Below are positions 1 through 64,000 of a DNA stretch of 64,000 bases, piece after piece. Position 1 is the stretch's first letter, and every line of letters begins with the position of its first letter. Source of the stretch: Ylistrum balloti (Eukaryota); NCBI RefSeq assembly GCF_031769215.1, contig NW_026782463.1:930001-994000 (forward strand). Reading direction: 5' to 3'. The notes under the pieces were generated by a model. That model was given only the letters and a program-made list of their open reading frames with translations, did not search any database and was not told the origin of the DNA. A program made the position numbers and the translations under genes.

Positions 1-525
1 GAGAAGTTAAACATGGAGTGAATCTACAATTTGTTAAGTTTGTGATTCACTTAGAACAGCACGGTCAAGTGCTCTGCTGGTTTTGTAAAATTTTGTCAAA
101 CACATGAACTGATGTATCAATACTTTAACCAGTGTGGGGTTTCCTTGTATCATATTAGGGTTGTGAAGAGGGGATTCCTGTTATACTGTTATTTCAAAAT
201 TATTCATGTTATGCTCTATTCAATGCTTTTTATGTCATTTATTAAGATTGTCAAACACAGATTCCCAAAATACTTGTGTTCAAAGTAGCTTTCCAAGTAG
301 GGTTTTTTTCTGAAGTGGTAGAGTTCAATTAAACAAGAGGTGTATGATTTTTGACACTATGATTTATCATTTAATGATAGTGTACCATGTAACAAGTCAC
401 CTGCCTAAACTGTTTAGGATAGTGTTTCAAATCCTTGATTAACAAATAGGTTATTTTCTCTAATACAGTTATCGACTCTGTTAGAAGTAATATTCTAGAT
501 TGTTTAATGAATTATTATTTTTCAG

Positions 526-719
526 ATGCAGATGGGAATTACGTTGTAAAATTTGGTACACTTTTCAATGATGACGATTGTGCCAACATGTTTGAGGCCC
601 TTGTTGGAACTCTTCGGGCAGCAAAGAGAAAGAAGTACATCACATACAAAGGAGAGATGTTACTCCAAGGAGCTCATGATGATGTGGACATTGTACTTCT
701 GGTAGAGGAAGTAGAATGA
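526..719 (+). CDS. ABRACL: Costars family protein ABRACL, last coding exon (5' exon lies upstream of the window)
   Basis: Translation ADGNYVVKFGTLFNDDDCANMFEALVGTLRAAKRKKYITYKGEMLLQGAHDDVDIVLL matches the Costars C-terminal signature (VKFGxLFxDDxCANxFEALVGTLxAAK...LLQGxHDDVDI). Acceptor ttttcAG ends at 525; TGA ends at 719. Confidence 0.95.
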
Positions 720-1989
720 TACAAAATCAGACCTAGGATGCAACACAATTTCAGGAACAAAATATCTGTTCTATATTATGTGACAATTTGCAATAAGATC
801 ATTATGTGAGGAATAATTTGTAGCTATGCTTTAAAAAGCGTTGTTCAGTGGCTTATATTAACTGTTTACAATCATTGAGATTACAGAAGCACTTCCATGT
901 TGTTGGATATAGGATAACTAACATTTAAAAACATACCTGTCCTGCTATATTAGGTGCTTATGTTGGTTTGATAATCATTTTTTGAAGGAATTATTAACAT
1001 GAGTCCCGGACACCAGTTTTAAAATTTTGGTGCATTCCAATACCAAGAGATACAGCAGGGTCTCACAGAAAAAACATGAGTCAATGACTCAAATATCTTG
1101 AGTCCCAAAAATCACTGTTCAATTTTTAAAGTTTTATTTTTGTTTGGTATTTACATTTACATCTTTATGTGCTGAGGGATCAGGTTTTTTGTCAGCAGCA
1201 CACAGAATTTTTCAATGGTTAAAAAAGAAATATTTGATTGTGTTATTTTTTGTATCACTATTGATGTTGGACAACGTTGATTTCCTTTCAAAAGTTGTTG
1301 TACAAGTACAAAAATGTCTGTAATTGGAGAGATACTGTGTCTGGTTGAGTTAGTGTAGAAGTGATTTCTCTACTAAGTAAGTAGTAGGGGTTTTCTCCCT
1401 AATTCTGAATTTTTGATGATATGCATGTCATGTGTCCAGGCAATGTTCTACAAGATCTCAATATGACATGGATTTTTGTGATATCAATTGTTCCATGTGA
1501 TATCATTTTAAAGTTGTGCAATGTGATATATATTGTATCTTTAGTACCATGCTTACAATTACAACGATATTGATAAGTTTTTCTTAATTCCACATTCATG
1601 TGCCAATACAAGTGCTGAAGGTTGTAGAAGGGTACATCAGTGATCCAGTTAATTTCTTAACCCTGTTAAAGGAGTAATCAACAAGGAAGGGGATTCAAAT
1701 GTGTACTTTCATTTTCACGATTCGCAGTTTCAGATACATAACGAAACTGTAATGTTTGTTTTGACTGATCTAGCCCTGTTGTGTTTGAGTGACATAAAAT
1801 GTCATTAATGAAACGTTATTGCGTAAGATCAAATATCTACTTAATCAGCCCCAGAGGGGTTTACAAATAGATTAATCTAAAACACATATATACTGTACTG
1901 TGCTTATTCAGCAATAAGCTTAGTACTGATAACAACCTCACTCTTATCGTTTAGACTCCAGAAGAAACATCAGGTGTGTACAATGATAG

Positions 1990-2300
1990 AATAAGCCCAC
2001 CTTCCTACTTCTATTCATGAGTTAGGTGTTGGCCCCTGGACTTATTGTCCTGTAATAAGACCACCTTCTACCCTAACTCAGAAGTTAGGTGTTGGTCATG
2101 TGTACTTATTGTCTTGTGATAAGACTACCTTCTACTTTAACTCAGAAGTTAGGTGTTGGCCCCTGGACTTATTGTCCTGTAATAAGACCACCTTCTACTT
2201 TAACTCAGAAGTTAGGTGTTGACATCTGGGCTTATTGTCCTGCAATAAGACCACCACCCTGCTATAAGTCAAATATTAGGTGTTGGCCTCTGGGCTTATT
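1990..2300. repeat. ~63-bp tandem repeat, about 4.5 degenerate copies
   Basis: Unit gttaggtgttggcccctggacttattgtcctgtaataagaccaccttctac...tcagaa recurs at ~2021, 2084, 2149, 2211 and 2277; each unit has a small cttatt/aataag inverted pair. Confidence 0.9.
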
Positions 2301-3984
2301 GTAGGTTAAATACAGTAAATTAACTGGCTCACTGGTTTTGATATTACATGTGTCAAAGAATGTCGTCAATACAATTCAAAAGGATGTCAACATGATGATT
2401 TATCTGGTAGATATAACAAATGTCATTAAGGAAGACTTGGTACTTTATATTTTGATACCTACCTGGAAAAGTTTATACATGTACTTTGTGCTGTATTTTG
2501 AACCATGTTTACATTCACACTTGGCATATATCATTGTTATGCCATGATATTAATTCACACAATATACTGTACATGTTGATTTTGTTACAGAATCTTTATT
2601 TTTTGAAAGAACGTTGTTCTGTGATTTGATAAGGGGAACAAACATATGTTTTTGAGGTTTTCCCCCCCACTCCCCAAAACAGCCATCCGTGGAACCCATG
2701 ATAATTGGAAAGTATTTTGTCTGATGTCCTGAACAGAGAATACATACTACCTATCTTGTTAAGTTTGGATTATTCAAGCAGGGATATTTCTGAGTGTGAT
2801 TTTGGGATTTATTGCATGTTTTTTTTCTCCCTCACAAATGCGTTTGGCATTTACATAATTAAACATAAAATCTCCATCTTATTCCTTTCAAATTTTAAAA
2901 TTCTCTCCTGATAGTGAGGACCCAGAATTATCCCTGGAATAACAGCAAACAGAAATACAGGCTTGAATATTCATGTATCTTTACAAGGTGAATTTTATCA
3001 CCTTAAAAAAAAAAAAATAATTGATGAGGACTGTAATTTGACTAAATCATTTAATATTAGAATATCCTACAAGTACAAAAAAATTGAAACCTGCAATAAT
3101 TTGCCTTCTCATGAACTTGTGCCTTGTCATTAAATACCTTTTGGTTTTTATCAGTTTGATACTCATTTAAATTTATTGATTTTTGATCTTTATATAAATG
3201 ATTATTTTTTGGAAATTTATTTTAGGTACATACGTCTATTCTACAGAAGCAGTATCATACATTCAGTATTCACAGAAATTTCAGAGTAACAAGTTACCTC
3301 CCTTCATATAAAAACTGAATGTTTTCAAATGCTTTGCTTTTGAAATTAACTCTAATCCTTAGATATTGTTTTAAACCAAACATGATTAACACAGGCTTTT
3401 GGGTCATGCATGGAAACCACTGTCTCTCTTCATTAACTGAAATCTATGACTGAATGAATTGATGGCAACTGAGAAATTAACTTATTTTCAATGTAAGGGA
3501 AATGAAGTGTGAGCTTTGCCTCAAAATCAAATATTTACATTGAAATAAAAACAATTCTTCTTGTTGCAGTTTTGAGATTTTATTTTGTGAATCAAAAAGT
3601 TCAAAAGGTTTTTGCACAATAATGTTTTCAGGAGCACATTTTCTGATATGCAATATTACATACAAAGTGTATGTGAGCGTCATGCCCCAACATGAAATAC
3701 TTTTTATATTTGTCGTTTTTAGAGCTCTCTGAGCTACAGGTAACTTTGGAATGTTGAGGTCAGGAAGAAGAGTTCAGGTGAAAGTAATCCATTAAATGTC
3801 TAGTTATATTTGATACCAAGAAGGTTATTCCTGCAGGATATCTCTGTGTAAACAAAGGTACGGGTGAAAATAGATATTCCTCCAAAGACATCAGACACAT
3901 AGGGAAATACATTTTGACCACAGCAACCTTCTCATTAGAAAATTCTTTGTGACCATAGTAGCTGCCCCAAAAGAAAAATAATTG

Positions 3985-5440
3985 ATGATCATTGTGGCCA
4001 TCCCATAGGAAAATGAATGGTGACCATTGTGGCCATCCCATAGGAAAATGAATGGTGACCATTGTGGCCATCCCATAGGAAAATGAATGGTGACCATTGT
4101 GGCCATCCTATAGGAAAATGAATGGTGACCATTGTGGCCATCCCATAGGAAAATGAATGGTGACCATTGTGGCCATCCTATAGGAAAATGAATGGTGACC
4201 ATTGTGGCCATCCTATAGGAAAATGAATGGTGACATTGTGGCCATCCTATAGGAAAATGAATGGTGACCATTGTGGCCATCCTATAGGAAAATGAATGGT
4301 GACATTGTGGCCATCCCATAGGAAAATGAATGATGATCATTGTGGCCATCCTATAGGAAAATGAATGGTGATCATAGTAGCTGACCAATAAGAAAATGAA
4401 TTGTGATGATAACAGCTGACCCAGATGAAAATGAAAGTGACCATGGTGGCCAAACCAGAGGAAAATGAAAGTGACCATGGTGGCCAAACCAAAGGAAAAT
4501 GAAAGTGACCGTGGTGGTCAACCCAGAGGAAAACCAAAGTGACCATGGTGGTCAACCCAGAGGAAAATGAAAGTGACCATGGTGGTCAACCCAGAGGAAA
4601 ATGAAAGTGACCATGGTGGCCAACCCAAAGAAAAATAAATTATGACCATGGTGGTCAACCCAGAGGAAAATGAAAGTGACCATGGTGGTCAACCCAGAGG
4701 AAACTGAATGATAGCCATGTTGGCCAACTTGGAGGAAATGAATGGTGACCATGGTGGTAAAGTGACCATGGTGACCAATCCAAAGAAAAATAAATTATGA
4801 CCATGGTGGTCAACCCAGATGAAAATGAAAGTGACCACGGTGGCCAACCCAAAGAAAAATAAATTATGACCATGGTGGTCAACCCAGAGGAAAATGAAAG
4901 TGACCATTGTGGCCAAACCAGAGGAAAATGAAAGTGACCATGGTGGTCAACCCAGAGGAAAATGAAAGTGACCATGGTGGCCAACCCAGAGGAAACTGAA
5001 TGATAACCATGTTGGCCAACTCGGAGGAAATGAATGGTGACCATGGTGGTCAACCCGGATGAAAATGAAAGTGACCACGGTGGCCAACCCAAAGAAAAAT
5101 AAATTATGACCATGGTGGTCAACCCAGAGGAAAATGAAAGTGACCATTGTGGCCAAACCAGAGGAAAATGAAAGTGACCATGGTGGTCAACCCAGAGGAA
5201 AATGAAAGTGACCATGGTGGCCAACCCAGAGGAAAATGAAAGTGACCATGGTGGCCAAACCAGAGGAAACTGAATGATAACCATGTTGGCCAACTCGGAG
5301 GAAATGAATGGTGATGTGGTGAACTCAGAGGGAAATGATAGAAACCATGGTGGTCAACCCACAGGAAAAAGAATGGTGACCATGGTGGTCAACCCAGAGG
5401 AAAATTAATGGTGACCATGGTTGTTAACCTAGAGGACTAC
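3985..5440. repeat. 34-35-bp minisatellite array (~1.45 kb)
   Basis: Left part unit gaccattgtggccatcccataggaaaatgaatggt (35 bp); right part unit gaccatggtggtcaacccagaggaaaatgaaagt (34 bp), with recurring variant units. Confidence 0.95.
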
Positions 5441-6697
5441 AGCGACAATCTCATTGGAAAATAAATTGTGAGTATAGTAGCTGACCCATTGGTGAACAAA
5501 ATATCTAATTGACACAAATGAAGTCATTGCTGTATTGACAATGTTTTCTCAAAAAAAAATGATAAATAAACTCCACGCGATGTTACGTCCCTTTTCAAAA
5601 CTGGGAAAACTGGTTGAAATTCCTAAAGGAATGAAGTAACTAAAGTCTTGACAAGAATTTTCTAATAATAGTTATGATGACCTTGATCTTCACCCTACAA
5701 CCCTGAAATGAATGTCCTTTATCTACCAAAATTGTCTTTCTAGGGAGTTACGTCCTTCCTACGGTAATGTCATTTGTCGGGTACATATCACATCTTGGAA
5801 AAGGCAGAACAGAATCGGCTTTAGTTGTTCACTTCATGATGTATGCACCTGACAAATACACTCAATACACAGGGTTTTGAGATGCATCTTGATGAAGACT
5901 AGAGAGTTTAACGGTCGTCATAGTGATCTCATTTTGAAATATTCTTTTTCCTTGTACGATATAAAGCTAGTGTTAAATGTTCGTTATTTACCTGTTGGTT
6001 TCGTTGTTGTTTACCGTTTCACATTTGAGAACGTGTCATAATTTAATTGGATTGATAAACGTGTAGTCGATGAACCAGAAGACGCTTACCCTTTCGGTAC
6101 ACCTGGTCTTATTTTTCTTTTTCAGAACTCTCCGTAAAAATCTTTTTTTTTTCATATTTTGTTTTTTTTTCATCAAATTAGATGTTTGAATTTACTTTGT
6201 TTCGTACCCGTACCTAACAGCCGATTTGATTGTACCCGAATCATATATCTACATACGCCTTTACAGGCCTCGGGTCAAATCGACCATTCGATTAGATTGT
6301 ACCGGGATCAGATATCTACATAGACCTAAGTAGGCCTCGACTCGAACCGACCTGTCGATTAGATTACAAACGGTTGATTTTGTTTGATGCAGGTGCGCAG
6401 CGAAATCACTTAGATATAACACATGTACAGTTCTAAATAATTACACCATAAACACGTGTGAATATGTAGTGGTGTAAAACATTTTATGTTACTTACTTAC
6501 AAACAATCTTTATATCGTGGCGATGTTCATATCCGATTTTATTTCAAGCATGTTATTAACATCGTCGTATTTATCAACAACCGCATTATCTACTGTTCAC
6601 TGTTTATACTTCCATTACAATATCGTCTTTTTATTAATTATTACTTATTTTACTACTTAATTACTTACATTGTATTTATTTAACATACAGCTGCCAT

Positions 6698-7140
6698 GTT
6701 AGGTCAATCTAGGAGTATGGACATGTCCCATACTACCAATAGGACGTAACAAACCCTAGAGAGGGCTAAGGGCAAGGCTGCAAGCTTCATAACATGCAGA
6801 GAATAAGGTGGAATGACAAAAATGTTGAAGGACTTGGGCCTGACTCTACTAGCAGATCGCAAGCAAAAGTTGCACCCAACACTATTCTTCAAAATGGTTG
6901 CGGGACTTCATGACACTGAAAGGCAACGACGAGAAATACGCCCGAAAGATTTCAGTGTTTTCCCCTAAAGTAACATCATCGAAAAACATTCATGTAACAA
7001 CAATAGGAGATACGATGTCGCAGACGTGAGAACGGGAGAACTTTAACAACTCATTCTCTCCAGTACCACTATCGCCTGGAACCTGTTGGACGAGAAAAGC
7101 GTCCATAGTGCCACAACTGAGTTCTTTAAGGCTTCAGAGG
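6698..7140 (+). mobile_element. Degenerate 3' remnant of a non-LTR retrotransposon (CR1/L2-like ORF2 C-terminus)
   Basis: Manual translation gives VRSI*EYG... then, after a frameshift, QTLERAKGKAASFITCRE*GGMTKMLKDLGLTLLADRKQKLHPTLFFKMVAGL and later TIAWNLLDEKSVHSATTEFFKAS. These resemble the LEY...LERVQRRAARF...MLxxLGWxxLxxRR...LFYKIVNGL and TIxxWNxLP...FK motifs that follow the RT domain in CR1/L2-type LINEs. Stops and frameshifts are present. Confidence 0.7.
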
Positions 7141-7151
7141 CCTCCAGCAAA

Positions 7152-7245
7152 CCATAAGTAACATAACTCCTCCCCCAATAAGTAACATAACCCCCTCCCC
7201 CAATAAGTAACATAACCCCTCCCCCAATAAGTAACACCCCCTCCC
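7152..7245. repeat. ~25-bp tandem repeat (about 4 copies) at the 3' end of the LINE remnant
   Basis: aataagtaacataacccctcccccc repeated directly after the LINE-like coding remnant. Confidence 0.8.
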
Positions 7246-7458
7246 ATGCATTACATGTGCGTAAGGACCATTACAAACATACATATACAGAGATATGACG
7301 TCATTAAATTAACATTTTTTAAGTGACAAATAACACCAACCCAATTAAAAAAAAAGCTTACGTCGAGTTGTAATTTGTCTTTCAGTTATCACATTTTAGA
7401 AATGATCGACATTGCTAGGGTACCGTGTCAGTTAACCCAAAGTGTTCAATCAACAAAG

Positions 7459-9594
7459 TCACTGATTGTATCGAAGGCACTGCACGTTACCCTTACAACC
7501 ACCGACCCACAGATATCCGTCTTTATCCAGACTGATATCGCAAGGACCATAGAAACCGCCAAGCCTCTGAGAGTTCAGCAAATTCACACACTGGCCATCT
7601 CTGTTCAGCACGTGAATAATGTCCCTGTATATATCGCATAGCAATATCATTCCTGCGGGTGTGCACGTGAGTCCACCAGGACGGAATGAGTGTGCATCTT
7701 CCTCAAATCCGGTGTAAATGAAATTGAGTTTACCGGTGTGGTCAGTCACTACTAGTCTAGCCTCCGCGGAGTCCGTCCAGTCTACTACACATACATCGTT
7801 ATTAGTGTTCTCGTGTATCCTGTAGGGAAGGGAGTAGAGAGCGTTACCTACCGCGTCTTTTTCGAATCTCTGCAGGACTTTGCCCGCTGGCGAAATTTTA
7901 ACGACGAATTGTCTACTGTTCGCGTGTTTGTCCCGAAGACCCCCTCCGACAACCCCGACAAATACGTGACCTTTCGGAGATGCAAACAGCCCACAGGGAT
8001 ACATGCCCTTGAATTTTACGAACCTCGTGACATCCCGGTTAGAGGAAAGCTGCCATATGTGGCTATCATGGACGGCAGAAATCAAGAGATTCCCGTCAAC
8101 ATTCACCGTGATGTCATACACTTTAGCCGAAAGAGTGACTGATCTAAGAACAACCCCGGTCTTTGTCACAAGGCGGATTGTGGAGTCCTCGTGCGCCGCG
8201 ATCCATGCGGATCCGTTCCCATGTGTTACAAGCGCCCAGACCGAATTCTTGGTAAATCTAAATGTGGTGTGAAGTTCTAGATTCAGTCTTAGTGGTCGTT
8301 CGATGCCTTTGTCCTCGATTGTTGTAAGCGCGCCCAGTAACTCGGTCACCTTATCCTGTGATATGTCACTAATAGCCAATGTCGGTGACGGTATTGTACC
8401 CTGGAGTTGTTCTAGTGCAACGTCTAGAGACTGGAGAGTTGATCTTAGCTCCTTGACCACCTGGAAAGCCTTACCAGGCGTACTCATTGTATTTCCTTCT
8501 TTCACAAGGTCCCGAATATGGACTAGACGATCGTCCCATTCTGCCTCTATCCGACTAGACCTTTCCTTTTGCTGTTTTCTATGTTTCGAAAGTATCGCGA
8601 TATTTGCTGCAGTGGTGTTTCTAAGCAGACTCTGAAGTTTTGATTCTCTAGTTTTTATTTCGTTCATTACCTCGTCAAACTGATCCTCATACTTCTGACT
8701 AAATTGTTTGTTTGAGATGATACGGTGATGCAGCTTTGGAATGTAGTTCTCGGTAAGGATATCTAGCATCTCGACAAGCTCCTGTTTCTTTGTCTCTATT
8801 GCGTCACTGACTGGCTCTAACTGGTGCCCGCCATGTAGACAGAAGACACAGTTCGTACAAGCTAACTCGTCACATACTTTACAGTAACTCTCAGCCACCA
8901 CATCTGGATGTTTACTACATGATACCTTAGGATTCGTACTGCTATCCCCTGGCGTATTTTCATCTGATCCGATAACAACTTCAAAATCAGCTTTTGGGAA
9001 CAAATATCCTTCTTCATGTGTCGCGGCGATACCAGTATCCAAGGAGTTATGTGGAAAAGACGTATCGGCATGGACAGTTATTGTAGATGCTGCATCTGGA
9101 GGGGAGAAAGACACCTCGCTTTGGAGGGCGACATCATTCAGGGGTACCACTGGCTCAGTCGGATTTCTCTTGTTTCTGGATAGTATCACCTCTTCATTGT
9201 TATATACAGGCGCTTCATCAATATTGTCTTCCCGGCTAACTGTAGGGCACTGAACTATGTCTGGATATTGTAAAACTGAGCTAACATAACCTCCAAAAAT
9301 TTCTGAATCAAGTTTGATTTGTTCCTCATCAAAAGTATCTATAACTGTTTCGTATTTTGATTTGTTTGTTTCTAAAGATTTTTCAACATCTATTCTTACA
9401 GACATACCCGGATCCTGACCTCCAACGACTAGGCCTTCCTCACCTGTCTGGTAAGCCAATTCATTCAGTTTAGATATTTCAGCAGCCAAATCTTCCTCGT
9501 TGACGTGTGCATAGTTTGAGTCGAAAATCCAGTCGTTCCAGGCTGTGTCCACTGAGGAACACTGCACTAGTCCCGATGTCGAACCGCTGTCCAT
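7459..9594 (-). CDS. RING-less TRIM-like protein: acidic N-terminus, B-box2, coiled coil and NHL-like beta-propeller (TRIM2/3/71-like), 711 aa, single coding exon
   Basis: B-box CSKHPDVVAESYCKVCDELACTNCVFCLHGGH is followed by a helical/coiled-coil segment and propeller repeats (YPCGLFASPKG, LPYRIHENTNNDVCVVDW, FRPGGLTCTPAGMILLCD, GPCDISLDKDGYLWVG). An in-frame TGA 12 nt upstream of the ATG supports 9594 as the start. An acceptor-like ttgcAG at 9608-9607 suggests a 5' UTR intron. Confidence 0.88.
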   Translation of the reverse strand: MDSGSTSGLVQCSSVDTAWNDWIFDSNYAHVNEEDLAAEISKLNELAYQTGEEGLVVGGQDPGMSVRIDVEKSLETNKSKYETVIDTFDEEQIKLDSEIFGGYVSSVLQYPDIVQCPTVSREDNIDEAPVYNNEEVILSRNKRNPTEPVVPLNDVALQSEVSFSPPDAASTITVHADTSFPHNSLDTGIAATHEEGYLFPKADFEVVIGSDENTPGDSSTNPKVSCSKHPDVVAESYCKVCDELACTNCVFCLHGGHQLEPVSDAIETKKQELVEMLDILTENYIPKLHHRIISNKQFSQKYEDQFDEVMNEIKTRESKLQSLLRNTTAANIAILSKHRKQQKERSSRIEAEWDDRLVHIRDLVKEGNTMSTPGKAFQVVKELRSTLQSLDVALEQLQGTIPSPTLAISDISQDKVTELLGALTTIEDKGIERPLRLNLELHTTFRFTKNSVWALVTHGNGSAWIAAHEDSTIRLVTKTGVVLRSVTLSAKVYDITVNVDGNLLISAVHDSHIWQLSSNRDVTRFVKFKGMYPCGLFASPKGHVFVGVVGGGLRDKHANSRQFVVKISPAGKVLQRFEKDAVGNALYSLPYRIHENTNNDVCVVDWTDSAEARLVVTDHTGKLNFIYTGFEEDAHSFRPGGLTCTPAGMILLCDIYRDIIHVLNRDGQCVNLLNSQRLGGFYGPCDISLDKDGYLWVGGCKGNVQCLRYNQ

Positions 9595-10179
9595 ACTTCC
9601 TGTTCACTGCAACTTATGAAACACTATGATACATTAGCTACTGTAGTCCGTCACATAATGTCCGTGTCTTTAGTACATTTGTTTGCATATCACTACCGAC
9701 GTAACGCTTGTAGCGAGATAAGTGTTATCTGTTTATATGTAGTTCATTGCCCATTTATCTCAAGGTCTCTTTAAAAGCACGATACATTTTGGGTCTGTGT
9801 CCTAGCATGGCCAGAGTGTTTAATAATACATATTGTCTATGTTCGAATTTTACATTTTCTTGACAGAATTTTAAGTCACGTCCGTATGGAGTTTTCAATT
9901 AAAACGCAGTAAAATGTCAACTGATTCCTTAATTTCAAATTCAGTCTATCGAAGGCATACCATCGAAACTACGGTTCAGCTCGTTGTAAACTTGCAGTCG
10001 GTCTAGATAGAACACCACATGTCAGTAGAACGCAGACACATCGCCAATATCGGTCTAATGCGGACATAACACATAATTTATTGCAAATAACGAGTTCACG
10101 TGGAAATGAACCCACGATCCGACTGTATTCACTGGTATATTGCAAAAAAAACGTAAAAGACACCAAAAATTATATTTGT

Positions 10180-10400
10180 CTGACACAGATGTAAAAAAAA
10201 AAACAAGACGCCGAATCTACAGATAGTTCTAACACAGATCAAACATATAGGGCGCCGAATCTATTTTCTATATATAGCTCTGACACAGATAAAACAAACA
10301 TGACGCCGAATCTATTTTCTATATATCGGTCTGACACAGATTAAACATACATGACGTTGAATATGATGTCTATATCGGCCTAACGCGGATAATCACTAAT
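10180..10400. repeat. Degenerate ~50-bp tandem repeat
   Basis: Recurring tctgacacagat...gacgccgaatctat motifs, about 4 copies. Confidence 0.65.
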
Positions 10401-10540
10401 ATATCGGTGATTGTCCATGTCAAACTTATCGCTATACTGACAGAGTGAAAACAAGGGCAATAACTCTTGAAGATCATAATCGTAGCACAGTGGTAACGCA
10501 CTTGCATTTCACCTCGACTTCCGCGGTCACCTGGATTTCC

Positions 10541-10926
10541 AAGACGGTAATATCGGTCTTATACGGTGGCTGATTTGTGCCATTTCGTAATTTCGTCTTT
10601 TTTGCCGTGAAAAGACGAGAATCAATCTAGTCTTTTCAGGTTAAAAATCTGGTCTTTTCGCCCCGAAAAGTCGAGAATTAACAAACCTTATCTCCCGGCT
10701 TTTCGTCTTCTCAGGCGAAAAGACGAGTATTTCTGAAGTTCATTTTTCGTCTATTCGGCGAAAAGATGAAAGGGCGAGAGTTAAGGTTTGTTTATTTTCG
10801 TCTTCTAGATTAGATTTTTTCAACCCGAAAAGACAAAATTTAAGGTCGGTTATCAGCATGCATTTATTTCGTCTTTTCGAGGCGAAACGACGAGAACATT
10901 CTTCATTGCCTAATTCGGTTTTACGT
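10541..10926. mobile_element. Probable degenerate MITE built from repeated ttttcgtc...gaaaagacga mini-hairpins
   Basis: At least 5 inverted TTTTCGTC/GAAAAGACGA pairs between 10590 and 10895. The left end tacggtggctgatttgtgccatttcg aligns only loosely with the right end. Confidence 0.5.
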
Positions 10927-11509
10927 GGACAGTATACCAAATCCATGACTATATCGGTGTTACGCGGACAAAACACAGAATATATTGCCCACTTTGGTCT
11001 TAAGTTGACATACTAGTCTATCGCAGAATATATTCAAATTACAGATTTTAAAAAGTTGTATGGTAAAACATGTTTCGTTGATTCGGGCGAAAATCATTGA
11101 TTTCAAGAGGTCAGTATTTATTGATTAAACAATTCTCGGTAGTCTCGCTTTTAGATATATCTTGCCCTTTCAACACTTAACAAACAACATAGCTATTTCT
11201 GGCAGTTACGTGTATCGTTACAAAGTTTATCTCTAGCCTTGTGTCTATGTTAAACGAGACCACCGAGAACTCGTCATAATATTTGTGCAATAGATAACGA
11301 TATGGGTATCTCCAGATAAATGATTGGTCCCTGTGCCAACACGTAAGTTCATCTTTGTGGGGGCGGGGTGGTCTTTTTTTTTTTTTTTTTTAGAGAAACT
11401 GGTTGAACATGCGTGTTACTGCACAGTTAATCTCATATTTATTATGTATACTCAAGACAAGGGTTATCATTCATAAATGCAATCAAGTTGAGTTAGGTAA
11501 GAGAGTTTT

Positions 11510-14500
11510 CGTATATCTCTTATCTTCACTTCAGGATAACAATCTCTTTACTCCCGACTCCCTACAGTCACATCTTCACTTCAGGATAACAATGTCTTTA
11601 CTCCCTACAGTCACATCTTCACTTCAGGATAACAATGTCTTTACTCCCGACTCCCTACAGTCACATCTTCACTTCAGGATAACAATGTCTTTACTCCCGA
11701 CTCACTACAGTCACATCTTCACTTCAGGCTAACAATGTCTTTACTCCCGACTCCCTACAGTCACATCTTCACTTCAGGATAACAATGTCTTTACTCCCGA
11801 CTCACTACAGTCACATCTTCACTTCAGGATAACAATGTCTTTTACTCCTACAGTCACACTCACTTCTACAGTCACATCTTCACTTCAGGATAACAATGTC
11901 TTTACTCCCGACTCCCTACAGTCACATCTTCACTTCAGGATAACAATGTCTTTACTCCCGACTCCCTACAGTCACATCTTCACTTCAGGATAACAATGTC
12001 TTTACTCCCGACTCCCTACAGTCACATCTTCACATCAGGATAACAATGTCTTTACTCCCGACTCCCTACAGTCACATCTTCACTTCAGGATAACAATGTC
12101 TTTACTCCCGACTCCCTACAGTCACATCTTCACATCAGGATAACAATGTCTTTACTCCCGACTCCCTACAGTCACATCTTCACTTCAGGATAACAATGTC
12201 TTTACTCCCTACAGTCACATCTTCACTTCAGGATAACAATGTCTTTACTCCCGACTCACTACAGTCACATCTTCACTTCAGGATAACAATGTCTTTACTC
12301 CCGACTCACTACAGTCACATCTTCACTTCAGGATAACAATGTCTTTACTCCCGACTCCCTACAGTCACATCTTCACTTCAGGATAACAATGTCTTTACTC
12401 CCGACTCCCTACAGTCACATCTTCACTTCAGGATAACAATGTCTTTACTCCTGACTCCCTACAGTCACATCTTCACATCAGGATAACAATGTCTTTACTC
12501 CTGACTCCCTACAGTCACATCTTCACTTCAGGCTAACAATGTCTTTACTCCCTACAGTCTCATCTTCACTTCAGGATAACAATGTCTTTACTCCTCCCTA
12601 CAGTCACACTTCACTTCTACAGTCACATCTTCACTTCAGGATAACAATGTCTTTACTCCCGACTCCCTACAGTCACATCTTCACTTCAGGATAACAATGT
12701 CTTTACTCCCGACTCCCTACAGTCACATCTTCACTTCAGGCTAACAATGTCTTTACTCCCGACTCCCTACAGTCACATCTTCACTTCAGGATAACAATGT
12801 CTTTACTCCCGACTCCCTACAGTCACATCTTCACTTCAGGATAACAATGTCTTTACTCCCTACAGTCACATCTTCACCTACAGTCACATCTTCACTTCAG
12901 GATAACAATGTCTTTACTCCCGACTCCCTACAGTCACATCTTCACTTCAGGATAACAATGTCTTTACTCCCGACTCCCTACAGTCACATCTTCACTTCAG
13001 GATAACAATGTCTTTACTCCCGACTCACTACAGTCACATCTTCACTTCAGGATAACAATGTCTTTACTCCCTCTTCACTTCACTTCAGGATAACAATGTC
13101 TTTACTCCCTACAGTCACATCTTCACTTCAGGATAACAATGTCTTTACTCCCGACTCCCTACAGTCACATCTTCACTTCAGGATAACAATGTCTTTACTC
13201 CCGACTCCCTACAGTCACATCTTCACATCAGGATAACAATGTCTTTACTCCTGACTCCCTACAGTCACATCTTCACATCAGGATAACAATGTCTTTACTC
13301 TCGGCTCCCTACAGTCACATCTTCACTTCAGGATAACAATGTCTTTACTCCCGACTCACTACAGTCACATCTTCACTTCAGGATAACAATGTCTTTACTC
13401 CCGACTCCCTACAGTCACATCTTCACTTCAGGATAACAATGGACTCCCTACAGTCACATCTTCACTTCAGGATAACAATGTCTTTACTACTCAGGATAAC
13501 TACAGTCACATCTTCACTTCAGGATAACAATGTCTTTACTCCCGACTCCCTACAGTCACATCTTCACTTCAGGATAACAATGTCTTTACTCCCGACTCCC
13601 TACAGTCACATCTTCATATCAGGATAACAATGTCTTTACTCCCGACCCTACAGTCACATCTTCACTTCAGGATAACCATCACTTTACTCCCGACTCCCTA
13701 CAGTCACATCTTCACTTCAGGATAACAATGTCTTTACTCCCGACTCCCTACAGTCACATCTTCACTTCAGGATAACAATGTCTTTACTCCCGACTCCCTA
13801 CAGTCACATCTTCACTTCAGGATAACAATGTCTTTACTCCCGACTCCCTACAGTCACATCTTCACTTCAGGATAACAATGTCTTTACTCCCGACTCTCTA
13901 CAGTCACATCTTCACTTCAGGATAACAATGTCTTTACTCCCGACTCACTACAGTCACATCTTCACTTCAGGATAACAATCTCTTTACTCCCTACAGTCAC
14001 ATCTTCACTTCAGGATAACAATGTCTTTACTCCCGACTCACTACAGTCACATCTTCACTTCAGGATAACAATGTCTTTACTCCCGACTCCCTACAGTCAC
14101 ATCTTCACTTCAGGATAACAATGTCTTTACTCCCTACAGTCACATCTTCACTTCAGGATAACAATGTCTTTACTCCCGACTCCCTACAGTCACATCTTCA
14201 CTTCAGGATAACAATGTCTTTACTCCCGACTCACTACAGTCACATCTTCACTTCAGGATAACAATGTCTTTACTCCCGACTCCCTACAGTCACATCTTCA
14301 CTTCAGGATAACAATGTCTTTACTCCCGACTCACTACAGTCACATCTTCACTTCAGGATAACAATGTCTTTACTCCTGACTCCCTATAGTCACATCTTCA
14401 CTTCAGGATAACAATGTCTTTACTCCTGACTCACTACAGTCACATCTTCACTTCAGGATAACAATGTCTTTACTCCCGACTCCCTACAGTCACATCTTCA

Positions 14501-14909
14501 CTTCAGGATAACAATGTCTTTACTCCCGACTCACTACAGTCACATCTTCACTTCAGGATAACAATGTCTTTACTCCCGACTCACTACAGTCACATCTTCA
14601 CTTCAGGATAACATTGTCTTTACTCCCGACTCACTACAGTCACATCTTCACTTCAGGATAACATTTTCTTTACTCCTGACTCACTACAGTCACATCTTCA
14701 CTTCAGGATAACAATGTCTTTACTCCCGACTCACTACAGTCACATCTTCACTTCAGGATAACATTTTCTTTACTCCTGACTCACTACAGTCACATCTTCA
14801 CTTCAGGATAACATTTTCTTTACTCCTGACTCACTACAGTCACATCTTCACTTCAGGATAACATTTTCTTTACTCCCGACTCACTACAGTCTTATCTTCA
14901 CTTCAGGAT
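11510..14909. repeat. 50-bp minisatellite, ~3.4 kb, roughly 65-70 highly similar units
   Basis: Unit tacagtcacatcttcacttcaggataacaatgtctttactcccgactccc with a 50-bp period (e.g. 11881 to 11931). Variants include ctcacta, an 8-bp-deleted unit and acattttc near the right end. Confidence 0.98.
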
Positions 14910-15885
14910 TATAAGACTCTTTTCTATATGGGTATGTAGGATAGGGATATTCCACCCGAGGGGTCACAAAATGTGATGTTTTACCACATTTTGTGACCCC
15001 TCGGGTGGAATATCCCTATCCTACAAACCCATATAGAAAAGAGTTTTTTTCTCTCATTTCTAATCTCATATTATCAAATATTTGCACTCAACTCGCGGTA
15101 GCCAGCACTGGATGCCGCCTTTTTTTTAGAATTCTATTTTTTCCCCTTGGGTTATATACATAAAAGATTGCTGAAATAGATTCTCCATCCCCAAATTTTG
15201 CAAACTATGTTTGCGGTCGTAAACATAATATGGACTGTGAATGTAAACATCCAACGTCAGTGTTTAACTGTTTTTTCTTCAAGCGGGCCGGGTCAAATAC
15301 CCTGTCAAATATGTCACCCAGAGACACGCATACGCGTTCAAATATAGTGCCTTAAAACATGCAATAAAACAACATTTTTCTTTTTAATATTTACTATTGT
15401 TCAATGCATAATATACCATAAACACATTTAACATCTTTGAACATGTTGTTCAAGTTATTAATACTACTTTACTGTCAATAGTAATCTTACAAATCTTACA
15501 CATTTATGAATGGAATTCTTGGTTTGCTTGTGAGATGACGTCACTTACGTCACACATTTCGCGCCATACCGACAGAAGGAAAGTTAGTCACTGTCACTTT
15601 CAATCACACATGGACGACGGCGGAAAGCGGAGTCCCAGGGTTGGTGATGTTGATATTTATAGAACAATTTTGTAAATACGACCCTGCAAACAACGACTCC
15701 AATCGACTATGCGTGTTTGTGGATGAAGCGGTTGACGAGGACATAGTCGATGAGTGCGAGGGAAAAAACTATGAATTACTCCGCGCGCGAGGCTTTATTA
15801 CACAGGCGCCTGTGTAATAAACGTCTATCATGACCATGTTTATTGCCCTGTATAGGCCTATCTGACACAGGTGGAAATGAGAGAA
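14910..15885 (-). mobile_element. 976-bp non-autonomous DNA element inserted without TSD; long terminal hairpin and subterminal inverted repeats (Helentron/HINE-like or Crypton-like)
   Basis: Removing 14910-15885 restores the array unit cttcaggat|aacaat. Hairpin arms 14916-14975 and 14985-15044 (60 bp, 1 mismatch, 9-nt loop). Inverted pair ttttctctcatttc (15047-15060) and gaaatgagagaaaa (15874-15887). Perfect 28-bp palindrome at 15794-15821. No ORF. Confidence 0.85.
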
Positions 15886-16121
15886 AACAATCTCTTTACT
15901 CCCGACTCCCTAGTCTTATCTTCACTTCAGGATAACATTTTCTTTACTCCCGACTCACTACAGTCACATCTTCACTTCAAGATAACAATGTCTTTACTCC
16001 CGACTCTCTACAGTCACATCTTCACTTCAAAATAACAATCCCTTTACTCCCGACTCCCTACAGTAACATCTTCTCTTCAGGATAACAATGTCTTTACTCC
16101 TGACTCCCTACAGTCACATCT
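15886..16121. repeat. Continuation of the 50-bp minisatellite after the insertion (~5 units)
   Basis: Same unit, resuming in phase at aacaatctctttactcccgactccc. Confidence 0.95.
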
Positions 16122-16964
16122 GTGAAGATGTTGAGTACATGTGAATGAACATAGCTTTCATATATACCAGTTTAGATTCTAACACTGGATTTAAGTGACC
16201 TGCCATACTAGATAAGAGATTTACATAAAGTATTTAGTTTATAAAGAGACATTCACAACTGGTAAAAATGCCATATAAAGCCATTCCGAAATGAAATTCT
16301 CAGCAAATATTTTACAGTGAATCAAAATCCCTGGAAACAAATGTCCAATACCATATGAATTTGCCTGCATGCATGGATACCAATGTATAGACAAGGACAA
16401 AATCCATGTACTAATCACAACTAGGAAATTAAAAAAATATTAAGAAGATTTACTGGTAATTTGTTTAAAATTTGGGGAAAATATTGAAAGCTTCCTTCTT
16501 AAATAGGGTTTGATAAGAATTTAATATATGGACATTTTCCTGATTTCATCAAAACCGTAGATATATTTAAATCCTGATTCTGCAAGAGATGTGAACAACA
16601 TAATAATCAGTCTTCATTCCTTCCAAACCCACTCTCAGTGACTACAAATGGAGTACAATGGAAAAGAACTAAGACATGCTATGCTTCTTTCTGATAATCA
16701 ACTTTACTCCTGGTAAGAGAAGGTAAGACTTTTTAAGTGTTCTGCAACAATGATGTCTTTCTTGGTCTCTTCGCTTCAAAATGATGAACAGAATATAAAT
16801 GAAGCTCTGTGCAAAAATCGGTTCTGAATTTTATTTCACAAGTTGTAGCAAAACAATCAGAAGAAATTAAAGTTATCCACTGTTGTCATTATACCTGCAA
16901 AACACAAAAGTAACATTTAATGATGTATGCTTAACAAGGTCTTTATCAAGAATAGATAACATAT

Positions 16965-19514
16965 TCAGTCCTTTGTGTATTTCCACAGTTTGACTTCTCC
17001 ATTATCACTACAAGAAGCTAGTAAATACGGATCCTTAGGGTTCCATGATATAGAATTCACATCTTGGTTGTGAGCCTTGTTTACTGTCACTTCCAGTCGG
17101 AAATCTGGCTGGTTTTTATCTGAACTCGGCTCCTCCACAAAAACACGTATGGCATCATCTCCTGATGCCGTTGCGATGCGACCAGTCAGATGACACCAGT
17201 CTATATCATAAATGACACGGTTGTGGTATCCTGAAAGAGTACACACACATTTCCATGTGGAATCAGGTCCAGTCGTAGCCACCCCCTCAGAGTTACCCGG
17301 TGGGTACTCCTGCCATATCTTCACTGTCTGGTCATCACTGCAGGAAGCAAGCCTTGATCCAGATTGATCAAAACATATTTTCCATACAGTGGAATCATGG
17401 GATTCAAGGGTGGTGAAACAGGTCCAGTCATCTGTGTCTTCCTTAAAGAGTTTGATAGTGTTGTCATAGCTACAGGAAGCCAGAATCTCCTTGTTTGGAT
17501 GCCAAGTGACACATTTGACATCCTGAGTATGAGAACTTAGGACACTAGCACACTCGTACTCTTCATCCTCCGTCACTGATAAAAAAAAAGGCATCATTAG
17601 TGTGTATCATGTCATAGTTACAAATTCATCATATCGTCACTGATGTTTCCAAATAAGTTCTATGTATCAACAATTTGTCAAAGCAGTTTTGAAATGTTTC
17701 ATTTATAAATATTAACAGTATAACAGTATTATGGGTGCAGAAATCCTCCTGGGATTATTGTATATATAGAATATTGTCAAAATTTGTTACCTTCCCATAT
17801 CCAAACACTTTTGTCGCGGCTGCATGTTGCCAGAAGACTACCACCTGGAGACCACGCCCCACATTTGACTTCGTTTTCATGACCTTCAAGAGAGGCTATA
17901 CACTCAAATTCTCCCTCCTTTCTGCTCCAGATCCCTGTTGTAGCATCAAAACTTGCAGTAGAAAGGTAATTCCCACATGGTGACCATGCTACAGATCTCA
18001 CTGTCCTTTGGTGGCCATCTTCTAGTACTGTTTTACATACCCACTTGTTGCCCTCCTGGCCCCAGATACGGACCGTCTTATCACCCCCACACGAGGCAAG
18101 TATAGTTCCAGTGGGGTTCCACTTCACACACCACACACGGTCCTGGTGACCCTCCAAAACAGACACACACTCCAGTCTTGACTGTAAGACAAAATCACTG
18201 TTATTAGAAAATTTTGTGTTTCATTTATTCTGCGGCATCTAAACATATAAATTTTGATCTGTTAAAAAGAAACAACATTCTGTTAGCAAACGTTAATCAA
18301 AAATACTATGAGAGCATTTTTACTTTCCTATATTTGTATCGTCTGGACATTGGTTCTGGACCGCTATGTATTTGGGAATGTCCATTTTGTCTTACCATAT
18401 CACATGTACCAGAAAGAATTAACAGATATGATTTAATTCATTCACTATAAGATGTTATGAGTATATATTTCATTGGCGAATTTGTGTATTTTTTTCTTAA
18501 TACACATTTTTACATATCGCAAATCCTACTAGATATGATGAAATAACCTTTCAATTTATCCTCAGATGGCAATGTTTTGTTGTCAGCTGTCATGCAAATA
18601 AAAATTGTCCATGAATAATGAAAAATTATTACTTTTGACGACTCATTTCCGATTTTATTTAACTAGCCAGTTGAAGACCAAGGGATGAAAAATCAACTAT
18701 ATTTAAATAGTTTTTGTTATAAAAAAGATACTTTTACCAAGAAATATGGCTCATTAGCGAAAAAAATGGATCAAACAATAAAAACTTTCATCTAATCCTT
18801 TAGAAAAGGTGCACACATACACAGAGATATCCACCACTTTCGCACCATAAATGCTTTTTTAAAATTTGTATTTTCGTCAAAATGTCATTACCGTTCAATT
18901 AATGATTTTATGAAATGCATGTGTACTTCCTGGTCACACTTAGCTAACCCAAGCGTCTGTGATTTAGTGATATCATCAGAAATGGAAGTTTATTCACATG
19001 TCCGATACACATGTCGATCACTTCAGGCAAGAGAATTTGAGATTGCATGTGTGGATAACTTATTAGAAAAATACTGGTCTTATAGCGTCACTCAATATCA
19101 TGACGTCACAACATATACAAAAGCACACAAAACGTCAACATCACAATAACTGCGCGATTGATATCTCGCTGTAGCATACCAAATTTTCTTCATTTCTTGA
19201 AGCACTAACCAACAAACCAACATTTATTGGTGTTTTATTGTCTAGGTTCTTTCAATAGAGAATGTCATAGTTGCATGTAAGCTTTGCTCTTTTAAGACAC
19301 TGTCTAACTCGTATTTCCACAAACGACAATGCATACCACTAAATGATATGTCGTAAATTGGATGAAGATACCGTAACCTTACTCTGGCATACCCGTCAAA
19401 ACTGGGAACGTATCAGAAAAGGAAACGTGTGGACCAGTCTAAATATTGGATAACGTAATATGTAAATACACAATTCTATACATATGCATGTCAAATCTTC
19501 TGCTGCCATACCAT
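16965..19514 (-). CDS. CIAO1: Cytosolic iron-sulfur assembly component CIAO1 (WD40), ~334 aa; exons 19514-19512 (ATG only, inferred), 18181-17791, 17575-16965
   Basis: WD40 repeats with CIAO1-specific motifs ([53 protein letters not shown]...[15 protein letters not shown]). GT-AG intron 17790-17576 is in phase (G|TG = Val). Acceptor ttacAG lies at 18183-18182. The start exon is inferred from caATG|gtatgg at 19514. Confidence 0.95.
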
Positions 19515-19918
19515 TGCTAAAATGGGATTTCTTCAGTTGATTCACGTCTTTTATTCCTTGGACAAGATATATCGATTCACTCAGACTAATGCTAATGCTA
19601 GGTCATGGGCGCTGACATCTTGAAAATAGTTCCAATATCTAGCATTCTTCCGCGAATTCGTATTTAGTATGAAGGCATGCTAGATTCTAATGTTATACCC
19701 AAATATAAGTAGAAGATTTTCAATATCAAATGGTACACAAGTTATTCAACAAAATGAACGTTTTTCAATTTTGTTCACGCACTATTTACCTCGGATATAT
19801 CCAATGATAGAGCTGTTGTTAGGCATTTCCTGTTTTGATTTCTTCCAAAACGGGACATCCGACAAGTTTGGTGAATGATTCATTACAGACACTGTTATAG
19901 AAAGATCAAATCTTAAGT
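19515..19918. promoter_or_regulatory. Putative bidirectional promoter/5' UTR region between CIAO1 and RSU1
   Basis: Divergent start codons lie ~400 bp apart (19514 on -, inferred; 19919 on +). An aagatgtcagcgcccatg motif on the minus strand at ~19622-19605 may mark the CIAO1 transcription start (inference). Confidence 0.55.
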
Positions 19919-22900
19919 ATGGCAGGTAAGGCCAAGAAGTATGTGGAGGAGAACAGGGAATCCAAAAATCCTGAATTGGAGCTCGTCGATAAGTCCATCG
20001 TTAATCTGTCGGAAGTGCCAGGACTGTGTAAGTATTCAGTACATGTCAGTCAAGCACACCTGCTGGTAGATTGTTCAACCAACAATGGATAGTATAATTA
20101 CACACCAAGTATAGATGACTTTAGTTCCGTGGTTGAAAAATTGAAGATTCCCCATCAAAAATGAATCTCAGATGTTTAATATCTGATCCATAATTAGGGA
20201 ACAACTTTGCTTTTGAAAGGCGAAAGGCCTCTAATAGTCTTGATGCGATGAAATTCAGACAACTTACACGTCCTTTAAATAAATTGAAAAAAAAATCAGT
20301 GTTTATATGATGCTATCCTTTGAGAAGAAAATGTATATTGGGAATTCCTGGGTGTAAAAGAGATTTCCTACAAATAACAGAGGTCATTGTTTATTCGTTG
20401 TAATAATGCCTCAGCTAGCAATCGAACCCAAGACTTTTGATTTAACAGTCTGACTCTCACATGATTGATAGTCTGACACTCATCCGATTGACGTAAAGAA
20501 AACTTCCTTCTAGCCAAACAGCATATCGTGGTTGTTATATTACCATTTTTACAAACTCCTCTAGGAAATAACTTGGCCTCAAGCTTCCCAGGGATTACAT
20601 AGATACTTAAGAAATAAACACTAAGTATTATTCCTGAGTCCCCAGAAGTGTGCCAATGTAACAGAGATCATTGCTTAATCCTATTCTGCCATAAGAACCC
20701 TTGAACCTCTATTTTAGTAGTCTGATACTCAACAGGTGGAGATAAAGAGAAATTTGTTTTCTCTAGTCAAGTTGTTAATTGTGGTTAGTATTTTATCAGT
20801 ACTACATACATATCTTCTCAAAACAATGTTTCCAGCTTGAATAAGTTGATGTGGATATGTAGAGTGCTTGTTGACCCAACATCCAGATATAAACCAGCAG
20901 CCATATGTAAAGGATTCTATTTACCCTGCAGTTGTGCAGGGCTATCATGTGGTAGCTTTGTCAGCAAGGAAAATGACAAGTGATTAAGAATGGGGAAAAG
21001 GTGCCAACCTTCTGCATATGGTGTCTTTGTATTTCAATGTAATTGCAAGTCAGCAGTCACTGTAATCTCAGTACCTGACCATCTGAAAGTACAATTGTAA
21101 AATGTTATGGACTGCCAAATGTGAATGATATTTACAATGATATATGATGCATATTTCAGTAAATTCATACTTAAAAGAGTGCTAGTTATGATATCATAGA
21201 GTTGGCTAACGTTGGACATTTTTTGTAACTTTTTCCAGTACTTATGGTATTTAAATTTCATTTTTAAAAACAAGTAATGACTTATTATGTGGCTTTGTCT
21301 CTGTTTTCAGTGGATTTGCAGCACATAACCAGGTTAACACTGACACATAACAAAATAACAGGTAATGTGTGTAATAAAACGATAAAACATGAAAAAATAA
21401 AAATTTTGAAACAAAAAGTTACTTCTATTTTTTACATTATATAACTATAGTGTAAATTTTATAAATAAACATTTACAATTCTTTACTATTCTACATTAAT
21501 ATTGATTGCCTGTGATTTGTAGATTGAAGGTTTTGAGTACCAGTATTTACTTGTCACATATGTAAGGTTTTTATAAATCAGTTCTTAAATGCAGCTTGAT
21601 AATGCTAAAATTAGTTTCTTAAAAGAATACCTTGGCTCACTTGGTTGTGACAGTGATATAAGATAGATGTATTTAACTATGTAGTATAATAAAAATTGTG
21701 AAAACTCTTCATTTTAGGTCTTTGTGACATGTGTCTGATGGTGATAGTTATAATAAATAGCGATTGTAATAGCTTGAACAGGTCTCTTATGATTTAATTT
21801 GATATTCAGCTAGTTATAACAAGTTTTGGAAATAAAGTTGGAGATTTTGGAAACTAATTCATCTCTGCTTATCTTTATGCCTAATTTTAACCAATGTCAA
21901 CATAATGTATTTCTGTAATTTCAGCAATTCCTGCAAACATCACAGAACTAGCTAACCTGGAGCACCTGAATCTCTTTAATAATCATGTTAAGGTTGGTTG
22001 CTTTGTTTCTTGTTCTGATAATGTGAATATGTGATACACACCACAGCATTCTTAGGGACTCAGAAAGTTGATTAAAATCTTTTTTTTCTCATCACTTTGT
22101 TTGTTCATCTCTGACATCACCTGAAGCACAAGAGTAGTTCTAAAGAAACTGTGAACACGTTTTATTCATGACCTGTACTAAATTTTCACTTTTTCCAAAA
22201 GTTATGCCATGTAGGCATGCTAAAGCTCTTGTGCTATGTGTGAATGAACCTGTCCTTTCATTAGGAACTTTGTCCTCTGATTTGAAATAATGTAACTTAT
22301 TCATAAATAGACATATAAAATTATCAATCAAAACTCTTTTATATATATACAATGGGTCAACCTGCTCTAAAATAGATGACTAGTGTATTTATCTATTAAG
22401 GTTTTATAAGGGATGGTAATTGACAAAGGCTAACAGTCCATATCAGACACATTAAAACAATTGTGTAAATTTGTGGGGATGAGTGAACCTCTGGGTATCA
22501 CATCTGTTGAATCAAGGTTAATAAAACATCACTCTTCTTTCAGGAAATCCCAAGTACAATCAATTCCATGATGAAGCTGAAGATATTAAACCTTGGGTAA
22601 GATTTTTAGTCCACTATCATCAGATGGTTGGCTATTCAAATTGTCCTACGTCTTTGGTCCGTCTGTCCGTCAATTTTTTATATTGCTATCTCTTGAAAAG
22701 TACTGGATGGATCTCTCTTACATTTCATATGTAGGTGCCCTTTGGTACTTAGTTGTACCCATTTGTTTTTTGGTGTGATCAGAAAAACAAAATGGCCGAT
22801 AGGCGACCATCTATGATTTTGACTCTGCTAGTTTTTTAATTGCTATTTCTTAAGAACTTTGACAAAGATCTTTCTCAAATTTCATGTGTTTGTTTCCCTG

Positions 22901-25900
22901 GATCCCTTGTTGTGCATTTTTGGGACTGATTGAAAATAATAGAATGACTGACAGGCAGCCATCTTGGATTTTGCTTAGTAAAGATTGTTATCCCTACATC
23001 TTACGAACTATTTATTGGATCTCTCTCAAATTCTGTATGTTTGTTCCCTTTGGTCTCTTCTTGTGCCTGTTTGTTTTTGAGACTGATCAGCAGAAATAAA
23101 ACCGCTTTCAGACGTCCATCTTGGATTTGTTAGGTAAAGATTATCATTACTATTTTTGCAAAGGAATGTTCAAATGTCTTATCATTAAAAGCAAAAACAG
23201 AGAAAAGAAGGGAACTTTCAAAGAACATATACAGATCACACAAAGATGGGTGCCAAGATCCCTCTAGGATCTCTTGTTTATTTTCAATATATCAATAAAT
23301 ATTTTGAAGTTAAAGGCAACAGCAGGGAAACAATATTGTCTTTTCCAGCAGACAATACTGAGCCAGCCAAAAAACAACAAACAAATCAGCATCAGGGGAT
23401 GTATGTCCAGTATTTGAAAACAAAAAATTTCATTACCAAGAACATATATATACAGGGCTCTCACACCCCATTTTGGGACTGGGGCCCGGGGCCCTTAGAA
23501 TTGGGAAAAATAACTGGGTTTTCCTTAGAATTGGGAAAACTTGGGTTCTAAATTGGGAAAAAAAGATACTATTTTGCATTGGGAATGGGGCCGAATATTG
23601 GCCCCAAATCTGGCAGATCGAGAGCCCTGATATATATAAATGTTGATGTTATTATCAATACATGTACACTACACCAATAAACATCTTATCATTTTGGTTG
23701 TAGGATGAATAAACTGAATACCTTGCCTCGTGGTTTTGGTGCCTTTCCTGTGTTGGAAGTTTTGGACCTGACATACAACAATCTGAATGAGAGATCATTC
23801 CCTGGAAATTTCTTTTGTTTGGGTAAAGGCTTTGTACATGTAATTTGACGTATCAGAATAGATTTTAGTTGATCTTAACCAGTTAGAAAATTGTGTGTGG
23901 TGTTACAATGATTTGAATGACCAATGACCAGTCAAGCATATCTACAAGATGACCATTAACTTACAGACAAAACAAGTAATATATGAACATTAATTGGTAA
24001 CAATGTGGGGATTGACTCATAAAAGGATTCACTATGCCTTGTTTAAAACCTGGTCTTAGATGTGGGAAGCCTTTGAAACATTGTAGGTCAATATATACAT
24101 TGTACAAACATTCACATACAAGATATATACTTCTAAATACAAAGACAATGTTTGTAACATGTTACTTATTGTGATATCACTTACATCACAGTATTATACA
24201 TGGGGCTTATATGACTTTAACATGTAACAGATTATTTTCTCTAATGTTTATGAACTTTTGACCATTCCAAATTCTTTTATTTAAGCTTATGTAACATTTG
24301 CAAAAATGAAAAAGTTTTAAGGTGTATTCTAGTGCAAAAATTTAAGTCCATGAAGAAGGAAAGAATATGTTGAAATAACTATTTTATTTGGCTATAAGAC
24401 TAAACATAACTTTTGTAATGAGTAAATACCGGTAGATGTGTACGTAGCTTGTACTGTTTTACATGCGGAATTAAATATACAGAGAAAACAATCAGTATTG
24501 CAATATGCATGCCTTTAACAAGAATATTATTGATTTTTAACTTTATTAGTTACTAGTAAAGCTCACCAGAACTTTCTTGAGAGTTTTTAGGTGGAGCATC
24601 GCTTTCTTTTGTTTTAACCTTAAAATTTGTATCATTGTGATTTCAGATACACTGAGAGCTCTATACCTTGGAGATAATGATTTTGAAGTGATTCCTCCAG
24701 AGATAGGCAGGTTAAAGAGTCTTCAGATTGTGAGTAACTTACAACTTATGATACTTGTATAACTTTTTAAATGTTTGAAGTCATTGAATCTACAAAGGTC
24801 AGCTGATAGTTTGGTGTGATTACATTGTCATATCACATTTCAAGTGATTTTTTTCTTTGAATATGCCTTTCAAAATGATATTACGCATTTGAACAGTTCC
24901 TTTACTAATGTAGATGGAGGTGTGTGTAAAATGCATGTTTTTTTTCTAAGCTAGCTCCTGTGGTAAAGGTAAAATGAGGGTATGGAGATAACATACTAGT
25001 TTTGTCTATTTCTCTGACTGCCTGTGAATATTTTTAGGAAAATTTCAATGCAATAATTGTGATATATAGTGTTGTTATAGTTTATTGCCTTGCACATTTG
25101 TGATAGAATTTTTTTTCTATAGGTATAGCAAAGGTTTTGGATGTGAGGTAATATCATGGTAATATGGGAATTTTTATAAACGTTGTAGAGATAAAAAAAT
25201 TGTTTATGTGTTGTTTATGTATTTGGGGACTTTAGGGACAGATTTGTGTTTGTAAATATTTATGTGTTGAGGACTTTATGTAGAGAATAAACACTGTTGA
25301 TATATGTGTTGTTGGAGACCCAAAAATGTTATTGGGACTTGTTGAAATAGATAAATGCCATTTTTATGTGTGTATCTGTTAAGGACTGATTGTAGAGATA
25401 TGTGGAAAATATATATATAGGAACTCATTGTAGAGACAGGTAACTGTGAGACAGGTAACTAAGAGACAGGTAACTGTGAGACAGGTAACTGTAAGACAGG
25501 TAACTAAGAGACAGGTAACTGTGAGACAGGTAACTGTAAGACAGGTAACTGTAAGACAGGTAACTGTGAGACAGGTAACTGTGAGACAGGTAACTAAGAG
25601 ACAGGTAACTGTAAGACAGATAACTGTGAGACAGGTAACTGTAAGACAGGTAACTAAGAGACAGGTTACTGTGAGACAGGTTACTGTGAGACAGGTAACT
25701 GTGTATGTAAGTTATTTGAGACTTGTTGTTGAGACAGGTGAATGTGAACATATTTATGTGTTTAGGACTTCCTGAAGACACAGATAAACGCTGTGTATAT
25801 ATGTATGTGTTATGTGTTAGGAATTGGCTGTAGAGACAAATTAACATCTTATTTGTGTATGTATGTGTTGGTGAATCCAATTTTTGATTAGCTCTGTAGA

Positions 25901-27117
25901 GGTAGATATAAACGGTGTATATATGTGTCAGGGACTCTAATTGTTTGACTATTTGTGATGGAAAAGAGATACATGCATTATGTTTTGATTTTGTAGTTGG
26001 TTTTGAGGGACAATGATCTGATAGCTATCCCTAAAGAGGTTGGAGAACTGCCACGTCTTAAAGAGCTGCACGTCCAGGGTAACAGACTTACAGTGTTACC
26101 TCCAGAGATAGGTTTGTATTGTTATGGAGAGAGATTTCCTGGATAGTGTCTAGGATAATCTTAGTTTTCATATTGAAAATGTCTTAAGATAACACTTTTC
26201 TTATACATTGTACATGCAAAATGAATCATTGTTCCAAGAATTTCCTTTTGGTCACGATTAAATGTTAGTCAAAATCTTGCATGAAACTATTAAAGTCCAT
26301 TAGTATTAATTTGAGGAATATCCCATATGTTTTTTAGGAAATCTTGACCTTGTGGGATCAAAGCAGGTGTTCCGTGGAGAAAACAATCCTTGGGTGACCC
26401 CAATAGCTGACCAATACCAAGTGGGTGTGTCGCATGTATTTGACTACATAAGATCTGACACCTACCGATTGTAAGTTAATTTTCAAAATATCAGTATAAC
26501 TTGCTAAATGGATTTAATATTGTGGAGATTTACTATGGATGACATGGAAATGGTTTAGATCCCCATCATTTGATTGTGTATTTTGTATTAATGTTTGTGT
26601 GATGAGACCACATGTATTTATGCTGCATGTATTATTTCTAGATCATAAGACAGTTATTGTAAAGATCACCACCCTGTAGCTGTAACAGAGATAAAAAGAC
26701 CTACCTCAAACGTTCCTGAAAATGATTAATTCTTGGAATCAGAAACACTGGAAAATAGCAGAAAAATGGCTTTTTCATCACTGACACTGAGATGGGCATT
26801 AAAAATTCAATATTTTATGTGTATGAAAGCATACTCCTCAGGAATTTTTCACCAGGCATTCAATTTATTATGTAAAAGAAGGGTGTTTTGGCCTCCTGAG
26901 TGTGAAGAGTCTCAGCACCGTGATTTTTTAAAAATCTTTATGGTAGATTTAATATCAGTGTAACCAATACCATATCAGTGTTGTATAATGAGTTGCCCAG
27001 TGATTATAGTTTGTCTTCTTTACAATTATCAACAGTTTGTACGGTCGCCATATTGCTGCGGAATCTGCCCCGCCTCCAAAGACAAATGACAAGTCTAAGA
27101 AGATAAGCCGAGGTTGA
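19919..27117 (+). CDS. RSU1: Ras suppressor protein 1 (LRR), 270 aa; exons 19919-20027, 21311-21361, 21925-21992, 22544-22596, 23704-23822, 24647-24729, 25997-26111, 26338-26470, 27036-27117
   Basis: The spliced frame is continuous (109+51+68+53+119+83+115+133+82 = 813 nt) with GT-AG introns throughout. Peptides match RSU1: MNKLNTLPRGFGAFPVLEVLDLTYNNL, TLRALYLGDNDFEVIPPEIG, ELHVQGNRLTVLPPEIG, ENNPWVTPIADQYQVGVSHVFDYIRSDTY, NDKSKKISR. Confidence 0.97.
22603..23150 (+). mobile_element. Helentron-associated (HINE/DINE-1-like) non-autonomous element in RSU1 intron 4
   Basis: Starts in a T-run, then a stem-loop remnant agtccactatc-atca-gatggttggct, a gtccgtctgtccgtc microsatellite, and internal ~150-bp degenerate repeats containing ccatcttggattt. 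This is the typical HINE layout. Confidence 0.65.
23453..23629. mobile_element. 177-bp MITE with CAGGG-type (hAT-like) TIRs
   Basis: cagggctctc (23453-23462) and gagagccctg (23620-23629) are perfect inverted repeats, flanked on both sides by atatatata. Internal ttagaattgggaaaa repeats are present. Confidence 0.75.
25432..25702. repeat. 15-bp minisatellite in RSU1 intron 6
   Basis: gagacaggtaactgt and variants, ~18 copies; explains the RQVTV and SHSYL ORFs. Confidence 0.95.
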
Positions 27118-28545
27118 GAGGAAGAGCAGTCACAGATACAGAATACTCATCTTACTTAAAACAGCAGGGATTCATATTGGGTTATAAACACACAGCTAGA
27201 CATTACAATACTGGAAGAATTTAATTTTAAGCAACTTCTCTGCCTTTTGATTTCATTGGATGATAGAAAGATGAATTGTGAATGGGAAGTATATAAACTA
27301 TACATCCTGGTACTCAGTAGTAAATGACATTCTGTGCGGCTGGCAAAAATCTACTTTGGCTTATTTTACACTCATCTATTTTGGAAGGAGTAGATCTGAA
27401 ACCACAGTCATGAGTACAAAGTATTCACTTAAATGGCAGAAAAAACACAAATTATGGTATCATGTGAATGTTAGAATGATATTTACCAAGTATTAAAGAT
27501 TTACTTCACTCGACAAGGACTACAGAAAATCGTGGAAATACTATGTTGTTTTCAGTATGATTAATGTCCTTGGACTTCGCACAGATTTCTTGGTACTTCT
27601 CTCCTCATTAATTAATTCAGTAACTATCGACATTGATTGAAATGAATATTCACCTTAATAAAGGTGTTAAACTATTCAGAATACTGAATTTTTTTTCTAA
27701 AAATGTAGAAGATATCATGTCATTGCTTATTAATGAATGTAAGATATTCTTCCACTTTCTTGATGAAAGATTTTCTACAGAAATTTTGTGCATTTTCAGT
27801 GTAAACCATAATGAAATTGGTTTCATACTGTTGGGGTTAAACTCACAATGTGAGTTTTTTTTGTGAAAATTGTATCTTAACCAAAGATAATTAAGTATTT
27901 TCTTTCACGATATGCTGTAATGAAGTAATTAATTGGTTTGACCATGCTGGGGATAACATGGTTAATGGTGCTATTTTTTATGTCTATTTTTAGGTAGCTA
28001 GTATACTGCTACTTGTACATTATCTCCACTGTAGGGATTTACTAACATTTGCTTCATTTCTTTTCTCAGTGTCAATCAGCTCATTAGTAAATTTATTGTG
28101 TAGAAGAATCATTGTTAGATTTCAGGAAAATATTTTTTCTGTTATCGCCATGATTAGGTTGTACTGTTTTTATACGGATTTGTCAAACTTGTATTGTAAC
28201 ACATACCAGGTAATTTTGTGGATCAAAAGTTTCATCAAACTCTTTCTAAATTTTTTAGTAGAATTGATTTTTGTTGTTTCATCACCAGTTCTATTCATTT
28301 GTTCTTCTATCAATAAATACTGTTTATTTATTTAGAAAAAAAAAAAGAATATTTTTGACAAAATCTTTGAAATTTTGTTATGGTATACTATGTAGGGTTG
28401 AATGCTTCAAGATGAACCTTATTGATAATTTTCTTTTCTGGGAGAAAAAATAGTCTGTTATTTCCTACACTTACAGTGCATTGCACTGTACCATGTTTAC
28501 TGTGATTTTACCACGGTGTTTCTTTTTAAGGGTAAAGCATGTTTT

Positions 28546-28620
28546 ATAAGTGAAACATAATCTTAAGAGTCAAACATAATCTTAGGAGTGAAACAATATC
28601 TTAGGAGTGAAACATTATGA
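28546..28620. repeat. 19-bp tandem repeat (~4 copies) in the putative RSU1 3' UTR
   Basis: gtgaaacataatcttagga-type units. Confidence 0.7.
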
Positions 28621-29595
28621 CACAAGTAGATCTGTTAAACTAGAGTTACTGTTGATAGGTATTATGGAGTACATAGCAAATATGACACTGTGTGTACAGG
28701 ATAGTGTAGACAAGTTCTGTGATTAATAATTTATACATGAAAGAGGGACTCATACTAAATCCTACCTTCTTTAAAAGACACATGATGAACACATACTGTG
28801 CTTCCTTACATTTAACTCATAATTCGTTTTACATATATCAGTTTGTATTACATTTTATTGTTGTTGCCTGACACATCACAGGAGGTCAGATTTTTGTGTG
28901 TTAATGTTTTAATATATTTCTGATTTATAAGTATACACATTGTATATATATGCTTATAGCCATATAATCGTGTCAAAATTTAGTCTTAATTAGGAACATG
29001 TATATTTCTCACTTTATGATAATTTCTGTCCATTGCCCTGGCCAGTAATGATCATTTAATCTCTGCGTAAGAAGCTAATATGAATGTGCTTGCTGCTGAA
29101 TGACTTTCGAGTATTTAGTATAAATTTACCTCTGGCCTATGTTTCCATGTTTACTGTTTCACAATATGTTGAACTACTTAACTTTCTCAATTATTCTTGT
29201 TAATTATGAAAATACTGGTGTATATTTGATACATTATGTAAATTAAGATTTCAGTTATTTCAATGATACCAGTAAGTAATTGAATGATGGTATATTACCA
29301 TGTACAGTAGATGTTAAACTCAGAAATTTTTTTTTTATAAAAATACCCTTTTCTTTATATCAATACCTTGCTTCAGTTCAAGTGTACAGCATATATGACA
29401 AATGTGACCTGTAATATTATGTTTATACATTTCAATAAATATATCATAAGCTTTTAGAAAGTGACATTTTGTTGTGAAAAGTTTAGCCTAATATTACATC
29501 TACAATACATATTTACATGATCAGGTACTACAAACATTACACAACACACTGCTGTGATCTAGGTAGTCCTATGCTAATCAAAGGGTGAAACCAGT

Positions 29596-29960
29596 ATCAC
29601 ACGAAAGACGGACGTGTTATGGTATGGCGCTGTCCGTCCGTCCGATGTAAACTTTTATTTGTCCGAAGATCTCCTCATACATTTTTCAGCGGATCTTTAT
29701 GAAACTTGAAAGGCTTAATCACCATGATATGAAGTTGTGTTTTCCTGAACGGGGTTTTGATTAGACGATTTCAATAAGAGTTATGGCCCTTTGTTTATTT
29801 AACTATAGAAATCTTGTTTGGAGATCTCCTCCAACATTTTTCAGCCAATCTTTATGAAACTTGTAGGCTTAATCACCATGATATGAAATTGTGTTTTCCT
29901 GAACAGGGTTTTGATTAGATGATTTGACTAAGAGTTATGCCACTTTGCTGTTGCAGTACT
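29596..29960 (+). mobile_element. HINE/DINE-1-like non-autonomous element fragment
   Basis: Short hairpin-like start, then gtccgtccgtccg and two ~150-bp tandem units (gatctcctc...atctttatgaaacttg...ccatgatatgaa...cctgaac...gttatg). Confidence 0.6.
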
Positions 29961-32002
29961 CTTGTTCAACTTTCCAATATATGTTTTATTTAAAGAATAT
30001 ATGGTGATGGGAAATTAGCAAGATTATTTTCTGAACAATCCTCTTTATTATAGCATGAACAAAGGTGTTTAACTCTGTATTGGTGCCAACATTACTTATT
30101 TAAGTTAGCTTGCAAGAACCCTTGGATAAACGAATGGATGGATGCACAGAGCCCAAATTAATATCCCCTCAAATGTGTTTCACAGGGACAATAAAGTATC
30201 CAAGTGTCATATCAGGCTGGTGGCAAGCTGGTTTAAGATTTCAAGTTTGTTCAAATGAATAACCTTGACCCAGGATTCAAATGAGTTAACATATCAAATA
30301 GAGCTAAAAAGGCCAAGGTTAATGCGAAATCGGTCCAGTAGTTTGCTGACGTTATGGCCTTTTAGGTATGTTCAAATGAATGATGTAGATTCACTTTCAA
30401 AGTAATGGGTTAAATGTGTTAAAACCATAAAACAAGTCGTTCTACATAAACAGAAGTACCACAAGGCCTGTAAATCTGTTGGAGTAATACTTCCAACCAA
30501 GAGTTTTTTTTCTAAATTGCAGAATAAGGGAGTGTAACAGGTTCATTTCGACTAGGGTTTCTGGGAAGAAAAAAAACGAAGGTATTTAGTTGTGATTATA
30601 ACAAGTTTATTAATACATATAGACCTTCAATACCTCTTACATTTGTATACAGCTTCCCCATTCACACACACAAACCACATGTAAAGTACAAATCATACAC
30701 AAGATAAAACAGGATTTAAAACATCAAAACAAAATAGAACTGGATTTCTTTCTAAAGCACATGCCGAACTATCCCTGGATTTACAATGTCAATACATTTA
30801 CATATTCTTGTTTCAATTTCAACTTTATTTCAACGTGTATGAAATACAGATTGTTAAAGCTACAGGTAGAATTCCTGAAAATACTGAGATACAAATGAGC
30901 ACTTAGGAATGTCTTTTCTCTTGGTAATCATTGGCTTGAAGCATAATCACTTAAATATGAGAACATCAGGAAGGATAAATAAGTTTGGGAACATCATTTC
31001 TTATGATCAAATAAAGTGTTATCCATTTGTATCTATTGTTCAAGATATGATGGATTTCACAATAAGCAAAAATAACATGACAGAGTATCAGAAACTAATG
31101 CAAAAACTTACGCACTGGTGTCAAACATTTCTGCCTTTTCCATGGCCAATATATATCATATTATTTGCTCAATGCTAAAAATTTACATCACTGTAACCAG
31201 TTTGAATTTGAATGTCTGATCTTTCCATAACTTTTATTTTAAAATGTAATCTGTTATATGCCATCATTGCGAAGGAACACTTTCATCGACACAGATTTTG
31301 TCAGCCTTCCTGGCTCACTGTTTTGACTTTCTCTATGTGGAATGATTAAGTCAAGTCAAAACTACATTGAAAATCAGAAACAAAAGTAAGAATTTCATTA
31401 AATAATAAACAGGTAGATTTATACGTATCAATGGAACTGTAACACAAAAGTAACAAAAAAGTAAATAAGCGATGTTAGTTTTGACATACTTGGCATTTTA
31501 CCCTGGTTAAATTAGCCATTGATTATCTGATGAAGCCAAAATCTACATGTTATACTATGTAACATATCTATAACTTATATCTGTACATTTTGTCACTTTC
31601 CTGAGAATACAGTAGTCTGGTCCATACTGTCATCATGACAAGAATCATAGGTAATTGAAACCTACTGACAGAAGATTTTATCGGTGTACAAATACAACAT
31701 TAAGGTTCTTGACTTACATCATCAAATAATCAATAAATATCTACAGCAGGTCTTATATGATGTATCCATATTCTACTTCTTGCAAGCCAAAGATGGTGTT
31801 AGTTTTGAATACTAAGAAATAAATCTCATTGATTAAAATCTGAATTGAAGCTAAAAGTAGTGCTGAGGTTATAATAGTTAAGTTGAATACAACTGGTCAA
31901 TTATGAACTTGCTAAAGATCGAGCACCATACCGTTTTTTTTTTTTTTTTTATGAATTAATCTCCATTATATACTGGTATTAATTCTTCCGATGTGAAAAA
32001 AA

Positions 32003-32119
32003 TACCGTAAATCTCTGTGTATAGTGCACACTTTTTCAAGCCTTTTTTTTAAAATCTGACCCCAAAAAAGTACCTGCGCATTATACCCAATTGCGCACTA
32101 TACCTGCAAATTTACGGTA
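32003..32119. mobile_element. 117-bp MITE with TA-CCGTA termini (Tc1/mariner-pogo type)
   Basis: taccgtaaat (32003-32012) and atttacggta (32110-32119) form a perfect inverted repeat that includes the TA dinucleotide; internal tatagtgcac/gcgcactata symmetry. Confidence 0.75.
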
Positions 32120-34614
32120 GCAGTTATTACAAAGCATGAATCGTTATACTGTTACCATGGAACCGGTGAAAAAAGGAGATATCACTTAGGCACTGTAGAA
32201 TAACTACAGAATCATTTAGATTTACCACTACAGAAAACCACAGTAAACAGATATTTGCAAAATTTATGTAAATACTGTTAAGGAAATCATACATGCATAT
32301 TGCACTAGGACCTGATTTTGATTGAAATCAATATTTCAAATAATTTGTTGATTTAATTATGAATCTTTTCTAAGAAAATTTTACTGATGTCCCATTATAT
32401 ACACTGCATATAGAGAACTTGTGGAGGTTATCTACACACACAACAAAATAAATCTACTGATGTACACATACTTCAGGGAAGATACCTTCTTTCAAATTTC
32501 ATTCCCCCAAAAACTAGATATGAAAAAAAAACAATTTGCAATATAACAAATGATAGACATTAGGAAGACCTTATGTAAACATACAAATATTTACCTTCAA
32601 ATCATTGAGCATGTAATTATTGACCATAAATCAGGAAAGTTAACACTGAAAATTAATACATTTTGTAAATTACTTCTAAATACAAATACAATTATAACAA
32701 TGTAGTGCATAATTTTGAAGACTTTAGGATATATGCTTACACATTACTATGTGATTAAAGTCCTCGTAAAAATGATACAGACAAACTGCGGTAAAAAGTC
32801 ACTGATGCACCTGTAAGTTTGCTATAAAGGTAAGTGATTTACAGACTGATCTCCCTTGAAGTGTTTCAATAGTGTTATCTGTTCAATAGCGTTATCTGTG
32901 ACTTAAAATGAAGCATTCTTATAAACATTTTTTACCGTCAATCCAGTATGGGTAAATCAGTTCAAAATGCCATTCAGAAAGATGAGATCGGGGAGAAAAG
33001 AAAAGAAATCATAAAGTAATGACATAGCATACATCCTTAAGTCAAATTTTCACTTCACACATACATGAGAATAAAAGACTAGACCAGGTGTATGATTATG
33101 GTTACGTACAATAGCCTTCACAACAGTAGGTCTGGAGTGACTTTATAATGCTGTCACAAACCAGCCTGTGTTTTTGTCAGATCATTATTTCCATACCAAG
33201 TTTCATTTGTGTTTGTGTGAAACTAATAGATTTTCTTTTAGTCATTGAAACAGCACTCTCTTCTATATGATAGGTTTAAATACTGTACTATTTACATTGC
33301 AATGTTAAATCGTGGTAGAAAATTCAATTGTGGAAGTCGATCAACAAAGACAAAACCTATTCACTATGTACTCATTTGAGGACATACATCTATATATACT
33401 GTATGTTGATGTCTTTAATGGTGTCATGGTAATGATAAAATGGAAGTGCCCTCAAAACTTTAATCAGTGACCATTGTAATTTCCATTGCCCATCAGAGGA
33501 CCAAAGAGGGTATGAAAGATGACACCCCGTATTCAGGGTAGATAACTAGGACGTACCTAGGATGGTGGCGCAGGAATGTCAGTGATTAAAATCGAATGTG
33601 TCAAGTTATTTACATACATATACTGGAAAATAATACAACTCTATCTGCTACTATTGCACTCACTTCTATATGGTAACTAACCATGTTGCAATAAAATTTT
33701 CTAATTTGTAATAAAAGATTTAATTAAAAACAAAAAACAAAAACAACAAAACAGCCTTTTAAGCCATGACACGGACACTTAACATTTTAAGAACATGTTC
33801 ATGGTTGTCACAGTATACTATACATGAGTGAAATCTCAATTTTATTACCTGGTCTAAAAGATGTTTAAATGAAATGTTCTGACCTCTCATTAAGTACTTT
33901 ATAAAGAGTGCAGTTGTTATTATTACTATACTAAAATGATTAGAGTGAAATTCCTTCCCTTCATTTAAATAAAACCAACATACACAAACATACTACGGAT
34001 TTCTAGTTTATCAAAATTCTAGCTATTATATCAGATGCAGCCCAAATATACAACCTTTTACCACCTGACATTGATAACAACATACAGTTACTACACAACT
34101 GCTACCAGCTTCATCTGTCACCATTATAATCTAGAACAAGTGAACCTCCAGGAGCCAAACATATACCTTAATAGGTAAGATCATTTAACATGAAATCTAT
34201 AATTTTCATTTTTCACTTAAAAATCTGTAGTATATTAGAAAATATACTACATGGAATAGAGAAGTGTTCAGCACCATTTTCTTATCTCCTACAGACAAAC
34301 CGAGTCCGTATTTCCTAAATACATCAGTTATCTCCACGGAGAAAGTAACCTCTATGGTACATCAATATCACTTGATAATATTCTTCAAAGAAATACTTTA
34401 GAAACAAAATGTTATTAACTATTTGTAGTATGATTAATACATATGCTTATCAACCAAATTTAGAATTCACATTTCAAACAAAAATTGTAGTCCTTAACAA
34501 AACGTCACTAATGGAAACAACTAATAGGCTAAACTTTGTGGTATGAACAAACCTGTCTTATCTACAAATATCTTACCTCTAATTAGTAACTAGTATGTTG
34601 TTGTTATGTCACAG

Positions 34615-35575
34615 ATACACTTCTCATACCATGTTTATACAATATTGTTTACACTTCTCATACCATGTTTATACAATATTGTTTACACTTCTCATACCAT
34701 GTTTATACAATATTGTTTACACTTCTCATACCATGTTTATACAATATTGTTTATAATATTGTTTATACAATATTATATATACACTTCTCATACCATGTTT
34801 ATACAATATTGTTTATACACAATATTGTTTATACACTTCTCATACCATGTTTATACAATATTGTTTATACACTTCTCATACCATGTTTATACAATATTAT
34901 ATATACACTTCTCATACCATGTTTATACAATATTATATATACACTTCTCATACCATGTTTATACAATATTGTTTATACACTTCTCATACCATGTTTATAC
35001 AATATTATATATACACTTCTCATACCATGTTTATACAATATTATATATACACTTCTCATACCATGTTTATACAATATTGTTTATACACTTCTCATACCAT
35101 GTTTATACAATATTATATATACACTTCTCATACCATGTTTATACAATATTGTTTATACACTTCTCATACCATGTTTATACAATATTATATATACACTTCT
35201 CATACCATGTTTATACAATATTGTTTATACACTTCTCATACCATGTTTATACAATATTGTTAATACACTTCTCATACCGTGTTTATACAATATTGTTTAC
35301 ACTTCTCATACCATGTTTATACAATATTGTTTATACACTTCTCATACCATGTTTATACAATATTGTTTACACTTCTCATACCATGTTTATACAATATTGT
35401 TTACACTTCTCATACCATGTTTATACAATATTGTATATACACTTCTCATACCATGTTTATACTATATTGTTTACACTTCTCATACGATGTTTATACAATA
35501 TTGTATATACACTTCTCATACCATGTTTATACTATATTGTTTACACTTCTCATACGATGTTTATACAATATTATA
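34615..35575. repeat. 34-36-bp AT-rich minisatellite (~27 copies)
   Basis: Unit atacacttctcataccatgtttatacaatattgttt or ...attatat, with a 36-bp period (34981 to 35017). Confidence 0.97.
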
Positions 35576-35799
35576 CATAGAACTGCTACTTACAAATCAA
35601 TACAAGAAAAACTATGAACATTATCAGTAACATATAATTTATAGGAATCCTGCATCAAAAATGTTAATCAGTATGCCATAAGTCAACAAGGAACATTTTT
35701 ATTTCATCCTTTCAATCTCAATCTGTTCTTGTGATCTGTAGCAACGCATTAGCCCTAACAACTGATCATACCAACTTTATAGGCTACCATACATGTACA

Positions 35800-36230
35800 G
35801 AATAATTACAGGTGTCAAAGTAATATGTTACCTCGACATAGTTGACGGTCACACACTGTTTTACAGGTGACAGGTGTCAATAACAGTACTATGTCCCCTT
35901 GATAATGTAGACTGCCCAAGACTGTTTTACAGATGATAGGTGTCAATAGTACTTTCACGTTGACACTGTTGATGGTCCCAGTTTTACAGGTGACAGGTGT
36001 CAACAACAGTACTATGTAACCTTAGTACTGTATACTGTACCAGATGGTTTTACAGATGACAAGTGTCAAAAGCAATATTAGGTAACACTGATACTGTCAA
36101 CATCAGTACTATGTCCCCTTGATACTGTAGACTGTCCAAAACTGTTCACAGGTGACAGGTGTCAAGAGCAGCACTATGTCACCTTGACACTTTAGATTGT
36201 CCACAACTTCTAGACACATGACAAGTGACA
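35800..36230. repeat. Degenerate ~60-65-bp tandem repeat
   Basis: ttttacaggtgacaggtgtcaa-type cores near 35860, 35925, 35983, 36049 and 36145. Confidence 0.7.
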
Positions 36231-36697
36231 TCAGAAGCTGTCTTACTCCATAGGACAAAACTGTTCACATTCTTTCTAAACCAGGATACAAATGTGGCTT
36301 ATAAATGAAATGTGTGTCTATCACCATATGTATTATCAAAATTTCTGCAAAGTGGTAGCAGTTGATACAATAATACAGAAATTATTACAAACCTAGATAG
36401 CAACATTTAGTGATTAAATCAGTGATAAAGTTTTGACTCTGTTAACATAAAATACTGGTACACTGATGTCTATCACTGAATACAGAACTCCAAAAACAAT
36501 AAATAAAACAATATTAAACAGGTGGCCACTGTTTTAGTGTCCTTTCATGGTTTACCTAGTCTGCTAAGACACTTATCACAACCCAATCACAAATACCCTG
36601 GTGTACAACAGATCTGGCTGGGTTTCACTTCACTAAAACAGGCCCACTATGTGTAAAACTAAAGAAAATTAAATACATAACTAGTAACTACCTACAA

Positions 36698-39600
36698 CTA
36701 TAAAAATGCACTTGGATTTGCTTTAGGATCTTTCTGATTTCTGTATCGTAGTGCGAGCCAAACTCCAATAATCTGAAACATAATACAAAAGTAATTATTA
36801 AAATCCTTCTCAAAGCAATTAGATCATTAGCATTTACGAAAAAAAGAACCCGCAGGAATTTTGGCGCTCACCATCACTTTCTGTTCGTTGGTTTCAGTTT
36901 AATTTTGATCTTTTCCATTGCTTTTTCCTTCGTTTAAATTCTCTGTTGTAATGACAGTTATAATATCTATGGTGAATAAAAACTTATATGTTTGAAAAAT
37001 TCCTACTTACGACTCTCCAAATTGTCTGAAAGTTTGTCAGATTATTCCAAAGGAAGACTACATGTGAAATTTGAGAAACACCTCGCCTGGTCTGAAGGAG
37101 TAACAATTTTTATAATTCAAGACCCAAGACAGCTACATGTTGGCCTTCTTGTTTATCTCATGTTATCACTCTTAAAACTGATTATGTACCACTTGGGACA
37201 AAGGAAATCTATATTATCTAATAGGAAAACAATTCACAGAGATATAGCAGTGACAGCTTAACTGTCTAAATCAATGGTCATCCCTTTTTCAAAGTATGTA
37301 TAAAAACGTTTCCAGAAATAGCATTAAAATGTTTAAGACGGACAGACGACAGATAAAGGGCGATTTACCAGGTATAGTAGTTTTATGACATAATACTGGA
37401 CTATAACAACACAACAACAATCCATGACTGTCACACAGAACGAGTTATTCATAAATAGCATAAATACACACAACATTGTATATGAAGCCTCCCATGTTCT
37501 AAACCTATGTTCTTGCACTGATAATTACCCAACATGCATTTCATGCATCCTCTTAATGACGAGGTTGACAATTATTTTCAAAATTTTATCACAGACAGAT
37601 GCTACTTGATCACTTCATTAAATTTTTCCTCTACAACCAATGTTACAATGCATCAAGATTTATTATCTTATGTTAACCGTTACAGAGCATTAGACATTCG
37701 GTTTGTTAGATGTCAATGTTCTGTCAGACGTACACTAAATTTGTACATTATGTAAACATGCAGCTAAACATAAGCCTGTATTAAGTTGTTATTGTTCTCT
37801 GTTTATATATAATTGGTCAGGGCAATCGTATATTTTTTGTTATCTACAGGTGAAAAAGCTGATTAAATTTTCTCAATGTTACTGCATTCTGGTTTTTATG
37901 TAATTACATCTGATTTCTCGTCAGGATAAATGCATACTTTTTGTTAACTACAGATAAAAAATCTGATTAAATTTTCTCAATGTTACTGTATTGTGGTTTT
38001 TATGTAATAACATCTGATTTCTCGTCAGTATAATCATGTACTTTTTGTTAACTACAGGTGAAAAAGCTGATTAAATTTTCTCAATGTTACTGTATTCTGG
38101 TTTTTATGTAATTACATCTGAATTCTCGTCAGGATAATCGCATACTTTTTGTTAACTACAGGTGATAAATGCAATAAGCCTTTCGACATGAACTACATTT
38201 TCTCCTCTAAATGATCTGCAGTGTCTTGTGTTACTAGTGATCCTACTATATAACAGGCTTTGTACAAGTAGTATAGCCACCATAATAACCGATAGTGAAA
38301 CCACCCACGTGTATAGTGTTAGCTTGGGAGTTGACAGTTAGACACTAGGAAGGATTACTTTATACAGTGTTCAAGTGCAGAGGTCACTCTAATACTTCCT
38401 AACTAACTGTGGTTCATTAATATTGCTATGGTACGTGTATATAAAGACAGTTATCCTAATTCTATCAATAACAATTTGTAAACAATGTGTTACAAGAATG
38501 AATGTATATCAAATGATTTACACTAAAACATTTTTTATCATCAACAAACAAAATCAGTATTTTATACAATATCATAAATTGGTTTTATAGTGAGTTTTAT
38601 AATCAATCCTGCCATCCATGTATCTTAATTTTTAACTTTCAAGCTGTTCAGTCACTTAATTTGTTATAGTATTGGCGGTAGTCTAGAAAACACTAATAGT
38701 TATCATATTTATAATGTAATACGATTTCAGCCTGTTAGGCTTGTGATCAATCAATATAAAGTATCAAGTAACTGGCACAGGCTGCTGACCTAAGAATGCA
38801 TGTTGTAAATCAATACTGGGCTTCAACAACTTATGGATACGGATCATGTCTATTGTACAGCTGATGAGTAATAGCTTTGACTTGTGTGGTAATACATTGT
38901 CATATCATTCAGGGTAGGTTTCATCAATTCTTATCATTACTAATGTACTGAAACATGAATCAAGTCTGGACTTTATTCTATTTTAAACAAAGTAAACTAT
39001 CGTAACAAATAATTTTTAGAAACTCTTAGTGCACTGAATGGAAATCTAGAAGATACACATCCTTAAAAAAATAAAAAATAAATTGGTAAGATTTTTTTTT
39101 CAATTTTGAAACAACAATGAATCCCATACAAAACAATGGAACATGAGCCTTACTGCTCACCTGTATATCTACAAGACAAATTATTACAAGATTCACTATT
39201 ACCAAACTTGGCTAAAAAGAATTTCTCGAAAACAAAAACATCCAAACAAACAAGATTTTGAATATATTATTGTGAAAACTGACTCGTTCAGTATTTTATT
39301 CTGACTCTATGCCATGGACAGACAGATAATTAATTATCAAATGACTACCATGCTAATTACGGTGCTGCTGCAAATTGTAGTTTTAGAATAATTTCAACAA
39401 AATTTATAAATTTTTGTTTGTAGTGAGTGTAATTAAAGACTAATGTTCCAAGTATTAATTTTTGGTACAATTGCTCCCTATAAAACTGTAAAAATTGTAC
39501 AAATTCCCACAGCCACGTGAAAAATTTCTAATCCTTCGATCTCAACTACAAGCCTTTGAGAAAATAATTGATGAATGATAGTTAAGACTACAGACATTGT

Positions 39601-42600
39601 ACCATAGTATACATTCAAGAGCACTTTGTTCCAGTAGCATAGGTGGACCAAAAGTGGCATGTTCTGAATAATTCAACCATGAAAACCTGTAACCAACCAT
39701 GACGATAAAAAAACTCTCTAAACAATTCTACCCACAAGACTCATAGCCATCACCATAATTAAAGCAAATTTTAGAGAACATAAAGTCATGCAATCAAATT
39801 ACATTTGTAATTTCAAACACATTTTACACAAAAGTCATGTCTTCATAGGGAAAAGGTGCATGCTTTATCTTAATGAAAACTGACACTAGTTCACAATTCC
39901 TACAACGTAATGTTACATTATGCATTTCATATGTTTTTTGAAATCATTCAAATATCTCAGATTTACAAAACTGATTTAGGTGAGTGTACCTTCCCTTCCC
40001 TATTAATGTTTGATCTTGATTTCGTCATTTCAACAAGTCCCTAAACTTGTGGATGAGTCATGTGCTAGAAACTGGAGGAAACAGCTGTTTTTGCAATCTG
40101 ACTCATTATCTGCTGTTATCTGTAGGTGATTTTCTGTCAATTGGATTCACTTGTGTACACTACATAAATATTATCCATACATTCACACTCTGTTATGTTG
40201 CTGAGGAGTTTGAATGATTTTGATTAATCAGAATTTGTTCAAATCTGATTTTGAAATCCAGGAAAATTAATATTTCTTAAGTGACTACAACTTGAAATAG
40301 ATAAAGTACTTTGATCTTAGTTTGAATCCTAAATCTACAGTATATCAAACAGGACCAAAAAACATTACAGATTCGCGTGACTAGATTTCACGTCTTCAAT
40401 CTTTGAAACAAAATTTTGTCATACTTTGTAACTTATAAACCATATCGTAAAACATGTTAGTTGCTACATGTACATAAATATATACGCGATAATACATGTA
40501 CCATCAATCACAAAGAGGTACCAGGCCGAATCAGAAATACTTAGCACTTCTCTAGGGTTGATCTCAACTTTAACAGACAAATGAATGGAGAAATTCATTC
40601 TGAATTATCGAATTAACCTTTCAGCAAATTGTAAAATAGGTCATCATTATATTTCAAAGTTACATATTTGAAATATTGCTAACAACCCTAGAAAAGTCCT
40701 TGCATAACCACTGGGAAGAAAGCCACCGCCAGGAAGAAAACAAGACATTAGTGAAATACACCTAGGTGTATACAAACTTGTTAGTTTGACGCAAGTTAAA
40801 GAAATGAGCTTGGATTAGCTCGAGGATCTTTCTGGTTACGAAATCGGATTGTAATCCAAACGCCAATTATCTGCAAACGTGAAAACCACACGACACATCA
40901 TGACAATATCTTATAAATTAATACACATAATGTATTTTTAATTCTGATCAACAGATGCTTATATATCTTATTCATGGATTGAAAGTCAAAAGATAAATGT
41001 AGCAGTCCTGAGTAGTTTACAGTCAATACTGGTTTATCATAGGGTAATTTCTAACTTACTACCAATGTCCAACAGTAATTTCAAAATTATCCGAAAACAT
41101 TTTCTTTACATTTTATATACATGTTTCAAAGGAAGTACAAGGATTGATCTGGTCTCGTTCAATGCTGATGTATCAAGTTTATCCTTGAGCTTTGACGAGA
41201 CAAATTTTGACATGAACCCCTTAAACACTTCCTCTTGATAATAACTTGGGTCACTTAACGCATCTTTGATTTCAACCATTAAGTACGATAAAACATACAA
41301 ACTAATAGGTTTAGTAGATTCTGCAACATTTCAAACATTATTTTCTTTCTAAACATTCATGCAAATTAAACGACAAAAACTAATTTGGGTTAAAAAATCT
41401 TCTTCCTCCAGTGAAATTCACATAAAAATGTACAACATCTAAACTTTAAAACAACACAATTACAAATTTATTTTATATAATGAATTAAACAGTTTCATAT
41501 CATTGCTTTACTCTAAGCATTTTGTTTCCCTCCACTAGTCTATCAGGTATCAGGAAAATTATGCAAAATATTTTTTAAAAATGAAGATAAGCAGATAATT
41601 TAAACGTGATTACAATGTTTAAAATGAAATCAGTGATAGAGTTTAGGACACGATAAAAAGGCATCAGACATACCTCTGTGAAGCTAAAGAAGAGGCCTAC
41701 ACCTCCAGTTATTTTAAATGCTGAGTGGATTTCATTTTGCAGTGCATTCAAACACGTCTGACAGGGACAGCTGGCTTGTAGATCAGCTGCAGTTATATTA
41801 AATGTTTTTGTACAGCAAGGTCCTGCATTACCTCCACTACAGCATTTAATCTGTAACAAAAAATCACACCGTTTGTATACATATCACATATACAGCATAC
41901 AACAAAGCACATAGTGTCTATATACTTGTGACACATAAATATAAGCCAACAGTTGTGAAGTACCTGATGTGGCTCAAATCCCCTGATAGACCTTGAGAAT
42001 CCTTGAAGTTGAAATATTTACTGTAACATAACCAGAATATCCTACCATAGTTTTATCTTTTTATTTGGTCTTTTAAAGTATTATATTTCTTCTTTCCCTT
42101 CTTCGCTTTTGCTCTTTATTATATGAAACTTGAAATAGTGATAATAATCTATAATTTTCACATCCATGGTTATCTACTGTCAGCTTCTTTGTTTTTCTGA
42201 TCAGTCCCAAAATCAAAAGGGCACAAAAAAGGAACCAAAGGGAACCCATCTATGAAATTTGTGAAAGATCCATACAGTACTTCCCCAGAAATAATGATAC
42301 CAAATTATGACTGTCCAAAACTTAGATGGCTGCCTATCAGCCATCTTGTCTTTCTGATAACTCTCGAAATGGACAATACACAACCTGGGACCAAGGTGAA
42401 TCAATATATTAAATTGAAGATTGATCCATCAAATACTTCTCCAGAAATAGCAGTAACAATCTTTTACTTTGTAAATTCAAGATGGCTGACTACTGACCAT
42501 ATCATTTTTCAGATCAGTCCCCATAAGAGACATTTCACCAGTAGGGACCATAGGGAAAATTGAAATGGAAAGTGATTCATCCAAATTTTCTAAAAAGTAA

Positions 42601-45600
42601 TGATAACAAGAGTTGTTTGACATAGGTGGATGTACAGACCCAGTATCACAAACAAAACATGATTTGAACACCAACACTATGGGCTACAAATACTGTAATA
42701 GTTTACTACATGTTATAACTGACATACTCAATGTCTTTCAATTCATATATCTTAATTAAAGTGAAAAGAGCAATGAAAACTTACCCCTCCACAGGGAGGG
42801 TGACCGCTTGGATCATCTCCAGGTTTGTTCCAATCCGCAAATCCACAGCAGTCAAATTTGAACTGGACTGAATCTTTGGTCTGGTTTGAAGCAAGTCTCC
42901 ATCCATTTTCTGCAAACTGTTCCTGCTGTTTCTCATTGATAGCGAGACATGCACAGGCCAAGGAGAATTGGAGCAGGAATAACAGGAACAGTATGATCAT
43001 GTACTGATACACATAAGGAATCTAATACCTCTAAAACTCACCTCCCTTAATGTTGTGTTGGTTAAATCATTATATGATATACATGTATGTATATGTGAAT
43101 GCAAATTGAAGCCTTATTTAACCAAATAAGAAATCTGAAAATAAAATCTACAGTTCTACTTTGCTTGATAAATATCTACAAAACAGGATATGAACTATTT
43201 GTAGTTGACGGAGATGTCTGTACATTTCACTATTTTCTCTGTGGCAGTGTACCAAGTGGTGACAGTATATTAATATTACCTATTTTTCAACTCTGCAAAC
43301 AATGAAAATAAGAACTTTGAATATTGCAATACAAAGTTCCCTGATTGCCATTATGTGTAAAATGTGCTGACTGAAATAATGAGAAATTTGGAAACTCCAT
43401 ATTTTTTATTAATACATAACACCAGTATAACATTGTCTTAGAAAGAATATAAAATTCATCAGTACAAGCTTAAATAAAGTCAGCTTGATAAAAAGGATAC
43501 AAAAAAGAGGAGCACCTGGTGATGCTTGATTGCACCAATGAGACCAATGAGGGAAATAATGAACAGGAAAACTCCACAGGCAATGATCCCTCCAACCAAG
43601 GTCAAATTGGTCACTATGGCGACAACTCTACCATATGCTGCCACGCCAATCAGAATAAATGACACAAACTGAAAGTAAATATGAAATGTAAATTTTATTC
43701 TCAATAAATGTAAACATCTACTTCTTAAAAGTTTACAAGGCAAAAGGGACATAACATACAATGTTATGTTACTGACAACAATCCAGTTACACATATGCAC
43801 CTTAAGTTGGCCAACAGTGAACACAATACCATGAATTCTGCCAATATGATTGATTTGTCTAAAACTCAGTGCTTAGATCTTACGAAAAAAAAAAAATATT
43901 CAAAGATACTACAATGACTTGAGCATAAGATCCATTTCACTTTTTTAATCTATTCTTCACTTTATTGAATATTAAACATAAGTTAAAGCAAATGCATGGA
44001 TTGACATTGTATACTGTGCATTTAATATCTCAATGTTGTCGAGGTCAACACACCAGGATCAGTGCATTGACCTAAGATTCAGTCACATTGTTATAATTGA
44101 AAGAAATAAACAATCCAACCCTAGATAAATGGTACAAAGTCAAATATGTTTATCTGCCTATCTAGATAGATATGTGCAATAGTACAAACTGGTGAATTTA
44201 CAAATATCCTAGATTTTTAGAATTTTCATAATAAAGGTAATGAGAATCATGTTATTCTGTGAAGAAAGTGACAGTACTCCAGGGAATAAAACAATATCCA
44301 TGGATCTCACATTTTGCCTGCAGTAATAATGTTGTCTGAAGTATGGAAGCACAATGGTTACTTACCTTTAAGTGTACAATCAAATTGACAGATGTTACAG
44401 TTCCAAACTTTTAGAGTAATGATAACTCATTAGTATTATGCCTTCTACACATTGTAACTGGGAGGAGGAATCTTATAAGACTAGAACTATTTTTCCCATA
44501 GATAACTTATTCTTCCCCTCCCCCAAAGGCCAGTTGAAATTCAGTCGAAACTTGTTATGTTGAAATTCAAGGGACCATGGAAAATATTTCAATTTTTCCG
44601 AATTTCCACTCAAACTGAGTGTCCAAATAAGGTTAACGATATCAGTTTCCCGACTTTGATTAAGGCTATGATAGTATGCAAACAGCGTATTTTAATCCGT
44701 TATTTGAAATGGCAGTAAAGAAACAAATAAATTTCTACTTTCTACTTTTATTGTTTAATTCATCCTAACAACAAATTACCTTCATTTATATACATTTGTA
44801 CTCACATCGTTCTGTCCCCCACAAGTGTACACTAACCTTACTAACCAAGCACATATACATCATATATCTTTATGGAATGACAATAAAAATGAAAGTTAAA
44901 TTACGCTACAAGAAACAATGTATTAAGCTACAGATCAAACTTACATGACTTTAATATGGACAAGGGCAGTCAGAGACAGATAATGCCCTCCAATCGGGAC
45001 AAAATTTAAGTATAAAAAATAACAATGGGCAATAGGAGAATTATGATTCTTGTACACTGCCCTCATACTCCATGACCTAGATAGGTCGAGATATCCTCAA
45101 CAGAGATAACCAAGAGAGAAATATCATTCCAATATCTGAACCTTGTGTGTCGCGACATTTATCACAAAGGAAAAATTGATGAATGGATATTTAATGAATA
45201 CATCTAGATAACTTAAAATTGATAAAGTGCATGATTTACTTTACTTTAACTATTAGGAAAAAAAAAAATTGAAGACAGATGCAAATCCCGAGATTTTGTT
45301 TGGATCCATTCCTATTTTGCATTAGTGTAGCTACTTTTTTTTTGCCATTTTTGAGAGAACCAAACATGCTTGAAAGGAGTATGTATGATTTGGGTCAAAT
45401 TTGGCCCCCTCTTCAAATTTGATGAAATACCTATACTGAGTAAGGATAGTAACGTAATTAATGAATTGGGGGATTTTAGCATGTTTTCTTTCTCGGCGCA
45501 TGCGTAGCGGCACTTCAAATATAGGTGTCACACCAGTATTTTTTAAGAGAAAAATGACACAAAGCATTACAAAAAGATTCTGTAACTTTTAATTATCATA

Positions 45601-48600
45601 CAAATATGCTGCTTAATATTGATGTAATTAAATCACTTATGGAAGTTATCAACTAATGGCTTTTGCTAGCAAAGGCTTAAATTAAACTTTTAATATATTT
45701 ACATTTGGTACCTTAGCAACGAATTATATCACATAGCAACGGCATGGCTATAAGATTTATTACTGGTAACAACATTTTCTATCGTCCGAACTTGTGTAAT
45801 GGAAACAAATCATAGCATATGTGACATAATTATATGGACTAACTTTTTTTACAAAGGTATTATAATGCAAACATTTGGGAAGTGACAATAATTTCCCTAG
45901 CAACAGAATGTGTCGCATAGCAACAACAATACCTTATATTGATAACAACATTTTCTTTCCAGTTTCAAGATTTTTCTTCTGCTGTACTTAATGAAAACAA
46001 AATATTTCTCATGTTTTCAGTAGCTAAACTTTCTAATAAAGGTATCACAATATAGATATTAGAGTATTGATCAAAGTTGGTGCCCTAGCAAAGTATTCTT
46101 ACACATGGCAAGAATATGACCTAAACTGTTATTTTTTTTTATACTGTTTCAATGTTTTTTATTGTACGTTATTTAATGAAAACAGATCATTATCACTTTA
46201 CATGGACTAACCTTTTCTTACGAAATATGTATAATATAAACATTTTGATACAGATCAAAGTTAGTACCCTAGCAACAGAGTCTATCACATAGCATACCTG
46301 TAATTGTTAACATATTCTTTTCTGTTACAATATTTTTCCACTTGTTACTTGTTGAAAGCGAAACACTTATCACATAATTTCATTGGTAAAACATTTTTGT
46401 TATAAAGGTATACTAGTGTACACAATATAAAAAATTGATTATTAATCAAAGTGTACAACAAAGTCTATCACATAGCAAGAACATCACCTGAAGCTGTTAT
46501 CGGTTTCTATTTTGCTTCATACTTCTGCACTGGTGCTTTTGAAAGCAAAGCATATTCGAAGCATATAATCAATGTATAACCTTTGGTTTTGTTCACAGAA
46601 TTTAACAAACATGAAAATGAACAAGTGATAAGCGACTTCAAATTATATCTACTTTAAATACATATAGTGTTACAGTTTATTCCTCTGGATACTCCTCATC
46701 CGTGTCGGAATCTGTTGTTGGAATGTCAGCTGCATCAGCCAAAGACTTTGTCGAAATAGTCACTGCCCCAGATGATTTGCCTTGGAAGCGTTCATATCCT
46801 AGAAACCACAATGCACTTGCAATGTGGGCACAGCAACCGACCACTCTTGAGCCTACTTTACAAGTGCAGTACCAACCTTTGATGGGATCATCAGAGAGTG
46901 AGTCATACTCAATCCACAAAGAATGTGCTCTGCTGTTACAGTGTCGAGACTGTATTTTTAACTTGATCAGATTAGGGTTTTCTGAGAAGACCAGCAACTC
47001 ATACAGTCCATCTTCAACACAGTGCTCCTTTGTATAACTTGGAGCCTGTTTAAGTTGATAAACTCCCATGGTGATGTTTCGTAAGTCATCCATGGAAAGT
47101 TTAGGGAAGTCCATCAAGTCTTCTGCTTCCAGCTTTTGATAAACAGTTCTCTTATTTAGTAAGTTGTTGCTTTCCAAAAATGCTTTCACTGTATTTGGTT
47201 CCTTGGACTTTGCAAGCATTGCCCTGCAATGTGCTTCTGATGTTGCGTCAGTTTTCACAAGTGGTTCTTTAAACCTGTTGATAAGAGCACAGATGATTCT
47301 CACAAAGTCACCAATAGAAGGGATCAGGGTATTTGGAACAACTTTGTCAAACAGTTTCCATTGTTTTATCCTGCCATTCACGCTTTCTACCACCCATCTG
47401 ACTTTTGTGACTAAACGTGAAAGGTTCGCCTCTTCGGTGCTGTGCTGCTTGCAGCCTTTCTGAAGATAGAAGGGCATTTTCACATCGAAACCTCGGTCTT
47501 CTAAAAACCTCACAGCGTCCCTAAACCCCCTGTCTACAATGAATATGTCGCCGGGTTTGAACCACTTGCTAGCTTCCTCATTTGCCTTAAGCATGTGTTT
47601 TGTAATGGAGGCATCGTTGTTTGAGCCATCAGCCAGGTAAGGTCCGAGCACATCCAGAATGTAGCCATCTGTTCCTACAAGCATCATTGGTTTAACGAGT
47701 GGTCTGTTCTTGTGCATAGAATAGGACCTCCTTTGGAATTTGTAGTCTGCACTCTTCTGGATGTAAACATAGGTGCCATCAGCAACAACAATAGCCTCGT
47801 TTTCGCCTGGTTGGAACAATGATTTTGCTATATTTGTAGTGTGGTTTTGAACAAAGTCTCCATGAGATATGTGTTGAAATCCAAGGTTATCTGGTACAAA
47901 ATCTTCCACTAAGGCATTCCTTGTGCTGTCACTATACGCTGGATTTGTGAATATGTTAAATGAAATAACACACCAATTAACTTGTTGGACAATCCACTAC
48001 GTAATTTGAAGAGAAACACAGCTAGACATGTCCGGATTGACCTAACTGCTGAATTATTAAGTGATGTCAAATGAGTGACAATTTCGTCAAACTGCTGTTT
48101 GGTAAATCCTGTCAATGTTACATAATCTTCATTGGTTAAAAATGATGGCACATCGAAATTCAAATGTCCAGAATGTGTAGACAGCATCCTTCGAACTCCG
48201 GAGAGAAGACCTGTAATATCACTTCTTGAAAACCAGTCATTTGATTTCTTGGTTCCAAGTAATGCCAACGCATTTTCATTCAGATAATTGTTCTCAATAT
48301 GGCTCTCACAACATCTACTATGGGGGTGTATGAATATACCACATACTATGAAGGCCTGAGTAGATCCTTGTTGTGGGATGTTGGTTAAATGGTTTCTTTG
48401 GTTTGCATCTTTATGACATACAATACATGATTTATGAGATTTTGATGTTGCGGGAAGGTTCAAATTAATAGTTTTAGGACTCGACAGTGTCTTTTTCTTT
48501 GGCGGCTGAGAAATGTACTCGTCATCATTAGTATTTACAGGTGTCTGGTGAAATATTGGAAGACTCCTATACACTCGTGCCGTACATGTCCCGCATATCA

Positions 48601-51600
48601 TGTCATTGCTACTCACGTCCCTGCCAACACATCGCTCCACATATCTTTTAAAGGCCACGCCAGGTGGGATATGCCTTCTGGAATTTGGTTTACACCTTTT
48701 GAAGCACAAGCAACATGGGATGTCTTTTGGCATCTGGAAAGAAATATTTGATAAGTATATTAATACTTTATACCAACCATATGAATCACGGTAACGTAGA
48801 AAAGTATAAAAAGAATATATAAACATAAAAGTGACAACTTTTTATGTGGAACTCAAAAGAATGTGTGTTCTATACATTGTATAAGAAATTAAAAGTTGTA
48901 AACATAGATATTATATTCATATTTAAATTACATAACATATTTTTGTCATAATTGATCAATAATTACACATTATTTAGTGAATATGTTGTTAAGTTTTTTA
49001 CAATGAAATTAAGAAAAAATAATAAAAAGGAACAGGCACCAGCACAACTGTAACTCACACAAATGTCGATAAATGTTTGTGAAATATGGATTGTCAACAA
49101 GATTTGAACTCACAGTTTAATTAATATTACAAATGTTATTTTCTTAATGTGAAAAAAATAAAATGTTGCTAAGCACTTTCAAGAACAGACTACATGGTTG
49201 CATTTTAAATTAAATTAAGAATAGGTATTTTTTTATTTGAAATCAAAATAAATAAATAAGAGTTGTCAACAGGATCTGAAGTCAGAGCTTAATTAATTAC
49301 ACAAATAGTTTTAATTAATGTTAAAAATAATAATGTGTTGCAAAGTTCTCGCTAGAAAATATGTATTATAGTTTTGTATCTTAAATTGAATATAAAAAAA
49401 AAATAAAAAATAAAAAAAAAAAAATCAATGGTCATCAGGATTGGATCCCATAATTGCGGTGCTTATGCTCCTGAGCCAACCCTCACACCACTACACCACG
49501 GAACAGCATATGCAACTGGAAGTTATTTTGAAAGTATATATACACCGACTATGTTGGCTTTCTCTCTGGCTGTTTCCAAGACAATGAGTATAAATAGATG
49601 CGCTCTTTCATTTCTATTTTTCCTTAGTTAATAAAACGAATATTTTTCAGACAGAAAGAAGACATTTTCAGTGGACTTCAACAAGACACACAGTCTCTGT
49701 TGAAGTTTATAATGAATTACTCTTGAATTTATTGTGAGCTCGCCTTCAGTCCAGACGACACTTCACCGTTTGTTCGGCGATCAACATCGACAACATTCAA
49801 GCTGGGCTTGGCAGCACAGAATAATACTGTTTCAGAACTTTAAAAAGTATTGAGATACCTTTAAATAGATTTTATTGTTAATAAATGACATTTGAATAAA
49901 TTTTTTAACAAACATCACACAAAGTTAGTGGATTTTTTGCCGTCTACCTGTATTGGGGCATCTGTCAACCAGACGTAAAACTGATGATGCAATCAAGTGT
50001 TGCAGACGTCCGATGAATAAAAAAAACTATTCATTTTTTATATCACATCAGTTAAAAATTTTTGCTAACAAGAACAAATCTTACCTTTCTTGGTTGTGAA
50101 AAATTAAGGAATTGTTGGTTTTAACTCCATCATTTGAGTGTTTCTGCTGCAGTAAACAAAAATATCGATAGCGGCGACGTCCGTTTTCCGTGTTCCGGAC
50201 CATATATTACACGCGATCTTGCATCAAAATGCCGAAAAATAATTTTAAAAATTAATTTTTTAATATGAGCGCAGTCTTGAACAAGTTTTTCCTTTTAACA
50301 CAATGACTTTATTAAAATTTTTATTTTGTAGCATCAATATGAAACTTGTTCAAGCCTGCGCTCATGGTAAACTTCAGTAAAATGTACCCACGAAATCGGG
50401 GAAATCACCGATTTTCGTGTTTTTTGTCAATTTTCAAACAGCTATATTAAAAAATTGGTGATATTTTTTAAATCTTGAAAACAATTCTAGAATCATGGAC
50501 ACTTCCATTATTAAATGTCTTCACTCTTTTGATTTTCTGAGACAGTTTTTCTCAGTAAAATGTTGGGGGTACATAGGTACCCAAACCATACATACTCCTT
50601 TTAGTCAACTTTTTAGTGAGTGAAATATTTTTTGATCCGATATTTTACTCAGGATGCCAGCTAAGTAGTTCTTTTAGGGACTGACATGGTTAGATTATAG
50701 GTATTGATTGAGGAACGCTTCCACATTGTTACATCATAAAAATTGTTTTTTCAAACCATTTTCTTGTTGAATTTGTTATTTGACTAAATGGGTAGTATAA
50801 ACATGGTAATAACTACTTAATTATCTGTATAATGACCTCATCTAAACCAACCATTTGCCTAAGCCGGATCCCGAGTCCTGACCAATAGTATACCATTAAT
50901 TACCTAGGTAAGGAACAATCGGCCATGTACAAGTGTGCTCCCAAGCATAGCGGTCAGTGAGGATTACCTTGAATTGGCTATCACTAGTATGATAACTGGG
51001 CTGTGTACTCACATAGCTAGGCCTTGATTATGTGGCCAGGTGGTCAGCATTTCCAATCTGACAAATATAGCAATGTTACTTATAACCTACCTAGTGGGAT
51101 CTCTGAAATAGGGAGATTTTCCCAATTTTGATCCATACGATCGGGAGACGGGGATGGGGAGAGAAAATCAGGAAACTCCTGACTGAATTGGAAAAGTTGG
51201 CAGGTATGCTTAAAGTAGCTTAACTTCATGCAGAGTCAAGGAATGAAGACCTTTCCATGTCAGTGACCCTGTGAAGGTACCTAGAAGCCACAAGCATTGC
51301 TGTTATTAAATTCTAAAAGGGGAGTTTTTTTCACTGATGAGTCTCTAACCCTGGTTTAACATTTGCCAACATTCTTACCTTCTTGTCCAGCCTAATAAAG
51401 ATAAACCTATAATACACCTAAAACTGCTTCTTATTTCCTTTAAAAACCAATTTTACAGCGACAACTAATATTTACATCTGCATGTTTCTCTCTGTCATTA
51501 TCATAATGTTGGAAAAAGCTAAGGAAAACTAACCAAGTTCAGTTTAGTTTAAGTTTGATGCCTAATCATTACAATCAAAATTCTAAAAAAAAAAAAAAGG

Positions 51601-52319
51601 AGAAAAACAAACTTTCTGCAACTTTTACGAAGTAAATTCGTACATTTCGATTAAATTATTAACATAATATGCAATTCAATTATTATCTAACAAGTTAACA
51701 CATCCATTACTCATGGTTAATCACTCAATACCACTGATGAAGTGGCATTGCATCAACATTTAATTATTTTATTCTTTGATATTCATAGGCACAGAATCTT
51801 TCTAGAATCTATACGATAGGTCCCACATATCATGTTTTTAGTGTCAGTATCATATTTTCCCTATGGGTCTTTGTCTAATATTATACGTGTGCACAGCTGT
51901 GGTGTTTGCCAATCACGAGCAGCTCTCGTGGAAAATGTATCTAAGCCTGGACATTATTGACGAATAGTCAGCATCTATCGTTAAATATCGTATCGATCGT
52001 TTGACAATAAAAACTGTTGGACATACAAATGAACTTGGCCGAATTTCACAGCCATTTATGTAAAAGTCCATTCTGAATAACAACTGACACATGGCTATTT
52101 ACACGTAGACCGGTGTTATGTCCCGAGGCCTGATAACATTCAAGAACACAATAGAATATTCAATACATGTCTATGCAGACTTTTTCAATTAACTAAAATT
52201 ACAGTAGCGAGTCTATGTTTTTGAATATTTCAACTCTCTAAAATGAATGAACTTACTATATATAACACATTCAAGGCTGCCAATGCATTCTTCGAACATT
52301 GAAATCCTCCGCACACCAT
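36698..52319 (-). CDS. TSPAN13: Tetraspanin-13/31 orthologue, 233 aa; exons 52319-52257, 43668-43501, 43003-42785, 41850-41674, 36772-36698
   Basis: N-terminus [30 protein letters not shown]|[21 protein letters not shown], the CCG motif (FDCCGF) and C-terminus [22 protein letters not shown] are diagnostic of TSPAN13/31. All introns are phase 0 and the frame is continuous. TSPAN13 and TSPAN31 cannot be distinguished in an invertebrate. Confidence 0.93.
37845..38170. repeat. ~104-bp tandem repeat, 3 copies plus a partial (tetraspanin intron 4)
   Basis: ctacaggtgaaaaagctgattaaattttctcaatgttactg...tttttgttaa recurs at ~37845, 37949, 38053 and 38156. Confidence 0.9.
42185..42560 (-). mobile_element. 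Fragment of the same HINE-like family as 22603-23150, opposite orientation
   Basis: Shares reverse-complement motifs (tttttctgatcagtccc, aagatggctg...cagccatctt, tacttctccagaaatagc). Confidence 0.5.
45377..50598 (-). mobile_element. 5.2-kb TIR DNA transposon of the PHIS group (PIF/Harbinger-ISL2EU-Spy), inserted between AAA and TTT without TSD, in tetraspanin intron 1
   Basis: Left end ggagtatgtatgatttgggt (45377-45396); right end acccaaaccatacatactcc (50579-50598); 20-bp TIR with 1 mismatch. Flanks are ttgAAA | TTTtag. The element encloses a DDE transposase gene. Confidence 0.82.
46677..48733 (-). pseudogene. DDE_Tnp_4-type (PIF/Harbinger/ISL2EU-like) transposase: N-terminal Cys clusters, HTH, DDE, C-terminal SWIM finger; ~685 aa if one frameshift near 47930 is repaired
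   Basis: ORF1 ([10 protein letters not shown]...ICGTC; CIVC...RCCESH; LTGFTKQQF...[29 protein letters not shown]) joins ORF2 across a 1-nt shift (…[15 protein letters not shown]). Catalytic motifs are VVADGTY, FIVDRGF and [12 protein letters not shown]; the SWIM motif is [16 protein letters not shown]. No other stop codons. The frameshift could be a real lesion or an assembly indel. Confidence 0.88.
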
Positions 52320-53069
52320 TTCTGCTGTAGATGTATGAACGTCGACCGATGAAACCTTCTCCGTTGTTGGAGACACGACAGCAGGCGCAGTGCAATGGCG
52401 AATAATCAGGTGATTTTAGGACTAGACGCAGTTTCGTAATATATATAAATAAACATGTTGCGACATTCACTTCTATCACAGTACCAATAGATCCGATAAA
52501 AAAGACGTAATAGTAATATGAAGGATAATGGTTGATAAAATCATACAGAAAATTAAGCCTTTGCTGCTTCCTCTTACTTTCGTATTTAGACCTGTCAGAC
52601 GCAAGGGTTCGACGCTCAACAGGGAAACATTTTTTCAATCTTTCAGTAAGCTTAAACTGCTGAATAATAAAACTGTTAAGATCATAATAATTCTTTTCCT
52701 ATCACATCTATATGTATGTACATTAAGAAAATTTCAAAACTGACATTCATAGTAATTTTTACATAAATTTGTATTAGATAAATATAACCAGAGACATATA
52801 TAACACATGTGTTATATATGTCTCTGATATAACCGTCACACATTTGGTTACGAGACAGCCACTTAATCTGCATTTATATATGTATGTAAGAAGGTATACA
52901 TATATATGACACGTATTAGAGGACTCTATAAATAACTTCCTCCAATATGTGATGAAATTAGCGATAAATACCTACCATGTACATAAAAGTCCGTTATACG
53001 CATTCATGTGCCTACATATAGTTGTTATCACGTGTTGAGAAGAAAAGAAAGCAGCCTGTAAGATATTGT

Positions 53070-53810
53070 CTAACTTCCCCTTTTGGGGCCTCACTCCAAA
53101 TCTCTAGGGGTCGAATCAACTCGCTGAATTTAAGAAATGATAACCCACTTACATCAAAGCATTAAATGTTTCACACCAAATTTTGTTGAAATCTACCTAT
53201 GCATTAAAAGGGGTAGCGTTTTGAAGCAAACCATTACCTAATTTTCCCTTGTGGGGCCCCTTCCAAAAGTCCCTTGTGTGGATTGCATCAAATTTCTGAA
53301 TTTACGAAATGATTCCCCACTCTCAATGGTGTTAAAAACCCGATCTGGTTGAAATCCAGTTAAGGATAAGGAAAAAGTTGCATTTTGAAGCAAAATTAAG
53401 TTTCTCCTTAGGGCTTCGCTCCCAAGTCCCATGGGGTCGAACCAATTATCTGAATTTAAGAAATGATAACCCACCTACAATCATTTTCACACCTAATTTG
53501 GTTGAAATCTATCAAGGCATTAAGAAGGTGTAGCGTTTTGAAGCAAAACATTTTCTAATGTCCCCGTTTGGGGCCCCGCCCACAAATCCCTAGGGGTCGA
53601 ATCAAATTTCTAAATTTAGGAATTATTTGCCAACCCCTACTGATTTACCGATTTTATTTTAGAAAATGAAATCAATTTAAGCATTAAGGAAGAGCAGCGT
53701 TTTGAAGCAAAGTATTGTCTTACTACCCTTTTGTGTCCCATTCCAAGGTCCCTAGGGGTCGAATCAAATATCTTAATTTAAGAAATGATCCCCAACTCCC
53801 GATGATGTTT
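53070..53810. repeat. ~160-bp degenerate tandem repeat (5 units), probably the internal array of a Helentron-like element
   Basis: Recurring ggggtcgaatcaaat...aatttaagaaatgat and cgttttgaagcaaa motifs at ~160-bp spacing. Confidence 0.7.
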
Positions 53811-55188
53811 CAGACTATAATAATAACTGGTAAACATCATCCTAGTCGACACTAGAAAGATGTGTATTGATTTGTTGATTTAACTTTTTGGTGAATATAA
53901 AGTTCCTTAACTCACAACCAGTCTGGATTTATATGAGTGTCGACTAGGCTGCTGTGATCAAGTTATTATATTTAACGATATAGGGATATAGGTAACGCAT
54001 TAGATGAAGGAAAGGAGGTCAGAGCAGTGTGAAATTCTATAAGATCTGGCATAAGGGGTTGATTTATAAATTATAAAATTGCCGGAATAAGTTGTAATTT
54101 ACTTAGTTGGTTTATTGATTATGTAAAAAGAACGAATCGTCCTAAAGGGAAAGCTGTGTGTCGTTTCTGAACAAGGACATTAAAAAAAAATATCGAATGT
54201 GAAATTTTCACTCGGGAAGTAGCGAAGGTCAAAATCTAATCTCGAAAGTAAAATATTTGTTTCACGCACTGAAGGTAAAATCATATGCATATGTTTAAAA
54301 TAATCTTCATTTATTTTAATTATCCTATCAACATGGAGTCTAATTCTAACTAACTGTTAATTTTGATTAGTATTCATTTTCCCACATTTTTTCGGCCAGG
54401 ATAATGCTTGTCACATGACGTGGATAGAGATATTCATATAAGATTGTATTTCAATTCATAATATGCATTTTTTATTGAACAAACAATGTTCAAAAAGGCC
54501 TTGAAATGAAAAACTTTTTAAACTAAGATAGTCTAAACGTATGTCGCCTGTATAATTTATACACTTGGAAAAATAACGAAACTTTGTACGTCAAGAAACT
54601 TTATAAATAGCTATATACAGACAGTTTTTGTTTCTGTTAACTAGAACGACTGACACAGATATACCATCTCTCTACAGATCGAATTAAAAGGATTTCCTAG
54701 GTTATTATTTTAACCTGTGGGGTTTCTAGATATGATAATGGCAAGATAGACAAGAACATCTTTCAGATGAATGTTTGAGAAATGACAATTGGGTGCTTTG
54801 AAAATATCAAAAATCAAAAGATCTTGCAACTGAAAGATTAAATAAATAAACAAATAAATAAAAAATAAATAAATCCTACTCAATCTATGGGACATACGAT
54901 CATTTGAAAGATAATCAAGACGCTCCGAAAGCATATCCGGATGATCCGGATTTGAAGTAAGTCAGATTCTAACTTTAATTTGTACATGTACTGTAAAGAA
55001 AACGCTGAGCCCATTTCTGTCAAACGTTTTAAAGATAGTGTAAAAATCACGAACTTCACATGTGAGTGGCGGAGGTTACCGACTATGTACAACAAGGGAA
55101 ATGGTTAGGACAACTAAGTATAGTGTAAGGTAGCACCATTTTGGTGTTTGTAACATGGTTTAGTAGACGTAGTTGCTCAAAGAACACG

Positions 55189-58100
55189 ATGAGCGAACGA
55201 AGCAACAATGACAGTTTGAAGAAAAGTTGCGACACTATGAACAACATCACTCCGTGGCAGCAGATGATTTCATCATGCACAGGGGCAGTCCTTACCTCAT
55301 TTTTTGGTAGGCGCATTTGATTCAGCATTATCGTTCTCTCTTTTCTCGATATAGATCATATACACATCATCTGCTCTTGTCCTTAGATGCTTTGCTGATT
55401 TCATAACATGATTGTGATAACTGGGTCAAACAGAGCACGTGTGATCCCTCAGGTTACGAAAGGGTCAGCACACAGCTGATCATTAAAGAGTACTTGATTC
55501 TTGACGAACAACTACCTATAGTACAATAACAAGATACCCATATAAGATAACATATTTAAATTTTACAAAAAGAGATAATTGATGTACAGTCAGTATGTAA
55601 TTGGTTTGCACATGGACAGTTTTGGCAAATTTCATTGAATGCACATTATGTGCATTATAATAATGCTTCTGAATCAGAATGCATTCAGTTTTCTTTCATG
55701 GTAAATTCATGTAGATTCATGAATGCTTGTTTGATTTTGGTGTATACCAGAATAGTATGCAAAACAAAGTGTATGACCAGAATGTTGGTATGCACTGTTT
55801 GAAATTATCAATTCTTGTTGTGTTCATAAATAATCTAGATTCATAAATCAAGATAAATATCTTAAATGTATGGTTTGGTTCAACAATATCAATAATCAGA
55901 TCACAGTAGTATTAAAACTAAGGAACTTGTCATTTTTCGGAATTCTAGTCATTTCAGTACCAAGGTGTTTCAGTAGTTACAAAAGACGTTTCGGTACTTG
56001 CAAAATGGCTTACACAGAGCTAGATTGTCATTTTGAGTGAACATTTTTTCAGTAACGGAATGAGCAATATTTATTAATAACAAAACACCTTAAAAAACCT
56101 AATTAAATACATTAATCAAAACATCTTTAAAAGTGTCGAAAATGACTTATTTTGGAAGTACTGAAATCACCTGGTACTTGCCATCTTTTTTTGTTGTTAT
56201 TGTCAGTTTTTAGTATTGTCTGATTTTCCACCACTGCACTATTTTTTTTTGTTTTGTGTCCACAACAGTGGTATGGTTGCTATGATCATTGTTATTGTCA
56301 TCAATTATTTAATGTTTCAGTATATATATACTAAAACGAAAAAGAAACGCTGTGTAACCTAAAAAGATTCTTTTAAATGATATAATTTAATGTCACATTA
56401 TTTCATTCATTTTTGTATACAATTTCATCTGTTTGGAACCATTTATTGAAGGTTCTATCGATTATCAATGCTAATTATGCCAAAAATATCCCCCTTTTAG
56501 CGATGACCCTACTTGTATTGCGCAATATGGCTGGACATTTCAGTATCTTGTGTGTCCTCCATGCGCAGCTGGCCAATCAATTGGGATTACGTTATTGTTG
56601 GCCGACATGGGGCCGGGATTCTTCTATGCATGGAATTCATTGCTAGGTCTAAAATTTCCACTAGCAAAAATTTAGCAATTTTTTGGTGAATAGGTTTGAC
56701 TTTTATTTACTGTTATAATTGAGTGATATTGGAAAAGTTATCCAAGACATTGGATAAGAATGGCTGATTGCTACCTGTATCAACATTTTAAATCTATATA
56801 ACTTTGAATTTATCAGTTTTCTTTTTTTCATGTATGAGCTACATCTAATCTGACTGTCATATGATCAGATCCATTTATAAATGTAACTGTACCCAAATTT
56901 ATATTATTTAAAAAATTGTTCACATTAACGATCATTTCAATAAATTATTATCAAGACAACTATCTTCCGTATTCTCGGCAGTCATTGCGCCATACTGTAT
57001 TAACAACATCGTTACTAGATGATTTGTTGTATCTTAGAATAATATTCAAACTTTTTTTCTCATTTCCGTACCGTTTTTAACGTGGCTGTATATGCACGTT
57101 GTTGTGGCGGTGATTTTATATCAGCAGCGTCAGGAGAAACGCTCTCCGATTTCGACGATTTTTTTTTCAGAAGGGCCAGGCTGTGGCTGTTGACTATTGT
57201 CTTGGTCATCGCAAGCACTGTCAGATGCTTTCCTTTTGAAAAAGTTTGTTATCATAGCTGATATGTCGCATTTCACATAATGAGCAGACAGAAATCGTAG
57301 AGTTTTCCAAGAAACTTTTTATTCGGTTTACACATAACTATCAAGGGAAAAACTGGAGGAATTCCGAATGTATTGATAATCTATGTCACTTTAGCGTTCG
57401 TAACCTATTTACTCATTTAAAGGCAGACGGAGAAAGGCATTTTGTGGCAGATGTTTCGTCAAAAAATAGTGATTAGGTATAGTTCATTTCCACTCTCACT
57501 ATTTCATTATTTTCCAGCTAGCAATTACCAGATTTTAGCTGGAATTTTGCTAGTTGTATATAGTTAATTTCGAACCCTGCCTTACGCCGGTTAAATTACC
57601 GTCAATCACGATCAGGGGTGATTTAAACCCATAGGAGATACCGCCCCAAACACATACTGAATCACCACCAAATCTATCTTGCTCAGCGACGGTGTAACGT
57701 TCCCCTCAACGTCGATATACATGACGTCACCAGTCCGAACGGTAGAGAGTGAGCCGGGTTTCGTCAGTGAAGAATACCCGTCTTCATTGCCTCATAGGAA
57801 AATTTCTGGGCGAGTGTGCTTGTAACCAAGCCAATTGGCGTTGGCGACGTGCAGGAGTTAGGGGTAGACCAATATAGGGATGTCGGGCTCTTAGGCCATT
57901 GAAGCGTAATCGGATTTGAACCGTATCAGGATGAATATGGCTGTGAGATGGCGATTACGTAAGTGAGAAAGTCTTATAAACCGATCCAGAAGTGGCATCG
58001 TGATGCGCGGACGTCCACTTCGCGGTCGGTCGATGACCCTCCCTGTCACTCGCACACGTTGGACAAGACGTTGAATTGTCCGAATATGCACACCAAAATG

Positions 58101-61100
58101 TGCAGCAACCTGAAGTTGGCCCTGACCCTGCAAAAGCATTCCTATAGCCTGTCCCCGCTGGACTTCCGTCATTCGTGGCATGGATGTAAATTGCTTAATT
58201 CGAATCAAACTTTGAAAAATCAATCCAAATACTTGAACAGTATCAAATAGACTGAAAATTTCCATTGGTGAACTCAATGACCTTCCCCTGCACGGGATTC
58301 TTGTATTTTAGCACGTGCCTTGCATGGAGCGCGGAGGTCAGGTATTGTGTGATTTTAAACAAGTGTACCTAGTGACCGCGAACAACACAACCTGACCGAG
58401 TGGCATTATTCTAGGCCAAGCAATAAATCATTTGTAGTATATTTAGTGTACCTGGCGTTTCTTTTTCGTGTTAATATACATTCAATACCGATGGTCAGTT
58501 TGTGACGATTGACAATTCTTTATTTACTGTCAGTGGTGGAGACTGGCATTTAGCAGTGTTTTATCTAGCAAATATTTATAGTCTTCATCAAAGAATAGCA
58601 CAGAAATTACTGATGAAACCAGGCAAATCACTCTTCTGCACAGGAAATGAAACACCTTAATTGTAAATATTTTAGTTCAGCCTTTTGATAATCATTGGGA
58701 ATGCATTTTCTGTTTGCTTGGTTCTTTTATTTTTCATTTTTATATTTTGTAAAAGATGTAAAAAACGTTCAGAGATAAGAATGTCACAAGAGTCGATTGG
58801 AACCAAGGGAAAACAGTCCTGGCTGTACACTTGGTTTGCTTGTTTACAAGTATAGACGAAAAACCTCAAGCGTTTGTGTACTATTACTTGTATTTGTTTG
58901 TATACAATGTGGATAAAGCAGCCACATCGATGGTAAATCATCAGAGATGCAGTTTTCAGTGTCAAGAATATGTGTATTCAATGACTAAATGTTGAAATAC
59001 AGATGGTATGACTCAACAGAATAGACATTCTGAATGTGAAATGATATATTGTCATGATAAGAGAATCAAGAAATTTGAGAAATCAGGGTGTTTTAATCAC
59101 CACTCTTCTCAAAAGCAGATAATCACCACCGTATTTATATGTGCAAATCAGATTATGCACAGTGCATACCAAATAGGTTGCATCTCCTGTGCACTCATCC
59201 TTAGACAGTTAAAATTGATTTTTTATAGAAGGCTTATGACAATTCAGAATATTTTTGGATGTTAGATAATGCACTGGAATTCTATAGAAATCCTCTGAAT
59301 GATGAACTCAGAATGATTGCTGTACAGGTAAATTATAAGTGTTTTTTTAAAACTAACAGCTGGTAAGCAGACAAATTGCCTCTCCTAATTTGGTGCAATC
59401 ATGTTTAAGTGTGGAATTACTTTTTTGCAAATTAGCACCAAAAAAGTGAAAATTTAGAGCATCCCCAATAATTACTATATAAGCAACATATAGAAATTGC
59501 TGTTAGCGCATTCATATTTTAGCAAAATATTTTCAGTGTGGAAAACACTAACATTTATAACATGTCCAGAGTATTATAATAACATTCAGTGTGTATGTGT
59601 AAAAATTCATAAAGATTTTTAATCAATTTATACCTTTTCAGTGACGCCATTAGATGTTGTGAAGATCAGACTGCAGGCTCAGAAAAGTCCTATGAAGAGG
59701 GGGCAGTGCTTTCTCTACTGTAATGGACTGATGGATCATGTCTGTTGGTGTCGGAACGGGAACGGCAATAATACAAAGCCTGTACATTGGTATAAAAGAG
59801 GCTTACCGGAGCCTTTCACTGGCACCCTCGTATGTATTTTATTTTTCATATTCTGTATTAAATGTAAATGATTTCTCAAATTTTTTTCACCAGTCGGGGG
59901 AAACTAATTCCAAGTATAAAATGTCACAATATGGCCAATTAAATCATTATGAAAGACTGATATAACTTGTGTTCCTCAAAATAGTTTTTTTTTTCAACAT
60001 AAGACATTTATTAGGTGGGATGGGGTCCAGTTTGTAATGCACTGACCTTTCACTGAGGTGATTGAGGTTTCCTTCCCTAATTGAAAGTGAAAAGAGTGGT
60101 TTATCTATGTGCAAAGAGTATGTAGGGTTTGATACCTTATCCTGTTTATGAATATTTAATGATATTAAGTCTAGTCAACAGTACAGATGTACAGATATGT
60201 TTAAATGAATGTTTTCCCCGTTTTTAGGATGCCTTTATAAAGATTTCCAGACGAGAAGGCCCAACATCGTTATGGAGTGGTCTCCCTCCAACATTGTAAG
60301 TCAATATTTATCTCCACATCAATCAATGTATTGTAATGTCCTCTTTCTTAAATATTTATTATTGTTAAAGACACTTCTATAAAATATGAATTATACCACT
60401 ATGCTAAACTCAGCCAGTTAAAAGAATTTTAAAAACTTGCCAGCACTGATTTCATACAGATTTCTTAGTGGAAAATTGATAATCAATTTGATGAGCACTA
60501 GTTTTCAACAATGTGATGAAAAAGAACCAGTTAATACTATCTTGAAAAATGAAGATTATCCTCTATGTTATCTGTGTGTGTTTCACTACATGGACAGAGT
60601 GATGGCTGTTCCTGCTACAGTTGTCTACTTTACCTGTTATGAGCAATGTCGGAACAAGCTTGGATACAGAGACGGGCTACAAGAGGGGCAGTGGTGGAAA
60701 CCTATGGCTGCTGGAGTGGTGGCCAGAAGTATGTAACATCTGTATCAGTCTCGTTCTGGTGTTCTTGTTATTTGTTATTATGTGTAATTGGTTTTGGTTT
60801 CTGTACAGCCATGTGTGTATTTGGTTTTGGTTTCTGTACAGTTGGATGTGTAATTGGTATGGTTTCTGTTCAACCAGGTGTGTATTTAATGTGTGTTTCT
60901 GTACAGTTAGATGTGTATTTGGTATAGTTTCTGTTCAACCAGGTGTGTATTTAATGTGTGTTTCTGTACAGTTAGATGTGTATTTGATGTGTGTTTCTGT
61001 ATAGTTAGATGTGTAGTTAATGTGTGTTTCTGTACAGTTAGATGTGTATTTGATGTGTGCTTCTGTACGGTTAGATGTGTATTTGGTTTTGGTTTCTGTA

Positions 61101-63363
61101 CAGTCAGATGTGTAATTGGTGTTGGTTTCTGTACAGTCAGATGTGTAATTGGTGTTGGTTTCTGTACAGCCATGTGTGTATTTGGTATTGGTTTCTGTAC
61201 AACCAGGTGTGTATTTGATGTGTGTTTCTGTACAGTTAGATGTGTAATTGATGTGTGCTTCTGTACAGTCAGATGTGTAATTGGTGTTGGTTTCTGTACA
61301 GTCAGATGTGTAATTGGTGTTGGTTTCTGTACAGCCATGTGTGTATTTGGTATTGGTTTCTGTACAGCCATGTGTGTATATGGTATTGGTTTCTGTACAA
61401 CCAGGTGTGTACTTGGTATTGGTTTCTCTATAGCCATGTGTGTATTTGGTATTGGTTTCTGTACAGCCATGTGTGTACTTGGTTTTGGTTTCTGTACAGC
61501 CATGTGTGTATTTGGTATTGGTTTCTGTACAGTCAGATGTGTGTACTTAGTTTTGGTTTCTGTACAGTCAGATGTGTGTACTTAGTTTTGGTTTCTGTAC
61601 AGTCAGATGTGTGTACTTAGTTTTGGTTTCTGTACAGTCAGATGTGTGTACTTGGTTTTGGTTTCTATGACTTGGTGTCTGTTTGGATTTGGTTTCTGTT
61701 CAGTCAGTTGTGTATTAAGTGTCAATGTTTTTTCAGCTTTGCCTATATACATATCTACAGTGTTGATATCTTTTTGACCTAGTCTGCCTACACTTTTTGA
61801 ATTTTTAAAATTTTTTAGTCTGGTCATTATATATATAGTGTTGGTTTCCTTTTCAGCCTGGGCTGTGACGTTAATTAGCCCTCTGGAGATGGTACGTACC
61901 AAGATGCAGTCAGAACAGCTCAGTTATACTGCAGTTTGGCAAAGTGTCAGGAAAATGGTTAGACAAGAAGGAATCATTCGACTGTGGATGGGTCTAGGTC
62001 CCACGTTACTCCGAGATGTTCCCTTTTCTGGTAAGATTATTCTCTTTTCTTTTATACTCGTTTTTAAAGTCTTTTGAGTATGCATGTTTGTTGTCAGAAT
62101 GACATTGTTGATGCTCTCGCCTTTTATCTTTGCCCCTTTCATTTACATTGGGGGTCGATGGGAGTGGAAGGGGATTATTTTTTACCATTTTTAGTGTTAC
62201 CAATATTTGTCCATCTCATCTGGTTACATATTGTTCTGTCTAGATTTACACTATATCTTAAGAATCTAACAATAGATTTTATTCATATTTCCCGTGTAGT
62301 TTCATAAGATCAAGTTCTAGTCCTGATCAGATTCTGGTGACCAGGGTGTTCATGTCTTATAGACATTCTCTTGTTTATTATCAATGTTAGTAACACTGAC
62401 TGACATACAAAAGTAATTGACTTGATCCTCCTCATTTCTTTGTTTTACAGCTCTGTACTGGTTTGGTTATGAAAGCTTTCGATCAATGCTGCAGAGAATT
62501 CATGGGAAAATAAGAATTGGTTTCTGGGATAATTTCTTTGCTGGTGCTGCTTCAGGAGCAGTAAGTATATTGTTAATATAATAATATCAGTGCCGAGTAA
62601 CTGAATATGGTATCTGTGCTGCATCACAGTATATATAATATCAGTGCTGAGTAACTTTATATAACATTAGTGCCGAGTAACTGAATATGGTATCTGTGCT
62701 ACATCACAGTATATATAATATCAGTGCTGAGTAACTTTATATAACATAAGTACCTAGTAACTGAATATGGTATCTGTGCTGAGTCACAGTATATATAATA
62801 TCAGTGCTGAGTAACTTTATATAACATAAGTGCCAAGTAACTGAATATGGTATCTGTGCTGAGTCACAGTATATATAATATCTGTGCTGCATCACAGCTT
62901 ATATAATATCTGTGCCGAGTAACTGAATATAATATCTGTGGTGAGTCACAGCTTACATAATATCTGTGCTGCATCAAAGCTTATATAATATCTGTGCTGC
63001 ATCACAGTTTATATAATATCTGTGTTGAGTCACAGTTTATATAATATCTGTGGAGAGTAACTGAATATGGAATCTGTGTTTTGTCACTGTTTATATAATA
63101 ATATCAGTGCTAAGCCAAAGTTAAATTATATCAATGTATTTGTTCATACAATTTGTGTATGGTTACTAAGCCAGTACATTTATCTGTGGTGTATCTGTGG
63201 TGAGTCACAGTTTATTTAAAGAAATATGGAAATCTTCTGATACTTTTATATATTGACAATTAACGCTATCATTTATCACAGATTGCAGCCATCATAACAC
63301 TGCCATTTGATGTCATCAAAACTCACCGACAGATAGAGCTGGGAAATGTGATGGGCTCCTCAG
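55189..63363 (+). CDS. SLC25A40: Mitochondrial carrier SLC25A39/40 (glutathione-transporter family), 3'-incomplete; exons 55189-55306, 59642-59829, 60228-60295, 60598-60728, 61857-62030, 62451-62560, 63282-63363
   Basis: Family-specific motifs [31 protein letters not shown], the Cys loop [72 protein letters not shown] and [16 protein letters not shown]. All introns are GT-AG and in phase. A probable non-coding first exon ends at 54956 (GTAAGT). SLC25A39 and SLC25A40 cannot be resolved. Confidence 0.94.
56329..58476 (-). mobile_element. Decayed Tc1-family transposon in an SLC25A39/40 intron
   Basis: Inverted termini tatactaaaacgaaaaagaaacgc (56327-56350) and gcgtttctttttcgtgttaatata (58455-58478), 2 mismatches, including TA. 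Coding remnants: [16 protein letters not shown]...RPRSGRPR (from 58181), then RHPYIG...VFFTDETR...[15 protein letters not shown]...IDGNLTG (to ~57580, with stops), and the C-terminal NSMHRR...AAHGGHTRY* (stop at 56540-56542). Confidence 0.9.
56644..57579 (-). mobile_element. hAT-like non-autonomous insertion nested in the Tc1 transposase
   Basis: One end reads cagggttcgaaattaac on the minus strand (57579-57563; CAGGG-type TIR). The other end (taggtctaaaatt, 56644) is degenerate. ctagcaaaa motifs occur near both ends. It occupies the place of the missing part of the Tc1 DDE core. No TSD is visible. Confidence 0.55.
60770..61700. repeat. 33-bp minisatellite in an SLC25A39/40 intron (~28 units)
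   Basis: Unit ggtttctgtacagtcagatgtgtaattggtgtt and variants; stop-free in some frames, producing the Cys/Val-rich and QKP/TH ORFs. Confidence 0.95.
62575..63110. repeat. 80-bp tandem repeat (4 copies) built from ~27-bp subunits, decaying into subunits
   Basis: gtgccgagtaactgaatatggtatctgtgct...tatataacat(t/a)a recurs at 62590, 62670, 62750 and 62830. Confidence 0.85.
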
Positions 63364-64000
63364 GTAAAATACATATTCAGTACCAGGAGTAGAGTTGATT
63401 ATAACTATCATTAGCAACATAACATTCTTTTATAATGAGAAATATATTGTTTGATTTCTGATGAATGACTGAGATATATCATATTCTCACATAAACACCA
63501 TTATCAGTGTAGTAGAACCAATTACAGGCAATGTTTTGCCATGTGTGATATGTCCTACTTAGGCAGTGATTGGTTGAAGGTTCCAAATGTTTCTGGTTTG
63601 ATGGTGTAACTTCATCGTATTTATACGCTTTGTGGAAGAGATAAAGAGTGAAAATAGGACCAAAATTAGATTTTGTATCCCTCTGAGGAAGTGTTGTTTT
63701 CATGCATTATGCAGAATTATGATAAGTTATGTGATGAATAGTACCTTAAATTTGTTCCATTTTATGGTAAAACAAAAAGATTTCATAAATCTCACATGGA
63801 ATAGGAATGAATGTTAAATCCTCTATATACCCACTTGTTAGAGTAATCTTAACAGGATTTAAATCACCCTATTGGGATAATAATTTATGATGGGTAATTC
63901 AATGAGATGAAGATTGTACAAGATTTAAAATAGGCTTTTTAATGATTTGTATAAAAAGAGATTTGCCTCTTACGAGGAATTTCTGGTGATTGCTCTAGCA

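What the first reader, a model, noticed from the sequence alone, without database searches (positions are those of the whole stretch)
45377..50598. Near-intact 5.2-kb transposon combining a Spy-type AAA|TTT no-TSD insertion with a Harbinger/ISL2EU-type DDE-SWIM transposase
Seen in sequence: a 20-bp TIR pair (1 mismatch) with flanks reading AAA|element|TTT and no duplication; one transposase gene with DGT, DRGF and RxxVExxxGxxK motifs, N-terminal Cys clusters, an HTH and a C-terminal SWIM finger; no second Myb-like or YqaJ-like ORF. Established: within the PHIS group, AAATTT targeting without TSD is the hallmark of Spy, PIF/Harbinger makes TWA TSDs and usually has a Myb/SANT partner, and ISL2EU makes AT TSDs and has a YqaJ partner. 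Inference: this one-gene, SWIM-fused, TSD-less element may be a poorly described PHIS lineage and is probably young, since it has a single lesion.
Basis: partly seen in the sequence, partly recalled or inferred. Interest (0 to 1): 0.7.

Follow-up and report, generated by a model that had tools for sequence, protein, structure and literature searches.

The report
Young Spy transposon in a scallop
This is a very recently active copy of a Spy-type jumping gene in the scallop Ylistrum balloti; it belongs to a known kind, is disabled here by one missing base, and has intact sister copies elsewhere in the genome.

Summary
A 5,223-bp element (window 45376-50598) has 20-bp inverted ends with one mismatch, starting GGAGTATG. 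It sits between host AAA and TTT and carries one transposase gene on the minus strand. A 1-bp deletion at about 47930 is its only coding lesion.

This is not a hybrid or a poorly described PHIS lineage. It meets the published hallmarks of the Spy group: AAA|TTT target without duplication, GGANNNNG ends, a single DDE gene and an N-terminal helix-turn-helix.

- **Copies:** the genome (Ylistrum balloti) holds at least 8 full-length copies that differ by 0.3-2.4%. Four have an intact 685-aa frame. One deletion derivative has spread to four loci.
- **Empty sites:** two paralogous empty sites show that AAA and TTT are host DNA.
- **SWIM finger:** it is real (ZSWIM8-like fold, Z 8.1) but occurs in relatives from bivalves, a gastropod, insects and metagenomes. 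The three Spy papers I read do not mention it.

Ylistrum is absent from the 2024 Spy catalogue, so this is a new member of a known kind. First-stage readers flagged three similar AAA|TTT DDE+SWIM elements on other pieces of this genome.

The parts
45373..45375 (+). Host AAA, the left half of the AAATTT target.
   Evidence: Shown to be host DNA by the paralogous empty sites of sister copies.
45376..50598 (-). Whole Spy-group element, 5,223 bp. The transposase is on the minus strand.
   Evidence: At least 8 full-length copies at 97-100% identity end at the same bases.
45376..45395 (+). Terminal inverted repeat at the low-coordinate end (3' of the gene), GGAGTATGTATGATTTGGGT. It fits the Spy motif GGANNNNG.
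   Evidence: motif from PMC4122938.
45700..46480 (.). About five degenerate tandem units of roughly 184 bp in the non-coding part downstream of the stop codon. Shared core CCCTAGCAAC..TCACATAGCA.
   Evidence: direct-repeat families with 184-188 bp spacing and 62-95% identity.
46677..48733 (-). Transposase gene. It encodes 685 aa in intact copies. Here it is split by a 1-bp deletion at about 47930, after codon 268, inside the HTH region. The stop codon is at 46677-46679.
   Evidence: Pfam DDE_Tnp_4 at E 5e-19.
47929..47931 (-). Site of the single missing A, the frameshift.
   Evidence: alignment column '-AAAAAA' against six other copies.
47385..47780 (-). Catalytic core from D319 to E450. D319 is at 47778-47780, D401 at 47532-47534 and E450 at 47385-47387.
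   Evidence: for positions. The three residues are invariant in 91 aligned sequences. The model has an RNase H-like fold; its best PDB rows are retroviral intasomes and the piggyBac, ISCth4 and Tn5 transposases.
46782..47102 (-). Extended SWIM domain, aa 545-651. The zinc ligands C623, C625, C635 and H637 lie at 46824-46868.
   Evidence: for conservation. ZSWIM8 residues 114-212, Z 8.1, rmsd 3.0 A over 92 residues. The Pfam SWIM hit is below threshold.
48584..48715 (-). N-terminal zinc finger 1 (C7, C10, C47, C50).
   Evidence: Invariant or at least 90% conserved.
48299..48427 (-). Zinc finger 2 (C103, C106, C142, H145), pattern C-x2-C-x35-C-x2-H. The spacing is THAP-like, but THAP membership is not shown.
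   Evidence: Invariant in 91 sequences. No Pfam THAP hit.
50579..50598 (+). Terminal inverted repeat at the high-coordinate end (5' of the gene).
50599..50601 (+). Host TTT, the right half of the AAATTT target.

Best explanation
The feature is a copy of a young, autonomous Spy-group DNA transposon (PHIS superfamily) in the scallop Ylistrum balloti.

**Protein layout.** Its single gene encodes a 685-aa transposase. In order, the protein has a C4 zinc finger, a C2CH zinc finger, a helix-turn-helix, an RNase H-like DDE core (D319, D401, E450), an extended SWIM zinc-finger domain and an acidic tail.

**Shown here.** The family's ends are GGAGTATG...CATACTCC. Copies sit exactly between host AAA and TTT with nothing duplicated. 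Several copies are intact and nearly identical. A transposase-less deletion derivative has spread to four loci, which implies mobilisation in trans.

**Inferred from the literature and the protein's make-up.** The transposase binds the ends through its N-terminal fingers and HTH. It cuts the element out and joins both 3' ends at the same phosphodiester position of the palindromic AAATTT. The cut is therefore not staggered and no duplication arises.

The window copy itself is dead because of one frameshift, but it could still be moved by the intact copies.
For: - **Ends and flanks:**. Positions -3/-2/-1 of the 31 distinct junction flanks are A in 28, 29 and 27.
- **Empty sites:** the joined flanks of the C959 and C991 copies align without a gap across the junction to paralogous repeat units. 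These read GCAAATT[C/A]TTT or GTAAATTTTT, and TTCATATTTAAT, so AAA and TTT are host DNA and nothing is duplicated.
- **Spy definition:** AAA|TTT, GGANNNNG, one ORF, HTH, D(79-80)D(44-62)E (PMC4122938). Here the ends are GGA-GTAT-G, there is one ORF, the HTH_Tnp_4 hit has E 1.2e-4, and the spacings are 81 and 48.
- **Relatives:** about 450 relatives. Full-length ones of 680-700 aa occur in oysters, scallops, mussels, clams, a gastropod, Lepidoptera and Hymenoptera. Species catalogued as carrying Spy with 685-690-aa ORFs are among them.
- **Activity of Spy elsewhere:** cgSpy and cvSpy transpose in human cells without TSD at AAATTT (PMC11304231).
- **Youth:** copies differ by 0.3-2.4%. Four have intact 685-aa frames. 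The window copy differs from the majority of copies at 12 positions in 5.2 kb, only one of them coding.
- **Deletion derivative:** breakpoints 946/1095 and 1894/3168 are shared at four loci with different flanks.
- **Fold:** AlphaFold model with pLDDT 89.7. Its DDE core resembles integrase, piggyBac, ISCth4 and Tn5. The C-terminal domain resembles the ZSWIM8 SWIM region.
Against: - No phylogeny against named Spy, ISL2EU, PIF, Pangu or Nuwa references could be built, because no Repbase or Dfam sequences are on hand. Clade membership therefore rests on structural hallmarks and on the host species of the relatives.
- The D-to-D spacing is 81, or 82 in most relatives, against the published 79-80.
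- One copy (C1121) is flanked by TTTCTAAA on both sides where paralogs have that word only once. This could be a pre-existing local duplication or an atypical insertion.
- Three copies have ends that lack the last 2-3 nt and the AAA or TTT flank.
- No allelic empty site was found for the window copy.
- The blunt-joining mechanism is inferred, not shown.
Confidence: 0.9

Rival explanations
1. It belongs to a separate, undescribed PHIS lineage. On this view the lineage acquired AAA|TTT targeting and a SWIM finger independently of Spy.
For: No Spy paper in the library mentions a SWIM finger. The D-to-D spacing of 81 falls just outside the published 79-80. No reference tree could be built.
Against: Every structural hallmark of Spy is met. 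The whole 685-aa layout, SWIM included, is conserved end to end in relatives from oysters, ants and parasitoid wasps. The 2024 catalogue lists Spy elements with ORFs of the same length in those species. SWIM is kept in 48 of 50 distant metagenome relatives.
Confidence: 0.05
2. AAA and TTT are the outermost bases of a 23-bp TIR, and the element inserts at arbitrary sites without a TSD.
For: AAA and TTT are mutually complementary, so sequence at filled sites alone cannot place the boundary.
Against: Two paralogous empty sites keep an uninterrupted AAATT[C/A]-like or ATATTT hexamer. They align without a gap to the joined flanks when AAA and TTT are counted as flank. Experimental Spy insertions target AAATTT (PMC11304231).
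Confidence: 0.03
3. It is an ISL2EU or PIF/Harbinger element whose target-site duplication has been missed or eroded.
For: Pfam sees only DDE_Tnp_4 and HTH_Tnp_4, which all PHIS groups share. Oyster Spy families were first filed in Repbase as ISL2EU.
Against: There is no 2-bp or 3-bp direct repeat at any of about 15 two-ended copies that are under 2.5% diverged. There is no YqaJ or Myb/SANT ORF.
Confidence: 0.02

Closest known systems
Spy group of the PHIS superfamily (Han et al. 2014, PMC4122938; Crgi-Spy, Crvi-Spy/cvSpy and cgSpy in Diaby et al. 2024, PMC11304231)
   Same: Insertion between AAA and TTT without a TSD, TIRs starting GGANNNNG, and a single DDE gene with an N-terminal DNA-binding region. 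Size and ORF length almost equal Crgi-Spy (5,236 bp and 685 aa, against 5,223 bp and 685 aa here). Low-divergence copies suggest current activity, as reported for Crassostrea virginica.
   Different: The host is a pectinid. The catalogue has only fragments for that order (Mizuhopecten at 284 aa and Pecten at 372 aa) and does not list Ylistrum. The nearest named protein is only 57% identical (Crassostrea angulata). The SWIM domain and the two zinc fingers are not described in the Spy papers I read.
ISL2EU elements
   Same: They are the sister group of Spy in published trees, share the DDE_Tnp_4-type core, and have TIRs starting GG.
   Different: Neither is present here.
PIF/Harbinger elements
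   Same: The same Pfam DDE_Tnp_4 and HTH_Tnp_4 domains.
   Different: PIF/Harbinger elements make 3-bp TSDs and carry a Myb/SANT partner gene. Neither is present here.
MULE/MuDR transposases and their FAR1/FHY3 and MUSTANG derivatives; ZSWIM proteins
   Same: A SWIM zinc finger (CxCxnCxH) C-terminal to a DDE transposase core. The fold of the domain matches the ZSWIM8 SWIM region (Z 8.1).
   Different: They belong to an unrelated DDE superfamily, and MULEs make 9-12-bp TSDs. No sequence similarity was seen outside the finger.

Membership tests
Spy (PHIS superfamily) | Insertion exactly between host AAA and TTT, with no target-site duplication or deletion. | tested here: met
   Positions -3/-2/-1 of the 31 distinct junction flanks are A in 28, 29 and 27. 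There is no repeat beyond them. Two paralogous empty sites align without a gap across the junction. One further site is ambiguous.
Spy (PHIS superfamily) | TIR terminal consensus 5'-GGANNNNG-3'. | tested here: met
   Both ends read GGAGTATG. The consensus is from PMC4122938.
Spy (PHIS superfamily) | A single ORF, with no Myb/SANT or YqaJ partner gene. | tested here: met
   There is only one long frame. The four other ORFs of 50 aa or more have no Pfam hit.
Spy (PHIS superfamily) | Catalytic triad spacing D(79-80)D(44-62)E. | tested here: inconclusive
   D319, D401 and E450 give 81 and 48 residues between them. The second value fits. The first is 1-2 above the published range, and counting conventions are unknown.
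Spy (PHIS superfamily) | Helix-turn-helix N-terminal to the DDE core. | tested here: met
   HTH_Tnp_4 has E 1.2e-4 at aa 237-278, below Pfam's cut-off. It is matched by 21 of 25 relatives, and the model is helical there.
Spy (PHIS superfamily) | Transposase groups with the Spy clade, not with ISL2EU, PIF/Harbinger, Pangu or Nuwa. | not testable with these tools
The support is circumstantial: full-length relatives come from Magallana gigas (685 aa), Cyphomyrmex costatus and Leptopilina boulardi. All three species are catalogued with Spy ORFs of 685-690 aa.
PIF/Harbinger | 3-bp TSD (TWA) and a second Myb/SANT gene. | tested here: not met
ISL2EU | Short TSD and a second YqaJ-domain gene. | tested here: not met
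SWIM zinc finger (Pfam PF04434) | CxCxnCxH zinc-ligand signature, conserved. | tested here: met
   C623, C625 and C635 are invariant and H637 is at least 90% conserved in 91 sequences. The motif is kept in 48 of 50 metagenome relatives.
SWIM zinc finger (Pfam PF04434) | Score above Pfam's gathering threshold. | tested here: not met
   The score is 13.7 bits against a cut-off of 19.6. Only 8 of 25 relatives reach E <= 0.1, the best at 0.005. Some relatives carry UniRef's automatic name 'SWIM-type domain-containing protein'.
SWIM zinc finger (Pfam PF04434) | Fold like solved SWIM domains. | tested here: met
   The domain model (pLDDT 83) matches ZSWIM8 residues 114-212 with Z 8.1, rmsd 3.0 A over 92 residues. 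The next unrelated row has Z 4.3. The SWIM protein Shu2 scores Z 4.0. Among the 50 Foldseek rows shown, ZSWIM8 has the highest TMq (0.55), although its E-value is not significant.
THAP zinc finger | C2CH signature C-x2-4-C-x35-53-C-x2-H plus a match to the THAP profile. | tested here: inconclusive
   The spacing C103-x2-C106-x35-C142-x2-H145 fits the signature as I recall it, and the residues are invariant. No member matches Pfam THAP at E <= 0.1. The domain was not folded on its own.

The most novel reading that the evidence does not exclude
Spy transposases as a whole group carry a C-terminal extended SWIM domain with a ZSWIM8-like fold, plus two N-terminal zinc fingers. This layout is absent from the Spy papers I could read. 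The SWIM module might be what reads the AAATTT target or enforces the unstaggered, duplication-free joining that sets Spy apart from all other cut-and-paste transposons.
Probability: 0.2. Interest if true: 0.55.

Novelty: new member of a known kind. Interest (0 to 1): 0.3.

Why it matters
Spy elements are the only eukaryotic cut-and-paste transposons known to insert without duplicating their target. One of them, cgSpy, is being developed as a gene-transfer tool.

This scallop family adds a very young mollusc member with several intact copies and a trans-mobilised deletion derivative. It is a natural candidate for an activity assay, and it is the first intact Spy found in Pectinida compared with the 2024 catalogue.

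The comparative result is of modest general use. An extended SWIM domain and two zinc fingers are conserved in relatives from bivalves, a gastropod, insects and metagenomes, which gives concrete residues to mutate when asking how Spy picks AAATTT and avoids a staggered cut. Otherwise the element is an ordinary member of a described group.

Tried and rejected
- **Reads.** The indel and an empty allele could therefore not be checked in reads or contigs. After that I sent no query containing those places to any search tool, and my tandem-repeat, tRNA and Rfam scans stopped at 50231. Local scripts did read whole locus files.
- **Runs.** The look-up of sequencing runs listed five DNA holders with 0.76-0.77 of the words and no RNA holder on record, so expression is untested.
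- **Empty-site searches.** Those with the flanks of the window copy and of the C961, C493 and C153 copies found only the loci themselves.
- **Closed or exhausted tools.** The other two Spy-like families of this genome and the oyster relatives could therefore not be inspected for ends.
- **Viral contigs.** No relative was found.
- **Metagenome contigs.** They gave 80 relatives, but the contigs are short or break inside long inverted repeats. No complete ends could be read, and scans for AAA|GG...CC|TTT pairs were uninformative.
- **PDB.** The sequence search gave only chance hits to Kalirin.
- **ARAGORN and Rfam.** Nothing was found in the non-coding parts.
- **Pfam THAP.** No hit.
- **Readings considered and rejected.** A domesticated gene does not fit, because there are many copies with TIRs. 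A chimera of two elements does not fit, because TIRs and gene travel together in all full-length copies.
Full report
**What is in the sequence.** The element runs from 45376 to 50598, which is 5,223 bp. Its ends are GGAGTATGTATGATTTGGGT and, reverse-complemented, GGAGTATGTATGGTTTGGGT, a 20-bp pair with one mismatch. AAA lies immediately to the left and TTT immediately to the right, with no direct repeat beyond them.

On the minus strand there is one gene at 46677-48733, seen as two open pieces of 305 and 410 codons. Pfam finds DDE_Tnp_4 (E 5e-19), a weak HTH_Tnp_4 and a sub-threshold SWIM hit. No other ORF of 50 aa or more matches any Pfam family, so there is no Myb/SANT or YqaJ partner.

**Copies in the same genome.** The best protein hit is a RefSeq model of Ylistrum balloti that is 99-100% identical, so the window comes from this scallop.

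- The 648-Mb assembly holds at least 8 full-length copies at 97-100% identity, plus fragments.
- All copies end at the same bases. Of the 31 distinct junction flanks, positions -3/-2/-1 are A in 28, 29 and 27.
- Seven full-length copies differ pairwise by 0.3-2.4%.
- Four copies (on C258, C49, C959 and C1121) have an uninterrupted 685-aa frame.
- Against six copies, the window copy differs from the majority at 12 positions. The only one in the coding region is a missing A at about 47930, after codon 268.
- A derivative lacking element positions 947-1094 and 1895-3167, which removes most of the gene, occurs with the same breakpoints at four loci with different flanks. It has therefore been moved in trans.

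**Target site.** Filled sites alone cannot show whether AAA and TTT belong to the element, because the two are complementary. Two copies lie inside other repeats, which gives paralogous empty sites.

- For the C959 copy, the joined flanks GTAGCAAA|TTTTTTGAAAA align without a gap to satellite units reading GAAGCAAATTCTTTAAAA, GAGCAAATTATTTAAAA and GAGTAAATTTTTAAAAA.
- For the C991 copy, TTTTTTTTTCAAA|TTTAGTCGG aligns without a gap to TTTTTTTTTCATATTTAATGG in three paralogs.
- AAA and TTT are therefore host DNA, and nothing is duplicated or lost.
- A third case, C1121, is ambiguous. The element is flanked by TTTCTAAA on both sides, while five paralogs at 89-94% identity over the joined flanks read ...AAAATGTCATTTCTAAAG with that word only once. 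Either a local duplication created the AAATTT before insertion, or this was an atypical event.

**Which family.** Han et al. 2014 define Spy by the following features (PMC4122938):

- insertion between AAA and TTT without TSD;
- a TIR terminal motif GGANNNNG;
- a single ORF with D(79-80)D(44-62)E;
- an N-terminal HTH.

Here the ends are GGA-GTAT-G, there is one ORF, the HTH is present, and the spacings are 81 and 48. All features are met except the first spacing, which is 1-2 residues over the range.

The PHIS survey states that Spy alone has one gene, while the other groups have a Myb/SANT or YqaJ partner (PMC4482050). The 2024 catalogue gives these entries, all with AAA/TTT flanks:

| Element | Host | Size | ORF |
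|---|---|---|---|
| Crgi-Spy | Crassostrea gigas | 5,236 bp | 685 aa |
| Cyco-Spy | Cyphomyrmex costatus | 3,461 bp | 690 aa |
| Lebo-Spy | Leptopilina boulardi | 5,512 bp | 688 aa |

My protein search returned full-length relatives from these same species, and from many bivalves, a gastropod and Lepidoptera, at 40-59% identity over 97-100% of the query.

For Pectinida the catalogue has only fragments, and Ylistrum is not listed. I therefore file the element as a new member of the Spy group, not as a new lineage. A tree against named Repbase references could not be built with the tools at hand, and that remains the one untested membership criterion.

**The SWIM finger and other domains.** In alignments of 25 and 91 sequences, the following are invariant or at least 90% conserved:

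- C7, C10, C47, C50 (first zinc finger);
- C103, C106, C142, H145 (second finger, C-x2-C-x35-C-x2-H);
- D319, D401, E450 (catalytic triad);
- the block W621-Y-C623-x-C625...G633-x-C635-x-H637 (SWIM).

In 50 more distant relatives from metagenome contigs (31-60% identical over this region), the CxC...CxH motif is kept in 48.

The full-length AlphaFold model is confident (pLDDT 89.7). Its core resembles retroviral integrases and the piggyBac, ISCth4 and Tn5 transposases. The C-terminal domain folded alone (pLDDT 83) matches the SWIM region of ZSWIM8 with Z 8.1, rmsd 3.0 A over 92 residues. The next unrelated row scores Z 4.3, and the SWIM protein Shu2 scores Z 4.0.

The Pfam SWIM model stays below its threshold. 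Some relatives already carry UniRef's automatic name 'SWIM-type domain-containing protein'.

The three Spy papers I read contain no mention of SWIM or zinc fingers. The only library paper that mentions both Spy and SWIM does so in unrelated passages. The SWIM fusion is therefore real but is a trait of the whole family. Its absence from the literature I could read is a small gap, not a discovery about this element.

**Mechanism.** Three things are shown here: defined ends, a palindromic AAATTT target with no duplication, and recent mobility that includes trans-mobilisation of a deletion derivative. Others have shown that native Spy transposases from a bee and an oyster transpose in human cells, prefer AAATTT and leave no TSD (PMC11304231).

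The rest is inferred. The two zinc fingers and the HTH probably bind the ends. The DDE core cuts the element out and joins both 3' ends at the same position between A and T, so no gap is left to fill. The SWIM domain may contribute to DNA or target binding. The window copy is inactive by frameshift but keeps both ends.

**Limits.**
No query containing those letters was sent to any search tool afterwards.
- No allelic empty site exists in the assembly for the window copy.
- Metagenome contigs were too short or broke inside long inverted repeats, so the ends of distant relatives could not be read.
- First-stage readers flagged three similar AAA|TTT DDE+SWIM elements on other pieces of this genome. 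I could not fetch them. One search does show at least two further Spy-like transposase families in the genome.

Noticed in passing
L008 (G000:C1121:70924-76108), flanks at L008:1481-1488 and 6686-6693: This copy is flanked by the same 8-bp word TTTCTAAA on both sides. Five paralogs of the surrounding repeat have the word once and carry TGTCA in front of it. It may be a pre-existing local duplication that created the AAATTT target, or a rare insertion with a duplication.
   Followed up: partly
L002 right end, L003 left end, L005 both ends: Three otherwise near-identical copies lack the last 2-3 bases of one or both ends and also lack the AAA or TTT flank. Possible causes are aborted excision with repair, adjacent deletions, or assembly joins.
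   Followed up: no
G000 C153:22218-25995, C36:1347797-1351573, C363:324513-328999, C493:801882-804195: These loci hold a transposase-less deletion derivative of the element with shared breakpoints (946/1095 and 1894/3168) at four loci with different flanks. It is a non-autonomous sub-family in the making.
   Followed up: partly
window 45700-46480: About five degenerate tandem units of roughly 184 bp lie downstream of the stop codon, with a conserved core CCCTAGCAAC..TCACATAGCA. They could be subterminal binding sites or just an internal minisatellite.
   Followed up: no
window 48734-48745 (minus strand): The ATG is directly preceded by tttctttccag, which looks like a splice acceptor and suggests an intron in the 1.86-kb leader. 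No RNA data could be laid to test this.
   Followed up: no
window 49389-49520: An A-rich run of 31-37 bases (49389-49425) lies next to a stretch whose reverse complement begins like a tRNA (GCTGTTCCGTGGTGTAGTGGT...). ARAGORN and Rfam find nothing, so it may be a SINE-like fragment carried inside the element.
   Followed up: partly
window 50259-50288 and 50342-50371: A 30-nt inverted repeat, 90% complementary and 53 nt apart, lies about 230-340 bp inside the 5' end of the element.
   Followed up: no
own genome, (for example C71:404433-406780; C113:646619-648403): There are at least two further Spy-like transposase families in this genome. One is identical to RefSeq LOC132565127, is split into two exons and has about 8 copies. 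The other has dozens of copies with open frames of roughly 690 codons, 46-48% identical to the first.
   Followed up: partly
window 44576-44960: The DNA about 400-800 bp left of the element is a dispersed repeat of about 390 bp, with more than 40 copies at 71-79% identity.
   Followed up: no
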